The notes: generated by a model from the sequence alone, not told the origin. 64,000 bases of DNA from Octopus bimaculoides (GCF_001194135.2 NC_068996.1:8243683-8307682), one strand, 5' to 3'; positions 1-64,000 are shown, counted from the stretch's first letter. Translations and numbers: made by a program.

Positions 1-2077
1 GCGCAAACAACTTGTATATGAACTTTATAGTTGTCTTAGAGGTTGGTCTGTAGCACCTGCAAACCTCCAGCTACTTAGTACAGCTATCTACTATGATTAG
101 ATAGTAAGCACTGTTTACTGGTCCGGCATAGTCAGTGTGTTACCTAAACCATAGGTTCTATGTCTCTGGCCACGAGTGATATCTTACTGGTGGAGCTTTG
201 GCTGTGAGCGTGCAACCTCGGGAAGTTCTCACCAAGTTTTCGATATCTCGGTCCATAGACAGCCAATAGACATTACTCCTCATCAGAGCCTTCATCCTTG
301 CCGCTCCTGGATGTCCGCTGTAAAATTGATGCAATACACTTTTTTTGTAATGTAGTTGGAAACACCACTCTTTGGGCATACATCAGAATATCATCGCAGA
401 TTGAAAAAGTACTGGCATCTGAATTTTTATTCTGTTTATTTTTTAAAGCTTCTTTTATTTTTGTAATATACACATCACCTACTGCTTTCATTCTTATATC
501 CTGTGCCGTCACCGGTAGTTCTAGGATAGTTCGTCATAACACTTTTAATTTCACTTTTTGCCTGCAGTGCAGCTATAACAGTTTCTTCTAATGGTTCCAT
601 AGTTTTTGGAATTAATCTCGAGAGAAGTCCGCATGACCGATTTTTTTCGATGGAATGTATTGCATTTTGAAATTATAATTTATTAATATTACACCCCAAC
701 GTTGCAGGCGATAACCCTTTTTTAGACCCATGAATCGACAGCAAAGGTCTATAGTCTGTTTGCAATAAAAAAACTTCTGCCAAGCAGAAACTTGTAAAAT
801 TTGTTAACTGCAAAAATAATTGCTAGGGCTTCCTTTTCAATTTGACTACATCTCTTCTCTACCACTATTAGCAAGCGAGAAACATGAACCACTGGTTTTG
901 TACTTCTGTCTTTGCATTTATGAAGTAGAACTGCACTTAATCCGTGCTTAGAAGCATCAGAGGCTACAATGATGTCCATTTTGGGATCGTAGTGTGCCAA
1001 CGACAGGTCTGAGATTAGAATTTTTTTTATTTCGGCAAAAGTGTTCTGGCATTTAGTGGACCAATTCCACTTTACTCCTTAAATAAGTCGTTCAATAGAG
1101 CTCTTAACTTGTGCATATTAGGAATGTAGTTTTGATAACAGTTTGCCAGGCCAAGAAATGCTTGAAAGGTTGGAATATTTGTTGGTTCAGGTATATTCTT
1201 TATAGCGTCTACCTTCGACCGGTCAGGACATCTACCACTTTTATCTATTATTTGCCCAAAGTACTTAATTTGAGGTAGAAACAGTTCACCTTTTTCTTCA
1301 CTCAAAGTGAACCCGAAACAGTTTAATTTTCTTAAACACAGCTTTTATGTGTTCCACATGCTGTTCATGAGAATTACTCTTGATCAAAATATTGTTCAAG
1401 TACGTGATTGCAAATTAACAATCAGATAACATAGTATCCATGATTTTCTGGAATATTGCTGATGCCACTTTTAATCCAAAAGCTAATCATGTGCATCTGT
1501 ACAATCCTTGGTGTGTATTTATTGCCAAATACTTTGAGCATTTCTCATTTACTTTTATCTGTAAATAGGCTTCAAGCAGATCTAATTTGGAAAAACAATT
1601 TCCACTATTTAATTTTGAAAAGTTTTCTCTGTAGTCTGGTGTGGATGGTGGTATGTTTTTAAGCAATCGTTCAATCTTGTAGAGAAATCGGTATACAACC
1701 TAATCTTATTAAATATATATTTTTTAATACATACTGTACACTTCAAGTAATCCACCTTTTCGATGACTCCACTCTTTTCATTTACGGTTTCAATTTCTGC
1801 AAATGGTACTTTTCTGATTGCTTTAAATACAGGTACAATGTTTTCAGTTATTTGGAAATAGGCTTCCATCTTTCTACATTGACCTAAATCCTCTTATAAC
1901 ACTTGCGGGAACATTTTTTTCAATTTTTTTCTTCAGTTCTTCCAAAGACTTGTTTGTAACGGGGCAGCCATTTATGTTATTGCAATAAAGATTTATGAGG
2001 AGGTGCCATAAATTGAATAGTTCTAACCAATCTGTGCCAAACAGATTGATTGTATTATCCACAATGAATAAGTTTGG
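1..2077 (-). mobile_element. Decayed Ty3/Gypsy LTR retrotransposon pol (protease end, RT, RNase H, integrase; K02A2.6-like), runs off the left edge
   Basis: Frameshifted minus-strand peptides in Gypsy order: NLFGTDWLELFNLW; FLPQIKYFGQIIDKSG...FLGLANCY (RT); HYDPKMDIIVASDASKHGLSAVLLH...SQIEKEALAIIFAVNKF (RNase H); HPGAARMKALMRSNVYW...C (integrase Zn finger); DYAGP...YLIIVDS (integrase core, 1-135). Confidence 0.9.
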
Positions 2078-3270
2078 TTGTGTGTGTCTGTTGTATGTTT
2101 TTTTTTTTTTTTTTTTGACTGGGGAGGGGAGTCAGGGACATGTGTCTTTTTCTGTTTATCCGTAACTTTCTTCAGTTGTTTCTTCTTTCTCCTCAGCAAC
2201 TTTTTCTTCTTCTCTGACATGTTCTCCGGCTTGTCCGTTTTTTTCCTTCACCTCCTTTGCAGCATTTTGGGGAGGGGCCGCATTCTCTTTTTTCTTTTTC
2301 ATTCACTTGGAGCGAACATGGCCCTTTTTCTCCACACTTGAAGCATCTGGGCCTATATCCCTCCACGGCCACTTGCAATGATAGCCCCTCTCCTACAAAT
2401 ACCCTATCAGGCAAATTTTTCAGGGTCTCGTATGCCGATTGGACTACCCTTTCTAATGTCTGGCCTTTCCAATTTATGGCGTTCTTCTTTTTCATCTGTA
2501 AGATGGATACCTCCTCCTCTATGTCATAAATCACAGCCACTGCTACACACATAACTTCATATCCTACTGGTATTTCTTCCACCGTAATTTTTACAGTTCT
2601 GCAACCCAAGTATATGGGTAGCAGCATTATCTCGTCATTTTTTAGTGTCTTTCTTGACACCTCTTTGGCTATGTCAGCCATTTGGAACTGTGCTTTGGCA
2701 GTTGCGCTTCGTGTTCCATGGCCAATGTAGCATACCTTATTCCATATTGGTTGCAAGCACCTCTCCACCACTTCATTTTTGGCTTCCATAATCCTCTTTT
2801 CCCTCAGGTTGTAGATTTTGTATACTACCGTTCTAGCATTAATTGCTTGAACTGTTTCAGGAGGTGGCAACAGTTTAGTGTCGCTGCCACTTTTTTTAAT
2901 TAAATTTCGGAACTTGAACAGTTGCTCCATTTTCAATTCTAACTCAGTCACGTTACCGCTCACTGTGGCCAAAAAACTTGGCTTTTCCTGTGTTTCCTCA
3001 TTATTACTTTGTTAATCTTTTTCCCATCGCAGGAAATTTTTTTTTGGGATGCAATGTTAAATTCCATCATAAAAACTTTTTTAAATCTTTGTCAAAAATG
3101 ACAAATTCACAAAAAAAATAAACCCAGTAATGGGGTAAAACAAATCGTTCAATAAAAAGTTTTTTTGAAAATAATACTCCAACAGAATTTTCTGCTCCGT
3201 AGGGTGAAAATTACTGTTTCTAGGCATACAACAGTTCAAATAACAGAATTTCAAAGTTTAACACAGAAAA
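2078..3270 (-). mobile_element. Non-LTR retrotransposon ORF1-like fragment (Tx1/L1-like gag with zinc knuckle) inserted in the Gypsy remnant
   Basis: 259-aa ORF 2193-2972 with VAVEGYRPRCFKCGEKG knuckle and K/E-rich end, then an A21 tract (T run at about 2097-2117 on +); Gypsy sequence resumes at 2077; left boundary firm, right boundary approximate. Confidence 0.65.
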
Positions 3271-3420
3271 ATGATGTACAAAAACAGGAACGAACTCACA
3301 TAACATTTGGTAGCAAAATGTAACTCATGACGCAAAAGATTGTTCAGCTAGAAGTGGTGTTGCCAAATTCCCATTTGAAATATATAGTTTTCAAAGTGAC
3401 AACTACTCACTGATCTATAA

Positions 3421-3660
3421 ATTAGAAAATTACTATTTGTAAATCTCACAATGAGAGATTTTCAGCAACAGTACTTTGGAGTAAAGATTATTTGCCAACA
3501 TAACATGGCAGACCTGGTTTAGGACGAATGTTCGAAGATATATGGACACAGATTGTGTTGTATAGCCAGCTGGAGACAATGTCTCCTGGGGCTAAATTAC
3601 ATCAACATTTGTTCTAAACCAAGAATGCCATGCAAATAATCTTTACTCCATAAAATTTCT
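3421..3660. mobile_element. Foldback (long inverted-repeat) element, internally deleted copy
   Basis: Arms match 5873-6030 and 46391-46789 (cagcaacagtactttggagtaaagattatttgccaacataacatggcag...). Confidence 0.7.
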
Positions 3661-3870
3661 TGTTTTTTCATTGCAATCACTCTAGAACTTTCTGTATTTG
3701 AACCTCGTAATCTTGTTCTACAATGAGAACTCTTGTGTCCCAGCTTCTGACAACTTGTTTTTAAATGGAAAATCCTTTTTGTAACGTAGGCCTCCACAAC
3801 CATGACATGGATTCGAATCTGACACTTTTTGTTTTGTTTGATGGGTTTAAAATTTGGAAAGTCAAATAGG
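3660..3870 (-). mobile_element. Gypsy gag remnant with two degenerate CCHC zinc knuckles
   Basis: Minus strand reads NPCHGCGGLRYKKDFPFKNK then, after a frameshift, CQKLGHKSSHCR; same strand as and upstream of the pol remnant. Confidence 0.5.
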
Positions 3871-4724
3871 GTTGTTGGGGATTACCTAAGGGGTGTTCGG
3901 GATATGTGCCGTGTGGTTATTTATCCTGGGTTGCATGTAGATTTTGGGTAAAATTTGAAGGTAAAATTTGAACTCCTATTGGAATTTACATACCACGGAC
4001 AAGAAGCATTTCTACCACTTCTACACACCACTTTCCTTGGATAATGGAACTGCAACTATAAAATCCTACATATATTTTTATTTTTATTTCTACATTCGTT
4101 CTCCTGTCTCCCTTATACACTCCTTATTTGCTTCCTTTTCCAAACTAACTCCTTATATTGAACTGTAATAACTCCTTCTATTTAACCATACCACGCTGTC
4201 TCTGATAGAGCGATATCCCTAATATCCCAGAAACAGCTGAGACTAACTTTCTCTTTATAAAATGTCCTATAAATTCCACACAGCCTTGGCTTTGTTGCCT
4301 CATTTTATTTAACATATACATGCTCATACAAGACCCACATTAGACTCTTCACTCGTATCATTATCAAACTGAGAGTTTAACTAGTCCTTCCATAGCACTT
4401 ACATAGCGTTACCTGCCACCTTGGGTCTTCTGGATACCAGTACCTCTCAATACATACATGCAGATATATATGTACACTTCTCTATTTTTCAATTGTGTGT
4501 ATTTACTGTATGACCTTACCTCCAAACAAACCATTGAGAGAGAACTTCTGTTTGAATGTTCAACCTACCTTATGTTCTGACTATACAAGTTGAATTTTTC
4601 AAAACAAAATTTACAGTAAAAACAAAAAAGAGAAGTAGGCCAACTTATATGGGAGGACTAAGAATTTCATGTGAAATGCAGCAGGATTTGGAACGGCAGT
4701 GATGAGGTTTGGATCTCTGTTATC

Positions 4725-5098
4725 TCATTTACTTGTTTTAGTCATTAAATTATGGCCATGCTGGGTCACTGCCTTGAATTTTTAGTCACATGAATCTACC
4801 CCAATACTTATTTTGTTTTCTAAAGCCTGATACTTACTCCATTTGTTATCTTTTGGTGAACTGCTAAGTTACAGGGATGTAAACACACCAACACCGCTTG
4901 TCAAATGGTGGTGGGGGGATAAACACACACACACACACACACAAACTTTTTTCAGTTTGCATCTACTAAACCTACTCACAAGGTTTTGGTCGGCCTGAGG
5001 CTATTGTAGAAGACACTTGCCCAAGGTGCCATGCAGTGGGATTGAACCCAGAACCATGTGGTTGGGAAGCAAGCTTCTTAATACACAGTCACACCCAC
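4725..5098 (-). mobile_element. tRNA-derived SINE family A copy
   Basis: Matches family A consensus (head ...gggttcaatcccactgcatggcaccttgggcaagtgtcttct..., tail ...cagcatggcc...aatgactaaaacaagtaaa). Confidence 0.8.
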
Positions 5099-5185
5099 AC
5101 GTAGTGTTTACACTATATGTTAACAATGTAAATATACAATGTTGACTTGTATGGTGGAAAATAAGATTGAAGTTATATCTATCTA

Positions 5186-5218
<33 letters not shown>

Positions 5219-5271
5219 TTGTCTGTCTGTCTGTCTAAATATATATATATACATACACGTGTGTGTGTGCA

Positions 5272-5780
5272 TGCATGGCTGTGTGGTCAGAAGGTCGCTT
5301 CCCAGTCACATGGTTCCAGGTTCACTCCCACTGCATGGCACTTTGGGCAAGTGTCCTCTGCTATAGCCTCAGGCCAACCAAAGCCTTGTGAGTGGATTTG
5401 GCAGATGGCAACTGAAAAAGGGTTATCATATATACATATTTGTATGTGTATATTGATATTTTTGGTCTTTGTTTTCTCCCTATTTATATGTATATATATG
5501 TATGTATATTTTGCATATTCATCCCAAGCAATTTTAATTGTTTATATGCATCATTATACATGTATATAATATATATGTATGTTTGTTTGCCTTTGTGCTT
5601 ATCTGTGTTTGTCCCCCACCACTGCTTGACAACCAGTGTTGGTGTGTTTATGTTCCCTGGAAACTTAGCAGTTTGGTAAAAGAACTGATAAAATAAGTAT
5701 CAAGCTTAAAAAAGAAAAGTACTGGGGTCAATTCATTTGACTAAAATGCCCCAGCATGACTGAAACAAGTAAATGATAAA
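5272..5780 (+). mobile_element. tRNA-derived SINE family A copy with expanded internal microsatellite
   Basis: Head tggctgtgtggtcagaag...caggttcactcccactg, ctttgggcaagtgtcct, tail ccccagcatgactgaaacaagtaaa. Confidence 0.8.
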
Positions 5781-5872
5781 AGATTATATATAATATATAT
5801 GTATGTATGTATGTATATGTGTGTGTTGGGGAGGGGGAGGGGGTCTGCATGTTTACAATGATTCTACTACAA

Positions 5873-6030
5873 TGTTGTTAGAAAATTGCTATTTGTAAAT
5901 CTCACGAGAGATATTCAGCAACAGTACTTTGGACTAAAGATTATTTGCCAACATAAATTACAGCAACATTCGTCCTAAACCACAACTGCCATGTTATGTT
6001 TGTAAAATTATCTTTACTAGAGTACTGTTG
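5873..6030. mobile_element. Foldback element, collapsed copy
   Basis: Same arm sequence as 3421-3660 and 46391-46789, joined head to head with most of the centre lost. Confidence 0.65.
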
Positions 6031-6678
6031 TTTTAATCCTAACTCATTGGTTTAATCTAATGGTTTGCCAAACAAGGACATTTCAAAACTGTAATTTCTG
6101 TATTCAATTATTAATGTGAGAAAAATCTGATGCCGAATCACACAGAGTTGTTAATCAAATACCGGAACGTATTTTGTCTGAAATGTTCAATATAAGTTTA
6201 TTTTGGAGATTATATATTTTTTACTTTTTATTTGATATACATACTTTTGTTGTTGTTGTTGTTGTTGATTGACATACTGTATATTGATATTAAAATGTAC
6301 TCATTTTTTTCTCATGTCATCATAATCTGCTGATAAGAAAACTCTTAAGTATGTTTGTTAATTTTGTTTTTATCTCGTCTTAAAATTTAAAACTATTAGT
6401 GGCTCCCTGTATGTCCCAGACTTTTATTCCTTAACATTTTGGTGGTAATTAATGAAAGTTGGAGCAATTTCACTATATGTAATAGAAATTATATATGCCT
6501 CATGATGTCATTTGAACAGTATTATTTCAAACAGTTGTTAAGCCTAGTACTTATTCTATCGGTCTGTTTTACTGAACTGCTAAGTTAAAGGTATGTAAGC
6601 ACACCAACATCAGTTGTCAAGCGATGGTGGGGGGACAAACACAGACACACAAATACACACACACACACACACACACAC

Positions 6679-6904
6679 AGCAGTGAGCTGGCAAAAACGT
6701 TAGCACGCCGGGCGAAATGCTTAGTAGTATTCCATCTGCCGCTACGTTCTGAGTTCCAATTCTGCCGAGGTCGATTTTGCCTTTCATCCTTTCGGGGTCG
6801 ATTAAATAAGTACCAGTTACGCACTGGGGTCGATATAATTGACTTAATCCGTTTGTCTGTCTTTGTTTGTCCCCTCTGTGTGTAGTACCTTGTGGGCAGT
6901 AAAG

Positions 6905-6910
<6 letters not shown>
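6679..6910 (+). mobile_element. tRNA-derived SINE family B, tail type B1, within a (CA)n tract
   Basis: gagctggcaaaaacgttagc...gttctgagttccaattc...cctttcatcctttcggggtcgat...tttgtcccctctgtgtgtagtaccttgtgggcagtaaagaaataa. Confidence 0.9.
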
Positions 6911-6947
<37 letters not shown>

Positions 6948-7013
6948 ATATATTTATACACACACACACNNNNNNNNNNCACACACATACACATATATTT
7001 ATACACACACACA

Positions 7014-7060
<47 letters not shown>

Positions 7061-7509
7061 GAGGCAAATTTGTTGTTGAAGCAGCACTTAAATTTGAAAA
7101 TTGTTTAAAATACATCTAAAATACATTTCAAATTGTTTCACATCTATGTGTTTACTCTGTATATGCTTTGTGTATTTTGCGGTGACTGCAGTAGCATAGC
7201 AGATTATATATACTCTCAAACTACTTGGTGTAAAACACCACACAGATTACTCACCCTCAATCCCATTTCAGAGTGATGGACATTGGGTTTGTCAACATCA
7301 TGTACCTGCCAGGGTTGAAGGCAAGTCACCCAGCCAGTCCATGTCTTATATGCTCATGGCTTGTAAAATCATAAGCTGCTATGCCTGGAAATTGCAAATG
7401 TAAGAGAAAATTTACATATGGAATAAAAGCAGGTGTAGTATAATGAATATTATTAACTACATATACTTAATGTACATGCTTTGTGTGTCTGTGTGTGTGT
7501 GCGTGTGTG

Positions 7510-7576
<67 letters not shown>

Positions 7577-8106
7577 NNNNNNNNNNNNNNNNNNNNNNNN
7601 NNNNNNNNNNNNNNNNNNNNNNNNNNNNNNNNNNNNNNNNNNNNNNNNNNNNNNNNNNNNNNNNNNNNNNNNNNNNNNNNNNNNNNNNNNNNNNNNNNNN
7701 NNNNNNNNNNNNNNNNNNNNNNNNNNNNNNNNNNNNNNNNNNNNNNNNNNNNNNNNNNNNNNNNNNNNNNNNNNNNNNNNNNNNNNNNNNNNNNNNNNNN
7801 NNNNNNNNNNNNNNNNNNNNNNNNNNNNNNNNNNNNNNNNNNNNNNNNNNNNNNNNNNNNNNNNNNNNNNNNNNNNNNNNNNNNNNNNNNNNNNNNNNNN
7901 NNNNNNNNNNNNNNNNNNNNNNNNNNNNNNNNNNNNNNNNNNNNNNNNNNNNNNNNNNNNNNNNNNNNNNNNNNNNNNNNNNNNNNNNNNNNNNNNNNNN
8001 NNNNNNNNNNNNNNNNNNNNNNNNNNNNNNNNNNNNNNNNNNNNNNNNNNNNNNNNNNNNNNNNNNNNNNNNNNNNNNNNNNNNNNNNNNNNNNNNNNNN
8101 NNNNNN

Positions 8107-8418
8107 CCCAGTGTTTGACTGTTCCATATGAAGGAGCATTGTCTGTTAAGGTTCTCACCATATCTTCATGGATTTCTGATGGAGTCATGCCTTTCAAATG
8201 AAGCTACTTTATGACAGCACGATACTCAGTTTTCTCCATTTTCCTTGTAAATTCGAAACTCGTTTATTCAAAAATCTCCAACAAAAAAATTTTAAATATC
8301 AAAATCATGAAAATGAGCAAGAATACTCCGAAAAGACTGTACTTAACAGAAAAAATTGTTTCAGCTACCTAGCAGCCCCGTTTCTAGGTTAGGCTCAAAA
8401 CTTTTCAGACACCCCTCG
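8107..8418 (-). mobile_element. Mariner transposon 5' remnant, truncated by a gap
   Basis: TIR-like TA-CGAGGGGTGTCTGAAAAG (TA at 8419-8420) and N-terminal HTH peptide MKGMTPSEIHEDMVRTLTDNAPSYGTVKHW. Confidence 0.8.
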
Positions 8419-8949
8419 TATATATATTGCTTAGGAATTGTGAAACTAATAACCTAGTGTAGAACTCAATATACGTATATTTCAGAACAAAGTGGTAGAT
8501 GAGTATAGACCAGTAATAAGAAAATGAGATGATACAGCAAAAACAGTGGTTATGTTATGAACTTCATTAGCTTACTGCTGTTTCTGCTTTAAGATGCAGT
8601 GGACTATTTGTTGAGTGCCTGAATAACACCCTAAAGCTTCATTGGAGCCTTGGATATGAAGTGCAATATATTTTGGGAAGGCAATATACAGGGAAGGCAT
8701 TACCAGTGAGAAAGTTATGGAACATTTACATTGATGACTCTGAATTTCTCAACAGTGATTAAATACTCATTACTGTTTATCAACTGTTGCAAGATTAATG
8801 CATGTTTAAAGCATGTATAGCACAAGAGAAAACAATGTTGGTACAACCGTTACTGAATTTTTTGACTGCATACTTTACGTCATTTTGTCATTTAGTGAAT
8901 TCAGCCCTCGGTTTCCAACAATATTGAGATCTACCGTTGTTACTTCTTT

Positions 8950-9072
8950 TTGGCTCTCCCCACTTCTCTCTCTCCCCACTTCTCTCTCTCCCCCCACTTC
9001 TCTCTCTCCCCACTTCTCTCTCTCCCCACTTCTCTCTCTCCCCACTTCTCTCTCTCCCCACTTCTCTCTCTC
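8950..9072. repeat. Pyrimidine-rich minisatellite (ctccccacttctctct, 16-18 bp units)
   Basis: About 7 direct units visible. Confidence 0.9.
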
Positions 9073-9112
9073 TCTACACACACATGCACTCACATGTGTG
9101 TGTGTGTGCATG

Positions 9113-9147
<35 letters not shown>

Positions 9148-9149
9148 CG

Positions 9150-9330
9150 CTGACCACTACACACATTGTTTTCTCTCCTTGTTTCTTTCTGTGTTCCTTT
9201 CTGTTGAAGTGTGTAGGCTCAAAATGTTAAAGACTTTCTCTATTCCTGAGCGTTATACTAATACATCCATTTGTTGTCTTCACCACCTGTCTTCGTCTGT
9301 TGTTTTTTCGTGAATTCTCCCTATATATAC
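9150..9330 (+). mobile_element. Penelope-like terminal repeat, family 2, with degenerate hammerhead-like core
   Basis: Homologous to 52920-53090; cttt-CTGTTGA-a-gtgt-gtag-gctc-aaaa-tg-tt-aaag at 9197-9232. Confidence 0.5.
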
Positions 9331-9393
9331 ATATGTATACATATACATATACACACACACATACACACACACACACATATATATACACACATA

Positions 9394-9435
<42 letters not shown>

Positions 9436-11420
9436 TACATATATATGTTAATATATATATATATATATATACATATTCATGCAAATAGGAGACATTAAAT
9501 TTGACCAATGAGAAATTCTGTGTGCTTCAGTGCTTATTCATGAAATGTTTACAATACAGACACACAAAATTCTTATTCAGAGAAGTAGCAAGATTGATGA
9601 TGTGTTACACCTTAACAATATTTAAATTATTGATCTTATTCACTCTAGCATGGATCCTGAAAGCAAATTGTGTGAGTATGTGTGTGCCTGCGCGTGCGTA
9701 TATGTGTGTGTACTTTTGTGACTGAAAAATAGCTGTAGAATGATAATAGTAAGTAATGTTTCATCAAGAAACCTAGTAAATTTCTGATTAATTTTAGCTG
9801 GCACATGTGTGGGTGTTTATGAAACCATATACATTTTATTTCTCTTTTGTTTACTTGTTTTACCTTTTGGTTAAATTAAATTAGATATGAAAACTTATCT
9901 CCACCAAATATATCTTTTTTTTTTTTTTTACGTGCAATGTCAATGAAAGTAAACAGATTATCTTTAAAAGAAAAAAAAATTTAGTTTGAATTTATAATTT
10001 GCTTATTTCAGTATTTGAATAACTACTGACTGTCACAAATATCCAAATACTAAAACCGCCTTTCTTTCTTCATTGGAAATCTGATGACTTGCTATAATTA
10101 GCTCAGAGTAGACCAACCACGAGCAGTCAATAGTTTTACTACTTTCTCGTACTAACAAATGACATATAGAATCTACACTACCTTGCTTTGTTTATTTATT
10201 TATTTAATAATTTTTTTTTTCATGTCTGATATGTCATTTGAATTTATATGCCATGTTGCTTCCTGCAAGAATATTCCTTACTAAGTTACTCTTGATTTTT
10301 TTTTTTTTTTTTTCAGTTTTCTTTCTAGATCTTTTCCTTACTTTAAAATGCTCATTATTTATTTATTTATATATTTACTTACTTTTTGAATTTCATTTGT
10401 CCCCCCCCCCTCCATCTCCGTTTCTCTCACACTTCTTTTCAAACCTAATCTATGTAGTTTCATCTTTGTTTCTAAACGATGAGTCATAACATACCACACA
10501 TTCATTGCACTTCACAAACACACAAGCACGCATGCGCATGCTGTGGTTTATGAATATTCTGCTACATAAACACTCACAAAAGCTTGAATGCAGAAATATT
10601 TTGTTACACAAACTCTCTGCTACCTGACAACTATAGCTGGTTATGTTACCAAAAGTATTGATCTGTTCTCAAGTTCAGAAGTCAAAATTTTCATACAGCT
10701 GATACGTATTAGTCACTTATGACTAATATAGCTTCATGCTTCTACCTCATCGAAGCAGTCTTTGTTGAATGACTCTCGTTGCAGTTAACCATAATCAAAC
10801 TTTGCCTTTTATTCCTTAGTGGTTTCAGCCTTTTTGTCTCTGGCCATGCTGCAGCACTGTTTTCAAGGGTATTAGTTGATTGTTATTTATTTATGCTACT
10901 CACCTCTGAGGACAATGAACAATAGTCATGAGCAGTCAAAATGCCACAAATTGTTTTTGGTTTGACATGCTGAGGTGCAGTTGTTGGTGTCGCTGTGTGG
11001 TAAAGAAACCTGTTTCCCAACCAGGTGCTTTCAGGTTCAGTTGCACTGCACAGTACCCTGTGCATGTGTCTTTTACTAATGCCATGGAATGACCAAATCC
11101 TTGTGAATGTATTTGATAGTAGAAACTGAAAGAAAATCATCATATGCATATATGTGTGTGTGTTTCTTTGTCTTGGCCTCTCATGATACTTGTAAATGAG
11201 TGTCAACATCATACAAGAAAAGTCATTCATTTACAGTCTTCCTTGAAAACATGTCTGCTAATGGGGAAATGTTACTTTGCTTGGAATTAAGTAAGTGTAG
11301 GTGATATGAAAGGCATCCAGCTGTAAGAAAATCTGCCTCAGTGAATTTTATCTGATCTATGTGACCATAGAAAAGTAGATGTTTAAATAATGATAAATAT
11401 TGAGTACTGTTGTCACATAC

Positions 11421-11850
11421 GGGCAGGTGCTCCTGTGGATTGTTTAACTCTGTTGGACTGCATTCAACGCTGTATCTGTAATGCTATTGATCCTGAAATA
11501 TCTTCTTAATTGGATTCACCCTCTCATTGTCATTGTGTGACTTCCTTGTCTCTTTTCTATAAGTATTTTCATGGACATTGTTCAGCTGATCTCTCTTCTC
11601 TGGTTTCTCCTTTAAGAACTTATCAGCGATCAACTAGACTTGCATCCAGTTCTCATCAGTATACTTTACAGTATCAGTTTTTTCCCTCTGAACTTTGGAA
11701 TTCCCTTCCACAGTTTTGTTTTCCTCTTCAATATGTCCTCTTCCAGTCTTTTAAGTCTAATGTACATCATTACCTTTTGACTTCTGTCTAGCGTCCATTA
11801 TCAGCTCTTATGTTTTCAGTGGTCTTAGGACTGTGTAACGAACGATTGCT
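11421..11850 (+). mobile_element. CR1/L2-group LINE 3' fragment
   Basis: Peptide SLSLFYKYFHGHCSADLSSLVSPL...FFPSELWNSLPQFCFP...FKSNVHHYL typical of the CR1-group ORF2 C-terminus; ends in an A-rich tail. Confidence 0.75.
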
Positions 11851-11929
11851 TTAAAAAAAGAAATATGATAATGCTAATTATGTTGTTGATATTTGGCATT
11901 TTAAGACAATACAAATGCACATGGGCATG

Positions 11930-11984
<55 letters not shown>

Positions 11985-14019
11985 GTCATCTAAGATTCTT
12001 TAAGTCAGGAAAAAATGCACTCATATATCTGTCAATAGAATGGATGTATTATCCAAAGTGTATGGGAGTTTATATAAACCCCCAGTGTAACTTCCCACAG
12101 ACATTGTATTCCTACACACACCACATGCACACATAAAGACCCCACAAACTTAATCAACACATAAAAGAAAGAAAACACACTAACAAACACGGATGTGTAT
12201 GCCCACACACTCCTGCAATGGTTATATATATAGTACTATTACACAGATTCCATTTCCACAAAAACACCAACATTAAGGATACATGCATTTCCCACAAACA
12301 CTTCCAGAAAACTCTTACCGACTTGCAACATATCACCCCAGTGGTGATGGTTTGGTACCAAGGGACATAACTCTTAATTCAATCCCCTACTTGTTTCATT
12401 TCATCATCTCTTACACAACAACTGCAAACCGGATGTCTCTATTCACCATCAACAATAGAGAACAGTCAACATATTACATTCCCTTTTGTCTACCTCTTTT
12501 GAGTGCAGGGTTACATAATTGGATTGTTACCTAACACTCTGTTGCATCTCTAGCATGAAACTGATTGGTAAGATCAGCCATAATGGATATATTATTCTGT
12601 ACACTTTGGATAGTACACACACACACACAAACATACACGCATGCAAGCATGCATGCATGCATACATACATACATACATACATACATACATACACATGCAT
12701 GTATGTATCTATTATGTATCTAAATCTGAAACTTCAATTTGCAACTCTGAATTTCTTGTTACCAATTCTTAAGTGATAAGAGAAGTGAAACAGAAGATCT
12801 ACTTATATATAACTGTTAAATATAAGATGTATATAATCAAAAGAAAGTTTTCTGATTGGTTTGAGGTCTTTAACAGTGTTATATATTACTTGTTAAGGTT
12901 ATCTCTACAGATATTCTATAGAAATTGTAGCCAGCATTGATTTTGTTACAGCATTTCATACTCAAGACAGCAAGAAGGAATTTGAAGATGAAAAATATGG
13001 GTAATGGGTGTATATGATATATCTCATGAGATTTTGATCCTTCATCAGACCCCATTCAACACATTAATTATCCATGAACTCATTGCTTAAATAGCCACTA
13101 AATATAGTGGTGTAACGTCATTGGATATGCCAATTTTACATACAAAGCACATTCCTGGAAGCTGGTACATAAATGTCGTAATAAAATCAGCACTGGCTAT
13201 AATTTCTATAGAATTTCTGTGGAGATAACCTTAGCAAGCGATGTAATAGCACTGCTAACACAATAGAACACAATATTGAGTCTTAAAAACATTTAATACA
13301 CTTTGTAGTATATTATGGTTGCATAACAAAATATGGTGTCCTTACAGTCATTGGTATTATATATGGCTATATAGTGTTTGACTATTGGGCATGAGACAGA
13401 TTAGAATAAAACCCATATGGAACAGTATATTCAGCTTCCTAGAAACATGAAGATTATAACCATTGTTATTTGGTGTGTAATTTTGGTGTGTTCTTACATA
13501 TTCTAATGATTTTAAAGTTTCTAATATTTTTTGAACCTCAAGTATTGAGATTTAGACATTCAGGTTACATTGGAACAAAGTGTCATTCAAGAGTTCTAAA
13601 ATTTACCAATGGTGATTACAACTTGGAAGTTTAAAGGATTTTTAGTCATATCGTTATAATCTTTGGGAACAGATTCAATAGATGCGGGCACTTTTGTGCA
13701 GTAAACAATGTAATTTATTTGCAAAATGGTGCTCCAGCATGACTGCAGTCAAATGACTGAAACAAATAAAAGAATAAAAGAATTTAGCATTCATATTATT
13801 CTGTAAAATGTAATTCTTATTCATTCACATTGTTTTAAATTCATCATGCATTATCTCATGCTGTGCGTCTACGTCAAGTAAATGTGTGAGAGAGAGGTTG
13901 CCAAATCTAGGCTTCCTCTTTAACACCAGTAAACACTCCAGTTCCGATCACTTATTAACCCTTTACAGTGATCAAATAGCACTAATATTGGAGTATTCAA
14001 ACATTCTAGACTGCATTAC

Positions 14020-14239
14020 GCCTTTACCATTCATATTACTCTGTCAAATCTATTTCTTGTTTATTCACATTGTGTTGAATTAATCACACATTATCTCATA
14101 GTTTTGAGATTACAATGATGTGATTCTTTATATTTAGAAGGACATTGTAGGGTAGGTGTGAGATGATGAATACAACCAGTTCCAAAATAAAGCAAGAAGA
14201 ATATTTGGGCCGGATGTGGATAGTTCAAATACTAAAGGG
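14020..14239. mobile_element. piggyBac-type MITE family 1, diverged copy
   Basis: Homologous to the TTAA-flanked copy at 55507-55725; further copies at about 13780-13880, 21900-22103 and 30433-30650. Confidence 0.7.
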
Positions 14240-15811
14240 TGAAGGGGCTATTTATGGCAGCAAAACCTGTACCAATGTGAAGGATTAACTGTGGATTGTG
14301 GGTTATGATTTTTACTGTCAAAATAGCAAAATTTTGTGTACAACTAAAAATTTATACTTATTGACAATCATATAGCCATGGTTGTTTAGGTAAAAATAAT
14401 TATCTAAGTCGATTTTTATTGGTTCTTCTTTATACATGGAGGTTAATCAATATGATTTTACATTTTTTGCTTTTCTTTGTGTATTATTATCATTATTATT
14501 ATTTAAAAAATGAACTCTGGAATTAAGTAGAATTGTGGAAAATTCATTTAACCGAAGTTTAATATACAATCCTCAATTGTTAAATTTAATATTTAATATA
14601 AAATCTAACATTCATTTATTTGCAAGCTGTTATGAATTTCTGGATAAGGTTAGTCTCGGAGGCAATGTAATATTTACATGAATAAATGTCTAGGAGTGCT
14701 ATGGAACTGTTGCAGAAAAAAAAAAATGGTAAAGAATTAAGTAAGCACAAGTATAGAAGACAAATAACCTAAATCTCAAGGATTAAATAAGTTGGATTAG
14801 ATCTCTTGTGACAGAATGTGCTCAACTATTGTTTTGTGGTTAAGAAGTTCGGTTTGCAATTACTTTCAGGTTTCAGGTTCAATCCTGCTGCATGTTAAAT
14901 TGGTTATATGGCTTCTGTCATACCCTTGGGTTGATGAAAGCATTTGGATGCAAATAAGCTTATCAATTTGATTTGCACAAAATAGTTTTCAGTTTCTTCA
15001 AGTAATTCCTAATAAGCTTATTAAATACCTTATTAAGACTCTTATTACCTAATTGAAACCCTCATTATGTAACCAAAGCCCTCATTACATGACTGGTGCC
15101 CTCATTACATGACTGGCACCTTCATTACACAATTCATTACATAATTAATAATTTTATACCAATAAATAGAAACCTTGTAAAATGCCATCAGAAGAACTGT
15201 TCCTGTTTTTCAGCATTAGAATTAACATGTCATCCAGTTTAGCAGCACTACCTGGTCAGCCTTTAAAAACCTTTAGCTGAGTCCACTCAGTTACAAGCAC
15301 TTGAGCCATGTCTCCGGTCTGAGGATAACTTCTTTCCTTCCTCCTATCAGTCCTGAAGGCCATTACTGTTGATTTATGCTGTGTGAAAGGTAAACTATAA
15401 CCATAAAGATTCTCACAGTTTAGGAAGGGGTTATCATTTAATGTTTTAGATGTGGCATTTGTATTCAGGAGATTTGGTGGTAGTAGATGCTTTAGCTCTG
15501 CTAACCATAAATCTTATTAGTTTTCTCTACCGACCACTCTTTTATATTCTTTCCTAATTTGTTGCCAAGTAAATGATGCAAGAATGTTGTTATTGATTGG
15601 CTCAGGCACAGTACAGTGTTGATGACCTGGGGGACCTGAATCTGTAGCTGTTCAGTCAAAACATTCATCTTAAGTTTTGTTAGTTATAGAAGTATGGATG
15701 TTTTGTTTCAGATGGCTCACTTCTTTGATGTCCTTCTACATTTTTGTCAAGAGATAATCCACCGTTTAAGAGACATTATGCTTTCAACACCGATCAATCA
15801 ATTGCTGTGGT

Positions 15812-16062
15812 TAGCTTTCATAAAATCCATGTTATGACCAGCTTCCATCAGATCCATATTATGACCAGTTTTCATAACATCTATGTTATCACCATCTTCC
15901 ATCAGATCCATGTTATGACCAGCTCTCATATGATCCATGTTATTAGCAGCTCTCATAAGATACACATTGTGACCAACTTCCATCATATCCTTGTTATGAT
16001 CAGCTTTCATAAGATCCATTTTATGATCAGCTTTCATAAGACCCATTTTATGATCTGCTTTG
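15812..16062. repeat. 27-bp minisatellite (ttatgaccagcttccatcagatccatg), about 9-10 diverged units
   Basis: Units counted directly; one reading frame stays open on each strand. Confidence 0.9.
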
Positions 16063-18739
16063 ATTTACTCCACACAACAGCATGTTCCCAGTTGATGTTA
16101 GGAAATTTTTACAATTTCTTTCTAATTAAAGCTCAGTTATTCTTTCATGTTCTCAAATCTGCTGCAAGTAATGTTTTCCCAATTTATTTTCTGTGATTGA
16201 TGTTAACTGTTGCACTCATCCATGAAACTGTTGCTCCAGTTATGCCTAAATACAGATAGCAACTGTATGAAATATAGTCACAGCTGCTTAACCTAATTAA
16301 TACTAATCTTAATATGAAGATATTGAAAAAAAAACACGTCTAAACGACACAGTATTATAAACAAATTTCTAAAGTATGTTGACTGACCACCCAGTGTATG
16401 AATTTGTGTGTGCGTTGGTTTGATGTTCATGTTTGTTTGAAGAACCATTTTTTTTTTTTTTAAATAAATCTATGTTGATTAGATGTTAAAATTTTGACTT
16501 TTTATTATCAAAGCCATAAAGATATCTTTACAGATACGAGCGCTTCAAGCTTTGACCAAATTGTTTCCCTGTAAACTATAAGTGGCGTACAACAGTTAAG
16601 TGATTCTTCCTTCTAAGCTAGGACCGAGTGTTTATGATATTTTTTTGCATCCCTTATACATACATACATATATATTTATATATATATATATGTATATTAT
16701 TAGAGAGTATGGTGCTATGACATATTGCAGTAGCATTTTATTTTTTAACAGTGGCTTTTATACCTTCCTTCCTTTCCATTTTAGAAAGTTATCTTTAAGA
16801 TTAAAAAAAAGGATTGCTATGTTCACCCTATAATCAAGAATCGTGCTCAAATATCTTCTTCTGAATGTATTGTTATTATTTTCATTGATAGTAACCTTAC
16901 TGAGCATGAACATTTGGAACTGTTATGAAATAATGTTAATTTCAAGCTTTGTTGAATATTTGAATTTTACTTTAGTTTTAGTAGCCCAACCATGAAATTC
17001 TCTGAATTGAAATGCTTGATAAGAATATGAAGCGATTAAAAAAAAAAAATGTTATTTTCCAGCTGTCTTTCTCTTCCTGTTTTCACTTCAGATGTTAAAA
17101 TTTTATTGTTTTATTACAAATGATCCTTTTGAAATTCCCTCTGCCCTTTAGTATAGTTCACCCATAATCTGTAATGTAGCTGTTGCTAATGCTCTGATTG
17201 TTTTTTATGAAACCTCTTTAACTTGTTATCAGTGATTTAAAAAATATTTGTTTTGAATGCAAATAGGGTTTGAAAGCAAATTAAATGGGTGGGATGATGC
17301 ATAAAAAATAAAAACAAAATCCGTAAACCCTGTTATTAATTTTCAAATAATAAGAGGAAGACAAATGATGTGGGAATAAAGGGTGAGGTCTGCTCTGTGG
17401 ATGATGAACCTTAAAATGAAGATGACAAATGACCATAGCAAATGCAAAGAGGTAGTGATAAAGCAGACCTATCGAACCCATGCCACTCTGGAAAGACCAA
17501 CATAATACCAGTCATAAAGATTCATCCTAAATGAATCTGGATTTTTTTCCCCAAAAAAATTTTGCGAATGAGTTTGTGCTTTTTTTTTTATAACAACAAT
17601 TCCATGCTAGACTTAGGTAGAATGGAATTTTATGGAGAAATTGATTTAAAAAAGACAACTTTGGTATCCATTCTATACCACTCATGACTCTTTTGTTAAG
17701 AAGTGTAATTTACAATTATGAGGTTGAGAGTCCAATCTTACTGCACTGTACCATTTGGCGTCATTTACCAAAGCTTATTGTCAGTTAAACTTTGGTAGAT
17801 AGACACTGTATGGTGACTTTCTGAAAGTGTGTTTTTGGATGGCGCAATTAATTTGTCACCATGGCTTTTGGGTGTCTTTAATGAAGTCCATTCTGTTGCA
17901 AACATCAGGCCATGTCTTTGGTTAAACAATTCCTCCTTTTCTTACTACAAACATGGCCCTAATAGTGCCATAGGTATTGCCTTTCCTCCACTATGACTAA
18001 GACACAAAAATAAAAGCAAGCCATTAAGCTAAAGTATAATCGTTTGTGAAGTATTTGCTTAAATATTAATCAAACTCAGCTTTGCTAACTTTATTATCAA
18101 AAGAGAGATGTCTTCAACATAATATGGTTATAATTTTAAGTGTGCTTAAATTGGTTTTCATCTTTATTTTCAGTATGTCTTGAAGAATATTTGAAGCATT
18201 GAAACATATCTGTTCCTCAATGCAAACACATTTATTTTCACTTTGTGGAACTGTGTGTGACTGCTCTTTGCTGACACACACCGACAGTAGTTTCCTCCGA
18301 TGAGATTGGTTCATTTTTGAGCCAAGTTAGAATGGCTGTTGTGAATCTTTATTAATTGTAGATTGATACTGTCTGTCGTCTCTTTGCCTGTCTCATAAGT
18401 ACAGTGTTTATGATGTCTAATATTGTTTTCAATTAATCAGTAATTATTAGAAATATAAGGAAATTACTGACATATGCAGTGTTGAGAAAGGTGAAAAGAA
18501 ATGTTTAAATTTGAAAGAAAACAGATGCAAAAGATGACGAAAGAAGCAAAAAAAAATTCTTCACCTATTGATTGTTTAAGATTGTTAAAGAGTCCACTGT
18601 TATTATTGGCATGACAGGAGAGGTTGAGAGAAGCAAGTAATTCCATCATGAATTAAATGATTGATGTTCTGATCTCTTTATCAAACAGTGGAGTTGACCC
18701 ATTGTATCATGTCTCTAAGGAGACATGAATACCAGAAGA

Positions 18740-18779
<40 letters not shown>

Positions 18780-18805
18780 TATATGTACATATATCATCAT
18801 CATCA

Positions 18806-19100
18806 TCATTGTTTAACATCCGCCTTCCATGCTAGCATGGGTTGGACGATTTGACTGAGGACTGGTGAACTGGATGGCTGCACCAGGATCCAATCTGATC
18901 TGGCAGAGTTTCTACAGTTNNNNNNNNNNGCTAGCATGGGTTGGACGATTTGACTGAGGACTGGTGAACTGGATGGCTGCACCAGGATCCAATCTGATCT
19001 GGCAGAGTTTCTACAGTTGGATGCCCTTCCTAACGCCAACCACTCTGAGAGTGTAGTGGGTGCTTTTACGTGCCACCAGCACGAGGGCCAGTCAGGCGGT
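18806..19100 (-). mobile_element. SINE family C with (GAT)n tail; part duplicated across a short gap
   Basis: catcatcattgtttaacatccgccttccatgctagcatgggttggacg...ggatgcccttcctaacgccaacc; similar copies at about 11230, 33640, 34845, 36473, 36880, 37995, 39560, 53140, 53500, 55380, 58175 and 62040. Confidence 0.8.
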
Positions 19101-19416
19101 ACTATACACTGTTCTACACACAAACACAGATACACATATGCACAGGCATACACACAGATACACACATGACATTCTGGTAAAGGAAAATAATGAATCATAA
19201 ATATCCCACTACCATAAACTACATACATAGAAACACTCAGACACAACATACACACATACATGTGCATGTACACACACGAGCATACACACATACACACACT
19301 GTAGTTTTACAGGTAAGTTCATGTTTTGTTTCCTCTACAACTTGTATCTCCACAAGCAGCACAATATTCATATCAGATTAATAAACTCAAATAGAATTCA
19401 TCATCAACAACAACAA

Positions 19417-19454
<38 letters not shown>

Positions 19455-19989
19455 AGGAGAAAAATACTCGCTACATAACAGGGAGTCAATAACATCAGTA
19501 ATAAAAAAAAAACTGAGATTTTACACTGATGTTATTCTGAGTTTTCTGTTACTGTTAATGTGAGAATCACATTAATAATGTTGTAAAATCTCTTTTTAAC
19601 TGCTATTTGCTATTCAACAATATAAGGAATAGGAAGTGTACAAAAGTTCACTCAGTTTGACATTGTAGGCTTTTACCCCTCTGTATCTGACACCCTTCTC
19701 ATTAGTATTTGCTAAGAACTCTGGTAAGTAAGATTCACTGAGAACTATAAACCATAGAAGAGAGGAAAATAAAGAATGTACTCAATTCAAAAAAGATTCT
19801 ACTTTTTAGTTTAAAAAGTTCTACTTTTATGTCTCTCCTTTGCTCTTCGGTGCTCTACTTTTATGCAAAAGATCCTACTTTTATGTAAAAAAAAAATAAT
19901 CTGACACAAAAGATGTTTTGATATTAGCATGGATACAGAAAAGTCAGTGTAGAACTATGTGACCTTATTGAATTATACATTTTTGACTC

Positions 19990-21500
19990 ATTAAGAAATT
20001 CACATCCAGAGACTTCAATTCATACATAGATGACAGGTTAGTTATATCTAGAAACATGAATGGACACACGTTAGATAAGCTTAGGAAAGACCTAATACAG
20101 GTTTTGAACTAACCATCTTAACACACATGTGTAGATTTCTTAGACGTCTCTCTAAACTTAGCCACCAGCTTTTATAAGAGACTAACTTACACAAAGAATC
20201 TTGCCACCTTTAAAAAATATCTAGTGAATAGTATTAGTTGTACATTCACTCTTTCATCAAATAAGAAAATATCTAATAATACAGCACCCTACTATATAAC
20301 ACAGCCAATTTCAAAGAGAAGCTCATGTTCGTAAGCACCATGCAACAACAATGAACAAACTTTGAGTTAGATAGTGAAGCAACTTTTAAGCATTTGTAGA
20401 TAAACACTTCCTCACAAACTGCTATTACATAAAAATCTTTAGCAGACATAATTTCATAACTGGTTACAGCTCAACCACCAACATGATAAAACAGAAGCCA
20501 GACAAATTACAATGCCGCAGGCAACTTCAGAAACCCTACTATATGCACACTAAACATGTCTGGCAATGCATAGGCAATAGCACATAAAGCTAAAGTCATC
20601 TCCACTGGATCTAATTCCAGTATTGAAAACGAAAAAAAATAAAAAAAAGTATTTAGGCATGACGGTCTGCAAATCAAAGTCCTGATATCTGAACACTCTG
20701 CTATGTTCAGGCATCATGGTCATTCATCAGAATGGCTACAATCATCTAGTCATCGTGGGTGAAGGGTGACTGATTACTTGTACTGTGATGTTTAAAGTAA
20801 AAAAAATTGCTCACTGTCCACCTCATTCTTTTGTCAAGGACCATCTTCAATCCAGTGGCAAGGCCAGTGAAGACATCTGGGGACGGAGATGGATGCAGTG
20901 GATGACCAAGGTGTCTTGCTTGCTTCATCTTGATATCTTCACTCCTCTGTGCGTTGCCACAGCCACCTTTCTCTCCGATGGACCATGTAGGATTCAGTCT
21001 TCGTATGCAGAGGTAGCAAGCCCTGACCTACCAAATGTTACATAATCATTGGCTACTCTTACGTCGTTTAACCTGCCAATCAAAGTGGGTGGTTCACTGG
21101 GGTGTGGCTGCTGTTGTATGCACACAATTACTTGGAGCTACATGTGGGAATTGGGTGTCAGATGTGGACCAAAGCAGACGAACCATCACTGAGTGTGTGA
21201 TATGTTTCTACCATCAAACCTTTCTGATATGCCATATACCCCTGTTGAGGCATACTGAAAAGAAGAAACTACAAAACTATTAAATCAGATAGGTGGATGG
21301 AAAGTTTTGCATGCAAGTTTGTTTCTCATTTGGTTTTCTACCTGGTTTATGAAAACAGGACTAAATTAAAGGACAACTACACAGAGTCAACATAATACCT
21401 TGTAAAATCTAGACTATATAAGAATGAAACCAAACAATGTGGACATCTACTCAGCTGAGAAGAGACTTGTCCTCTCGTATACCTGTACTTCTACAATGTA
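19990..21500 (+). mobile_element. Decayed Penelope-like element ORF (RT C-terminus plus GIY-YIG region), interrupted at about 20600-21300
   Basis: Remnant peptides VDFLDVSLNL, SSNKKISNNTAPYY, KIFSRHNFITGYSSTTNM, HKAKV and KSRLYKNETKQCGHLL follow the usual Penelope motif order. Confidence 0.65.
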
Positions 21501-21568
21501 TCTAATTTTGAGCTCAGAAGTTATTAACAAATATAAATGCTTTAAGATGCAATGTCTATGATACTTAA

Positions 21569-21777
21569 TCCTTTTGTTACCATATTTTTTTATCATAATG
21601 CATCCTCTTTATTTCATTTAATGTTGGAAATAATGAATAATTTAGTAGAATAACTTTACTGTTATGAAGCTGATGTTTAGGAAATAAGTTAGTATGAAAT
21701 TTTAAAGGCAAAGTTAAATCTAAATCACTTTAAATCAGGAACCAAGGGTGGTCACGGGAGGACTGGTAGCAAAAGGA
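21569..21777. mobile_element. piggyBac-type MITE family 2
   Basis: TTAA at 21565-21568, TIR tccttttgttacca / tggtagcaaaagga, ttga on the right; related copy at about 29757-29943. Confidence 0.7.
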
Positions 21778-23243
21778 TTGAACTCACTACCACTAGAAAC
21801 AACATGCCATGCCACATAAAGAACTCGTGGAGATACTTCTCAGTTAAACTTTTATACCTGGACCCCACAGAATTCTTTGTTTTCTATTTTTTTTTTAGAA
21901 TATAAACTGACTCTTATCCAGCCCCAAATATTCTATCAGTTTTGAGTTTAAAATGGCTAGATTTGGGCTCTCTAACTTATCCTAAAAATAAACATTCACA
22001 TCAACAAAATCTTGAAGCTATGAGATAATACATAATTAATTCAAGACAATATGAATAAATAAGCATTACATTTGACAGAGTAATCTGAGTTTTTAAAGGT
22101 TAAATTGATTTTTTGCATCTTTCCACTCCATAAACCATTACTCTCTTTACTACATTACCTTATTCTTTACTCTTTTGTCATTTCTTTCACCATGTTTCTC
22201 CACCTGTCATGCCTTACCTGGATTCAACACATTTCACTACCACAGAAATGTGGATCCATGGATTTATTCTTGCTGTTTTGCATTTTTATCTCCTAACTGA
22301 CTCCTATGTTAATTCATAACAATGTACATAATTCCTCATCTCTTAAATTTAGAACTGTATAATCTTTCTTCTCCTTTTGAGGGTCCCTCTCTCCATTCTC
22401 TCTCCTACAGCACCAATTTATTTACTACTATGCATCCATATATGTGCATCTAAGTCTGTATAGTTGTGAGGTGTGTGTATGTGTATATATTGCATTGTGG
22501 GTGGGGGGAGGCTGTGGATAGCTATATGTATTGCATTGCAGAGACCTTGTATTCTTGAAAATCTTGCCATAAGAAACTTACTTCCTATTCAGTTCTGTGT
22601 TGACTTACATTCAACCTCTGTGTGTGTGTGTATGTGTGTGTGTGTGTGTGATTTTTGATTGAATAATTGGAAACAATATTACACAAATCATGATAATGTT
22701 CATTATACTTCCCGCTAACATCAACTAATAATCTTGTTCTGGTGGAATGTAGCATGGTGGCATTGAGAAATGACTAGAAGTGGCTGTGAATCACAGTTCA
22801 TGCTTTCACTCTGAAACTCAGCCTGCCTTTGAATAGTTAGCCTGTGTTTATTTTTTCTTATAAAGAATAACAAAGAAACTGTAGCCATCACTTGCAGTTG
22901 AGGACGACCTAGTATTGACATGTACCATGCTTTTGCTAATGTTTTTAAGAGCTTATGTAGTTAGTGAGCAGACATAAACATCTTGAACTTTCCACCTTGA
23001 TCCAGAACAGCATGTAGAATGTGACAAGACTACCAGTTACTGCACTGGTAGTCTATTTACCAACCTAAAGAATTAAAGGCAAAGCTGACTTCAATGGGGT
23101 TTGAACTCCAGAACAAAATTCACTATTTATTCTATGCAATGCTCTAACATTTGCCAGTTAAAAACATGCAAACACACCACACACACAGACACACACACAA
23201 CACACACACACCCACGCACGCACGCATGCACACACACACGCAC

Positions 23244-23293
<50 letters not shown>

Positions 23294-24258
23294 CAGGCTT
23301 CTGCAAATTCATTTAAGTGTCTTTAAAACTGATTCCTCACAATGAAACATTCATATAGATAAAAGAGAATTTTTGAAGAAACTATCTTTATTTAAAATGA
23401 ACCTTGTGTTCTCTTCTTTTGTATTTTGATGCAATAGTCATCTTTTTCATTTCAGTTTCCAAGAATACTGCATTTCTTCTTCGTGAGTGGGTGGGTAGGT
23501 TTCTTTCTGAAATGGAAGACAAGTTTAGTTCATATTTATATATAAAAGACTCAGTAAGTTTGGTGTGCAGTGAAGAAGATTTTTGCTTTGGATTACCATA
23601 GTAATTTCAGGTGTAAACTATCTCCAACAACAATTCTCTCTTCTTTGTTTCTATGACAAAGAAAATTTACAAGGATTTTTTTTTTGTTTGTTTTTTTTTG
23701 CCACTGTAAAAACAGCAATTGTGAATTCCACCTACGTCTTCTTTCTCTCACTTTCTCTCTTTCTCTTCTGTATTTGGTGTATTATTCTTTGTCGAACACA
23801 ATCACAACAATTGTGTATTGATTTTATTGTCTTGCGTTTAATAACTGTACCATGGAGAACCACAGTTACAAGTCGATTGGGGGGATTTTCTCTTCAGAAC
23901 CTCGTCTGATTTTTTTTTTTTTTCTTTTTGCTTTTTGTAAAGTCTAAAGCGTTCACACACACGTCTTGTTTTCACCATGTTTGATGTCAGTTCAGCTGAT
24001 AATGATACTAAGACAACACTAGCAGCTTTCGTGATACTTCATTCCTTTTTTTTTTCTCTTTCTCACCCACTCCTCCTCTACTTTCATAGGTGTAACTGCT
24101 TAGCTGTGGAGTAGAAAGTGTTTTATATTCATTCAGATGCAGTGCAGCAAGCACTGGGCACAACACAATGGCGGTAGCAACAGACATTGAACTTTTCTCC
24201 AAGTGATTAGTACAGTTCATAGCCTTCATTGTGTATTCCTTGTGTGTGTACAAATATG

Positions 24259-24298
<40 letters not shown>

Positions 24299-25424
24299 CT
24301 CATACACACATACATGCCCAAGCATGCACACACTTGCCCATATTACATTATGGCATGGTACATTCATCAATCAAGATTTATTGTTCTTTATCAGCCTCTC
24401 CCCTGATCTTGTTCTTTATTAAGTCTTTGGAAGGTTATCCATTGTTCTGCTGTAGATATAAATGTTATGACACTTTCTTGTTTTTTTTTTTTTTTTTTTT
24501 TTTTTTTTGCATTTTTGATTGTTATAGTTGTAGATGTTGAAGATTTCCAAAGACTAACAAAATTATACCATAGCTTCATCTTTAACCTTACTTCTCAAAA
24601 TGCTAAAAATGATAAAATATATGCTTATATATATACTTATAAATTACATGCTTAAATATACAAAAAATGATGAAATACAAGCTTCCCAATTCATCCTTTT
24701 TAATTTCTCATTTGATTCATGTTGATTCATCCATCATCCCTCCCACTCACCTCTAGTGATCATCACTATATTACATCTTAGTCTTTCGGACTTTTACTGA
24801 AAGAATCACAAAAGAAAGACAACTTTTGTATAAGAGTGCCAAATTATGTAATTGTATTGCAGACAGGGGAATTTAGATGTTTCAGGCTGGAGTAGTTATT
24901 ATTCAGAATAACTAGTGTATCAAACTTGAATACATCTATACTGTATTCAGTTTCTTTTCTATGTATTTTCAGCTCAAATCCTGATGTGAGTTTGCATTTC
25001 ATTTTTGTTAGGAATCCATAAAACAATGGGGATATCTTGAAATTAACTAATTTATTGTCCATGCTTGTATTATTATTTATATTATTATTAAAGTAGGGTT
25101 TTGAGCTGGTAAAACCATTAGTATGCAGGGCAAAATGCTTAGCGGCATTTTGTCTGTCTTTATCTTTTTTAGTTCAAATTCCGCTGGGGTTGTCTTTGCC
25201 TTTCCTCCTTTCTGGGTCAGTAAAATAAGTTCCAGTTAAGTACTGGAGTTGATATAATTGGCTTACCCACTCTCCCCACCAAAATTTGAAACTAATATTA
25301 TTATTAAATTTCACCGAGTTCGACTTTGCCTTTCATCCTTTGGTGTTGATAACATAAGTACCAGTTGAACATTGGGGCCAATATAATCACTATCCCCTAT
25401 CTGTAATAGAAAGGATAATTACTA

Positions 25425-25787
25425 TTATTTTATTGTCTTTGCACAGCTTCTAACCCTGGTCAGCTGTTCACTACCAGTGAACTAAGGTAACACCTCTTAT
25501 TTTTCAAGCACCTTCCGGAGTATTCAAGCGGTTCCAAGCAGTGCTGTTCTCTGCAAGTGCACCACCCTTATTGCAGTCCCTATTCGTTCCACGTACTTCT
25601 CGAGATTTTTACTCACTGTTCCCAGGGCTCCGACAGTTATTGGTACTACTGCTACCTTTTTCATTGACCACAACTGCTTAACCTCCCAAGCTAACGTGTC
25701 ATATCTATCGACTTTTCTTTCTTCCTTATCGCATACCTTGTTGTCAGCTGGGCATGCTATATCTAGGATCCAGCATCGTTTGCTTTC
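25425..25787 (-). mobile_element. R4/Dong-like non-LTR retrotransposon 3' fragment (restriction-like endonuclease domain)
   Basis: ILDIACPADNKVCDKEERKVDRYDTLAWEVKQLW...VVPITVGALG...LQRTALLGTA; flanked by TAA-type repeats. Confidence 0.8.
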
Positions 25788-25804
25788 ATTATTATTATTA
25801 TTAA

Positions 25805-26011
25805 GGTGGCAAGGTGGCAGAATTGTGAGCATGCCAGACGAAACACTTAGCAGTATTTTGTCTGCCACAACATTCTGAGTTCAAATTCCACCATGGTCAA
25901 CTTTGTCTTTCATCCTTTTGGGGTCAATAAATAAAGTACCAGTGAAGCACTGGGGTCGATGTAATTGACTACTCCCTCCCCACAAATTTCAGGCCTTATG
26001 CCTACAGTAGA

Positions 26012-26053
<42 letters not shown>

Positions 26054-26291
26054 CATCATCATTGTCATTATTATTATTATTAAGGCAGTGAGCTAGTAGA
26101 ATTATTGGCATAGCAGACAAATAAATGCTTGGCAGTATTTTGTTCATCTGTGTGTTCTGAGTTCAAATTCCACCAAAGTCGACTTTGACTTTCATCCTTT
26201 CAGGGTCATTAAAATAAGCACCAGTTGCGTACTGGGGTTGATGTAATTGACTTCCTTCCTTATAATTGCTCATCTTGTACCAAAATTTGAA

Positions 26292-26300
<9 letters not shown>
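25805..26300 (+). mobile_element. Two tandem SINE family B copies with tail type B2, separated by (TTA)n
   Basis: Same head and body as B1 but tail ccctcccccacaaatttcaggccttatgcctacagtagaaagtattatt; other B2 copies at about 25100, 28470, 37080, 42540-42920, 46900-47200, 47535 and 52010. Confidence 0.85.
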
Positions 26301-26350
<50 letters not shown>

Positions 26351-26377
26351 AGTAATATTTAGCAGCAGTTTATATTC

Positions 26378-26690
26378 TACAGTTCTATATTTAAGAGATG
26401 AGGAATTATGTACATTATTTACATTTAACGGATATTTGTCCTCATCTTGTTTGTTGTTAACACAATGTTTCGGCTGATATACCCCCCAACCTTCTTCAGG
26501 TGTCTTGGGGAAATTTTGAACCTGGGTTCTCATTCCTAAGGTATTTTTCGATATTAGGAATGAGTACCCAGGTTCGAAATTTCCCCAAGACACCTTATGA
26601 AGGCTGGAGGGTATATCAGCTGAAACGTTGTGTTAACAACAAACAAGATGAGGACAAATATCCGTCAAATGTAAATAATGTAAATAAAGT
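26378..26690. mobile_element. Inverted pair of Penelope-like terminal repeats (family 1), each with a minimal hammerhead ribozyme fold
   Basis: Minus arm about 26378-26537 and plus arm 26556-26683 are reverse complements with substitutions; cores CTGAAGA at 26493-26499 (-) and CTTATGA at 26594-26600 (+), stem II ggctg/cagcc, GAAACG, stem I gacac/gtgtt. Confidence 0.75.
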
Positions 26691-27072
26691 TTATATTCTG
26701 GGTAAAAGAAAAAAAATCTCATTAAAGTTCCAGGCTTTGTCTAGTTCTAACTGAATTCTGTGAAGAGATTTCTGTTTTTAGCTAGAACAAAAAGAAGACC
26801 TTATAATTGTGAGGCATCAGCTATCTCAGTGAAATCAGTGTTTGAATAGTTAAGCAATGTATACTTTGGGTATTGAATTCCTTTGAAATTTAAGAAAAAA
26901 AAAATCTGAGGGTGGTGGTGGGTGTCTCAAGCGATGTTAAAAATCCTGCAAGCAGATTAAAAATTGATGTTAAACAGAATGAAGACAAACTGGTAAATCA
27001 CCTCCTTATCTTTTATTTTAGTATGTAATATGTCTTTCACTATTTCTAAACATTGATATATTTTATTTACAG

Positions 27073-27182
27073 AATGGCTGCCAGCCATCAATACCTAAGT
27101 ACTATTGGTGTGAAGAACAATGTACACAAACAGAAGCTGTCTTTGAAAGCAATGGATGTTGTGCTGTTTGGACCACCAAAGA
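27073..27182 (+). CDS. STIM: STIM exon encoding the SAM domain C-terminal part (phase 2 to phase 1)
   Basis: tttatttacag acceptor, gtaagt donor; (R)MAASHQYLSTIGVKNNVHKQKLSLKAMDVVLFGPPK matches the STIM HKQKxSLKAMDVVLFGPP motif. Confidence 0.95.
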
Positions 27183-27733
27183 GTAAGTATTGATTTTATT
27201 GTGGGGGTGTATTTTGGGCCCTTTTGTTTTTCCCCTTTTGTTTTTCCCCCTTTCCCCCCACCCCTCTTCTTTCTTTTGATTGTTATGTAATAAGCGTAAC
27301 GTATGATTGAATGAGAAAGTTGTTAAAGTTTTTATGTCTGAATTCGGTCTTTGGAAATTTGATGAGTGAGGAAGTTGTAATATGGATTAAAGGAAAACAT
27401 CAAGAACACCAGCGTAAGAGAACCAGCTCTTAAGGTGTCAGAGCAAGAGAAGGGATGTTGGTATTGTTCGTGAGTTTTGGAAAGATGTAAATAGGTGTGT
27501 GTGTGTGTGAGTATATGTTTAACTGTGAAGTGGAACCTGGATCATAAACTCATTCTGTTCAGAGCTTAGCTATTTGACCAAGAATTATGGAATTATGTAG
27601 AAAAGGGAAATAATTAGTGATTTAAGGAGACAGCAATGCATAATATATCAGTCTGTGGAATAGCAGACACAGTTGAACACAACACACACACATTTATATA
27701 TACACACACATATATACATATTTATATTTGTAG

Positions 27734-27768
<35 letters not shown>

Positions 27769-28196
27769 TTAGAGAAAAGAACCAAAGTTCATGAACTCAT
27801 CCATGAAAATCCACAGTCACATATAGAAAAATTAATAAGTAAATGCACGATAAATAAGTATGTGGTGCACCAGCATGACCGCAGCCACTTGGCTGAAACA
27901 CATAAATAAATAAATAAATATATCAATCACCTATATATATATTCATTTATTTGTTTTTATTTCCATTTTTCAATGTTTGCATTAATTAGACAAATATATT
28001 GCCAAGGCCTTGTTTTACAACTGGATGCTCTTATTGTCACTGATTTTCAAGTGAGAAATTTCTTATTCGACAAGTCTTTGGAGTCACAAAGCCAACAGAT
28101 GTTCCGTTGACAGGAAAAGTGTCAATATCACTGCTTGTGACTTGTGATTACATGTACACACACACATGTATATGTATACTATGTTATATGTGTGTG

Positions 28197-28428
28197 TTAT
28201 TTCTTTACTACCCACAAGGGGCTACACACAGAGGGGACAAACAAGAACAGACAAACGGATTAAGTCGATTATATCGACTCCAGTGCATAACTGGTACTTA
28301 TTTAATCGATCCTGAAAGGATGAAAGGCAAAGTTGACCTTGGTGAAATTTGAACTCAGAATGTAGCAACAGGCGAAATACCACTAAGCATTTTGTCCAGT
28401 GTGCTAACGACTTTGCCAGCTCATCACC
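28197..28428 (-). mobile_element. SINE family B, tail B1
   Basis: Reverse complement of the 6679-6910 family; 3' end abuts a (TG)n tract. Confidence 0.9.
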
Positions 28429-28740
28429 TTAATAATTAATAATGATGATAATAATCATAATAATAATGCTTTCTAATTTAATCACAAAACAGCAATTTTG
28501 AGGGGAGGGGATTAGTTGATTATATCATTTTCTGTACCTGAAAAGATGAGAGGCAAATTTGGATTTAGTCAGATTTGAACCCAGAACCTAAAGAGCCGGA
28601 ATAAATTCTACAATGCGTTTTTTCCTGACTTTCAAATAATTCTGCCTATCCACAATTCTAATAGTAGTGGTGGTAGTTAAAGATCTTGGAGAGGCCTTAA
28701 TGTTATTACCAGGAATATGGCATAAATGAAACCAAAGGCA

Positions 28741-29441
28741 CATTCTTTGGCGATATGTAATACAAATGTTGGAACTAACTGCATTTAAATGAAAATCCTG
28801 AAAGGGAATTAATAGACATTATTGTTCAGAATATAGTACAAATGAATCCAGAGACACAGTTTTCAATTACAGTACTACCATAATTAATGATGTTGGTACA
28901 TTCTCTGGCGATATGTAATACAAATGTTGGAACTAATGGAACTAACTGCATTTAAATGAAAATCCTGNNNNNNNNNNNNNNNNNNNNNNNNNNNNNNNNN
29001 NNNNNNNNNNNNNNNNNNNNNNNNNNNNNNNNNNNNNNNNNNNNNNNNNNNNNNNNNNNNNNNNNNNNNNNNNNNNNNNNNNNNNNNNNNNNNNNNNNNN
29101 NNNNNNNNNNNNNNNNNNNNNNNNNNNNNNNNNNNNNNNNNNNNNNNNNNNNNNNNNNNNNNNNNNNNNNNNNNNNNNNNNNNNNNNNNNNNNNNNNNNN
29201 NNNNNNNGAATATAGTACAAATGAATCCAGAGACACAGTTTTCAATTACAGTACTACCATAATTAATGATGTTGGTACATTCTCTGGCGATATGTAATAC
29301 AAATGTTGGAACTAATGGAACTAACTGCATTTAAATGAAAATCCTGAAAGGGAATTAATAGACATTATTGTTTGGAATATAGTACAAATGAATCCAGAGA
29401 CACAGTTTTCAGTTACAGTACTACCACAATTAATGATGTTG
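28741..29441. repeat. 158-167-bp tandem repeat spanning a gap
   Basis: Unit starts gaatatagtacaaatg at 28829, 29208 and 29375; units differ by substitutions and a 9-bp ggaactaat duplication. Confidence 0.8.
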
Positions 29442-29943
29442 GATCTAACTATAGTTCAATAAATGCTATGGGTTGGGTTAAAAAATGATTCAGCAGATAT
29501 TAAAAAAACATAGTCTTCATATGTGTAATTTTATTGATATTGATAAAGAATTTTGTCAGATCTTTTCTCGTGGAAATGGATTATTGGATTAGTGAGAGAA
29601 AGAAATGGTTTCATAGAGGAGATCTTAAAGCATTGACGCTAACCAACTACAATTTTTATATTGCTTCACTGTAAAAGTCAAACCAAATAAAACATAAATA
29701 TGTGACTGCCTCCTCTTGATTATATCAGCCAACAAATTTCAGTTCCAGATAACGTCTTTACTCTTTTGTTACCGTATTTCTGCAGAAATACACTTCTTTT
29801 GCTTCGATTATATTTTTAACACAAGGAAAAATTTAGAGAAATAACATTAAGATGGTGCTTGGCAACATAAATTGAAATTTTGATGAAAGGTAGTATTTTA
29901 GGAAGTTTGAACTTAAAGATGAATCTCAGGCTGGTGTTCTTAA

Positions 29944-30335
29944 CTCTTTACTCTTTTTACTCTTTTACTGGTTTCAGTCATTTGACTGTGGCCATGCTGG
30001 AGCACCACCTTTAGTCGAGCAAATCGACCCCAGGACTTATTCTTTGTAAACCTAGTACTTAATCTATCGGTCTCTTTTGCCGAACCGCTAGGTTACGGGG
30101 ACGTAAACACACCAGCATCGGTTGTCAAGCGATGTTGGGGGGACAAACACAGACACACACATACATATATACGCCAGGCTTCTTTCAGTTTCCATCTACC
30201 AAATCCACTCACAAGGCTTTGGTCGGCCCGAGGCTATAGTAGAAGACACTTGCCCAAGGTGCCACGCAGTGGGACTGAACCCGGAACCATTTGGTTGGTA
30301 AGCAAGCTACTTACCACACAGCCACTCCTGCACCT
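29944..30335 (-). mobile_element. SINE family A, near full-length young copy
   Basis: Complete head (aggtgcaggagtggctgtgtggtaag...gggttcagtccc) to (AAAGAGT)n-type tail. Confidence 0.9.
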
Positions 30336-30664
30336 ATAAGCCACTCGATAATCATTTATAAAAGTCATTTATTAAAAATGTCTATGATCCAGTCACTGAT
30401 ACTACTTTTATGACACATCTACTTATACTGCATCTCTTTAGTGTTCAGATTATTCTGTCAAATGTAAGATTTATTTATTCACATTATTTTGAATTAATTA
30501 TGCATTCTCTTCAGGTTTTTGAGATTTTGATGACCTGATTGTTTGTTTTGATAATGACATTGTCTGGTAGGTGTGAGAGGCCAGATCTGGCTAATTTGAA
30601 CATAAGACAGAATATTTGGGCCGGGTATGGCCGGTTTGAATACTACAGGGTTATCATACACTTA

Positions 30665-30790
30665 AGCACTATACTCATATCCCACACCTACTGTACTCTC
30701 CTCATATCACACACCTACTGTACTCTCCTCATATCACACACCTACTGTACTCTCCTCATATCCCACATCTATTGTGTTTCCTTTATATCA
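30665..30790. repeat. 27-bp minisatellite (ctcatatcacacacctactgtactctc), about 4 units
   Basis: Direct repeats visible; translates as LLISHTYCT x3. Confidence 0.85.
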
Positions 30791-31888
30791 CAGTACTGAA
30801 TTTACATTGTACATCTACTGCAGTTTTATCATACATCTGTCTACTTCTCTTTCGTTATACTACTGCACTTATATCTCACATCTACTGTGCAACACTTTAC
30901 ATCAAATATTCTTCTTATTTACCAACCTCTTTCTGGGTTTCACAAAGTTAATTCAAGTAATAAATCATTCACTTGCCTTTTATTTAAACTTGACTTCTCT
31001 TGTTTGCTAAACAATTGACTCAACTCAGTTTTGTTTCCCTGGTTCTTTCTGCAGTTTAATAATCAATACTTACTCACAAAAGTGTCAGTACAATGTGTTA
31101 TGAATAAATAAGTAAACAGACTGTGACTAAGTATGTACATTTAGTCTTTTTGAAAGATCCTCACAGACCTAATTTCTTAATGAATCTAAATACCTATTGA
31201 TATGAGCCTGGGTATTTATTTATTTTATAATCAATTGAGTTAATTATTCCATAACTTTTGTTGTTCTCGTTGAGCACACCGATGATCAAAGGCATTCCAG
31301 TTATGATCGTTCCATGTTTTTGGATGCATAGAACAACATTGTTGACTGTGTTTGTGACATTTTAAAAGATGAGTGGTTGTAATTTGAGGGAGATTTAACT
31401 GATATTTTTTTTTTGAAGTTTGCTTGACCAAGTTGAAGTTAGTTTATATTATTCTACCAGACAGACAGAAGTGAGTGAAGCATAATTCTATGTCAGTGGG
31501 GGCAATCAGGCTGGGTTGGAATCATGTGATCAAATGTGAGGAATCTGAATTTGAAGTGACATAAAAATCGCAGTACTGAGATTTAAAGACAATTCTAAAA
31601 ACATTAGAAAGATAAAAGATTTTTTTAAAGGGAGTTTGAGAAACATATAGTGTATTTTGCTCCTTTTATTATGTTAGAATAGCTATTTTAGGTGAATAGA
31701 AGAAATATAGATCTTAAAAAAAATATTTATTTGCAGTTTTAAAATGGAGGAACATGTAACACATTTACTTTCTGTTAGAGTAACTATTTTAGGGGAAAAT
31801 TAGAAGCGAAACAGTCTCAAAAATATCTGTTTAGTGTTTAAATTGGAGTTTATTTGAGAAATATAACATTTGCTATTATATTGTACTA

Positions 31889-32815
31889 CTAGCAGACATA
31901 CCTGGCATTGCTTGGGATTTAAATGGCATAGTTTGTATATATGATACAGTTAGGTGAAACATGTGATACAGGGAAGTACAACATTAAAGCTAAAACATTT
32001 GATGAGTAAATGAAGGGCTAATTCGACTGACATATTGTGCATCTGTTTGGAAGATCCCAGGCCCTAACCTTGTCATGGAAAAGTGGGTGGTGGGTATGTA
32101 ATTTTTGAATGCATCAAAAAGCTCTCGGTGAATATACACACCTTTGTGGCTGTTGGCGCTGCCGCTGCCATGCTGAGCAATCAGCAGACATAGGAATTAC
32201 ATCTGTGTGATAAATTAAACCTGTGGATGTGCTCAACAGCACCACATGAGAGAAATCTACATGAAAGAAATGACATGGTAAGTGGGGGTGGGATTGGCTG
32301 AATCTGTTAATGCAGCATTCCTGGCCAGGCAAATACTACACTGCTCATTGCTTTCCATTGCTCTTGCAGTAGCTGTACATGCAACATTTTGTGATTGTCT
32401 AATTGAAATCTCATGTGATGATCGATTTCTTCTCCTTCTTTTCAATTTCTCTGCTACTGCTGTTTTTCGACCAATTATTATGTGAAGAAATATGATGTAA
32501 TAAACTAAGATGGCAATTGTACATTAATAATTAAATGCCAATAAAAAAAGGTAAATAATATCAATATCTCAGCAAATTTAAAGAAAAGTTACTTTGCAAA
32601 GAGTTACTCCCCTTCTCCACAGCAGTCATATGTACCCAGAAAAGGGGGTTTTCTGGCCCCAGAGGCTCCATTACGCATTATGTGAAAAATTCTAAGAGTC
32701 TGGAACATAAGTAACGTATGTTCCAAGTTTGAAGAAAATCGGTTGTGAACTTTAGAAGTTTTGTAGGTTTACACACACACACACGCACACATATACTGAG
32801 TTTTATATATATAGA
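31889..32815 (-). mobile_element. Non-autonomous Helitron, 927 bp
   Basis: Minus strand begins TCTATATATATAAAA after an A (32816) and ends CTAG before a T (31888); degenerate GC-rich subterminal hairpin cccaagcaatgccagg about 12 nt from the 3' end; no TSD. Confidence 0.8.
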
Positions 32816-33300
32816 TGTTAAAATAATGAATGTAATCAAAATATAATGAGCGTATCAACTTACATAACTAATTAACAAATAAATAATAGTGTATTGCAGG
32901 GACATGATATCGAAGACATAACAAGCGAAACAGTTTATTTATTGAATTCTTTTGTTTTTTAAATTCCCTCATTGTTCAATATTTTTGTTTTTATAAACTT
33001 TCAAAACAAACGTAAATGAAGGAAAATAATTAAAATGGCTGAATTTTAATGGAAGAATCATAAGCTTATCTTGCTTATCTCCCTTTGCAGTCACTCTTTT
33101 TGCTACATAGGCCTAATGTACAAACTGAGCCTTTCATTGTTTGATTTGTTTAAATTTGTATTAAAAGAAAAGAAAATATATGCCATAGAGAGGGAATGTG
33201 TGGCACCTTGGGCAAATGTGTTCTACTTTAACCCTGAGTTGACCAAAGCATTGTAAGTGGGTTTGGTAGACAGAAAATGTGTAGAAGCCCGTTATGTGTG

Positions 33301-33532
33301 TTATTTCTTTACTACCCACAAGGGGCTACACACAGAGGGAACAAACAAGGACAGACAAATGGATTAAGTCGATTATATCGACCCCAGTGCGTAACTGGTA
33401 CTTATTTAATCGACCACGAAAGGATGAAAGGCAAAGTCAACCTCAGCGGAATTTGAACTCAGAACGTAGCAGCAGATGAAATACCGCTAAGCATTTCGCC
33501 CGGTGTGCTAACGTTTCTGCCAGCTCGCCGCC
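33301..33532 (-). mobile_element. SINE family B, tail B1, full length with 9-bp TSD
   Basis: ttatgtgtg at 33292-33300 and 33533-33541; complete head ggcggcgagctggcagaaacgttagc. Confidence 0.92.
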
Positions 33533-34141
33533 TTATGTGTGTGTGTATATGTGGTTGCTTGTGTGTGTGTGTGTGTGTATGTATGTCTATGGTATTACCC
33601 CCTTTGACATCATGTTATAGTTACAAATGAGCGTAACGGTCATGCAAGCAATGTCCTTAGTTTCCAATCTTCCGTGGGAACATGTCTGGTTATGGGAAAA
33701 TATTACCTTACTTGGAAACAGGTGAAGGTTGGTGACAAGAAGGACCTCCATACAAAGAACATCTGCCTCAACAAAAATTCTGTCCAACTAAGTCAACATA
33801 GAAAAGTAGACGTTAAACTGCAGATAATGTGTAGTATTATTTTTAGAAAATAAGTTTTTCAAATAAATTTCATTGTAAAATGGTATTTAAAATTATTTTT
33901 TGAAATTATTTTCCCCTAGAATATTTCAGACTTTGGTGCTTTGAGCAGAGCATTCAGTGTTTCAATCTTTCAGTATTTTGATTTTTAGGTCATTTGGAAT
34001 TTGGCTTTCTCATGGGTTTGACTTTATGATCAGCACCAATCCAGGATAGTTTTAACAGTCTTAGATTTAATTATCAGCCAAGTTCCTTGACCACTCATCT
34101 ATTGCTACCCTCTTATTGTGTATATATTTTTCTGCTTTCAG

Positions 34142-34316
34142 AGGGTCACAGTTATATTAAAGACTTGACCTTGATTGCTTCTCTCATCATTGCCATTGGT
34201 GGATGCTGGTTTGCGTATCTTCAACACAAATATTCTCAGGCTCACGTGAAAAAAATGATGCGGGACTGGGAATCTCTTCAAATTGCAGAAGAATCCTTAA
34301 AAGAATTGCAAGAACG
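34142..34316 (+). CDS. STIM: STIM exon encoding the transmembrane helix and start of CC1 (phase 1 to phase 2)
   Basis: tctgctttcag acceptor, gtaagg donor; (K)GHSYIKDLTLIASLIIAIGGCWFAYLQHKYSQAHVKKMMRDWESLQIAEESLKELQE(R) aligns with STIM1 [47 protein letters not shown]; in frame with the previous exon. Confidence 0.96.
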
Positions 34317-35424
34317 GTAAGGACTTTCTCTGTAATTTCATATTTACACACACACACACACACACACACACCTCAAAAGTTAATGGGCACCATCATTTTG
34401 GAAAGGTTCATTTGTAGACATAAAATATTGTCATTTGATGCATTTGAATATTTAATCTTGTATTTAGTAGACATGCCTTGTGAATAATACATAAATAAGT
34501 TGGAAACACCAAGTAGCGTTTACACAGATAGAATGGTATAATGAAGGATGTCTGTGTGTGTATATGGAAATATGAACAGGACAAAGGACCAAGATACCTT
34601 GTGCCTAGCCTTACTCAAGGAGACCCGTCCCCTGCAGCAAAAAGGTTAAGACCAATCCTTCTGGTGGTGTAAAGCACTTGTGGTGACGTCATGTAAAAGT
34701 GCCTGTGCAGTACCGTGCAAAAGCACCCTTGTGGCAACATGTAAAAGTGGCCATGCAGTGCCATGTAAGAGCACCTGTGTGGTGCCATGTAAAAGCACCC
34801 ATGCAGCACCACAAAAGTGCTTGTAAAGCACCCACGTATAAAAGCACTCAGTACACTCTATAAAGTGGTTGGCATTAGGAAGGGCATCCAGACATAGAAA
34901 CCATGCCAAATCAGACTGGATTGCAGCTCCCCAGCTTGCCAGCCCTGGTCAAACCATCCAACCCATGCCAGAATTCAGAGTCTATGTACCTATATACCTG
35001 TCTAGTGTTGATAAAGAACCGCTTACACTTTCCTGTCACTTGTGAGGTTTTCACCAGCGCTCCCATGGGCACTTCATTTACTTATCTAGCTGGAATCAAC
35101 CTGAAGCTATGATTTTCCTGGTTTTGTACATGTCTACACTGAATCAATATGAATCTTTGCCATCCAGATTCTTTTCATACATGTGTGTGTGTGTGGTGTT
35201 CTCTCTTCTGCATAAATATGTTATAAATGACTTGATGCTTTACACCTGCCTATTCATATGTTATTCTCATCAGCTCAACCTGTACATTGTCTGTAGCCAA
35301 CTCTTATTTCTTGGAACTTTATATCCCTGCACTTAACATTGAAGTTTAGGTCCTTGGTTTAGTCAGAGCATTTATTGTATGTAGCTGTTAAACTATTTGT
35401 TCTTTCACCTTCTCTTACCTGTTG

Positions 35425-35509
<85 letters not shown>

Positions 35510-36433
35510 ACGTGTGTGTGTATGATAAATATTGGCTGAGTGAGTCTCTGTTGGTACAGAGGATCTTCAGGCAAGTTGTGTATCACAACTTGCCTGAAGA
35601 TCTTGTGTACCAACAAATGAAACTCAGAGTAGCAGGAGGGTGATTCAATTAAAATATAATATCATATTGCGTACTCTTTTTCCAGCGGTTAATATTAAAT
35701 GTATACATATATTTACTTGTGTGTGTGTGTGTGTGTGTGTGTTTTCTTGTTTGAAACATAAAACCATATTATTATATTGGAAGTGTGTGTAATTTTTTTT
35801 TTTTGTGTTTTTAATATGTTTATCATGTATAAGGTAAAGAAATAACAAGCCCAAACCCAGCAATTGTTGGATAGTCAGATGTCTATGTTAATGATGATGA
35901 AGGCCATAAATGATGATTGATTATACACTGAAACCTTTACTTATGAATTTGTAATCCAGTTTACATTATATATGACAAATGTACACACAAACAAACAATA
36001 CATGATTGTAGAATGTAAAATTTATTTACGTGATTAATTTCTTAAAATTGCAAAGTTGCTCGATTCTGAAAGTCAAGTAAGCAGCATATATGATGATGAT
36101 GATGATGATGGTATGTGTGTGTGTGTGTATGATGTATGTATATTTTCTCGTTTCACCCCTTCCTCTCCCTTTTCTCCTATTTTTCTGTGTCATTAGCTTC
36201 CTATTTATTTCCTTCTCAGCTCATTTATAAAATGTTTTGCTATCTCGTCCACTTTAGACGTTTGATCTCTCTGAACATAATGCAATAATGTGTTCCTCTG
36301 CTTATCCATTGTGGTTAAGCATCCAATTATACTTGGAACATCCAGTGTTGTGTTTCCAAACAACCATAACGGTGAAACATATATAGGAAACAAATTATAT
36401 AACTTTTTGTTTATCATAATTTCTCACAGATAT

Positions 36434-36474
<41 letters not shown>

Positions 36475-37387
36475 TTAATGTCCATTTTCCATGCTGGCAT
36501 GGGTTGGATGGTTTGACAGGAGTTGGCAAGGCCAGGAACTGCACTGGGTTCCAATTTTCTGTTTTGGCATGATTTTACAGCTGGATGCCCTTCCAAATGC
36601 CAACCACGTTACAGTGTGGACTGGATGCTTTTAACATGGCATCAGCACTGGCAGGGTTAACCAAGTAACTCCACAAGACAAGGAATTATGAGAGGGGTGA
36701 GGACATTTGAGGAGGGGAACTTGTGTCAGATGATGAAAGGTTAAAGTGTGGCAGAGAGACGGAGAGGCAGAAATAGGTGTCTTACTATAGAAGAAGTACA
36801 TGGTTACTCTGTAAGAAGGAAGAACGATTGAGATAGAGAGACAGAGAGAGAGAGAGAGAGAATAAGAAGAAGAGAGAGGCATGGGTTGGACAGTTTGATG
36901 GGAACTGGCCAGCTAAAGAACTGCCAAGGCTCCATTTTGTCTGTTTTGATATGGTTCCTATGGCTGGATGCCCTTCCTAATGCCAACCACTTTACAGAGT
37001 GTACTGAGTGATTTTTACATGGCACCAACACTGAGCTATAAAGTTTACACAGACTATTTCATTATTTAAGAATTCACAGGTGGCACACTGGCAGAAATGT
37101 TAAAGTGTCGGAAAAGATATAATATGGTATTTATTCCAGCTCTTTATGTTCTCAGTTCAAATCTCACCTGAGTCAATGTTGCCTTTTATCCTTTTGGGGC
37201 CATTACCATAAAGTACTAGTCAAGTACTGGAAGTGATGATTTTGAGTAACTCCATTCCTTGAAAACCACAAGTTTTGTGCCTAAGTTAGAAACCATTGTT
37301 TAAGAATTTAAGTTTTTGTATTATCCTACAAATTCAAGAAAATTTTCTGGTGGATGGTAGATTTTTATGTGATATTATATTAGTTGT

Positions 37388-37620
37388 TGCACCTGTGCTA
37401 CCATACCTGAGTTACTACTCCTTTTGTTATGACATCTGTGTTAATGCACCTGTGTTAATCCACCTATATTAATGCACCTGTGTTAATACACCTTGTTAAT
37501 ACACCTTGTTATTACTCTGATGCTGATACACCTGTTTTAATGCACTTGTGTTAATTACACCTGTGTTGATACACCTTTGCTAATGCACTTGTTATTATGC
37601 CTTTATTATTTCACCTGTCA
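37388..37620. repeat. Degenerate 13-14-bp minisatellite (gcacctgtgttaat)
   Basis: More than 10 diverged units visible. Confidence 0.8.
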
Positions 37621-39744
37621 GCTATGATCTGAACCAAATCATTGTCAGTGACAGATATCAATTTATAAAATTGCTACTAAATGCAGTAGTGTACTTATAT
37701 AAACCATGCAATCCTTTTATTAACATTTTTGAATTGTGTTTTGGTATTTACAAAGTTGAGTGGTTGACTGACTCCCAAAATTCTGACCACATATTTTGTA
37801 ACTAGTCCGCATTGTTCAATGATCCCAAGTACTTAACTGTAGTAGTTCTACCCAACAGTAAAATAGCTCCCAAAAACGAATTAAATCATATTCAGCATTT
37901 TGAAACCCTCAGAACTCAATTTAGCTCTAAAGAGCCACCATGTAAAAAGCATCCATGCTTGAGCCACATGAAAAAAGTACCCGTGTTGACTCATGAAAAG
38001 CATTAAGTACACTCTGTAAAGGCGGTTGGTGTTAGCAAAGGCATCAAGCTGTAGAAACCATGCCAAAACAGACAATTGTAGCCTGGTGCAGCCCTTCAGC
38101 TTCCCAACTCCTGTAAAACTATCCAACCCATGCCGTCATAGAAAACAGACATTAAATGATGATGATGATCACTGAAATTACAAACGGTTCCGTGATATGA
38201 AGTTGGGCAATAAAGTGTTCTGATTTTTTCTTTAAAAATGATACACTCACTAATAAACTTGTTGCTTTTAATTCTGTGCAAATAGATATTTTTCATTGGG
38301 TTTGCCATTGTAGCGACCATTTTTCACTGGGTAACTTCTTTCATATCATTGGTTCATCAAATTTAAGGGCTTCACTTGCATATGCAAGAACAAAGGATGA
38401 TTTATATGAATCAGAAATTTCTCTTCTAACATTTTGATAAACACAGTCCATATTTTTAACTTCATCGTTCTCAGACACATTGCAAAGAGCTTTCACAAGA
38501 TACACATACATGTCAGTTTCCCCTTTCTCCCCCTCTCTACTCATCTAATTAAAGTACGTGATACTCAGCTAAACGTTTTTTTAAATTTTTTGTGTTTGTT
38601 TCATATGATTGTGTTTACATAGCTATGCTGAACTACTTGTATAAACTTCATTGGGCTTATGTACTCTTAACCTTTTGGAAATATTCCTTGCATGTGTTTA
38701 ATGGTGCATTCTTGACCCATATCTTCCACGTACAACAGCTGACTTATTATTTATATTAGGTTTTAATTCTCTGAGGATCTTGTGATTTCATAACCTGTCA
38801 TTTTCAGAACATTTCTGCTTGAATCAATTGTCTTGTTTTATTTATTTTATTTCACTCCACTCTCACATTCCCTTTCAATCTGTTGACATTTTATAACATC
38901 ATATGAGCTGATAAATATATAACGGCACTGGTATTTTCTTTTATGGAGAAAAGTAAAATAGAAGATGTATCATTTGTCATCATTGACTATGAAAATGTAT
39001 TTTATGGAGTTTCTCATATTTTCATAGAGTTTGGGTGGTGAGTGCTGTAGAGTAAAAAAAAAAGTAAGCCTGCACTGAAATTGCCAGTGAGCCAGTTTCA
39101 ATTTCAGTTGAGGTCGATTCCATGCACAAATGTCATTACTGCTTGCTCTTGAGAAAGAAAGAAATGTTTCACAAACACTCTTCTTTTTCCATAGAAAGTC
39201 AATAAGTCAATATCTTTAGATTAAAATCTGATTCTGAAATGATTCTCAAATTTCCTGTCAGCTAAATAAATACTTGAATACAGAACACTGTCATAAAGTC
39301 TGCAGTAACAACAACAGCAACGAGCTCAGTCCAAACGTCACACTTCTTTCAATAATGAAGAACAACAGATGATGTCGGTCATCATTGTCATTACTTTTAT
39401 GTCTATTTTTCCATACTGGCATTGGTTTTACAAAATTTCTTGCAGCAGTATTCTTTGACTGGATGTCCTTCCTGGTGTCAATGCTCACAGAGCTATTGTG
39501 TAATTCTCTTCAAACTGCTGTCATCAAATGTTTTGCTTACAAGTGACATAAGTACCTGCCAGCATTGCTGAAATGGTGCCAATGTGAAGATACACAGGTG
39601 TATATTGATGTTAGGAGGGACATCCAGCTGTTAAACCCATGTCAAAGTAGACAGTGGAGTTTAGCACAGTCCTCTTGGCTTAGCACCCTCTGTCAAACCA
39701 TCCAACCCATGCCAACATGGAAGACAGATGTTAAATGATGATGA

Positions 39745-39789
<45 letters not shown>

Positions 39790-40560
39790 CAGCGGTAGTA
39801 TCTGAGTATTTATTTTCTTCTTTGCTGAATGCTTCCTTTATGGTGATGCTGTTGATGACTCTGTAGACCAATTCTTGCATAGAATTGATGGCATTGATTG
39901 CATGGCAATGTTGGTGAAAGGTGAGGTTGATTTTGTCAAGTCTTTCTCTCCTGTCATTTGCTTTCTTTCTGTTCTCTTTTGGAGTTTCAAATTTTTGGTT
40001 CTGATGGTGATAGAACACTGCCACTGAGTATGGTCTTGGGCTTGTGTTTCAAATGATTTAGGCTTGAGTCCAGTGGACTTTAATGTTGCTTTGGGTTGGT
40101 CCTTGTATTCTCCTGAAGTGAGCTCATCGAATAAAGACTTGGCATGGAAACCTTGACTCTTCTATTCTTGCTTCATGTCCTGACCATCGAAGATGGTGTT
40201 CCGTGATTAGCAATTTGAAAACTTTGTTGGCTCTTTCCAGAACTTTGATGTCGGTCACATAGCGTTGCCATTTGATGCTCAGATTGAACAAAGCTTTTGT
40301 TGGTGAAACCATTCTAATATTTAGATGTTGCAACGATATAGAGTCCAGGTTTTGCAACCATATAAGCAAGGTTGAAATGACAGCAGTATTATAGACCATA
40401 TATATATGTATACACACACACATGCATGTATATATAACCATAACCAAAATGTCAGCTGTCACTCATAATCAAGCCGACTTGGTAACATGTGCTATGCTTT
40501 TTGATAATTCTTTTTGATGCATATGTAGTTACAAGCAGACATTGACACCATCTTGGTCAT
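39790..40560 (-). mobile_element. RTE-clade LINE 3' fragment
   Basis: VYNTAVISTLL...LSIKWQRYVTDIKVLERA...HHLRWSGHEARIEESRFPCQVF followed by a decayed C-terminal Cys/His region. Confidence 0.8.
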
Positions 40561-41589
40561 CCTGTTCTTGACCTAGTGTTCATTGAGGATGAGACAGCCA
40601 GAAGGAAAGAAAGCAACACTCAACTCGTTTTCTACTGACTTGACTGGAGTAGCATGAAATGAACATCCTTGGTGATCCTGGAATCAAAACCTGTGATTTT
40701 ATGATTGTGAGCTCAACTCACTAATCACCTGACTGTGCACATTCACAAACAAACAGAAATGTTTGCATGCAATTGTAACTACATATATACATACATGCAT
40801 GGGGGGGGGGAGTGTCACTTCGATTCCACCTAATGATTACATTTAAGGTACATGTATCTGTGGGATACTCAACCACTTGAATTGTAGTTCAATGAATTGG
40901 TAGTGCGGTTAATTGAAACCAACAGAGGATTGATTTACATTTGTGTGTGTGTGTGTGCAGCTGTATTTAACTGCAGTTATGTGTGATTGTGTATGTATAT
41001 GTGTGTTCAGGTGTGTGTGTGTGTGTAAGTAAAACTTTGTCAGTTTCTTGTTTCACCTACTAAAAGGTAGTGTCTGAAAACTTGTGCTAATGCTTACTTA
41101 AGTGTCTGCTTTTTGTGCAGAAGGTATTTAACAGTTAATTGTCTTCTCAATATTTCTATTCCACTTCAACCAGTGTACATTTATACATTTATTTAGTAAC
41201 TCCCTCATCACGTTTTTGGCATGTACAATAGTGCTTATGCTTAGCTGAAGAAGTCATTATAAAACTGAAACATGTGTGGAGTTGTCTCCCATCCTTACTA
41301 AAATAATTAAAAGACTATTAGTTACTGACTATTATTTTTTACCCCTCTCTTATCTCATAATTATTTCTAGTTAGTTTTTTTTTAATACTCCCTGTAAAAA
41401 AATTATTAATACTAACATAGTGCTCCAGCATGACCACAGTCACTTGGCTGAACCGCATAAATAAATAAATATTATATTTCTATGTGGGTTGTGCCTCTTC
41501 ACTGAGTATTTTCTTTCTGTGTTTGCTTTGAATGTAAAAACAAATCCTGTTACATTTCATTTCTATGTAAAACATTAGAATTTTAGTTA

Positions 41590-41937
41590 CGTGATTATCT
41601 TGATGGTGGTGGTGGTGGTGGTAATGATGATGATAGTGATGGTGGTGGTGGTTAGGCTAGCAGTAGTGGGGAATGCAGTGATGATTGGAATGGTGGTGGT
41701 GGTGGTGGTAGTAGTAGTAGTAGTTGTGGTAGCAATGATAATGATAGAATTGATAGTAACAATGATGACAATGATGACTAATGGTACTTGGTTGTGATGA
41801 GGGTAGGATAATGATAGCAATAATGGTAGTGACGGTGGTGGTGGTGGTAATGATGACAATGACCACAATAACAATGGGCAGTGATTAATTATGATGATCT
41901 AGGAAATGATGATGCTGTAATAACAGGTAGTGAAAAG

Positions 41938-41970
<33 letters not shown>
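41590..41970. repeat. Low-complexity (GAT/GGT/AGT/AAT)n trinucleotide field; similar field at 42920-43340
   Basis: Directly visible. Confidence 0.9.
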
Positions 41971-41974
<4 letters not shown>

Positions 41975-42515
41975 TCTGGTTTTATTGGCCACAAGGGCTA
42001 ATATAAAACAAAAAATGTAAGGACAAACATAGGACGAAATGTACAAAGGGTTTTGCGAAAAAGAAAGAGGTCTGTGTAAACATTAAAAATACAGCGAAAA
42101 ATATAACAAATAAAACTCTCGATAGGGGGAGGCGCTTTGAAAGGTTACTCATGGAAAAACCCATGAAAGCCACGGGAGCCTGGTCAAATGGGGAGAGAGC
42201 CCCTTCTCCTTTTATATTACCTTTTCTTTTTACAGGTGTAACCTCAGAATTGGTCTGTTTATACCGGCCATTTTACCAACATTCACCCACCTTTCAATAA
42301 ATTTGCTACGAGACAGCACTTCCCTCTCTACTCTCATCTTCCTTTTCAAGTGGACCTTGAAAAAGTTGATGAGGCCTTGGCCAAAGAGGAAAGTGTCTGA
42401 CTTTAGCCCTTTCAAATGGGTCCACCATACCACCTCTTTCACTGCAGCCACCAGGCAAATGAAAATTGCCTTGCCCTTCCGGTTAAAGGAGGTCGGCGGG
42501 GCAATCTTCACTTTT
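41971..42515 (-). mobile_element. Tx1/L1-like LINE 3' fragment (ORF2 C-terminus, 3' UTR, AATAAA, (ATT)n tail)
   Basis: KAIFICLVAAVKEVVWWTHLKGL...FFKVHLKRKMRVEREVLSRSKFIERWV then a T-rich UTR ending gcccttgtggccaataaaaccagaattt; (AAT)n on both flanks. Confidence 0.75.
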
Positions 42516-42928
42516 ATAATAATAATAATAATAATAATAATAATCTTTTCTACTAAAAGCACAAGGCCTGAAATTTGGTGGTGGTGGTGGTGGTTAAATT
42601 GATTACATTGACCCCAGTGTGTAACTGGTACTTAATTTATTGACCCCGAATGGATGTAAAGCAAAGTTGACCTTGGTGGAATATAATAATAATAATGATA
42701 ATGATCCTTTCTACTATAGGCACAAAGCCCGGATTTCTGTGGAGAGGGGGACAGTTGATCGCATCGACCCAGTACTCAACTGGTACTTAATTTATCGACC
42801 CTGAGAGGATGAAAGGCAAAGTTGACCTGGGCAGAATTTGAACTCAGAACGTAGCGATTGGCAAAATACTGCTAAGCATGTTGTTGAGCATGCTAACGAT
42901 TCTGCCCACTTGCCACCTTGATATAATG

Positions 42929-42972
<44 letters not shown>

Positions 42973-44003
42973 AATGGTGATGGTGGTGATGGTGGTGGAA
43001 GGTGAATTTTAAATTGATGGGTAGTGGTGAGGTCCGTAATGATGATGGTAGCGGTGGTGGTGGTGATGTTGACGGATGGTAAGAATTAAAATGATGGGGA
43101 CTGATGACTAATTAGGGTGATGGTGACAATGGTGGTGGTGGTGGTGATATGGATAATGGTAGTAGTTATAAAAATATTGATTATGACGGTGGCTACGATG
43201 ACTACGGTGATGGCGACCGCGATGACAACAGTCAAGAATGGTGGGGTTGAGGTTGGATGGGTGGGCAGGGGTCAGTATAGAGAAAAAAACAAACAAGCAA
43301 TGTAATTGAGTAGGGGGTGGCAGAGGTAGGAGGTGGGGTGGGGGTAGGGGGCACTGCGTAAAAAAAAAAGTCAGNNNNNNNNNNNNNNNNNNNNNNNNNN
43401 NNNNNNNNNNNNNNNNNNNNNNNNNNNNNNNNNNNNNNNNNNNNNNNNNNNNNNNNNNNNNNNNNNNNNNNNNNNNNNNNNNNNNNNNNNNNNNNNNNNN
43501 NNNNNNNNNNNNNNNNNNNNNNNNNNNNNNNNNNNNNNNNNNNNNNNNNNNNNNNNNNNNNNNNNNNNNNNNNNNNNNNNNNNNNNNNNNNNNNNNNNNN
43601 NNNNNNNNNNNNNNNNNNNNNNNNNNNNNNNNNNNNNNNNNNNNNNNNNNNNNNNNNNNNNNNNNNNNNNNNNNNNNNNNNNNNNNNNNNNNNNNNNNNN
43701 NNNNNNNNNNNNNNNNNNNNNNNNNNNNNNNNNNNNNNNNNNNNNNNNNNNNNNNNNNNNNNNNNNNNNNNNNNNNNNNNNNNNNNNNNNNNNNNNNNNN
43801 NNNNNNNNNNNNNNNNNNNNNNNNNNNNNNNNNNNNNNNNNNNNNNNNNNNNNNNNNNNNNNNNNNNNNNNNNNNNNNNNNNNNNNNNNNNNNNNNNNNN
43901 NNNNNNNNNNNNNNNNNNNNNNNNNNNNNNNNNNNNNNNNNNNNNNNNNNNNNNNNNNNNNTTTTTTTTTTTTTTTTTTGATTTATCCATCTATTTATGT
44001 ATT

Positions 44004-44038
<35 letters not shown>

Positions 44039-45231
44039 TTTGTCTTTAACCTCTGCGTAGAAGCACATCTGCTGTTGCAGAAGTGGTTTGTGTGTCAACC
44101 GTTGGGTTGATACCTAACAACATTTTGCTGGAGCAAGCAGGTTTTGTTGACAAAGCTGATGTCTGCTTTTCTATTTGTAGAAGCTCTCTCTCTCTCCCTC
44201 TCAGGCACTCTCACTCTGTCTGTCTATCTGTCTCTCTCTCTCTCTCACTCCCCTATTCTTAATCATTGCGTTTCTTGCTGTCTTTCTCTTGTATCTTCTC
44301 TTTTCCTATTTTCTCTTTATCAGTTTTATCTTTATCTACTTCTCTCTCTTTTCTATCTTTCTCTCTCTCTCTCTCTCTCTCTGTATTGTATCTCACCCTG
44401 CCTTTCTCTTGTCTTTTCTCTTTTCCTATATACCTATCTTATCTTTCTCTCTCTCCGTTCATGCATGCACACACACACATGCTTCCCCCCCTCTCTCTCT
44501 CCCTGCTCACGCATGCACACACACACACACTCTGTCTCTGTCTCTCTCTCCTTCTCTCATCCCCCCATCTCCCTCAGCAAGCTATTGCCGTCTTGGAGAA
44601 ACACACAGACTCCTAAATAATATAAAGCATGTTGAATGGGTGGAACCCCAGACAAAAGTAGGTCTTGTGATGTCTAGTGACAGGCCCTTTGCATTCCAAG
44701 TTCAAATTCTCTTTAGGTTGGTTTTTACCCCACCACCTTCCCTCGTCAAGTCCTTCTGGTTGTTGATAAAATATCAAATAGTTGAGCTTTATTGAACCAA
44801 CTGTGCCTTCTCCTCAGATGCTAACCTAATTTTTAAGGGCTGTTTTTTACCTTTACTTCATACTCTTTCTTTCTCTCTTTCTCTTTCTTGCTCTTTCTCT
44901 CTCTCTCTCTCATCAAGCAAAATGACATTCTTTTATCTTCTTCTTTTTCGTCTTTTATTTTTTACTTGTTTCAGTCATATTAGACTGTGGCCATACTGGG
45001 GCACTGCTTCATAGGGCTTAGTTGAACAGGTCTGCCATAGTACATTTTTTTTTCTTTTTTTAAAATTCTGGTACTTATTTTGTCATTGTCCTTTTGCTGA
45101 ACTTCTAAGTTATGGGGATGTAAACAAACCAACACTGGTGGTCAAGCAGTGGTGGTGGGCAAGCCCAAAGACATAGATATATACATATATATATGTATGT
45201 ATACATATGTACATGTATATATATATGTATG

Positions 45232-45279
<48 letters not shown>

Positions 45280-46055
45280 GTATGTATATATATATATATA
45301 TGTATGTATGTATGTATATATATATATATATGTATGTATGTATATATATATATATATGTATGTATGTATATATATATATATNNNNNNNNNNNNNNNNNNN
45401 NNNNNNNNNNNNNNNNNNNNNNNNNNNNNNNNNNNNNNNNNNNNNNNNNNNNNNNNNNNNNNNNNNNNNNNNNNNNNNNNNNNNNNNNNNNNNNNNNNNN
45501 NNNNNNNNNNNNNNNNNNNNNNNNNNNNNNNNNNNNNNNNNNNNNNNNNNNNNNNNNNNNNNNNNNNNNNNNNNNNNNNNNNNNNNNNNNNNNNNNNNNN
45601 NNNNNNNNNNNNNNNNNNNNNNNNNNNNNNNNNNNNNNNNNNNNNNNNNNNNNNNNNNNNNNNNNNNNNNNNNNNNNNNNNNNNNNNNNNNNNNNNNNNN
45701 NNNNNNNNNNNNNNNNNNNNNNNNNNNNNNNNNNNNNNNNNNNNNNNNNNNNNNNNNNNNNNNNNNNNNNNNNNNNNNNNNNNNNNNNNNNNNNNNNNNN
45801 NNNNNNNNNNNNNNNNNNNNNNNNNNNNNNNNNNNNNNNNNNNNNNNNNNNNNNNNNNNNNNNNNNNNNNNNNNNNNNNNNNNNNNNNNNNNNNNNNNNN
45901 NNNNNNNNNNNNNNNNNNNNNNNNNNNNNNNNNNNNNNNNNNNNNNNNNNNNNNNNNNNNNNNNNNNNNNNNNNNNNNNNNNNNNNNNNNNNNNNNNNNN
46001 NNNNNNNNNNNNNNNNNNNNNNNNNNNNNNNNNNNNNNNNNNNNNNNNNNNNNNN

Positions 46056-46116
<61 letters not shown>

Positions 46117-46390
46117 GTACACACATATATACACACGCACACACACACACATATACATAGATATATATATATGATAGGCTTCTTTCAGTTTCCATCTACC
46201 TAATCTACTCACAAGGCTTTAGTCTGCCCAAGGAAGCAAAGATTCATATTACCACATATTTTTTCCTGTTACATATTTATTTTCACCTCATTGTTCCAAG
46301 TTCAAACCCCCACTGAGGTCAGTTTTCCCATTCTTCCTTCCAGACCCAATAAAATGAAACACCGGTCAAATAAGAATAATGATTTCTTAG

Positions 46391-46789
46391 TAGTAAAGAT
46401 TGTTTGCCAACATAACATGGCAGTCCTAGTTTAGGACGAATGTTGCTGTAATTTAGCCCAAGGAGACATTGTCTCCAGCTGGCTATACAACACGATCTGT
46501 GTCCTTACATTTTTGAACAAGGGAATCTAGCACCCCCACTCAGCTCAAAACAAAATATCTGTTTATCACGATTTCTGGGTTATTTCTCTTCATCAGCACA
46601 GAATAATTGTTCAAAAATATGACACAGATCGTGTCATATAGCCAGCTGGAGCTGATGTCCCCTGGGGCTAAATTACAGCAACATTCATCCTAAATCAGGA
46701 CTGCCATTTTATGTTGGCAAACAATCTTTACTCCAAAGTACTGTTGCAGAATATCTCACATTGTGAAATTTAAAAATAGTAATTTTCCC
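46391..46789. mobile_element. Foldback element, longest copy, flanked by a 13-bp direct repeat
   Basis: Arms about 46392-46507 and 46618-46733 are inverted repeats; aatgatttcttag at 46378-46390 and 46790-46802. Confidence 0.8.
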
Positions 46790-47710
46790 AATGATTTCTT
46801 AGATATTGGCACAAGACGTCAAATATTTTAGGCAGAAGAGTATATTCTTCAATATCAATCCTTAATACCTTGCCGGTACTTATTTTATCACCTTTTCCTT
46901 TGAAAGATGAGAAAGCTATGCCTGGCTTGGCAAGATTTGAACTCAGAATTTGTATTTGCCAGAGACGATTTTTAAAAGGAGAATATCTGAGTTCAAATTC
47001 TGTTGTTGCCAGAATCATTACACTATCATTACACTATCTAGCTCTTTACATTCTGAGTTGGGGTATTGTTGAGGTCAGCTTTCCTTTTCATTCTTTTGGG
47101 GGGACAATAGAATAAAAAGTATCAGTTAACTAGGCTTTGGTGTGATTGACTAACTCCTAGCCTCAAAATATCTGGTCTTGTGCCTAAATTAGAAGCTACC
47201 ATTATTCGACAAGTGGTTTGTCAGAATTGCTAGAACAATGAACAAAATACCCTGGGATATTCCTTCAGGCTCTTTACAAAGGTCGACTTTACTTTTTATC
47301 CTTTTGGAGTTTGATCTAGTACTGAACAAGAATTCTGGATTATTCCATTTTGTTTTACGCAATTTTTGAGAATGGTTTGGTTCATTTTTAGTATTCGTGT
47401 TTGTGAGAGCAGTTGAATTTATTTAAGATATTCTCCTTTTAAAAATCGTCTCTGGCTAATCGTTGAGAGGACGTTGGTGTTGCCTTGGCAAAGGTTTACG
47501 CTCTCTGAGTACTCTTATTATTATTATTATTATTACTGGCATTTCGTCTGCTTTGATGTTCTGAGTTCAAATTCTGCTGAAATTGACTTCGCCTTTCGTC
47601 CTTTCGGAGTTGATGAATTAAGTACCAGTCAAGTATAGGGTTGATGTGAATGACTTATCCTCTCCCCCAAATTTCAGGCCTTGTGCCTATAGTAGAAAGC
47701 ATTATCATCA

Positions 47711-47751
<41 letters not shown>

Positions 47752-48546
47752 ATTATTATTATTGTTATTATTATTATTCCCTGGATTGACAAAATCTTTA
47801 AGGCATTGAACAAAATAATTTGTGTCATTTGTTCTGTGTTCAAATCTTACTGAGATCAACTTTGCTTTCATCCATTTGTGGTTGATGAAATAATTTTTGG
47901 GGCCTTTCTAATTGTTGTTACCAGTTTTTTTATTTTGTTATTTCAAATGAAATATTGGGGTCGATTCATTTGACTAAAATTCTTGAAGGTAGTGCTCCAG
48001 TATGGCCATTGTCTAATGACTGAAACAATTTAAAGAATAAAAAAATAGCTGCCTATAGGCGCAGGAGTGGCTCTGTGGTAAGAAGCTTGCTTCCCAACCA
48101 TATGGTTCCAGGTTCANNNNNNNNNNTATAAACATAATCGACCACATATAACGCGCAAAACTGTGCACTTGCTGGTAGGCTGCGATTTGATGTGGTGGAT
48201 ATTACTCTCAAAACGAAAGATGTTAGAACACCTGAAAGTCATGGACAGGCGAGCCAACTCACCCCAAATCCCATTCAGGAGTGATGGGCATTGATGTTTC
48301 ACTATTTTGTGGCTTGTGAACATCACGTACCCGAACTGAATCGGAGGTGAATCGTACCGCCAGTACACAGTTTATATGCATATAGTTTGAAGATTATATT
48401 CTGGTATGCACAGACAATGCATACTTAATAATAAATTCAAATATAAAAATTGAAGCAACACTAGTGTAATAACATTATCGAATATGCATACTTAAAGTAC
48501 ATGCGCCCTGTATTTGCAAGTACGCTGCGATTTAGTGTGGTGGAAG

Positions 48547-48619
<73 letters not shown>

Positions 48620-48626
<7 letters not shown>

Positions 48627-49033
48627 CTGAATGGCTGTGTGGTAAGTAGCTTGCTTACCAGCCACATGGTTCGGGGTTCAGTCCCACTGCGTGGCACCTT
48701 GGGCAAGTGTCTTCTACTATAGCCTCGAGCCGACCAAAGCCTTGTGAGTGGATTTGGTAGACGGAAACTGAAAGAAGACCGTCGTATATATGTATATGTA
48801 TATATATGTGTGTCTGTGTTTGTCCCCCCAACATCGCTTGATAACCGATGCTGGTGTGTTTACGTCCCCTAAACTAGCAGTTCGGCAAAAGAGACCGATA
48901 GAATAAGTACTAGACTTACAAAGANNNNNNNNNNACCGATAGAATAAGTACTAGGCTTACAAAGAATAAGTCCTGGGATCGAATAGTTCAACTAAAAGTG
49001 GTGCTCCAGCTTGGCTGCAGTCAAATAACTGAA
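48620..49033 (+). mobile_element. SINE family A young copy (small gap with duplicated flank inside)
   Basis: Near-consensus head, body and tail. Confidence 0.9.
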
Positions 49034-49829
49034 GCAAATAAAAGAGTAAAAGTGTTTACCTTTTTGTTTAATGTTAGACAGTTGACTCCATACCTCAGAG
49101 GGAGAAATGAGAAAATGAGATCTTAAATTTTTTTGCTGTTAATCTCACTTTATTTACTTTTAATGATATTTACCTGGCTGGTGAGAAAATAACTGCAATT
49201 GTTATGCATCAACTTCAAAGCAATATACCTAAACACAACATAAATTGCATTAATCATGATAATATCCATCAAAATCTAGACACTTTTACTGACAAAAACA
49301 AGTATATTCTGGTGACATAGGATTCTGGAATCTTGGAACCAGTAAATTTCTCAAAGACGTTTCATACTTTTGTTGAAGTTATTGAGATATTTGGAAAAGT
49401 GTTAGTTGATTGGAGAGGAGTCTATGGAATTGGTTGAATAAGATAGTTATGTAGTCCAGTTCATTCAATTTCTGTGGACATAGTTGGAGAACAACTGCTC
49501 CTTTTTTTGCTAGATGTAAATGTTGTTGTTCTTCATGCATTTTGTCAATTTCATAGTTGTATTTCTCTGTTGCAATAATTTTGCAGGATTCAAGAAATAA
49601 TGGATTATTTCAGTTGTCAACTAACCAGCACTGACCATATTTTTTTATTTTACTTGCAGCTTCAGTTTGGGAAAGTGATTGGGTTATTCACTTCTGTTCA
49701 GCCATGGCATAGGATGCTGTCAGTTGTTGCATAGAATTCATTTTAGTATGACCTGTAAATGGAAAATTTTTGTTTTGTAAGTGGGGAGGGGGGGGGAAAG
49801 TGTAGAGTAGTCTCTATAAAGATGTACTT

Positions 49830-50273
49830 TTTTTTCATTCAACCATAGGGTACCCATTTGTTGAGCTATTTTGATGCTCCAATGTGGTATAAATAATATT
49901 GAACAACTATTGAATGGCAGTGTTCAATTCTGACACTCCGCAATTTGTTTTGTGTGGATTTGCTTCGAAAGTGGCCCTCATCTTGGTTGGTGTCAATCAC
50001 TGAAGGTCATCTGTGACCTTTCTCAATTTCAAGGCTTTTATCACCACTACAGAATTTTTCGAACCAATGTTGATCGTTCATTGACTGTCCTCTGCCAAAT
50101 GTTTAGTTGACAATCCAAGAGGTTTCTCTTGTATTGCATAATTAGCATAAATAAATAGAACAAAATCTGTACTTGGGAACGGTATATTACATGAAGATAA
50201 ATAAAAGTTTATTTCAAAATAAACATCAAAGTTTAAGATAACAAAAGCCACCGTTATTTTTACACCAGCCTTA
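49830..50273 (-). mobile_element. Mariner 5' remnant with Hsmar1/MADE1-like TIR
   Basis: TIR taaggctggtgtaaaaataacggtggcttttg resembles ttaggttggtgcaaaagtaattgcggtttttg; remnant peptides RPSVID...FEANP and LNKWVP. Confidence 0.7.
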
Positions 50274-50667
50274 TACATCGGCATCCTGTAGATAATTTAT
50301 GCAGATAATTATATGACTGTTATTGGTTAGTCATTGCCACTGCTTAGTAACACAATATTCTCAACAAGACATGCCAAGCCCACCTAACATTAATAATCAT
50401 TACCTGTTGGTTGGCATTACTCCACTTGATATCAGAAGTGGTGATGCCAGCAAAGTTGAAGAATCAAAAGCACAGGTTTATGGTTATCAACAATTATGAA
50501 GATTAAAATTTACAAAAACACTGACTCATCTCTCATATATATAGATATATAATGGTTATGGGTTAAGTATATGTACGTATATGCATATATAATATATGCC
50601 TGTGTATATGTGTGAGTATATATACACGCACACACACAAACACACGTGTATCCATGCACACACATAT

Positions 50668-51073
50668 ACTCTTTTACTCTTTTACTTGTTTCAGTCATTT
50701 TGACTGTGGCCATGCTGGAGCACCACCTTTAAGTCGAGCAAATCGACCCCAGGACTTATTCTTTGCAAGCCTAGTACTTATTCTATCGGTCTCTTTTGCC
50801 GAACCGCTAAGTTACGGGGACGTAAACACACCAGCATTGGTTGTCAAGCAATGCTAGGAGGGACAAACACAGACACACAAACACACACACACATATATAT
50901 ACATATATACGACAGGCTTCTTTCAGTTTCCTTCTACCAAATCCACTCACAAGGCTTTGGTCGGCCCGAGGCTATAGTAGAAGACACTTGCCCAAGATGC
51001 CACGCAGTGGGACTGAACCCGGAACCATATGGTTGGTAAGCAAGCTACTTACCACATAGCCACTCCTGCGCCT
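50668..51073 (-). mobile_element. SINE family A near full-length young copy
   Basis: Near-consensus; inverted relative to 48620-49033. Confidence 0.9.
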
Positions 51074-51458
51074 GTACATACAAATAAACACTTATATATA
51101 TACATACATGCTCACATAGATTTGTATATGTGCATATGTGTGTTAGGTATGAAAATTATACCTTTTTTTTTTATTATTCAGGTAGTATATAGGACTACCT
51201 TGAGTCATAAATTCACTGCTCTACATTTTTTTAAAAGACAGTATGGTATAATTCGAAAGTAATTTGACTGCTATTCCTAGCAGCTCCTGTGACTTCATAA
51301 CTATCCTGTGATGTTTACATATAGCTTTGTGTTAAATGTTAACAGTTGCTTGATTCTCAAAGACAAGCAAAGATTTTAATTGGTTGAATGTGTACCTGCC
51401 AAGAGGCAACTGTTGATTTTAAGAGTTATTTATCTAAATATGAACCACGCACACACAC

Positions 51459-51503
<45 letters not shown>

Positions 51504-52919
51504 TAAATACCCATGCAAGTGTATGGACTTAGTGAAAGTGAATGCTTCTTGGCTGTTGATGAGAGAATTGCAGGTTTCATGTTTGCCACTGAGCCACACT
51601 TATGATACTGCGACATGAAAATTTGGCCTAATTCTTAGGTCAATGTTTTACACTCAACAACAATACATGGCTGCCAAAACTAAAAGCAAAAAAAAAACAA
51701 ACAAACAAAAACGTCTGAGCTTGCTCTCCCTCCCCCCCCCTCTCTCTCTCTCTCACACACACATGTACAAAAGTAAAAGAAATGATTGGTGACAAGAGGA
51801 GAAAGAAAAGATAAATACTGCAACTGATACCTTATAACAGCTGTTAGTTGTTATACTCTGCCAGATTCAGCTGGTGTCCAAGTTTTCACCCTGTCAATAT
51901 ATCATAGCTCTGGGTTAATTTATTTGATTGCTGGTCACTTCATGTAGCTTCATGTTATGTATATAGCAACTGCGGCTGTTGTTGTTGATTATTATTCACC
52001 ACTGGCCTAAGGTGGTGAGATGACAGAATCATTAGCATGCCAGGAAAAATGCTTCGCAGCATTTTGTTTGTTGTTACATTCTGAGTTCAAATTCCACTGG
52101 GGTTGACTTTGCCTTTCATCCGTTCAGGGTTGATAAAATAAGCACCTATTGAACACTGGGGTCGATGTAATTGACTGTCCCCTCCCCCCAAATATCAGGC
52201 CTTGTGCCTATTGTAGAAAGGGTTGTTCAGACTGGTTTGGTTTGTAATTTCTTGGTTCAGGCACAACTGCAAAATGAAGTGTATCTTGTATCTTCAGGGT
52301 GGGCTCTTTAGTGTCTTCACTTTTTCTTGCTTGAACTGAAGGGGAAGTTGTTATTATTAGTTCTCAAAGAGATGTTGCACCCATCCTGTGCAAATAAACG
52401 CCGACGCAGCCGACAGCTCTTTGATAACCTCTGGCTTGTAGCTCTTGTAACTCTTGTGTTCCTCATTGCCACCCTATCATTACAATTATTTTACAGACAT
52501 CTTATGGTTTTTTTCCCTCTCATTAGAAGCCCCTCCTCTTCCTCTTTATCACCACCACTACCACCAAGATTAGTATTAACATCATCACCATGACAACTGA
52601 TCCAGTAACATTATCTTATCATCATCATTACTACCACCACAACCATCACCACCACCACCACCACCACCACCACCATCGTTATGTGCATACCGTTCCATGC
52701 CAGCATGGTTCTGACGGGTTTCTTTGGCAATGTTTTATGACTGGATTCCCTTCTTGCTGCCACCATTTTAATCACCTCTTGTGACACACGAAAATATTAC
52801 ACCTGTTTTAATGCTGGAATACACAATACATACATACATACATCCATCCATCCATCCATCCATCCATCCATCAATCAATCAATCAATCAATCATGCAGAA
52901 CTGTTAATGTCTACACATT

Positions 52920-53090
52920 TTCCCTCTCTCTGTTTTTTCATTCCCTCTCCATTTTTCCCTCTCATCACTTCTGCTGAAGAGCATAGGCTTGAAATGTCAA
53001 AGACTTTTCCATTCTTTCCGAGTGTCAAACTAATACACTTGTTTCTTGTTCCCTCACTTGTCTTTGTCTTTTGTTTTCTTCTATAAATTT
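52920..53090 (+). mobile_element. Penelope-like terminal repeat, family 2, with hammerhead-like core
   Basis: actt-CTGCTGA-a-gagc-atag-gctt-GAAA-tg-tc-aaag at 52967-53002; homologous to 9150-9330. Confidence 0.55.
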
Positions 53091-53708
53091 GAACTACATA
53101 CACACATACATACATGCATATATCATTTTCATCATCATCATCATTATCATTTAATGTCCATGTTCCATGCTGGCATGGGTTGGACAGATCAACAGGCTCC
53201 AATATCTCCAAGGATTGTGTTTGCTTTTGCTTGGTTTTTTAGGGTTGGATACCCTTTCTAATGCCAACCACTTTACAATATAGAGTGGGTGTATTTTTCG
53301 TGTCACCTGCACTATTGTTGTCACCGTGCAGTTCACAGGACTATGGGCCCTGGGGTAGATGGTGGGTTGGCTTCATTATAGGGGACAAGGGGATTACTAT
53401 TAGTGGTGGAGCAGAGCAGGTTCCTGCAGAAGGGTTGGTGTAGCTACTCGTGTTTAGCATTGTGTTATAGTTGTAAAATGATAGTCATTTTCTTTCATTT
53501 CCAATATTCTGCTATGAGGAAATATTATCATGCTTAGAAATGGGTGAGAGTTGGTAACAGAAAGGGCATCCGGCTGTAGAAAATCTGCCTTAGGCAAGTT
53601 CTGTCTGAACCATGGAAGCAAGCATGGAAAAGTGGACGTTAAGATGATGATGAGTCCATTATATGCATGAGTATCTGTGTGTGTGTGTGTGTGTGTATAC
53701 ATACATAT

Positions 53709-53746
<38 letters not shown>

Positions 53747-54247
53747 GTGTATGTATATGTATATACACACACACACACACACGCACACACATATATGGGT
53801 AAGCAATGTATGTTAATATACATGCATCAAAGTATATTGTTTTAGTTCTCTCAAAATGTCACAAATCTATTCATTAATTCAATTCAAATCAATCAAGCTT
53901 ATTGCCATTGTTAGTAGGTTTTTCCATGAAAAATGGATAATAGACGAAAAAAAAGTATAAAATGAAAACATCAATGATACTTTCCCAGAGGGAATAGACT
54001 CACACTTTTGTTGATTAAGCAAGCACAATAACTATATATGATAAAGGTGCATGAAATTAAGAACTCTCTCTCATTTTTCTCTCTGTTTGTCTTTGTATCT
54101 TTGTTTTGTCTTTTGTCTCTATGGATTTGCTGATGTCTGTCTTTCTATATGTCTGTGTGTGTGTCTGCCTGTTTGTCTGTGTCTGTCTGTCTGTCTGTCT
54201 GTCTCTTTATACTATTGTGTATGTGTACGCATACATGTTTATGTGTA

Positions 54248-54296
<49 letters not shown>

Positions 54297-54851
54297 NNNN
54301 NNNNNNNNNNNNNNNNNNNNNNNNNNNNNNNNNNNNNNNNNNNNNNNNNNNNNNNNNNNNNNNNNNNNNNNNNNNNNNNNNNNNNNNNNNNNNNNNNNNN
54401 NNNNNNNNNNNNNNNNNNNNNNNNNNNNNNNNNNNNNNNNNNNNNNNNNNNNNNNNNNNNNNNNNNNNNNNNNNNNNNNNNNNNNNNNNNNNNNNNNNNN
54501 NNNNNNNNNNNNNNNNNNNNNNNNNNNNNNNNNNNNNNNNNNNNNNNNNNNNNNNNNNNNNNNNNNNNNNNNNNNNNNNNNNNNNNNNNNNNNNNNNNNN
54601 NNNNNNNNNNNNNNNNNNNNNNNNNNNNNNNNNNNNNNNNNNNNNNNNNNNNNNNNNNNNNTCTGTTTAAGGGGGTTTTTACCCCCAATATTTACATGCT
54701 ATTATTCATAGCTTATCTGCTCTAAGATCCAATGTTTCAAAGAAAGAATTATTTCATGTTCTCTTGGAATTCTTATGATGTCAACAGTATATATGTATGT
54801 ATGTTTGTGTATATTGTATGTGTGTGTATAAATATATATATATATATATAC

Positions 54852-55222
54852 AGGCACAGCCGTGGCCGTGTGGTAAGAAGTTTGCTCCCCAACAACATGT
54901 TTCTGAGTTCAGTCTCACTGAGTGACACTTTGGGCAAGTGTCTTCTATTATAGCCTTAAGCCAAACAAAATCTTATCAGTAGATTTGGTGCATGGCAACT
55001 GAAGGAAGCCCATCGTGTGTGTTTGTGTGTGTGTGTGTGTTGCTTAACAGCCAGTGTTGGTGTGTTTACATTTCCATAACTTAGTGGCTCAGCAAAATAG
55101 ACCGATATCATGATATCTAGACTTTGAGAAAAATAAAAAATCCTAGGATCGATTTGTTTGATTAAAACCCTTCAAGGGGTGCCCCAAGATGGCTACAGTC
55201 AAATGACTGAAACAAGTTAAAG
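54852..55222 (+). mobile_element. SINE family A diverged copy
   Basis: Head aggcacagccgtggccgtgtggtaagaag, tail cagtcaaatgactgaaacaagt. Confidence 0.8.
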
Positions 55223-55506
55223 ATAATATATATCTTGTTGATGTACAGTTAATACAGAAATTGTGTTAGTAATTTGGCCACTATACATTTGGAAATGTAT
55301 CTTTTGTCAGATCATTCCTATGTGGAGCGCTCTCTACTTTTAATTAAATTCTGTTTTTGTATATATTTTTTTGATATTTGCATTAGGAAGGACATCCAGT
55401 TGTAGAAACCAAGCCAAAACAGACTGGAACTTGGTGTGCAGCTCTCCATCTTGCCAGCTCTGGTCAAACCATCCAATCCATACCAGCATGGAAAATGGAC
55501 ATTTAA

Positions 55507-55725
55507 CCCTTTAGCATTCAGATTTCTTTGTCAAATGTATTACTTATTTATTCACATTGTGTGAAATTAGTCATGCATTATCTTTTAGCTTCAAGATTTA
55601 ATAGTATGTTTGTATATCTTTAAAATGGCATTATAGGGTAGGTGTGAGAGGTTATTTCTCGTTAGTTTGTACATAAAACAAGTAGAATATTTGGGCCAGA
55701 TATGGCCTGTTTAAATGCTAAAGGG
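55507..55725. mobile_element. piggyBac-type MITE family 1, intact ends, 219 bp
   Basis: TTAA TSD at 55503-55506 and 55726-55729; TIR CCCTTTAGCATT / AATGCTAAAGGG; inserted into the tail of a family C SINE. Confidence 0.9.
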
Positions 55726-57274
55726 TTAAGGATGATGAGGATTGGAATTTGTGAGCAATGTGCATTGCTAGTTATAGGTTTCTCAAGATGGCAAGAATGA
55801 CTGTTTTTTCTTGTTGGGCAGAACAGAGTTGACAAGAAAATTTGGAAGATCAAGTTTATCAGTTTTGTTGCCAATGTACACATCTTTTGCTGATATGCGT
55901 TACCGACAACATAGCATGACTGCACAGACAGAAAGACAGACAGACAAACAGACACACACACACACACAAGCACACACACTCTTATGCATAGTACAATGTT
56001 GCCCAACATAGTTTTCTGTCTACTTAGAAAGGTATGATGACACTCACTTCTCTTCAGCTGAACAAATTATCTTTTGGAAACTGAAGATAATAACTTGTTG
56101 CATTTAATTTTGGCTGTGAATGAAGAAGCTATCATTTTCTATGATAAAATATATATCTCTTTGATTTAAGCTCTCAGAAACAAAACAGAATTTAATAGTG
56201 TTACAGTAATGTTGTTTATAACTAGAGATAACTACAGTTTGTATTTTTACAAATTATTAACAATAAAAATTTAGATTTGTTGTAATATGTTTGTGTCATA
56301 TCTGACCTGTACAAAGGCCATTCTCACAGTGGTTTGCCATTGAGAAAAATTCTTGCTTTAGGTAATAGGTACTAGAAAAAAACCCAATAATCATTTCATG
56401 GTGAACTCTGGCTGAAAGATGAATGCATTTCTTGCTACTTGACAATCATCAGCACTTTTCTTGCCTGTAGGTGTCATTAATTGACTGCTGGTGTTTTCCA
56501 ACACATTTCCTAAAGTGAGTATTTTCCTCAACAGCAAACCATAGTGAAAATTGCCTTTGTACTGGTTAAACATTCTTAAGCATGTTTGAACTGATCTAAA
56601 TGTTTGTTTACTTGCAACTCTATTTTCACATTCATATTACAATATTTTGTTCTGTCCTTGGTCAGTGTTGCTCATTTTCAAGTCATGTTTTGCCACTTAT
56701 TTAGTATAAAATGGTTTCCAAAGTCATTTCAGTTTGCTGATGAGTGCCAAAAAGCTAGAAAAGCATTTGCTGCTTCTGCCAGAGAATGCCTTGAAGTGGC
56801 TGTTGCCTAAAATTGGATTATTCTCAGTGGCATGCAGCAGTTAATATAGCCTTTGTAAAGTCAGATTTATTCCAAACACAAACTGATCTAAATGTTTATT
56901 TACTCACAACACTGCTCTTATTGACAATAACCTGTACTATAAAAATAGCAATTTCTTTGTATTGATTTTATTTTTTAAATATTTTAAATGATTTTTATTT
57001 TCTCACTGGCTTAGGCTGATAAAAATTTTTTACACCTTCCATCAGATAGTAAGTGACCAGATTGATTTAGTTATAAATTTACTATTGAAAACTATATAAT
57101 GATTGCTTGATATCTAACTTCATGATACAATGGTTCTAGAAACAATTTTCAAATTAGTGTTACATTAATGATGCGTAAATATGTAAAGTGATGGACAAAA
57201 GTTAAAGTAAAAAATCTTTTTGTTCTTTCCATTACAAAGTTGTTTTCTTTAGCTGGAATATGCATGTGTGCTCA

Positions 57275-57277
<3 letters not shown>

Positions 57278-57335
<58 letters not shown>

Positions 57336-58120
57336 TAGATTTAATCAAAAGATTAAATGTGGTACTTAAAATGTTTGAGGCACCAGAATTTGGTAGGATA
57401 AAAACCAAAAACAAAATCAAGAGATTTGATATATCTTTGAAGAAAAGCAACAAAAATTCAATAGGTTATAGCAGTACGTACGCTTCGTACAAACTTCATT
57501 TATTTATGTAGTGAGAACACTACATCAGATGTGCAATGAAAATGTACTCCTCAGCTGCATAATGGAGTAGGAGATGAAGAAAATACCATCTTGACTGGGC
57601 TGTTAATCAACAGTCTAGTGAATCAAACATGAATTTGATTTCTATATATTCTAATTGGAGGGGTAAGATAGCACCCCTCCAATTAGAATATATAGAAATC
57701 AAATTCATGTTTGATTCACTAGACTGTTGATTAACAGCCCAGTCAAGATGGTATTTTCTTCATCTCCTACTCCATTATGCAGCTGAGGAGTACATTTTCA
57801 TTGCACATCTGATGTAGTGTTCTCACTACATAAATAAATGAAGTTTNNNNNNNNNNNNNNNNNNNNNNNNNNNNNNNNNNNNNNNNNNNNNNNNNNNNNN
57901 NNNNNNNNNNNNNNNNNNNNNNNNNNNNNNNNNNNNNNNNNNNNNNNNNNNNNNNNNNNNNNNNNNNNNNNNNNNNNNNNNNNNNNNNNNNNNNNNNNNN
58001 NNNNNNNNNNNNNNNNNNNNNNNNNNNNNNNNNNNNNNNNNNNNNNNNNNNNNNNNNNNNNNNNNNNNNNNNNNNNNNNNNNNNNNNNNNNNNNNNNNNN
58101 NNNNNTTTGATTAAATCTAT

Positions 58121-58170
<50 letters not shown>
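57278..58170. repeat. Long perfect palindrome with an 8-nt spacer, interrupted by a gap
   Basis: 57491-57664 is the exact reverse complement of 57673-57846; spacer aagatagc; 58106 onward matches the reverse complement of 57349 and leftward. Confidence 0.9.
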
Positions 58171-58174
<4 letters not shown>

Positions 58175-58369
58175 CATCATTTAATGTCCATTGTCCATAT
58201 GTCATGGAACGGATGGTTTGACTAGAGCTGCACCAAACACCAGTGTGATTTAGCTTGGTTTCTACAACTGGATGCCGTTCCTAATGCCAACAACTTTACA
58301 GTGTATGCTGGCTGCTTTTACATGGGACCACACAGGAACTTTTATGTGGCACTGCATATTTGTGTGTGC

Positions 58370-58400
<31 letters not shown>

Positions 58401-58430
58401 GATAGATAGATATATATACACACACACATA

Positions 58431-59462
58431 CAGGGTGCAGTGAATAAATTGTCATCTAAATTACACAAAAATGAAAATAACACTGACATCTCATTTTAAC
58501 AGATATATTCACCAAAATTACATAAAAATATCTTAAAATACTAAAGAGTAAATTTATTCCATAAAATTGCCATTGGCTTCAGTCATGGCCTTTAGACGAC
58601 TTCAGAATCTCCTGCAACTCTTCTGGACGGTCTCCTTGTTTAAGTTGGTGAATGCTGCCATAATCCTTGCCTTCAGTTCATCTTTGGTGTTACAGTGAGT
58701 TTTGTTGGTCTCTCACCCAACCATGCCTGACACATAATAATCAAGGGATTATAGTCTGAGGAGTTAGGTGGCCAGATGTCAGGGGTGATGGGTCGCAGAA
58801 ATGTCTGACAGCCATGACTGGGTTCTCCTGCTTGTGTGACATGGTGCAGAGTCCTGTTGCCAGACACAGGGTCTTCCAGCAGCCACCATCTTGACCCAGG
58901 GCAGCACTACCTCCTCCAAGCACTTGATGTGTTGAGTGTGAGGCTGTGTGGGAAGATGAATGGAGGTCTAGTGTTGCCATCACTAGTGATCACTCCAAAC
59001 ACCATGATGTTGACTGGATGTTTGATTTTTATCACTCTCACTACTTTCTTGGCAACGGACCTGATTGACTTGGAGGGATTGTTGTCAATCATGACCTGGA
59101 TCTCACCAACAAATTCAGGTGTTCTTTTCTTATCAGAATGATCATAATGAGTTTTCTGAGTTGCTGTACCTTCGTAATCACTATTAGACTCATCCACCTC
59201 TTTCCAAATTCTCTGCACTGTTCTCAGATTGACACCCAAACACTCTGAAATGCTTGTATTGGAGCTTCTGGTGTGAATGCCAAGCAGTACAACATGTTGT
59301 TTTCAAATTTTTGGCAGAGTAAATTGTATCATGGTGCTGTTTTTCTCACAGACAGTGCCCACCTGACCCTACTATACTGTGTAGTTGACAAAATCAAAAA
59401 CAAACAAGGCACATGCATGAAATTAAAAAATACAATGGTGAAAATTTACCCATCACACCCTG
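58431..59462 (-). mobile_element. Tc1/mariner element, probably DD37D (maT) type, internally deleted
   Basis: TA TSDs at 58429-58430 and 59463-59464; imperfect TIR CAGGGTG...TAAATT; peptides MVFGVITSDG, WQQDSAPCHTSRRTQSWL, WPPNSSDYNPL with spacing consistent with D(37)D. Confidence 0.85.
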
Positions 59463-59678
59463 TATATATAAACACACACACACACACACACAATAGTTGC
59501 AGGCATGGTTGTGTATGTAAGAAGTTTGCTTCACAGTGATGAAACTTTGGGTTCAGTCCCACTATAGGTATCTTGAGCATGTGCCTTCTACTATAACCTT
59601 AGGTCAATAAATGTCTTGTGAGGGAATTCAGCAGCCGACGCTGTGTGTGTGTGTGCACACTAATACATAAATGGCTGC

Positions 59679-59724
<46 letters not shown>

Positions 59725-59967
59725 CACTCTGTGTGTGTGTGTAGAATATATCATATTGCATAAATGCTGAAGGTTAATTTCTAATAATTTGTATATTCTG
59801 TTGTGTCTGAGGAGAGTCATTTTCTTTTTGTGCCTTATAATTTAACACACTCACCGGTAAAATTTCCACTCATTCCTTATTTTTATTTTCTTAAGATTCT
59901 CGTTGCATCTTGCAACTTTTTTTCGATAGTTTTGACCCTAATTTGTATATATTTTTTCATGTTATAG

Positions 59968-60031
59968 GCTGGATAAAGCACAGCAAGAACAAAATCTAAA
60001 CGACAGACTAAAAGATGTTGAAGGAATTGAG
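59968..60031 (+). CDS. STIM: STIM exon encoding CC1 continuation (phase 2 to phase 0)
   Basis: ttttttcatgttatag acceptor, gtgagt donor; (R)LDKAQQEQNLNDRLKDVEGIE continues ELQER-LxKAQxE in frame. Confidence 0.88.
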
Positions 60032-60449
60032 GTGAGTAAGAACTGGGTTGCATTTATTTCCATTTAATTTTCAAATAAAACTTTTTTTTCTTCTTTTTTT
60101 ATTTGTCTTGCTCCAATGTTTTGTTTTGAACATCCTTCTTGAAATCTACAAAATCACGTCTTGAACATAGGGAACACTCTCTCATGGTGGCCTTATGTTC
60201 CCTGTATAGCAAAGACTGGGATTCTGCAGCTACTGCACATGCTGATATCCTAGAATAAGGAGCCACCAACCACTGGGCCAAACAATAATGAGCTGTAGAT
60301 CATTTGGTATTGGGTCACACAAAAAGAATAAAGTTTTAAGTTTTATATCTTTTTTTTTTTATTGTAATAGTCTACAACGAAATTATAGCAAAAATGAAGT
60401 GAATAGCATACAATGTAATAATTATGTTCACGTTATATTTATAATACTA

Positions 60450-60790
60450 GTGAAGGAGCACAGCTCAGTGGTTAGAGCAACAGTTCACAATCATGAGGTA
60501 GTGAGTTCAATTCCCAGACCAGACTGAGTGTTGTGTTCTTGAGCAAGACACTTTGTTTTATGTTGCTCCAGTTCACTCAGCTGTAGAAATGAGTTGCGAT
60601 GTCACTGGTGCCTAGCTGTATCAGCCCCTTTGCCTTTCCCTTGGATAACATCCATGGTGTGGAGAGGGGAGGCTGGTATGCATGGGCAATTGCTGGTCTT
60701 CCATAAACAACTTTGCCCAGACTTGTGCCATGGAGGGGAACTTTCTAAATGCAATCTCATGGTCATTCATGACTGAATGGGGGTCTTTAT
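60450..60790 (+). mobile_element. tRNA-derived SINE family D (Meta/V-SINE-like central domain)
   Basis: A box cagctcagtggttagag, B box gagttcaattcc, then gtgttcttgagcaagacacttt...ttgctccagttcactcagctg; inverted head remnant at about 40590-40740. Confidence 0.7.
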
Positions 60791-61809
60791 TTTTATAATG
60801 ATTAACATATATTATGCACTTTATTATGTTTTGTTATATACATGATTCCATCATCTGTGGAAAAAATTCTTACGTGAGACTAGTGCTGAGTGCAAAGAAG
60901 GTTGTGGACTGCTCTCTTAGACAACATCTAAAAGAAAAAAAAAGAAAGAAAAAGAAAAGCTATCTGACTACATGGTATGAAGTTACTCACCTACATATGC
61001 CAAATTCCAATCCTTAGGTGTGATATCTTTTCTCTCTACATTTTTCACCAGTTGGTGTTGTGCCAACCCCATTTGTCACTCTTTTTTTCTCTATACCTTC
61101 TCCACCATACCCCCTGCACTGACCACTACACTCAGTTTTTCTGCCTGGAACACCAACTCATTGGAATTCTTTCTTTGTTGATGCTTTCCTGTGGTCATAC
61201 ACTTGCAATTAAAGGAGCATTTGTCATATTGACCCAATTTTCATATCAGAATACCTACTGAGTCCATGTCCACAACCCTTTCTTCTATGCCCAAATCATG
61301 AGAAAAAAATTATGGTTTAAAAAACAAGACAAAAAATGACAGCAAAATGTGAATCAATTCACTTTTTAATTACTAAAAGATTGATGTAACTTACGCCCTA
61401 CATTAGTGTAAAACATGTCTAAGACATGTTTTAAGTTCTTTCTTTTGTGTGATAGCAAAATCTTCTGAAAGTTAATATCAATTCCCAAGTGGGTCACAAA
61501 ATTTTAATGATATCTACAGCATTGAAAGGTGAGCGAGACCAGGAAGTCTAGTTCACTTCTAGAATAAACCTGATTATATTGTTTTGTTATATTGCTATAG
61601 TTAATCTCTTTCTTTTTAATGTTTCTATTCTGAATGTTCTCTGTTAAATTCCAATGGGTCAACTGACAACAGAGAGTCCTTTGTTATCTTTTTTTTTTTA
61701 ATTGATTTAAATCTTTTACTTAGTTTGTTATTGAATTTTTTTTTAGTTGATTTCTCTTGCATCAGAATGTCGCTATCATACAAGTGGTGTCAGTCATTTC
61801 TAATATTCT

Positions 61810-62020
61810 TAATTCTTATTGCCCACAAGGGGCTAAACATAGAGGGGACAAACAAGGACAGACAAAGGGATTAAGTCGGTTACATCAACCCCAGTGCGCA
61901 ACTGGTACTTAATTTATCGACCCTGTAAGGATGAAAGGCAAAGTCGACCTCGGCGGAATTTGAACTCAGAACGTAACGGCAGACAAAATACTGCTAAGCA
62001 TTTCACCCAACTTGCCACCT
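61810..62020 (-). mobile_element. SINE family B, tail B1, with 16-bp TSD
   Basis: tcatttctaatattct at 61794-61809 and 62021-62036. Confidence 0.9.
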
Positions 62021-62745
62021 TCATTTCTAATATTCTGCAGAAACCTGTTTGGTCAAGGAGAAATATTACTTTACATTGAAATGGTTAAAGTTTGTGACAA
62101 AAAAGAGCATCTAGCTGTAGAAAATTTGATTCAGTCAACTTTATCTGGCCCTTGCAAGCATAGATATGTGGCTGTTTAAAATGATGATGATGATGGTTTG
62201 TGAATGTTTATAATATAGAATTTTATCTCTTCTTGGTGTAAATACCAGACACTATTTTAGGAAGTAAGCACTATCCACTCTGTCAGGAAGGGAACTTTAG
62301 CTGTTCTGTTACATATGAACCCCAGTTTAATCTATGCTATCAACCCCTCTCTCACAAAGTGGGCAGCTGCTTATCCATCAAGATGCAGGTACCTGCTTAT
62401 GTCAGGAAATGGGCACCTGCATATTTGTCGGAAAGTAGGTATCGGTCATTGTCACCATGTGGACACTGTCCACTGTGGGAAGTGGACACCTGTTTATTTG
62501 TCAGGTGGCTGGAAGCATGCCAGACTGTCTACCGCTAAGTAGATACCAGTAACTTTGTCACATGGGCACTAATCCAGTCTGTAGGAAGTGGACAGCTGTT
62601 GATCTGACACAGAGTTAACCCCAACCCCTTTGTCACAAATATATTTTCCAGTTTTATGAACTGGGAAAAAAAAAAAAGTGCAATGCTCTCATTAGTGTTT
62701 GAACTCATGACTTACTTATTACTGTGTTGCATCTTTTCTTGACAG

Positions 62746-62768
62746 AAATTTAACTCAGACAATTATAA
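62746..62768 (+). CDS. STIM: Candidate STIM 23-nt microexon (KFNSDNY plus 2 nt)
   Basis: tgttgcatcttttcttgacag acceptor, AA/gtaagt donor, open in the phase 0 left by the preceding exon; no transcript evidence. Confidence 0.45.
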
Positions 62769-63276
62769 GTAAGTTTTTATAACATGAGGTTATGAGAGCT
62801 TTCTTACAACCCATTAATTTATAACTTGACTTGTAGCTAAAGTGCAAAAGAAAGTGTCCCTTTTATTGTGGGATGACTCGAGAACTCATTGTTATCTCAT
62901 TGTACACCATTCTCTTGTTTGTATGTAAACTTTCAATTGTTTGTATTGCTGGATGAGAAAGGAGGGTTCCAGCTGAGATAATATCTGAACAAGGCCCCCA
63001 CCCTCCTCTTCCTGAAGTGGAGTCAACAATGCAATTTTAGATTATACTTAGGCTTATCTATGTTGTGCAGAGAAAAAGACTTTGCTACCATGTCTCTTAA
63101 GTTTACGTAAGATACCCTCATTTCACATAATACTGAAGATCATGTAACTAAACTTCTCCACCAAAAAGAATTTGCTACCACTTCTCTTAGTTTATGTAAC
63201 ATATCCTCATTCCACATAATATTGAAAATCGTGTAATGAAACTCCTCCACCAAAAAGAAAGGACAAAAAAGTCAAG

Positions 63277-63433
63277 CAGTTCTATATTTAAGAGATGAGG
63301 AATTATGTACATTATTCACATTTGACAGTTATTTGTCCTCATTTTGTTTGTTGTTAACACACCGTTCCGGCTGATATACCTTCCAGCCTTCATCAGATGT
63401 CTTGGGGAAATTTCAAACCTGGGTTCTCATTCC
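63277..63433 (-). mobile_element. Penelope-like terminal repeat, family 1, third copy with hammerhead fold
   Basis: Matches the 26378-26690 arms; CTGATGA at 63390-63396 (-); a 3' fragment of the same repeat lies at about 22321-22360. Confidence 0.75.
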
Positions 63434-63435
63434 AT

Positions 63436-63560
63436 GGGCATATAGTGTAGTGGTTAAGAGCACGGGCTACTAACCCCAAGATTCCGAGTTCGATTCCAGG
63501 CAGTGATCTGAATAATAATAATAATGATGATGATAATAATAATAATAATAATAATAATTA
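63436..63560 (+). mobile_element. Short tRNA-like retroposon (head only) with (AAT)n tail
   Basis: tagtgtagtggt A box, gagttcgattcc B box, 7-nt loop ctactaa in a gggc/cccc-type stem; acceptor stem does not close. Confidence 0.6.
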
Positions 63561-63583
63561 TTATTATTATTATTATTATTATA

Positions 63584-64000
63584 GGAATAGAATAGATATG
63601 AAATTCGAATTAGAAAAATGTGCCAAAGCAACCCTGAAAAGAGGAAAATTAGTTAAAAGTAGCAACATCACACTAGATAAAGCCAATGAAATAAGAGAAC
63701 TAGACGAAAGCCAGCCATACAAATATTTAGGAGTCAATGAACTAGGTAGGATACAACACGCACAAATGAAAGAAAAAATAAAGAAAGAGTACTATAGACG
63801 AGTTAGATCAATACTAAAAACAGAGCTCAATGCTAAAAACAAGATAATGGGTATCAACACTTTAGCTGTCCCAGTTATAAGTTACAGCTACAATATCCTT
63901 AACTGGACACTAAACGAACTATCTAAAATAGAAAAATAAAAACAAGAAAAATAATGACAGGATATAGGATGCACCACCCAAAATCTGACAAAGAAAGGCT
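63584..64000 (+). mobile_element. R4/Dong-like non-LTR retrotransposon RT C-terminal fragment, 5'-truncated, runs off the right edge
   Basis: MKFELEKCAK...YKYLGVNE...MKEKIKKEYYRRVRSILKTELNAKNKIMGINTLAVPVISYS...WTLNEL...KTRKIMTGYRMHHPKSDKER; begins after (TTA)n. Confidence 0.85.

Follow-up and report, generated by a model that had tools for sequence, protein, structure and literature searches.

Do the short interspersed elements (SINEs) of octopods take their 3' ends from an L1-type LINE, and is that LINE their copier? The question arises in a stretch of 64,000 nucleotides of Octopus bimaculoides DNA (hereafter the window), where a fragment of an L1/Tx1-group LINE and several copies of a SINE, termed SINE B1, finish in similar sequence. 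Shared 3' tails between SINEs and LINEs are textbook for CR1, L2 and RTE. The initial annotation of the window proposed that the LINE and SINE B1 form a partner pair, and sequence evidence from several sources and two genera supports that proposal (shuffled controls, further LINE 3' ends, and the tails of Argonauta elements). With a probability of about 0.8, judged from sequence comparison, SINE B1 owes its last ~45-70 nt to the 3' end of an octopod L1-group LINE family, most likely of the Tx1 clade, and still has them in common with it.

The DNA of the window is of animal type, AT-rich, rich in microsatellites and interrupted by many gaps. The LINE fragment and the SINE copy used for most comparisons both lie on the minus strand, and their 3' ends therefore lie at low coordinates. 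The parts of the LINE copy are as follows.

41972..42515, minus strand: 5'-truncated copy of an L1/Tx1-group LINE, comprising the end of ORF2 and the whole 3' UTR (from reading of the sequence and tblastn with family proteins).
42233..42514, minus strand: remnant of the ORF2 C-terminus, 94 codons, recognized by its phmmer relatives; the stop codon is at 42230-42232.
41972..42229, minus strand: LINE 3' UTR of 258 nt, alignable with those of six further LINE copies.
42021..42052, minus strand: upstream colinear blocks CCCTTTGT and TCCTATGTTTGTCC, also present in the B1 tail (alignment and pattern search).
41981..41999, minus strand: terminal motif AGCCCTTGTGGCCAATAAA of the tail, in which AAUAAA comes after a small, probable hairpin (GCC-CUUGU-GGC); this is the core common to the SINE tails (pattern search and pair counts).
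41940..41971, minus strand: (TTA)n simple repeat immediately after the LINE 3' end, read as (TAA)n on the plus strand (from the sequence).

The initial annotation had called this element a LINE. Its identity as a LINE stands, but the element is merely a 5'-truncated piece of ~545 bp and the family's only fragment in the window: tblastn with the family proteins gave a sole match, at 42233-42502 on the minus strand, with 67-70% identity to the family members P0142 and P0127. The 3' UTR terminates in ...TTAGCCCTTGTGGCCAATAAAACCAGAATT, ahead of the (TTA)n run. The LINE copy and the B1 copies of the window are all old and degraded.

The 94-residue ORF2 fragment has no Pfam match of its own and found nothing in a word-indexed protein search; a full HMMER search (phmmer) recovered 126 relatives, the best with E=5.6e-36 and 70% identity. 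Longer members of the family, with 540-912 aa, come from metagenome and Logan contigs, from Argonauta hians and from Octopus sinensis. The zf-RVT domain (PF13966) is present in the longer relatives P0001, P0071, P0062, P0057 and P0111, the last of which additionally has RVT_1, and the window fragment begins downstream of the C-terminal CCHC zinc-binding motif seen in these relatives (zf-RVT). A profile of 20 family members, compared with PDB, matched residues 534-943 of human L1 ORF2p (RT palm, thumb and the start of the wrist) with E=2.7e-55 and, weakly, its CCHC region at 1123-1162; R2 proteins reached 1e-23 at most. P0111 matched human L1 ORF2p with 1.7e-47. In a fold search with an AlphaFold model of the C-terminal 360 aa (pLDDT 72), L1 ORF2p ranked first (E=4e-6) and R2 next (0.037), at a low TM-score of 0.37. 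An APE-type endonuclease (Exo_endo_phos) was found only in more distant relatives (P0164 and P0166, ~49% identity), the closest recovered members being 5'-truncated.

Together, the zf-RVT and RVT_1 domains of the relatives, the profile match to L1 ORF2p and the C-terminal fold search support placement of the LINE in the L1 group (L1 and Tx1 clades), and it is at this level that the earlier label "Tx1/L1-like" holds. Dong, an element of the R4 clade that targets (TAA)n, was also considered, as the LINE sits in (TTA)n, and was ruled out in view of the L1-like protein. The L1-group LINEs reported from these animals are given as Tx1 in tree-based surveys of molluscs (PMC10294476) and as L1-Tx1 in annotations of octopus (PMC13282606, PMC8967140). 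A related-locus search with alignment A2 found no relative in the metagenome contig and genome contig collections, which seem to be without octopod DNA. Close relatives also occur in JGI and ENA metagenome contigs, and P0131, an octopod-type ORF2 fragment of the family, has the record title [quoted passage not shown]; contamination of bins and assemblies by host DNA is the probable source of all of these.

All four SINE B1 copies reported by the initial annotation were found.

61810..62020, minus strand: SINE B1 copy with a LINE-like tail at ~61810-61880; of the window copies it is nearest to the LINE tails (83% identity, 39/47, to the O. sinensis LINE tail).
61794-61809 (3' copy) and 62021-62036 (5' copy), minus strand: exact 16-bp target-site duplication AGAATATTAGAAATGA of the preceding element (exact string search).
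33301..33532, minus strand: SINE B1 copy whose tail ends ...CCCCTTGTGGGTAGTAAAGAAATAA, with CACACAT(AA) on either side.
6680..6910, plus strand: SINE B1 copy with (CA)n on either side.
28197..28428, minus strand: SINE B1 copy with (CA)n confined to its 3' side.

The SINEs are short (~210-232 bp) and non-coding, and the 64 kb hold, besides the four B1 copies, at least seven copies of other subfamilies. Identity of the B1 copies to that at 61810 is ~85-88%. All copies show a B-box-like GAGTTCAAATTCC; ARAGORN found no tRNA in the window, and Rfam gave no tRNA match in the 33301 copy. Target-site duplications of 9 and 16 bp had been claimed for B1: the longer is exact at the 61810 copy, and the 33301 copy has one of 7-10 bp, CACACAT(AA). 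Three of the four copies are directly followed by (CA)n, two of them with (CA)n upstream too, in agreement with the earlier statement that three of four sit in this repeat. As (CA/TG) runs of at least 8 nt make up just 2.1% of the window, this abutment is not due to chance.

The resemblance between the two elements consists, as first described, of three colinear blocks ending at one terminus, the minus strand being the sense of both elements. Read in this sense, the LINE finishes ...AAACCCTTTGT..GTCCTATGTTTGTCC..TTAGCCCTTGTGGCCAATAAAACCAGAATT(TAT)n, with its end at ~41972, and the SINE finishes ...AATCCCTTTGTCTGTCCTTGTTTGTCCCC..TTTAGCCCCTTGTGGGCAATAAGAATTA, with its end at 61810. The terminal 116 nt of the LINE align with the 61810 SINE tail at a local score of 62, and none of 2000 dinucleotide shuffles attains it (27.1 ± 4.4, maximum 50). 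The LINE tail scores 49 against the four-copy B1 consensus, compared with 23.3 ± 3.9 in shuffles; ~0.5% of random window segments attain this consensus score, which is approximately the estimated share of the four B1 tails in the window. Over these comparisons of the window LINE with B1, z is about 5.6-8 (0/2000 shuffles), and the similarity is thus significant against shuffled controls. A pattern for the terminal 18-mer has six matches in the window where 0.2 are expected: the LINE end, the four B1 tails, and an unrelated site with three mismatches at 32650.

The tail sample is small and comprises four B1 copies and eight LINE 3' ends, all of the latter from one L1-group family. The LINE ends from outside the window were obtained by exact-protein look-ups of family members; the contigs L001 and L007 stop short of the LINE tail and contribute no 3' end. 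Where a simple repeat follows the terminus, its coordinates in the contig are given in brackets.

L002, Octopus sinensis chromosome: 3' end ...TTGTCCCCCTCTATGTTTGGGCCCTTGTGGCTAATAAAGAAAT.
L003, JGI contig with an ORF bearing RVT_1 and zf-RVT: 3' end ...TTCCGGGCCCTTGTGGCCAATAAAAGAAATC(ATT)n (2020-2105).
L004, ENA: 3' end ...CCTCTTGTGGCCAATCAA(CA)4 (1762-1781), then the contig end.
L005, Logan: 3' end ...CACCCTTGCAGCAAATAAATAAAATC(GTT)n (3307-3328).
L006, Logan: 3' end ...GGGCCTTTGTAGCCAATAAAAGAAATC(ATC)n (2497-2510).
L008, Argonauta hians, two ends: ...CAGCCAGGTGGCTAAGAAAGAAAT and ...CGGCCCTTGTGGCTAATAAAGAAATCTAT.

All seven of these ends have recognizable forms of the terminal motif GGCCCTTGTGGCYAATAAAGAAAT, diverged in L004, L005 and the 7286 end of L008, so that the motif is recognizable in 8/8 LINE 3' ends seen, from at least four sources. 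Conservation in a MAFFT alignment of seven 3' UTRs is highest over the final 20 columns (pair identity 0.65 vs 0.05-0.47 elsewhere). The tail is conserved within the LINE family, and the terminal motif is kept across LINE lineages as distant as 48% protein identity; the more diverged copies L004, L005 and L006 have only the terminal ~20 nt in common with B1. The O. sinensis LINE end reaches z=8.5 against the B1 consensus. When the 12.8-kb O. sinensis locus was scanned in sliding windows with the B1 tail, the top match was exactly the LINE 3' end (65 vs a 99th percentile of 30), and in L003 the top match was likewise the LINE 3' end. In the negative control L009, a related EN+RT LINE of another organism, the motif is absent and the sliding scan gave no signal. 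A DNA scan of metagenome contigs with the B1 tail gave one match (L010), by chance in an apparent bacterial membrane-protein gene.

The second genus is represented by a 12-kb locus of Argonauta hians, in which, as in the window, the LINE and homologous SINEs occur together.

L008 (BAAFZT010000001.1): tail-bearing elements at 121-199, 8616-8694, 8882-8960, 9231-9309, 9985-10063, 10235-10313 and 7575-7653.

These seven tail motifs, which are additional to the LINE end, belong to one LINE copy reduced to its 3' UTR, three B1-like SINEs, and three members of another SINE-like family. The three B1-like SINEs have the B1 architecture: a head with a GTTCGAATC-type box, a body ...GGATCGATGAAACAAGTACCAGT...GGGGTCGATGGTATCGAC, and then the tail. 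The second family has a different head (...GGTTCAATC...) and the same tail. All six SINE tails finish ...GGCCCTTGTGGCNAATAGAGAAATCTAT or a close variant, and identity to the LINE tail of Argonauta, ...GGCCCTTGTGGCTAATAAAGAAATCTAT, is 82-87% in the five that were compared. The SINE and LINE tails of Argonauta moreover share lineage-specific states (CGGCC..., ...GAAATCTAT) that are absent from Octopus-type sequences. SINE and LINE tails thus co-vary by lineage, which is a prediction of an ongoing or repeatedly renewed partnership. The locus also suggests that tail-sharing retroposons are very dense in Argonauta.

Other SINE subfamilies in the window bear on the form of the tail. The second subfamily, SINE-A, is found at the following positions.

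42703-42919 (full) and 42542-42682 (partial), minus strand: SINE-A copies arranged head-to-tail just upstream of the LINE fragment and in its orientation, both trailed by (ATT)n.
25840-25977, 52047-52176, 47541-47657, 42594-42682 and 42768-42879, together with ~60 nt 3' of each: SINE-A matches.

SINE-A has a B1-like head and body and a tail ...CCCCAAATTTCAGGCCTTGTGCCTATAGTAGAAAG, followed by (ATT)n in four of five copies; the tail of the array copies reads CAGGCCTTGTGCCTATAGTAGAAAG(ATT)n. With AGGC/GCCT enclosing the same CTTGT loop, its stem amounts to a compensated form of the LINE hairpin, and the similarity of its tail to LINE tails is marginal (z from 0.3 to 5). The SINE-A tail may be a diverged form of the LINE hairpin tail. 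A third tail type occurs on the same SINE body at 26123-26300 and 25133-25300 (plus strand), reading ...CCAAAATTTGAAAC and then (CCA)n/(TCA)n or (ATT)n. Two open frames of the window may also stem from mobile elements. One, of 259 aa at 2193-2972 on the minus strand, has a CCHC-like ...CFKCGEKG... near its C-terminus, has no Pfam match and no exact match on record, and may be a gag/ORF1-like remnant of another retroelement. The other is a short frame beside an assembly gap at 8110-8197 (minus strand); it reads MKGMTPSEIHEDMVRTLTDNAPSYGTVKHW, presumably a likeness of the N-terminal helix-turn-helix of mariner-type transposases.

In every tail a stem of 4 bp can form, enclosing a CTTGT loop that does not vary. 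The stem is GGCC/GGCC or GGCC/GGCT in the LINEs and the Argonauta SINEs, and GCCC/GGGC or GCCC/GGGT in B1. Among 15 sequences, 91.7% of cells pair, compared with 82.8 ± 2.7% in shuffles (1/500) and 8-47% in slid controls, and the covariation score is 0.317 vs 0.166 (0/500 shuffles). With the five SINE-A tails added, pairing is 93.8% vs 76.6% (0/500), and two pairs are changed on both sides. The compensatory changes may represent one or two evolutionary events, and by these counts the 4-bp hairpin is likely to be real but is not established. Folding energies of whole tails (~75-100 nt) are no better than those of shuffles, with z from -1.0 to +0.9, and no large structure is therefore claimed. 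The initial annotation had proposed both aligning and folding the tails; the alignment proved significant, and the whole-tail fold did not go beyond shuffles.

The simple repeats that follow the LINE terminus differ by copy, which suggests either that the last template bases are reiterated or that the tails are lineage-specific. After the tail, B1 has (CA)n or nothing, SINE-A mostly (ATT)n, and the Argonauta copies no microsatellite. At the 33301 copy the target-site duplication includes the CA run, which therefore comes from the target; over the B1 copies, (CA)n may be carried by the element as a 3' repeat, may reflect a preferred target, or both. The repeat data fit slippage on the RNA end as well as annealing to target microsatellites. 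Microsatellite-specific elements include Kibi ((TC)n) and Koshi ((TTC)n) of the Tx1 clade and Dong ((TAA)n) of the R4 clade. Like these, the octopod copies are flanked by simple repeats, and same-orientation octopod arrays are separated by (ATT)n. In contrast to these elements, each of which uses one repeat type, the octopod copies are found with (ATT)n, (ATC)n, (GTT)n or (CA)n, and in Argonauta with none, and for this reason strict target specificity of the Tx1 style is not supported. The minus-strand array at 41940-42960 runs head-to-tail as SINE-A (42703-42919), (ATT)n, partial SINE-A (42542-42682), (ATT)n, LINE (41972-42515) and (TTA)n, an order suggesting that new copies landed in the repeat tails of older ones.

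Because LINE and SINE end in the same ~45-70 bases in two octopod genera, the L1/Tx1-type LINE is, on this sequence evidence, the likely copier of SINE B1. Modelled on experimentally tested pairs of the stringent type, the mechanism would begin with the ORF2 protein binding the 3' end of its own LINE RNA, consisting of the hairpin (GGCC-CUUGU-GGCY), AAUAAAGAAAU and a short simple repeat. The protein would start target-primed reverse transcription there, and a SINE transcript with the same 3' handle would be copied in trans; "stringent" would be the proper term if the protein does recognize the tail. The repeats that trail the shared sequence ((ATT)n, (ATC)n, (GTT)n, (CA)n) could arise from slippage of the reverse transcriptase on the RNA end, from annealing to matching microsatellites at the nicked target, or from both, which would explain the head-to-tail arrays as well as the association with (CA)n.

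Tail sharing shows ancestry, not current dependence, and the strongest competing explanation, although improbable, starts from that distinction. The SINE may have gained its tail long ago by template switching from LINE RNA, its copies being moved by another LINE (RTE, Dong) or in a relaxed mode through the 3' simple repeat alone. Such a history suits the O. bimaculoides repeat library, in which the LINEs with intact ORFs are RTE and Dong and recent activity is that of RTE alone (PMC9115989), and it suits the 3' simple repeats on nearly all Octopus-type copies and the unexceptional folding of the tail. It fits poorly with a terminal motif retained over LINE lineages down to 48% protein identity and in the SINEs of two genera, with the states peculiar to Argonauta that its SINE and LINE tails share where no microsatellite follows, and with the recently active LINEs of O. 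vulgaris, which include L1-Tx1 families (PMC13282606).

Far less probable is the reverse direction, in which this LINE copy or the whole family acquired a SINE tail and the resemblance is silent on the mobilizer. SINE copies do lie directly upstream of the window fragment, and template switching between retroposon RNAs is documented (PMC4824008); however, between its stop codon and its terminus the 3' UTR of the window copy is colinear with those of the other LINE copies and includes no SINE body, the motif is present in eight LINE ends drawn from at least four sources, and several SINE families with different bodies carry it too, for which one LINE donor fits better than one SINE donor. Because LINE ends from other sources carry the tail, because it is the best-conserved part of the 3' UTR, and because the scans of L002 and L003 peak at the LINE end, the window copy is not a chimera that took over the tail of a SINE, the outcome that the initial annotation had named as fatal to the pairing. 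A chance or compositional likeness of two T-rich, low-complexity 3' ends with AATAAA is close to negligible: both regions are AT/T-rich, AATAAA is a common signal, and blastn (word size 7, E<1e-3) did not report the LINE/B1 tail pair, but no dinucleotide shuffle attained the observed score, the shared core CCCTTGTGG lies outside AATAAA, five of the six motif matches are the LINE tail and the four B1 tails, and the resemblance recurs independently in O. sinensis and Argonauta while the control locus is without signal.

Descent of the B1 tail from the LINE, the preferred reading, has several relatives among known systems. The eel pair UnaSINE1/UnaL2 was reportedly described by Kajikawa and Okada in 2002. 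In this and other stringent pairs (PMC3747384, Table 1), as in the octopods, the SINE tail runs colinear with the last part of the LINE 3' UTR, and the eel pair has a small stem-loop near the terminus, comparable to the likely octopod hairpin, and terminal short tandem repeats that are thought to involve slippage. UnaL2, however, is of the L2 clade and mobilization in that pair was shown experimentally, whereas for the octopod LINE, of the L1 group, we infer mobilization. Stringent pairs of the L1 clade are ZmSINE2/ZmSINE3 with LINE1-1_ZM (maize, sorghum) and SINEX-3_CR with L1-1_CR (Chlamydomonas) (Ohshima 2012/2013; PMC3472496, PMC3747384). They resemble the octopod pair in an L1-group LINE and, probably, in a conserved 3' hairpin shared with the SINEs and subject to compensatory stem changes; they differ in belonging to plants and algae and in their (T)n or (A)n ends. 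Of the 58 pairs surveyed by Ohshima, those of the L1 clade are confined to maize/sorghum and Chlamydomonas, and neither an animal L1-group pair nor a mollusc pair is listed (PMC3747384).

Among animals, the crocodilian SINEU families, which have snRNA-gene heads, were attributed to Tx1-Mar LINEs by a shared target, the Mariner transposon (Kojima 2015, PMC4494074). There too an animal SINE is assigned to a LINE of the Tx1 clade, the probable clade of the octopod LINE, but the octopod link is a shared 3' tail, not a shared target. Mammalian L1 with Alu, B1 and B2, a relaxed system, has in common with the octopod pair an L1-group reverse transcriptase, target-site duplications of ~7-16 bp and, probably, target-primed insertion of the APE type. 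In the mammalian system poly(A) suffices and no tail is shared with the SINEs, whereas the octopod pair has no poly(A), a specific tail, and repeats other than A. Papers on MetaSINEs and on mollusc "jigsaw" SINEs (PMC4824008 among them) left several mollusc partners unidentified. No published description of the octopod SINE B1/LINE pair was found, and the octopus papers searched name no SINE partner; an annotation in Repbase or Dfam is possible. In published annotations almost all SINE families are unclassified (for O. vulgaris, 893 "unclassified SINE" families; PMC13282606), SINEs are the largest repeat class in Octopus genomes, and an octopus-specific SINE expansion accounts for about a tenth of the genome.

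The pairing of SINE B1 with its LINE is thus real but of a familiar kind, one parasite on another. Its interest would be greater if the same LINE tail underlies most octopod SINE families. We lean against so broad a claim and raise it tentatively: one L1/Tx1-group LINE family would give its 3' handle (a CUUGU-loop hairpin, an A-rich end and a simple repeat) to most of them, candidate users being the (ATT)n-tailed SINE-A of the window and the two Argonauta families. If this is true, stringent L1-group SINE/LINE pairing would have its first example among animals, and insertion of the elements into each other's microsatellite tails would explain the head-to-tail arrays. An animal case would be added to the few tail-recognizing LINEs of the L1 group, which are relevant to the question of whether mammalian L1 inherited its poly(A)-only mode or acquired it secondarily (Ohshima 2012/2013). 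With the tail motif as a practical handle, octopod SINEs may be classified and the LINE lineage active at each burst traced. A named LINE partner is a testable driver of SINE expansion in octopuses and, if the broader claim holds, the octopus-specific expansion would have been driven by a tail-recognizing LINE of the L1 group.
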